Assembly: GCF_006345805.1 (NCBI RefSeq)
Contig: NW_021824247.1
Span: 1 to 19,760 of the forward strand
Length of the DNA stretch: 19,760 bases
DNA from: Octopus sinensis
Taxonomy: Eukaryota
Direction of reading: 5' to 3'
Positions 1 to 19,760 of this stretch are shown here, one piece after another (position 1 is the stretch's first letter; every line of letters starts with the position of its first letter). Position numbers and translations under genes: made by a program. The notes under the pieces were generated by a model. That model did no database searches and was not told the origin of the DNA. It saw only the letters and a list, made by a program, of their open reading frames with translations.

Positions 1-1452
1 AATAACAGAAATAGATGGCGTAGTAAACATAAACATACCAGAAGAAATATTAGAAGATGAAAAAAAAGAACAATTATTTATAAAATAATTAATAAGAAAC
101 AAAAAGCCCAGAAGGCTAACACAAGCAAAATAGAAAATGCTTGAAACCCATCTGGAACTACAAAGACTACGTGACCTGGTGGAACAAGTTCGCACATACT
201 GAAGAGTTAGCAAGACGTTTCTCAACGCTAACTCTTCATTCAGATGAACTTACATTAACACCAAGCTATCGGGGACAGAAAGTGACTAAGATCACTTTAA
301 ACAATGTCCCAAAAATAGCTAATAATCTATGGCTAGTAAAGGCCTTATGTGTAAAAATGAAACATTTCACTATTTTAGAAATCACGGTCACGGAGCACAA
401 AAACTGGGTGGGAAAAAAAGTAGAATTTCTACTACATATAAATCAAGAAGACATAAAAAAATACCCATCCAGATTTGTGTATCAGAAGACCACAAGTTGT
501 ATATGGTCGTCGATGGCAGAAGACCACGTTGCTACATATGCGGCAGTGAGCAACACCTAAAAAAAGACTGCAAACCTGCCGCAAGAAAACAACAGCAACA
601 ACAACAGCAGCCGGAAAAAACAAATAAACCAGGTTTACTACCCACACCACGTTTTGCACGAACAGGACTAATCACAGAAAACCAACAAAAAACAAACCTC
701 ACCAACCAAACAACCACACCAACTGCACCAAGAACAGAAGCAACATCACCAACAACAACAACCAAGAATAAACCAACTCCCAAACCAAGGACATCTGCCA
801 AAAAGACACTCAGCGAAAATGAAGAAACAATTCCCCACAAAATTGAGACCCCAAACAACACAACAATACCTACAATCACTCAAACACAAAATACCCACAC
901 CCCACCTCCAAAACCGCATACACCACAACCAAACGCTCACCAACCAACACCAACAACAAAATCAACACAGTCTACAATAGACCCCAATATTTTCCCTCTT
1001 CAAGCTCTGATTCTTCTGATTTGTCATTAGACGAAGAAGACACAGAAGATTGGCAAATAGCCACAGGGGGGAGAAGAAAAAGGGGAAAAAAAAGAAAAGA
1101 AAAGATAACAAACAAAGCAGGAAGATACACCACTCCCGAAACAAAAACATCCACAGAAAACAAACACATCAACACAAACACACCATCATCAAACCCCCCA
1201 ACAATGTTGACAGCCATAAACACAAACAACCACGACATAATGGAACACATTAGGTCAAACACCAAGATAACTGAAAACGACATAAAAACAATTAACCACC
1301 CACGCACAACACCACCACAACACATTAAAATAATACATGTAACACAGAACACATACAGCACCCTGAAATCTCTTTACCCTGATGCAGTAGGGAGATTTCA
1401 AAAGTATTCATCAAAAAAAACTATACAAAAGCCTCATAGAAGAAGACCGTGA
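1..1452 (+). pseudogene. ORF1 (gag-like nucleic-acid-binding protein), frameshifted
   Basis: Frame 3 gives ...PSYRGQKVTKITLNNVP.... A -1 shift at the A7 run (455-461) leads to IPIQICV...RRPR-CYICGSEQHLKKDC (CX2CX4HX4C, 530-571), then poly-Q and a T/P/N/K-rich linker. A second shift between 847 and 1030 leads to SSSSDSSDLSLDEEDTEDWQIATGGRRKRGKK, with stop at 1450-1452. The first 140 nt also contain stops. Confidence 0.8.
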
Positions 1453-1553
1453 GGTGAAAGACAAAGGACTTTCGAACAACGAGTAACCTTTTCTCTCTCT
1501 CTTTCCTTTTTTTGCACTTTCTTTTCGTGTGTAAAACACAATTTTATCGGAAC

Positions 1554-4500
1554 ATGCTCAGAACAGGCAGTATAAATGTACGTGGCTTGGGGTCGCCTTG
1601 GAAACAAGGCTACCTGTTAAATGACATCAAGTCACTAAATCTGAATATCATAGCCATCAGTGAGACCAGACTCCACAGCTTGCGGGCACTCCAGCACATT
1701 TTCGGTACACATTTCATCATTTATTTTTCTCCGTGTCTACCGAGAATGGGCGGAGGTGGCACCGCGGTGCTTATCCGGAAGAGTCTGGATCGCAAAGTAA
1801 GAGCAAATTTCCTAGACCCGGAGGGTAGGCTGGTCGTTTTGAATGTCGATGGCAGCAATGAGTGTGCTTTTCGACTGATAGCAGTTTATGCTCCGTCCTT
1901 AACAGGCCGACCAGATTTCTTTCGACGTCTAGAGTCTTTCATGGGAACGTTTCGTCCTTTACTTTTAGTGGGGGATTGGAATGCCACCCTGGACACGCAT
2001 CTAGACTACGTGGGCAGAGATAGCAATAGAAGGGGATGCAAATGCCTCAAAGACCTGCTCAGACGTTTCCAACTGTCTGACAGGTACCGACTGGACCACC
2101 CGAATGTGCCAATGTGGACATGGAGTAACCGCATCGGGTCGTCCAGATCATACTTAGATAGAGTATTCTGTAGGACAATAGATAAAAATAGTGTAGGTTG
2201 TCCACAATTTCATATAGTCAGTTACACAGATCACAAGTTTGTGACTTGTACACTTGACTTAGATAAGACACATAGGCAGGGTCCTGGTTACTGGAAACTG
2301 AACGCGTCTTTTACAGCACGACAGGTTTACAGGGACCGGATCAGCACATTAGTTAAGAGAGCTTTGACGGGTACCATCATCAACAACAGATGGTGGTATG
2401 CCCCAAAAAAAGCAATTAAAGCAGAATCAGTCAGATACAGTAGAGCCCTAGCATTAGACCGAAATAGAATAGAGGGAGAATTAGTTAAGGTTTTAGAAGA
2501 GGCACTTAGAACTGGCATCGCGTCCAACGTGCTGGCGGCGAGATTGGCCCTCGACCAACACCTCAACGCCAAACACGAGGGATGCGTTGTCAGAGCTAGG
2601 ATGCGTGCTCTGAGGAACGAAGGAGTTGGAGCCGCCCAAGAGGCCCGAGTGGTGGAGACGCAACGAGGCAACAGAGCCACCATCAAGTCTCTTATAGATG
2701 AACAGGGGCGCGAATTGCTCGAGCCTAAAAGGATGTGTGGGGCTTTTCAATAACACTTCACCCAACTGTTTGGGTCAAGTGGTGAGTCAGAACGCAGAGT
2801 GGACTTTAGTGCATACCTGCATGCCTTGCCACGACTCTCAGCAAGAGAGGTGGAGTCTTGTGAAAGGCCTATCACAGCTGCGGACGTACAGGATGCGATG
2901 GTAGGCTGCGCGAGAGACAAGTCACCAGGCTTGGATGGTCTGCCCTACGAACTTTATTTTCATATGCCAGACTTGTTTGGAGGCGTCTTGGCAGCTGTCT
3001 ACTGCAACTGGCAGCAAAACGGGAGTATTCCTGCTTTTGTAAAGCGATGAGCAGTGGCACTGATTAAGAAAGACCCAAACAAGGGGGACGTCATAGATAA
3101 TTTCAGGCCCATCACTCTGCTCAACGCAGATTTGAAAATTTTGGCCAAGGTGTTAGCCGAGAGTTTGGCGCTTGTCATCATGAAACTAATCGACAAGGCG
3201 CAAACATGCGCCGTGCCGGGTAGAAGTATTCATGACAACCTCCATCTGATGCGCTACATCATAGACAGGGTAGTTAAGAATCCTGGCATGGGTGGGGCGC
3301 TGATCAATTTGGATCAATCAAAAGCCTTCGATAGGGTAGACCATCACTACTTGGAGGCTGTCCTTAAAGCGGCTGGTTTCGGTCCAGTTTTCCGCGGTTG
3401 GATCGCTGCCTTATACAGCGGCATCCGCTCAGTAGTTCGCGTAAATGGTCATCTATCCAGACCTTTTAACATCATGCGTTCGGTTCATCAGGGATGCCCC
3501 CTCTCATCGCTGCTGTATGTATTGATTCTTGAGCCACTACTGCGGAAACTGGCGACGCTGAGGGGCATCCCACGAGAGCTGGGATGCGGGAGGAGCGTGT
3601 CTGCATACGCGGATGACGTCACCGTCATAGTGTCGAGCTACCAGCACATCGAGCTGGTCGGCGAGACACTAAAAGAATACGAAGCGGTAACGGGAGCAAA
3701 AATTAACCGGGAAAAGTCAGTGGCTTGCTTGCAGCTCGGCACCTGGAGAAGCAGCCCATGCCGTCCAACAGCGTCTCCATCGTGGGACGCTGGACGGACG
3801 GACCGGTTAAATTGCTCGGGGTCTGGTTCGGTCCGGACCTCCAAATGGAGAAGAACTGGGGCGAGATAACGACTAGGGTGGCTACTCTCACCCAGAAATG
3901 GGCTGAGAGAAAGCTATCCCTAAAAGGTTGGGCGGAGGTGGCGAACGCGTACATCGCATCCGTCATCGAGTATCGTCTGAGCGTCGTGCCTTGTCCCGAC
4001 CCTACCATCACCAAACTGGAACGTATACTCTTCCGCTTCTTGTGGAAGGGAAACGTTCCGATGGTTAGGCGATCCATTTGCTGTCAACACCCGCTAAATG
4101 GAGGGCTGGGCATGCCGTGGTTGATGATGCGCAGACATGCGCTGAGACTGCGACATCTCCGGCGCTTCATAGACAACGGTGGACAGGTGTGGTCGCCTTT
4201 TGTGCGGCGCGCTTTCCCGCAGCTCGTCTCCTTGGACGAACTACAGTCATGGATCAAGCAGAGACCGAGGCTAGGCGAATGGCACCGCGAGTGTCGCGTT
4301 GCTCTCAAGCAACTCTGCCGTCCGGGATCGAACTTGTGTGACTCCATCACAACAAAGGCATTCTATAGAGGATTAGTGGAGGGGAGGTGCGACGACGAAC
4401 TCGGGCAGAGTCTGGGCGTCGACGAGGAACACCTGACCCGCCTGTTCAGGACAACTTTCGGGCCGGGACCTACGAACAATCACCAAAGATCACTGGCCTG

Positions 4501-4993
4501 GCAGTGCTATCGAGAAGCATTACCTGCTCGGGATAAGCTCTACAGACACGGTTCCAGACACACTGGACCGACTTGCCCGAGATGCGGTCAGAGCGACGAA
4601 ACCGTTCTGCACGCACTCGTGCAATGTCCAACCATTTCAGACCTGTGGGCTTATGCCGAACGGCTGCTGTCACGTGTGGGACGAATTCGCCTATCGGCCG
4701 AGTTTATCGTGAGAATTGCGCCGCCCCCTTCCCTCAACCGGGAAGGCAAGGCAGTTTTCATCGTACTGGTGGCCATGGTGAAAGAATGTGTGTGGTGGAC
4801 CCGAGCGAAAGGATTAGAGACAAACACTTACCTCTCTGGCCAATCGCTCATCAACTTTTTCAAGTACCACTTGAAAAGGAAGGTGAGAATGGAGAGGGAA
4901 GTTTTGTCTCAGGAAAGATTCAAAAAAAGATGGGTGAATGTTGCAAAGATGGTGCGTGCTAGTAACGAAACCATTTTGAGCATGATCCTGTAG
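1554..4993 (+). pseudogene. ORF2 polyprotein: apurinic endonuclease + reverse transcriptase + C-terminal Zn finger; 2 nonsense mutations and 1 frameshift
   Basis: ATG at 1554. APE motifs: SINVRGL, IAISET, GDWN, SYLDRVF, YTDH. RT motifs: KSPGLDGLP, NFRPITLLNADLKILAKVLA, LDQSKAFDRV, QGCPLS, YADD (3606-3617). Zn finger CPRCGQSDETVLHALVQC near 4573. Lesions: TAA 2751-2753, TGA 3048-3050, frameshift near 3750-3755. Confidence 0.95.
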
Positions 4994-5246
4994 ATCGTAA
5001 AAAAGAACGAAAGAGAGCATTTTGATCTCATGTGGTTATTTCCTCCCTGGCTGAGGTTCCCGTGGTCTTTTCTGTAGGCTTTTCTTCCCACGGATGAACC
5101 CAATCTTGTTATATCAATGTTTTTATCATTACTTCTGTGATACACGATTTCTTTTCTTTTTTTTCTCCTCTCGATCCCTTTTGATCGCAATCTTACATTT
5201 ATTTTCTTTTTTTTCCACCCTCGAAAAGAAAAGCTCTGCATTTGTA

Positions 5247-5290
5247 TTTGTCCCCTCTGTATTCAGCCCTGTGTGGCTAATAAAAGAAAG
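5247..5290 (+). terminator. LINE 3' terminus: short hairpin (AGCC-CTGTGT-GGCT) plus AATAAA, no poly(A)
   Basis: tttgtcccctctgtattcagccctgtgtggctaataaaagaaag is followed immediately by ttatctatc. Confidence 0.7.
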
Positions 5291-5972
<682 letters not shown>

Positions 5973-6136
5973 GTGCATACATGCTTACTTATGCAAGTGA
6001 TTATCAAGATCTTCAGTGCTGCGCAGTATTTTTTACGCCGAAGATCATTCATTCATCCTTTCCTAGATGACGTTGTTTTCCTCCTGCGTTTTCGTCAACA
6101 TCCTACTAGTATCATAAACGTTTTGTTGATGCTGCT

Positions 6137-6276
6137 CGTCTACCAAATCCACTCACAAGGCTTTGGTCGGCCCGAGGCTATAGTAGAAGACACTTGCCCA
6201 AGGTGCCACGCAGTGGGAAAGAACCGGAACCATGTGGTTCGTAAGCAAGCTACTTACCAGACAGCCACTCCTACGC
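6137..6276 (-). mobile_element. tRNA-derived SINE family A, head and core only (3' part missing)
   Basis: Reverse complement gcgtaggagtggctgtctggtaagtagcttgcttacgaaccacatggttcc...gcaccttgggcaagtgtcttctactatagcctcggg...ggtagacg aligns with 11949-12090. Confidence 0.9.
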
Positions 6277-6949
6277 ATATAACTTTTCTGAATATTACGA
6301 CGATTATGATGTGGACGCACGCACACACGAACGTAAGCACATACAAAATTATGAACTCACGCACAGGCATACACATGAACACACACATACATTGTTAAGC
6401 ATTTTATGGATCACACTGTAATAACATCCATGTATTGCCCAGCTAACAATAAACTGTTCTTGTTACCTGATATCAATCATTTGCTCGGTCTCATCTTCCG
6501 TATTAAACCTTGGTTAATTGGTTAATGAAAGTATAATATTTCTGTAGAAATTCAGCGTATAACTGGAGAAGATTCCATCATAGCAAATCTGATAAATCTT
6601 GATTCCTGAAAATATTATATTCCTAGCTAAATAGAGGTCGGAAATCTATCTTACTCGATAAATAATCGTGTTTAATAAACTTACGATTAAATATTAATTT
6701 AGATTTGATTGACAATAAGTGAAGACCATGGTGGGTTGGCACAACTCGTAAAATGTTAAACTACCTTCTGGTATTTTCATATTTTTCTTTATGATCTGAT
6801 TTTGCATTTCATCGGAGTTAATTTTCCTCTTCACCACTCTGGAGTCCATATTATAAATTATCAACCAAGTATTCTAATTAATCGATTACACCTCATTACA
6901 GTTGTGCTCAACATCGCAAATGAACGTTACTTGAGATAAAAATCTGTGG

Positions 6950-7105
6950 ATTGCTAGAATTGGTTAGAATATTAGAAAATCTTTTGCAGTTTTTCGTTAT
7001 ATACTTTCACGCTCTAAACCAATTCCCACTGAAATCAACTTTGCTTTTCGTCCTCTCTTCCCTGAAATACATTATGAATCTGGAGTGGATATATTCGATT
7101 ACAGT
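6950..7105 (+). mobile_element. Highly decayed SINE family C-like remnant
   Basis: aattcccactgaaatcaactttgcttttcgtcct and ctggagtggatatattcgattac resemble the SINE-C core and its gtcgat..atcgac module. Confidence 0.4.
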
Positions 7106-8383
7106 TTTAAAATAGACAGCTTTGACCCTTTATTAAAAGTCAAAGTGACTTTATTCAGACTGCCCTTACTCAGAGTTTGGATTTGCCTTCCCTATGCTTA
7201 CATCTTTTATTCCAATGGAACTGATGCGTATGTCTGAAAGTCTCTTGAATTTTGAGAACGTATTCTGCATTTATGTAAGCTTTCGACATGATATGGTAAA
7301 ATATTACACTGTACAATAGATATGAGGGAAGAACCTATGAAAATGTTTTTATTCATATTCAGCCTTTTGACCTGGTTCAGTAGAATGAATAGAGCCTGTT
7401 CGATTGTTAGCTGTTGAAAGCAAAATTATCTGAATACACGCACTCGACCTGCTGTCTGAAAAAGAAGTAAGCAAACATCAAATAATAGAGTATTGGGTGT
7501 ATTACGTCAATTGAAGACGGAAGGAATTCATTCCTAAGTTCATGAGTCATGTGTTCTCGATCAGAGCTAACTTGGGAGCGAAACAATGAAAGCTATAAAT
7601 ATCTAAAGATATTTAAGGGGATAACGAGAAGGGGGTCTTCGTTGGACTCATGGGTAAAGCGTAGCATTAGCTGGGGCGGCGTCCTAAAATGTAGTTTTGA
7701 ACTCAACACACACAGTGGAAACTCATTCTGTATCAATGTAAACAACTAGTTTTCGTCACGCAACTATTGTCATGATACCAAAGCTTCATTAATCACCGAC
7801 TTTTTATTCAGCCACACCTGGTATTGTATCTTTAACAGTACCTATCAAAGCTGTTTGTATAACAAAGCTGATATGTCACGTACGGTGTTTAAGGCGTTAA
7901 AAAAAAACTGCTATAAGTTTCATGGTATCGTTAGTGCGAATAAAGTGAGTAACTTTTATTGTACTTCGTCACATTAAAGAGTGTAAAGTCAACCATAATT
8001 GAACGAACGAATGAATACAGGCTGTGAAATCACACACACAAAAAAGATCTTTCATTGAAAATATTATACTGAACTTGGTGTTTTGTTTCTTTATCGCCCA
8101 AACAGAGGGCGAAGGACAGTTCCCGTGACCCTTTCTCAAGGACTTCCAAGATCTGTGGGTGAAAGGAACTTATCCTCAGACCTGAAACTTGTCTCGAAAT
8201 TGTAATAATGGTTTCAGCTAAAGGCAGTCAAGGCTCATGTGGTGTTATTATACCAAAAAATTAAGGATATAAGTATAACACTTAAAACTGGAATGGTTCT
8301 ACAGATAAAATTCCTGACAATTCTCCTCTATAAAATTTCAGTCCCAATGCTTTGTTTAATCTGAGATTCTGCTGGAATACGAT

Positions 8384-8460
8384 TGGCCAAAGTGCCACGC
8401 AGTGGAATTGAACCCAAAACTATGCAGTTACGAAGTGAATTTCTTATGCCAACAGCTATG
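8384..8460 (-). mobile_element. Decayed SINE family A-like head
   Basis: Reverse complement contains gggttcaattccactgcgtggcactttggcc (B box plus core start). Confidence 0.55.
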
Positions 8461-8486
8461 AATTCATCCTGCAAAATTCTTAAAAT

Positions 8487-8706
8487 TTGTTTCAAACTTT
8501 GCACAACGTCAGCAATTTCAACGGTAGATGGGGTGTAAGTTGATCACATTGACATGAGTAATTGATTGGTGCAGTTATATTAATCCCAAAAGGAAGAAAG
8601 GCGAAGTTTACCTCGGCAGTATTTGATCTCAGAACATAAAGAGCCTGAAGAAATACTGCTATACTTTTTGTTGGATGCACCTACAATTCTGTCAGCACGC
8701 CTCCTT
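8487..8706 (-). mobile_element. Older SINE family C-like copy with a different 3' tail
   Basis: Reverse complement aaggaggcgtgctgacagaattg...gttctgagatcaaatactgccgaggtaaacttcgcctttcttcc matches the head and core of 18731-18965, but ends ...gaaattgctgacgttgtgcaaagtttgaaac. Confidence 0.7.
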
Positions 8707-9049
8707 AAAAGATCAAACAGTGAAAATAAAATTTAACAAACATTGCTTTTTGAATATAGATTTGAAAGTTATTTATCTATGAATGGGAGAAAGTGTGGAA
8801 ACCTTGTTGTTTTTTAAGTTCTGAGAGTTTGGTGGGAGAAATAAAGAATTCTATCATCTGAGGAGAGGATCTCTCGTCTAAATTCTTGTTTCCAAGAAAG
8901 CAGACCTTGTTAGAAGTAACAAATGATGTTAGAGCTATAACAGACGAAGTGTTTATATATGAAAAGCAGGTTTACAGCTTATAAAATAAACCCATGATAG
9001 AACATCTTAGAAGTCAACCAACTTACAAGTTATTGAGCAAGCAGTGTTC

Positions 9050-9143
9050 AGAGGAGAAGCCTGTTGCCTAAAGTGCCGCCACAAGGATCGAAACATGAAT
9101 CAACGTGCTTGTGAAGAGAACTTTTAACTACATGCTTACATGC
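9050..9143 (-). mobile_element. Decayed SINE family A-like head
   Basis: Reverse complement ...gtttcgatccttgtggcggcactttaggcaac...cttctc resembles the family A B box and core. Confidence 0.4.
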
Positions 9144-9147
9144 ACTG

Positions 9148-9199
<52 letters not shown>

Positions 9200-9410
9200 T
9201 GCACACACACACAGACATACACACATACATAGAGAAAGACACACACGCACACACACTCACACACACACACACAAACACATGCATACACTAATACACACAC
9301 AGACATACACACATACATAGAGAGAGGCACACACACGCACACACACACACACGCACACACACTCACACATACGCATACTCACACACCTTCACATGCACTT
9401 ACATACACAC
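9148..9410. repeat. (CA)n microsatellite with an internal imperfect duplication of about 80 bp
   Basis: The block acaaacacatgca...acagacatacacacatacatagaga starts at about 9191 and again at about 9271. Confidence 0.9.
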
Positions 9411-9499
9411 AAATATGCTAAAGGCCATCTGTAAAAGCTTCTTTCTGTTTAGTTAATTCTCGATTATTCTAGGGGGCGCTTTCCTGGCATCATACGCAC

Positions 9500-9670
9500 A
9501 GATACATGAACATACGTACATACGTGCATGCATGAATACGCACACACATACATACACATACACACACACATGCATTTATGTATGTGATGCATATATATCT
9601 GTATATATGAGTGTTTCCGTTTCTATATATACTCAGACACACATATGGTGTGTTTCTACATATACACATA
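9500..9670. repeat. Degenerate (CA)/(TA)/(CATA) low-complexity tract
   Basis: Direct reading. Confidence 0.7.
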
Positions 9671-9875
9671 GACGTAGGTATGGCGCGAAAGGTAAATTTA
9701 GTTTATGAGTCAAATGTTGCACATAAATGTCCTAACTGAACAAGCTACAGACTACAGAGAAATTCGAACTCTCGAACCTTCGTTTTGAATACCGATATTC
9801 CGTTGATGTGGTCAGCACTCTAAACTATGCGATATAATGTTGACGGCAATTATTTTGTGTAGAGGGAAACCCACT

Positions 9876-10080
9876 CACGCACGCACACAGGCACACACAC
9901 ACACACACGCACACACATACACACACACACACGCACACACATAGACACACGCAAACTCACACACATGCACTCTCGTACGCACGCATACACACAGATACAC
10001 ACACATGCAGACAGTGAGAGAGTGAGGAGATAGAGTGAGTGACGGAGACAGAAAGAGAAAGAGAGAGAGAGAGTAAGCGT
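9876..10080. repeat. (CA)n followed by (GA)n microsatellite
   Basis: Direct reading. Confidence 0.9.
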
Positions 10081-10756
10081 GAGGGGTGAGATGGAGTATG
10101 TGTGCGAAGTGGGAACGGTTAGAGAGAACCAGCCTTTAGAATTTTGGTTCTGTAAAAACAAGAATTACATTATCTGGAAATAAATGCTCCTGTGAATTTG
10201 AAACTAATTGAAACTATGCCACGCAGTAAAGTCCATGAAAGACTTGACGAAACAATTCTATGTTTATAAAAGTAAAGTAATGTTGAATTAGACTCGTAGA
10301 TATTCCGAATGATTTCCTTCCTTACACCCTAATAGCAATAACGATTCCAATTACAACACCTCTTCGTAGAAAGTTTAAATGCCGTCGCTTGAACTTCTTT
10401 ACTTGCGAAACATGCCGTACTAACTATTTATTCCTTAAACTTTTGATGTCTTACGAAGTATCACTTATTAAGGAAGGTGCTGTGCTACAATACACAGCAA
10501 TATTTATTCCCATGCTATATCACTTATAAACGAGGTTGGATCATTACAGTATACAGTAACATCAGTTAATATGATATTACTTATTAACGAAAGTGGATTA
10601 TTACAATATACGGCAGTGGTTATCAACCGGGGTCAATGTGATCCCTGTGGTTTTATATAAAGTGTATGGGAGTCTGCTCAAAGCAAATTAGTGAATTAGC
10701 GATGCGCAGTGGTATTAGCGGTTTCACGAAAAAGCTTTGCTCCAGATGTATTAATT

Positions 10757-11360
10757 ATGAAGGCACATGGCTCAGCGGTTAGAGCGTCGGGCTCACAATC
10801 ATGAGCTTGTGAGATCGATTCCAGGTCTGGGCTGTGTGATGTGCCGTGTGAAACTACCACCTGTATCATCTCTTGTGAAAGGTGGAAGAGTCCAGTTTGC
10901 TGGACATTGTTGTAGAGCTGAAAACGAGGTAATTTCTACTCTTCTCCTCTGGAAGCCATCTGCTCGCGATACCAGAGGGCGCACACTCTCCTACCCTGAT
11001 GTAATCTCCAGGGATACAGGCATCCAGCAACATGACCTCCGTAATGCTCTAATGGACCGTGAAGTCTGGCGTAACATAGTAAATTCCATTGTCTCGACCA
11101 CGGTCGAACAATGATGATGATGTGATGTGCTCTTGAGCAAGACACTTTGCTTCACGTTGCTCCAGTTCACTCAGCTGAAGAAATTAGTTGCGACGTCATT
11201 GGTGCCAAGCTGTATCGGCCCCTTTGCCTTTCTCTTGGATAACATCGGTGGCGTGGGGAGGGGCGGTTGGTATCCATGGGTGACTGCTGGTCTTCCATAA
11301 ACAACCTTTCTCGGTAGCTTTCTAGGTACAATTCTATGGTCATTGATAACCGAAGGCCGT
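10757..11360 (+). mobile_element. tRNA-derived SINE family B, older copy, interrupted by an RTE fragment
   Basis: A box TGGCTCAGCGG; body aligns with 15967-16307. Flanked by CTCCAGATGTATT(A/C)ATT at 10740-10756 and 11361-11377 (16/17 identical TSD). Confidence 0.9.
10845..11120 (+). mobile_element. 5'-truncated RTE-clade LINE, last 276 bp
   Basis: Encodes VQFAGHCCRAENEVISTLLLWKPS...GRTLSYPDVISRDTG...LRNALMDREVWRNIV, typical of RTE C-termini. (TGA)n tail. Perfect 10-bp TSD TGTGATGTGC at 10835-10844 and 11121-11130. Confidence 0.88.
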
Positions 11361-11819
11361 CTCCAGATGTATTCATTGCAAGAAACGACGAGGTTTCTTT
11401 CTGTAACGATTTACATATTTTAACATGTTCCCGGCGAATGTTTCTCTTGGAGAGTGCTATAGCAGACCTACACAAGTGGATGCGTGAAAAGGAAAAAAGA
11501 ATTTTGAAAGAACTTTATTTAGAACTAATTTTCAAACATCGAATGGCTATGGTGTGGGATCTCATCAGAATAAAATAGCAATCGAAGTACCATAAGTAAA
11601 AAATATGACAGAACCATTGATGTATAGCAAGATTTACTTTGAGGCTATCACGTATTAACGAGGATCAATCATTAAAATGTCCAGAGATATTTGTTTGTAT
11701 GATATCGCTTATTAATGAGTGAGTGTCGCGATAATATACAAAAACATTCGTTCCTCTATATCACTTATTAACAAAGCTGGCCCCCTATAATATACAACAG
11801 CGCTTGTTTTATCACGAAT

Positions 11820-13030
11820 CTAAGAGGTTCATTTATGATAAACGTTTCTTGTCACGTGTTCAGTCTTTCGAGATTACCTCTTCCTCACTCTTGTTTCTTT
11901 TGGCGCTCGGGTCACTTGCTGCAGATATTAAAAACATTGAAGGTTATAGACGCAGGAGTGGCTATGTGGTCAGTAGCTTGCTTACGAACCACATGGTTCC
12001 GGGTTCAGTCCCACTGTGTGGCACCTTGGGAAAGTATCTTCTACTATAGCCTCGGGTCGACCAAAGCCTTGTGAGTGGATCTGGTAGACGGAAACTGAAA
12101 GAAGCCCGTCGTATATATGTATACATATGTATGTATGTGTATGTATGTTTTTGTGTCTGTGTTTGTCTCCCTAGCATTGCTTCACAATCGATGTTGGTGT
12201 GTTTACGTCCCCGTAATTTAGCGGCTCGGCAAAAGACACCGATAGAATAAGTAGGAGGCTTACAAAGAATAAGGTCCTGGGATCGATTTGCTCGACTAAA
12301 GGCGGTGCTCCAGCATGGCCGCAGTCAAATGACTGAAACAAGTAAAAGAGTAAAAGGATAAAGAGTTATGTCGCTGGAATTAGGACACAGTGAGAGCCGT
12401 GTCTGATTTCGCGGACGACGTCTTTGTCGCAGTGTGGGTAACTTGAGAAAATCGAGGTGGTCAACCGCAGGAAATTAAAGAAACACAAGTGTAAGTTTAG
12501 TCGGTGAACTTGCACTCCTTCGAGACGCAAGTCCATACCAGCATCAGTTCTGTCGTGGGACTAATGGTTTTCCTCAGACTGGATATTTAGTGTACAGAAA
12601 AAAAGGTAAGTGTTTTTGAGCAGGATAGTTAATTTTACTCAGAAATGTGTTCAGAATATGCTGTCTCTAAAAGATCGAGCGGAGGTGTCTAACGTTCACG
12701 ACTCTTAAGTATGTACTACCGACCAATTTGCGCATGATTTTTCGCTTCTTTTGGAAATGTCGGACACATATGTACCCGCTGAAGATGAACAGCCAGGTGG
12801 TGAGGCTGACCTGAACTAGCATGACGGCGGTTAATGACGTGGCCTCCGTTCACACGTTTGTAGCTCTGTAGCAGCTCGTCTCTTTGCCCAAGCCACTGTC
12901 ATGAGTCAAACACAGACTGAAGTTGAGGTTGGACATTTGGCATTTGGAATGCTTTCAGGAGGTCACTGGATTCTACTTGTAAGACAATGTGGTCGAAAGG
13001 TCATCCTTCGCATTCTATATTCAGTCTAAC
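11820..13030 (+). mobile_element. Old, decayed Tx1-family ORF2 fragment (RT to C-terminal region), interrupted by SINE A
   Basis: SSLLFLLAL, LLQILKTLK, VSDFADDVFVAV (FADD 12408-12419), ttttcgcttcttttggaa and gcagctcgtctct are colinear with about 3445-4370 of the intact-length copy. Boundaries approximate. Confidence 0.75.
11948..12364 (+). mobile_element. tRNA-derived SINE family A, full length
   Basis: A box (tggctatgtgg), B box (ggttcagtcc), CORE-like accttgggaaagt, internal (TA/TG) tract, tail ...gcagtcaaatgactgaaacaagtaaaagag. Possible 5-bp TSD GTTAT at 11943-11947 and 12365-12369. Confidence 0.9.
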
Positions 13031-13148
13031 ACAAGCATCTGAGAAGACTAAATTCGCATCCTCCCTCCTTTCCATCAGTACATGATAACACTTCCAATCA
13101 GTTGAGAGCAAAAGCCATGGGAGCCTCTGCCTGGTACTGCATCACGGC

Positions 13149-13149
<1 letters not shown>

Positions 13150-13204
<55 letters not shown>

Positions 13205-13218
13205 TTATTATTATTTTT

Positions 13219-13310
<92 letters not shown>

Positions 13311-13319
13311 CATTCTTTT

Positions 13320-13354
<35 letters not shown>

Positions 13355-13483
13355 TAATAATAATTATTATTATTATATTATCATTATCATTATTATATTA
13401 TATTATTATTATTATTATATTTTTATTATTATTATTATTATTATTATATTATTATTATTATTCTTTTTATTATTATTATTATA

Positions 13484-13526
<43 letters not shown>

Positions 13527-13560
13527 TATTATTATTTCATATATATTTCATATATATTTC
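13150..13560. repeat. Compound (ATT)n microsatellite with an internal inverted (AAT)n segment
   Basis: (ATT/ATC)n to 13320, (ATA)n at 13321-13363, then (ATT)n again. Confidence 0.97.
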
Positions 13561-13589
13561 ACTTCGTGTATGAAGTAAACAATCCTATG

Positions 13590-14198
13590 TACGTGGGTGA
13601 AAAAAGCTTTCAACCTGTTACTAAAAAAAAAGCAGATATGACGCTATTATCATTATGATACTGGTTTACCAGCCAGGTATTTGTTTACGTATTGAGAACA
13701 GGTGTTGAGTAGAATATAGAGGGTGATCACACTATTTTAAAGCCACAATCACGCGCAACAGCCATTGAAACCAATGGCATGTGTACTGGAGCAGAAGAAG
13801 CAAGACACCTTTCATTAATTTTTTTTAACGTTTAGTCTTGTAACTGCAAGTTGGGATAGTACTCTACATTGCTGACGTAGCTCTCTTCAAGATAGCCAAT
13901 AAACATAATAGTTTTTGCATGCCGGAAAGCTGAGGCCATGACCCTCCCTGCAGATGAAACGACCTTCTTTGGAATAGGTTAGGAGGATGGTTTCCACAGC
14001 ATGGATTGTAGTTTTGTCACTGGCTCAAAGTGATGAGGCCAACACTGATCCTGAATTAAAAAATGTTCAAGGAAATCAACTGGATCTGCCTCAAGCAATA
14101 CCATATTTTAAAGTGATGTGCTCAACCTGGTGCGCTTCTGAGCAGGAGTCTGAAGACGTGGCACCCACTGAGCAGAAACCTTCGGCATACCAAATTAA
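13590..14198 (-). pseudogene. mariner-type transposase remnant
   Basis: Minus strand reads FGMPKVSAQWVPRLQTPAQKRTR...EPVTKLQSMLWK...SSAGRVMASAF...GYLEES...YY...DHPLYS. These match mariner WVPxxL, SAGKVMASVFWD and HPPYS motifs. Stops and deletions are present; no TIRs found. Confidence 0.85.
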
Positions 14199-14789
14199 CC
14201 CAATACCTACGCGCATGCCGCTTCTTAAATATTACTCCTTAAACACGACAAAATTGTTATATTATCAAAGTTGAACTTTAGGGATCGTGGTTAAGGATAT
14301 GTGATGCGTAATTGAAACAAAACAATAAATAATTGCACCAAAATAATCCATGTCAATGCAATTGCGAATAAAAAGGAAACTTTTAAAAGAAACTTAGAAT
14401 AATTCTAGAATAATTCTCTCTGTTGTTAGTTTTATTGTTTAACTCCATGTCAGTCCTGACCCAGAAGATTTATCAACGAAGACTCTCACTAAATATATTG
14501 TACTAGCTTTATCTTGCCTAAGGTATCGAATATGTTCTACCATTAATCAATCGAACTGTGATTTGATGGATATTTAGCTGCTATTTCTTGCAGGGTAAAT
14601 TAGTGGTTTTGCTATTACGTTTTCAGTATAAGCAGTACTTATCCTACGTCGTCATAATACAAAAGAATCACAAATGTCTTGGAGGGCATTTAGTAAATGT
14701 AGCCAAGATGTTCCGCTGGTCTGTTGAGTTATCTTTATTTGCATTAGTTTGTATAATGTTGATTGTGCTTATTCCTGGAAACATGTAAA

Positions 14790-15091
14790 GGGGTAAAGAC
14801 CCCCTTCGGTCATGAATGACCATGGGATTGCACCTAGAAAGTTACCCTCCTAGACACAAGTCCAGGCAAGGTTGTTTTATGGAAGACCAGCAGTCGCCCA
14901 TGCATACCAGCCTCCCCTCTCTACGCCACCAGTGTTATCCAAGGGAAAGACAAAGGTCGATACAGCTTGGCACCAGTGACGTCGCAACTCATTTCTACAG
15001 CTGAGTGAACTGGAGCAACGTGAAATAAAGTGCCTTGCTCAAGAACACAACACGCAGCCCGGTCCGGGATTCGAGCTCACAACCTCACGAT
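14790..15091 (-). mobile_element. SINE family B, young copy lacking the first ~35 nt of the head
   Basis: 5 substitutions and 1 indel relative to 15968-16267. Confidence 0.93.
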
Positions 15092-15202
15092 ATGTTATTA
15101 TTTTCCAATCTGAAATTAATAACCCTTCATGATGAAGATTACGGTCAATGTTGTTGGAGAGCATAAAGATTCAATTTGCAGCTGAGAAAAAAATTACCTG
15201 AC

Positions 15203-15845
15203 ATGAAGAACTGGAAGCCATCGAAATATTGGAAAAGTGTTAACTGTATCATGACGATTCACGCCGCCGGGTAACAAAATGCCGACATCATGACCGCTGT
15301 TCAGTGCTCTGTGAACACTGTAAAGCGGTAAGAGGTAACATGGATAAATGCAAAGGAGTCTCTGCCGCCGTGGCCAGGTAGAAGTGACCCTGCAAACGTT
15401 CTGACTGCACCCGCACGCGTGTATATGTTCAACATTACATGAACAGTGACTTAAGCACAATTCAGGAGGGTATATAATACTGAGGACTGTGCTGAAACTC
15501 CGACTGGGTAGGTTTGCTGCCGGAAGGCTACATCTGTGTCTGCAGAATGCCCCAGTACCATACCTCCGGAAAGAACCAGAAGTAGTTTTCGGTGAATTTC
15601 TGCGACTTCAGCCTCCACAGTTTCTCGTCTCCTAATTACCCGATTCTAATTCCAAGAATTAATATGTGTGAGGCGTAGCTGAGAGGGACATCAACCACAT
15701 TTCCTGCAACACCAAGGCTAAGATGGTGGCTAATATCAAGTGGGGGTTCGAAAATCTCCCCAGCTACACGGAGGAATGGATGCGCCAGGTTCCGGAGTCC
15801 TCACGAGGCTATAGTGGAAGGTGAGAGCAGCTCCTTTACTTACAC
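15203..15845 (+). pseudogene. Internally deleted Tc1/mariner-superfamily transposase remnant (SPDLNP type, possibly maT-like)
   Basis: N-terminal HTH-like ADIMTAVQCSVNTVK. Across frames: AAGRL...QN-AP...TSGKNQK*FSVNF...PNYPDSN...YV*GVAERDIN...CNTKAKM...CARFRS..EAIV. Subfamily assignment is weak. Confidence 0.75.
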
Positions 15846-15966
15846 TAAACTGTTATCTCCAAACCATTATCTATTATTTTATTTGTTTTTAACATAAATT
15901 TTTTGTGATGGTTTATTCTATTTTCTTGTCCTTTTATATAAAATATACGGTGTATATATATATATA

Positions 15967-16307
15967 AGGGTAAAGACCCCCTTCGGTCATGAATGACCAT
16001 GGGATTGCACCTAGAAAGTTACCCTCCTAGACACAAGTCTGGGCAAGGTTGTTTATGGAAGACCAGCAGTCGCCCATGCATACCAGCCTCCCCTCTCCAC
16101 GCCACCAGTGTTATCCAAGGGAAAGACAAAGGTCGATACAGCTTGGCACCAGTGACGTCGCAACTCATTTCTATAGCTGAGTGAACTGGAGCAACGTGAA
16201 ATAAAGTGCCTTGCTCGAGAACACAACACGCAGCCCGGTCCGGGATTCGAGCTCACAACCTCACGATCGTAAGCTCGACGCTCTAACCACTGAGCCATGC
16301 GCCTTCA
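15967..16307 (-). mobile_element. SINE family B, full-length young copy embedded in (TA)n
   Basis: Reverse complement tgaaggcgcatggctcagtggttagagcg...gagctcgaatcccgg (A and B boxes), CORE/V-like body, tail ...gggggtctttaccc. (TA)n on both sides. Confidence 0.95.
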
Positions 16308-16358
16308 CTATATATATATATCTATATATATATATTATATATATATAATATATATATA

Positions 16359-16410
<52 letters not shown>

Positions 16411-16620
16411 TTATTTATATATATATATAATACATATATATGTATATACATAATATATATGTACACATATATATATATATATATACGTACATATATATAT
16501 ATATTATATATATATATACATGTACATACGTATATATACATATACATACATCTATATATACATATACATACACCCCACCACATATATATATGTATATATG
16601 TGTATGTATTTACAATATAT
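16308..16620. repeat. (TA)n/(TACA)n microsatellite
   Basis: Direct reading. Confidence 0.95.
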
Positions 16621-16839
16621 TTGGGAATAACAAGTCTTTCAGGTTATCAGGACGTTTACTATTTTATACGTTTCTAATGAAATGCAAAAAGAATATTTTA
16701 TAATATTCTCATTACAAATTTGGGATATTTACCAATAGATAAGCTACTCCTATCTCAGATAAAACTGAAGAACTCAGTTTTGTGCAAGATACCTACCTCT
16801 ATACACTTTATATGCATGTGCCTGTGTGTGTATACCTAT

Positions 16840-16965
16840 ATTGTTATATCTATATATGTGTGCGTGTGTATGTGTATCCACCTATATATGTTTCTGTCTT
16901 ACCTTCTCTCTCTTCCACTCTCTCTCTTTCTCTCTCTCTCTGTATATATATATATATATATATAA
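16840..16965. repeat. (TG)-(CT)-(TA) compound microsatellite
   Basis: Direct reading. Confidence 0.8.
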
Positions 16966-17049
16966 ATAAGGATAAGGTCGTTAATTTAAAACAAAATAAC
17001 GATTTTATCAATTGGCTAGCATGATAAAAATAACGTTCAAAGGTAATAA

Positions 17050-17198
17050 TTATTAAAATTATATATTAGGGTATTTACGAGATACCACCATGCACCGTGT
17101 TGCGATGTGGACAATTAAGGTGGTTTTAGAGTCAGATCATGGCTGCTATTTTCAGCATGGTGGTATCTCGTAGATACCCTAATTTATAATTCTAATAA
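17050..17198. mobile_element. Foldback / MITE-like element with 44-bp inverted arms
   Basis: 17050-17093 versus the reverse complement of 17155-17198: 41/44 identical, 61-bp spacer. Confidence 0.7.
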
Positions 17199-17225
17199 AT
17201 AAATTAATATATACATACACACATA

Positions 17226-17256
<31 letters not shown>

Positions 17257-17321
17257 ATATGTATACACAACCATGCCTACATAACGCATTGGGTTTGTTT
17301 GGACTGTAGAATAATGCTTAC

Positions 17322-17476
17322 GTTGATGATGCAAATATTGCGTAACTTTCGAAACTGTGGCAATTAGTTCCGACATCCTTCTTTTTCTCTTCTTTGGAAA
17401 GGTCAAACGCAACCAGTTGCAGACTAATAGACGTGTTTTCTTTAGTTTCACAATGTAATTCTTCCTCCTTAAAGCT
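17322..17476 (-). CDS. Candidate coding exon of an unknown host gene (speculative)
   Basis: ttcattgtAG acceptor, open frame SFKEEELHCETKENTSISLQLVAFDLSKEEKKKDVGTNCHSFESYAIFASS, GTAAGC donor. Phase-compatible with 17669-17828. Confidence 0.2.
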
Positions 17477-17668
17477 CTACAATGAACTCAACTGCTAAAA
17501 TACATTCTAAAATACAAGAGCGTGGTTGTTACTTGTTTTGTTGCCTTTCGTTTTCTGCTTTTTGAATAAATATTTTGAATATTTTGCTGCAATTTTTTTC
17601 TGTAAAAAACAAAAAACAAAAGAAGTTGTTTTCATTCCTAAATTTCCAAGACTGAAGTAAATGCTTAC

Positions 17669-17828
17669 CGACAGAAAAATCAATTCATTTTGATAAAATG
17701 CATTTCTAACTTTCCTCTTTACATTAGACAATTTTCTGGCGTCTTCAATCTTGCCATTTTTTTTTTGTCCAATTCTAACCATTGTCAGCTCACTTACGTC
17801 ACATTTTCGATTCGTTTCTGTCACATTC
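17669..17828 (-). CDS. Candidate coding exon of an unknown host gene (speculative)
   Basis: tttgtcAG acceptor, open frame NVTETNRKCDVSELTMVRIGQKKNGKIEDARKLSNVKRKVRNAFYQNELIFLS, GTAAGC donor. No recognised homology. Confidence 0.2.
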
Positions 17829-17967
17829 CTGACAAATTAATTCTTCTCCAGCCTTCCTCCTTTCACTGTACCAAGCAAACACAATGCTTTCTAGTCTATG
17901 TTCCAGTTCTTGGCGTTATATGTTCGAATTCTAACGACACCTAATTTATCTTTCATTATTTGTGGGA

Positions 17968-18035
17968 AGATAAAATAAATACCAGCTGAACGCTGAGACG
18001 ATGTACTCGACTAAAGCCTCCCTCTAAAATTGATG
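17968..18035 (+). mobile_element. Decayed 3' part of a SINE C-like element
   Basis: gataaaataaataccagctgaacgctgagacgatgtactcgactaaagcctccctctaaaattg resembles the module seen in 8487-8706 and 18731-18965. Confidence 0.45.
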
Positions 18036-18042
18036 ACCCTAT

Positions 18043-18050
18043 ATTACTAT

Positions 18051-18099
<49 letters not shown>

Positions 18100-18111
18100 G
18101 CTACTACTACT
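18043..18111. repeat. (ACT)n / (TAG)n microsatellite at the 3' end of the R4-like element
   Basis: Direct reading. ATT-containing units occur at the distal end. Confidence 0.95.
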
Positions 18112-18524
18112 GAAAAATGTCAGTTGCCCACAGCTACCAGACTAAAATGACACTTGTTTACTGGTCATACTTCAAGAACTCTGCGGAGCTCCAAACCATT
18201 GCAGCACCAAGCAATGCTTATTTTTATTGGTGTCCAATCATTACATGTGTACCAATCTTTTTCAGCCATTTTTGTAATTGAGTGCTGATACTTCTAATTG
18301 CACCAATTACTATTGGTATCACGTCTACTCTCCTCCTTGACCACCAGCCTTCGTATTTCCCACTTAAAATTGTCGTATTTGTTCAGTTTTTCTTCTTTTT
18401 CTTTGGTCTTGCTATGTAATTTATCATGCATGTTCTTTCATTTTTATTCACCCCAACGATATCTGGTTTCCGATGTCTGGTCACGTGATCAAACTGAATC
18501 ATTGCATCCCAAACAATTTTGCAA

Positions 18525-19167
18525 TGTAGGCCGTGATTTCCACAGAGCTCCCAATCGGTCATTTTTTTCCCACATTGTCATGCCGTCTTTAGTATTCGCG
18601 TTGTGCCAATGTCTGACATTCGCTAAAGATGTGCCATACCGTTCCACTCTCTCCCGCTACGCATTCTGAATGTGTCGCTCTTGGCAGTGTTGTCGATTCT
18701 CAGTGTCACCTTCTGTGGTTTACTCATACCTATTTCTTTACTACCCACAAGGGGCTAAACGCAGAGAGGACAAACAAGGACAGACAAACGGATTAAGTCG
18801 ATTATATCGACCCAAATGCGTAACTGGTACTAATTTAATCGACCCCGAAAAGATGAAAGGCAAAGTCGACCTCGGCGGAATTTGAACTCAGAACGTAGTA
18901 GCAGGCGAAATACCGCTACGCATTTCGCCCGGCGTGCTAACGTTTCTGCCAGCTCGCCGCCTTAGGGTTTACTCATACCATTGACTTGCTCTTTGTAGGC
19001 CGTGATTTCCACAGAGCTCCCAATCGGTCATTTTTTTCCACATTGTCATGCCGTCTTTAGTATTCGCGTTGTGCAAATTTCTGACATTCGCTAAAGATGT
19101 GCCATACCGTTCCACTCTTCCCGCTACGCATTCTGAATTTGTCGCTCTTGGCAGTGTTGTCGATTCT
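18525..19167. repeat. ~175-bp direct duplication inside the R4-like element (18525-18700 and 18994-19167)
   Basis: 3 substitutions and 2 single-base indels between the copies. Confidence 0.95.
18731..18965 (-). mobile_element. tRNA-derived SINE family C, full length, with Tx1-like 3' tail
   Basis: A box (agctggcagaaacg), B box (gagttcaaattcc), core gaggtcgactttgcctttcatc. Perfect 14-bp TSD GGTTTACTCATACC at 18717-18730 and 18966-18979. Confidence 0.92.
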
Positions 19168-19519
19168 TTACTTCACATAGTTAGTCCTGAACGCTTGTTC
19201 TTGTGCTGTGCACAGAAATGCTTCTTTCACTTTCTTCAGGTCCTCCTCCTCATCCACAACCACCGGCCTTCTTTATCTGTCTTGGTGTTCCTATTTCTTG
19301 CAAACTGACCATACATTTTTCCCCTTCCATGATGTCGCTTTTTTGTGTTCTGTTCCTCTTTAAGATTTTTCTTTCTTTACACAATTATCAGTTTTAGTGC
19401 CGCCAGACAACCTGACTTGTTTCAACAATGATTCCACGGTATATCTTAAATATCACCTTAAACTGTTTCCCTTTGTTTCAATAGAATTCTGGCAACAGAT
19501 CAAGTCTGAGCGAAGTACA

Positions 19520-19760
19520 ATATGTGACAGAATTCCTTTAGTGATTAACTGGCACCGAAATTTCGCTGGCATTTCAAAAGTGTCATATGAAAGTTACCAG
19601 CTTGTTCTGGAAAAAATATCCTCGTTTCAAGCAAATATTTCCTCAGCTGCCTATTGTAGCCTTTAGACGGAATAAAAATATAAGAGAATAATTGACCTCT
19701 GTTTCTAACTCCAAGAAAACGAACATTGGAGTATCTGCAAGCTGTACTTTGAAAAATGGC
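19520..19760 (+). mobile_element. Penelope-like element remnant (RT to GIY-YIG linker)
   Basis: DRIPLVINWHRNFAGISKV.../KYPRFKQIFPQLPIVAFRRNKNIRE*LTS matches the PLE linker pattern IPxVxxYH...IFPxxPxVAFRRxxNLxDxL. One frameshift near 19616 and a stop at 19689. Confidence 0.72.

What the first reader, a model, noticed from the sequence alone, without database searches (positions are those of the whole stretch)
18731..18780. SINE carrying the 3' terminus of the Tx1-type LINE: candidate LINE-SINE partnership
Seen: the SINE tail (reverse complement of 18733-18774, tttgtcctctctgcgtttagccccttgtgggtagtaaagaaa) aligns to the LINE's last bases (5247-5289, tttgtcccctctgtattcagccctgtgtggctaataaaagaaa) at 34/43 positions (8 mismatches, 1 gap). 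Both can form a 4-bp hairpin just before A(A/G)TAAA, and both stop 1-2 nt after GAAA with no poly(A). The SINE has a perfect 14-bp TSD. Known: SINEs sharing 3' ends with partner LINEs are typical of L2, CR1 and RTE (stringent recognition), whereas L1-group clients usually depend on poly(A). Inference: a Tx1-family RT recognises a specific 3' hairpin/AATAAA element and mobilises this SINE. About 20% divergence suggests the partner is a related Tx1 subfamily rather than this copy. A weaker third tail-like motif lies at 8086-8118 (minus strand).
Basis: partly seen in the sequence, partly recalled or inferred. Interest (0 to 1): 0.82.

Follow-up and report, generated by a model that had tools for sequence, protein, structure and literature searches.

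The report
SINE tail copied from L1/Tx1-type LINE
A 235-bp parasitic repeat (SINE) ends in about 50 bases that match the 3' end of a nearby L1/Tx1-type LINE far better than chance, which is the usual sign that the LINE family copies the SINE, but it rests on one copy of each element.

Summary
The SINE tail and the LINE's last 43 bases align at 34/43. The match extends to 41 of 52 aligned positions plus 3 gap columns. No dinucleotide shuffle out of 20,000 reaches the score, and the LINE terminus is the best non-self match anywhere in the window. The 14-bp target-site duplication is perfect; the SINE is 18731-18965 and the duplication is 18717-18730 / 18966-18979. Neither element has poly(A).

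New support: two older SINE relatives in the window share head and body with this SINE only up to about 18790-18794. The LINE-like stretch begins at 18784. So the LINE-like part is a swapped 3' module.

Corrections:
- The hairpins can be drawn but are no more stable than shuffles, and they pair in different registers.
- The third motif at 8086-8118 is not significant.
- The LINE tail abuts a 680-bp (TATC)n array that the SINE lacks.
- "Tx1" is only partly tested. ORF2 is closest to human L1 ORF2p and ORF1 has a weak CCHC knuckle, but no phylogeny was possible.

No further copies could be fetched, so consensus-level confirmation is missing. Verdict: a probable new SINE/LINE tail pair of a known kind, with an unusual L1-group partner.

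The parts
18731..18965 (-). SINE, 235 nt. Read on the minus strand it begins CTAAGGCGGCGAGC and ends GTAGTAAAGAAATA, with no poly(A).
   Evidence: Bounded by a perfect 14-bp TSD. It has no long ORF. The A-box-like TGGCAGA lies at 18951-18945 and the B-box-like GAGTTCAAATTCC at 18889-18877. ARAGORN and Rfam find no tRNA.
18717..18730 (.). Target-site duplication, copy next to the SINE 3' end (GGTTTACTCATACC on the + strand).
   Evidence: Identical to 18966-18979, and the neighbouring bases differ on both sides, so it is exactly 14 bp.
18966..18979 (.). Target-site duplication, copy next to the SINE 5' end.
18733..18784 (-). LINE-like 3' module of the SINE.
   Evidence: 34/43 identity in the core. 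41 of 52 aligned positions plus 3 gap columns when extended. 0 of 20,000 shuffles reach the score. Homology to the two older SINE relatives stops at about 18794 and 18790, just upstream of this module.
1..5291 (+). L1/Tx1-group LINE. Its 5' end is probably off the window. ORF1 is 329-1030. ORF2 is 1554-4993 with stops at 2751 and 3048 and a frameshift near 3750. The 3' UTR is 4994-5291.
   Evidence: Pfam hits: zf-CCHC (weak), Exo_endo_phos, RVT_1, zf-RVT. Frames are shown. The best solved relative is human L1 ORF2p, E=2.9e-57, colinear over residues 6-857.
5235..5289 (+). LINE 3' terminal segment matching the SINE tail. It contains AATAAA (5279-5284) and ends GAAA.
5292..5972 (+). (TATC)n/(TGTC)n microsatellite that begins 2 nt after the LINE tail.
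   Evidence: TRF reports period 4 and 170 copies. The sequence is shown.
8536..8707 (-). Older SINE relative. It shares head and central domain with the SINE but has a different 3' part.
   Evidence: 116/170 identity to the stretch of the SINE at window 18964-18794.
17914..18018 (+). Older SINE relative. It shares the central domain, has a different tail, and runs into (TAC)n at 18045-18111.
   Evidence: 73/103 identity to the stretch of the SINE at window 18895-18790.
8086..8118 (-). It is a 6-bp hairpin followed by ATAAAGAAA and is not shown to be related.
   Evidence: Not recovered by blastn at E<=10. Fold shown. Context shown.

Best explanation
The element at 18731-18965 is a short non-autonomous retroposon (SINE). 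Its last 50 or so bases were acquired from the 3' end of an L1-group, probably Tx1-type, LINE lineage. The nearly intact LINE at 1-5291 is a member or close cousin of that lineage.

Inferred mechanism: the SINE RNA presents the LINE-like 3' tail. The LINE's ORF2 protein (apurinic-type endonuclease plus reverse transcriptase) binds that tail instead of its own mRNA, nicks the target, and copies the SINE by target-primed reverse transcription. This leaves the 14-bp duplication and no poly(A).

Shown: the terminal homology, its statistical significance, the module boundary, the duplication, and the LINE's domain set.

Inferred: that the tail is what the enzyme recognises, that this LINE lineage is the mobiliser, and that it belongs to Tx1.
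For: - The tail match is real: 34/43, extended to 41/52, blastn E=3e-4.
- 0 of 20,000 dinucleotide shuffles reach the score, and the LINE terminus is the best non-self site in the window on both strands.
- The match ends within 2 nt of the independently defined ends of both elements: the TSD for the SINE and the microsatellite start for the LINE.
- Two older SINE copies share head and body with this SINE only up to 18794 and 18790. The LINE-like stretch starts at 18784. This is the pattern expected of a swapped LINE-derived tail.
- The LINE encodes the enzymes needed: Exo_endo_phos, RVT_1 and zf-RVT. It is only lightly damaged, with 2 stops and 1 frameshift.
- The only AATAAA in the LINE 3' UTR lies inside the shared segment.
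- LINEs 41% identical in ORF2 from another organism also end without poly(A), in hairpins followed by AAATAAAG. This fits the tail being native to the LINE lineage.
- The match meets published criteria for partnership calls (PMC11481361).
Against: - The case rests on one SINE copy and one LINE copy. No second LINE copy with a 3' end could be obtained, and no further SINE copies.
- Identity is only 75-79%.
- The termini differ. The LINE is followed by a 680-bp (TATC)n array, and the SINE ends ...GAAATA directly at its TSD. Stringent SINE/LINE pairs usually share their terminal repeats.
- The hairpin is not supported statistically and shows no clean covariation.
- A comparison with L2, CR1 or RTE tails was impossible.
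- The Tx1 assignment is untested by phylogeny.
Confidence: 0.6

Rival explanations
1. Nested fragment. The last 55 or so bases before the microsatellite are not the LINE's own end. They are an old, heavily 5'-truncated copy of the same SINE family lying against the LINE. The match would then be SINE to SINE and would say nothing about partnership.
For: - No independent LINE copy confirms that the tail belongs to the LINE.
- SINE-type repeats are dense here, with at least five copies or fragments in 20 kb.
- Divergence of 21-25% is what two aged SINE copies would show.
Against: - No LINE-type terminus (A-rich run, repeat or AATAAA) lies upstream of 5235, and no duplication flanks the segment.
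- The segment would have to abut the LINE end exactly and in the same orientation.
- The SINE copy (perfect 14-bp TSD) and the LINE copy (2 stops, 1 frameshift) both look young. The 20% difference is therefore more likely a difference between families than decay.
- Distant LINE relatives also end ...AAATAAAG without poly(A).
Confidence: 0.15
2. The tail is shared but the mobiliser is different. The tail module was captured from an L1/Tx1-type LINE, for example by template switching, but the SINE is now amplified by another LINE clade or through a feature other than this tail.
For: - The termini differ: (TATC)n after the LINE, none after the SINE.
- Mosaic exchange of SINE modules is well documented in molluscs (PMC4758252; PMC11481361).
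- Other LINE clades (RTE, CR1, Dong-R4) are reported as recently active in octopus genomes (PMC13282606). This applies only if the window is from an octopus, which rests on my recollection of its repeats.
Against: - A 14-bp TSD and the absence of poly(A) fit an endonuclease-type LINE with tail recognition.
- No other LINE 3' end in the window resembles the SINE tail.
Confidence: 0.15
3. Chance or compositional resemblance between two pyrimidine-rich, A-rich ends.
For: Both tails have simple composition (T/C-rich, then A-rich). The 4-bp hairpins are trivial.
Against: - 0 of 20,000 dinucleotide-preserving shuffles reach the score, a z-score of about 10.
- The LINE terminus is the best non-self site in 39.5 kb of two-strand sequence.
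- blastn gives E=3e-4.
Confidence: 0.02

Closest known systems
Stringent-type SINE/LINE pairs with a common 3' tail, such as UnaSINE1/UnaL2 in eel and the tortoise Pol III SINE/CR1 pair (Ohshima, Okada, Kajikawa; cited in PMC3472496 and PMC4824008)
   Same: Homology is confined to the last 40-60 nt of both elements. There is no poly(A). The SINE body is unrelated to the LINE. The SINE is flanked by a target-site duplication.
   Different: The partner here is an L1-group LINE, not L2, CR1 or RTE. The shared terminal short repeats typical of those pairs are not seen. No conserved stem-loop is demonstrated. No assay exists.
L1-clade stringent pairs: maize and sorghum SINEs with LINE1-1_ZM, and Chlamydomonas SINEX-3_CR with L1-1_CR (Ohshima 2012, PMC3472496)
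   Same: An L1-group LINE shares a specific 3' end with a SINE.
   Different: Those are plant and algal elements, and the Chlamydomonas pair ends in poly(A). In maize the stem-loop is backed by compensatory changes across many LINEs. [quoted passage not shown]
SINEU mobilised by Tx1-Mar in crocodilians (Kojima 2015, PMC4494074)
   Same: A SINE is attributed to a Tx1-clade LINE in an animal.
   Different: That attribution rests on a shared target preference (Mariner-N4_AMi) and snRNA-derived 5' ends, not on a shared 3' tail. SINEU heads derive from U1/U2. Here the head has Pol III-type box-like motifs.
Mosaic SINEs of molluscs with conserved central domains (PMC4758252, PMC4824008, PMC11481361)
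   Same: The same head and central domain is combined with different LINE-derived tails. Tail homologies run 35-61 bp at 72-95% identity.
   Different: The partners reported in bivalves and gastropods are CR1, CR1-Zenon, L2 and Nimb. None is L1/Tx1. Membership of this SINE in the CORE superfamily was not demonstrated here.

Membership tests
SINE (LINE-dependent short retroposon) | Short, non-coding, flanked by a target-site duplication | tested here: met
   235 nt, a perfect 14-bp TSD, no ORF longer than about 50 codons.
SINE (LINE-dependent short retroposon) | Head derived from a Pol III gene (tRNA, 5S or 7SL) with an internal promoter | tested here: inconclusive
   A-box-like TGGCAGA and B-box-like GAGTTCAAATTCC are present. 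ARAGORN finds no tRNA, and Rfam finds no tRNA, 5S or 7SL match even at E<=10.
SINE (LINE-dependent short retroposon) | Multicopy family | tested here: inconclusive
   Two older copies with the same head and body are in the window, but there is no second copy with this tail. Public collections gave no copies.
SINE/LINE pair with a common 3' tail (stringent type) | Significant similarity restricted to the 3' termini of both elements | tested here: met
SINE/LINE pair with a common 3' tail (stringent type) | Similarity holds between family consensus sequences and between several copies | not testable with these tools
   Only one copy of each element is available. The related LINE contig L001 stops 113 nt after the stop codon.
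SINE/LINE pair with a common 3' tail (stringent type) | Conserved terminal stem-loop supported by compensatory changes | tested here: inconclusive
   The folds are similar in outline, but their energy is not beyond shuffles and the pairing registers differ. A distant LINE family does show a 7-bp terminal hairpin with one compensatory pair, from only 4 distinct sequences.
SINE/LINE pair with a common 3' tail (stringent type) | Same terminal repeats or terminus in the SINE and the LINE | tested here: not met
   The LINE reads GAAAGT followed by a 680-bp (TATC)n array. The SINE reads GAAATA followed directly by its TSD.
SINE/LINE pair with a common 3' tail (stringent type) | Tail-dependent mobilisation by the LINE's protein | not testable with these tools
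   This needs a retrotransposition assay.
L1 group of non-LTR retrotransposons | ORF2 with an N-terminal apurinic-type endonuclease, RT and a C-terminal zinc-binding domain, closest to L1 ORF2p | tested here: met
   Pfam Exo_endo_phos, RVT_1 and zf-RVT. Human L1 ORF2p is the best PDB match at E=2.9e-57, against R2 proteins at about 1e-17.
Tx1 clade | The RT domain groups with Tx1 references in a phylogeny (RTclass1-type test) | not testable with these tools
   No Tx1 reference sequences or names were retrievable.
Tx1 clade | ORF1 of the RRM/zf-CCHC type rather than the L1 Transposase_22 type (PMC5203782) | tested here: inconclusive
   zf-CCHC at E=0.0015, 19 bits against a 20.8-bit cut-off. 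No Transposase_22 hit.
Tx1 clade | Target-specific insertion, often into microsatellites or multicopy genes (PMC4494074) | tested here: inconclusive
   The 3' junction abuts (TATC)n, but the 5' junction is not in the window, and the SINE is not in a microsatellite.
CORE-SINE superfamily | Central domain homologous to the CORE consensus | tested here: inconclusive
No curated CORE consensus was available.

The most novel reading that the evidence does not exclude
An animal L1/Tx1-type LINE uses stringent, sequence-specific recognition of its own 3' end rather than poly(A). Through that tail it drives one of the SINE families of this SINE-rich genome. From my recollection of its repeats, the genome is probably an octopus. 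This would give the first tail-sharing SINE/Tx1 pair and would name the autonomous driver of a cephalopod SINE expansion.
Probability: 0.3. Interest if true: 0.6.

Novelty: new member of a known kind. Interest (0 to 1): 0.4.

Why it matters
SINE/LINE tail sharing is how the autonomous driver of a SINE family is identified. Nearly all known tail-sharing pairs involve L2, CR1, RTE or related clades. [quoted passage not shown] The one described Tx1-SINE link rests on target preference (PMC4494074). A tail-sharing pair with an L1/Tx1-type LINE in an animal would add evidence that specific 3'-end recognition is ancestral in the L1 group. If the genome is an octopus, it would also point to which LINE fuels part of its large SINE load, reported as 11.6% of the O. 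vulgaris assembly (PMC13282606). Repbase and Dfam could not be consulted, so the pair may already be annotated there.

Tried and rejected
1. Fetching more SINE copies.
- A peptide search with both long SINE reading frames found no candidate.
- Exact 21-mer scans of metagenome, viral and prokaryote-genome collections gave 0, 0 and 1 hit. The single hit is a chance match in a haloarchaeon.
- A degenerate tail pattern hit only two GC-rich bacterial contigs, by chance.

2. Fetching more LINE copies.
- The closest protein, P0001 (70% aa, 74% nt), sits on a 3.1-kb contig that ends 113 nt after the stop codon. Its UTR aligns for only about 25 nt.
- An exact look-up of the window's ORF1 found nothing.

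3. Naming the LINE clade. No hit or cluster member carried a useful name.

4. Searching the literature for the SINE sequence itself: no paper. An assembly accession search found nothing relevant.

5. Looking for a tRNA origin of the head: ARAGORN and Rfam were negative.

7. Looking for sequence homology between the octopus-type tail and the tail of the 41%-identical LINE family: none by blastn. Only a loose motif resemblance remains (hairpin, then AAUAAA(A)G, no poly(A)).

8. The Rfam hits in the window (mir-297 and others) fall in AC/TA microsatellites and are far below their gathering scores, so I rejected them as noise.

Full report
**What is at the coordinates**

The minus strand of 18731-18965 carries a 235-nt element bounded by a perfect 14-bp direct repeat, GGTTTACTCATACC. 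The repeat copies lie at 18717-18730 and 18966-18979, and the bases outside them differ on both sides. These coordinates are one base off those implied by the finding.

The element has no long ORF. It carries an A-box-like TGGCAGA and a B-box-like GAGTTCAAATTCC. It ends ...GTAGTAAAGAAATA with no poly(A). ARAGORN and Rfam do not recognise a tRNA in its head, so a tRNA origin is plausible but not shown.

**The LINE**

Positions 1-5291 (+) hold a nearly intact non-LTR retrotransposon.
- ORF1 (329-1030) has a sub-threshold CCHC knuckle hit.
- ORF2 (1554-4993) has Exo_endo_phos, RVT_1 and zf-RVT domains.
- ORF2 is interrupted by stops at 2751 and 3048 and a frameshift near 3750.
- The best solved relative is human L1 ORF2p (E=2.9e-57, colinear over residues 6-857). 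R2 proteins score about 1e-17. This places the element in the L1 group.

An animal L1-group element whose ORF1 is of the CCHC type rather than the Transposase_22 type fits what Ivancevic et al. describe for Tx1 (PMC5203782). I could not obtain Tx1 reference sequences or named homologues, so 'Tx1' remains a reasonable label and not a tested one. The 5' end is probably off the window.

**Checking the observation**

- The quoted strings align at 34/43 with one gap.
- blastn of the SINE against the whole window returns this match at E=3e-4. It is the best hit that is not a SINE.
- The local score of 23.5 compares with 7.7 ± 1.5 for dinucleotide shuffles (maximum 17.5; 0 of 20,000 reach it). A scan of both strands ranks the LINE terminus first among non-self sites.
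- The similarity extends to 18784-18733 against 5235-5289: 41 of 52 aligned positions plus 3 gap columns.
- The alignment ends 2 nt from the SINE's TSD-defined end and 2 nt from the start of the microsatellite that follows the LINE.

Chance is excluded.

**New evidence for a swapped tail module**

Two older elements in the window share the SINE's head and/or central domain.
- 8536-8707 (-) matches at 116/170.
- 17914-18018 (+) matches at 73/103.

Their homology to the SINE stops at window 18794 and 18790. After that they carry a different tail (…AAATTGMTGAC…), and one runs into (TAC)n. The LINE-like stretch starts at 18784. So the part of this SINE that distinguishes it from its relatives is the part that resembles the LINE. 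This is the mosaic pattern described for mollusc SINEs (PMC4758252; PMC11481361). The match also satisfies the working criteria of that literature: blastn with word size 7 and E<=0.01, homology at the SINE tail and in the LINE 3' UTR, and 35-61 bp at 72-95% identity.

**What does not hold up**

- *The hairpin.* Both tails can be drawn as an imperfect stem-loop with a 4-bp apical helix. The SINE fold (-5.7 kcal/mol) is no better than shuffles (z about 0). The LINE fold (-7.4 kcal/mol) is marginal (z -2.15, 5 of 200 shuffles fold as well). The paired positions are in shifted registers in the two sequences. With two sequences there is no usable covariation.
- *The third motif.* The stretch at 8086-8118 has its own 6-bp hairpin followed by ATAAAGAAA, but blastn does not detect it even at E<=10.
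- *The termini.* They are not equivalent. The LINE reads …GAAAGT and then 680 bp of (TATC)n/(TGTC)n. The SINE reads …GAAATA and then its TSD. Many Tx1 families insert into microsatellites (PMC4494074). The array could be the LINE's target, a repeat seeded by the LINE's own terminus, or coincidence in a window that is about 9% microsatellite. The absent 5' junction prevents a decision.

**Is the tail native to the LINE?**

The main rival is that 5235-5289 is an old 5'-truncated SINE fragment lying against the LINE. I could not fetch a second copy of this LINE family with its 3' end. The closest relative, P0001/L001, is 74% identical in nucleotides, but its contig stops 113 nt past the stop codon and its UTR aligns for only about 25 nt.

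Indirect points favour a native tail.
- No other terminus-like feature and no flanking duplication lie upstream of 5235.
- The only AATAAA of the 3' UTR is inside the segment.
- Both copies look young, so a 20% difference is more likely a difference between families than decay.
- Five copies of a LINE family 41% identical in ORF2, from ENA sample ERZ21867824, define a 3' end that also lacks poly(A). It consists of two hairpins followed by AAATAAAG. The 7-bp terminal hairpin keeps pairing through one G-C to A-U double change and one G-U.

That distant tail has no blastn-detectable homology to the window's tail. It supports only the general idea that this LINE lineage has structured, non-poly(A) ends.

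**Comparison with what is known**

Tail-sharing SINE/LINE pairs are a classical, well-populated category, and this case works like them. Two points are unusual.

First, the partner's clade. [quoted passage not shown] The cases described in that paper are from maize, sorghum and Chlamydomonas (PMC3472496).

Second, the published bivalve and gastropod partnerships involve CR1, CR1-Zenon, L2 and Nimb.

A Tx1-SINE link does exist: SINEU with Tx1-Mar in crocodilians. It was inferred from a shared target preference, not from a shared tail.

**Source organism**

From memory only, the SINE here and a second SINE at 6137-6286 and 11940-12090 look like the abundant repeats of Octopus genomes. L1-Tx1 families are reported as recently active there, and SINEs make up 11.6% of the O. 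vulgaris assembly (PMC13282606, PMC8967140). I found no paper that names a LINE partner for octopus SINEs. Repbase and Dfam could not be consulted.

**Verdict**

- The SINE's 3' module most likely derives from an L1/Tx1-group LINE lineage represented by the neighbouring element, and that lineage is the likeliest mobiliser (confidence about 0.6).
- The hairpin recognition element, the third motif and the Tx1 label are not established.
- The evidence is one copy of each element.

It is a probable new member of a known kind, of moderate interest.

Noticed in passing
window 5292-5972: A 680-bp (TATC)n array that grades into (TGTC)n starts 2 nt after the LINE's last bases. It could be the LINE's insertion target (many Tx1 families target microsatellites), a repeat seeded by the LINE terminus, or coincidence.
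   Followed up: partly
window 6137-6286 and 11940-12090: Two inverted copies (90% identical) of a second SINE-like family with a tRNA-like end (…GGTGCCACGCAGTGGGA… on the + strand at 6137-6286). A degraded head of the same kind lies at about 8370-8440 (-). From memory it resembles an abundant octopus repeat.
   Followed up: no
window 14783-15091 and 15960-16267; also 11122-11362 and 10758-10843: 309-bp direct repeats 97% identical and 1.2 kb apart, with 81-84% identical inverted relatives elsewhere in the window. This is an unclassified repeat family.
   Followed up: no
window 18525-18700 and 18994-19167: Two 97% identical copies of a 176-bp repeat bracket the SINE insertion site. The SINE sits in the roughly 44-bp spacer between them.
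   Followed up: partly
window 12393-12952 (+): A decayed fragment of a related LINE. It matches ORF2 residues about 680-914 at 32-36% aa identity and includes an FADD-like motif. It is followed by a 386-bp (TTA)n array at 13151-13536.
   Followed up: partly
L006 1-700 and 5411-6673; L007 478-1739 and 6910-8166 (ENA ERZ21867824): LINE relatives (41-43% aa identity) sit head-to-tail in tandem, with the next ORF1 starting about 320 bp after the previous 3' end. Their 3' end has a 7-bp hairpin with one compensatory change, followed by AAATAAAG and no poly(A).
   Followed up: partly
L001 (GCA_024449705.1, contig JAANSU011340864.1): A LINE 74% identical in nucleotides over 2.9 kb (70% aa) lies in an assembly that yielded no trace of this SINE in the protein-based search. 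The organism could not be identified with the tools.
   Followed up: no
window 18851-18848 (SINE, minus strand): This SINE copy contains an internal TTTT run, a potential Pol III terminator. This particular copy is therefore unlikely to be a source gene.
   Followed up: no
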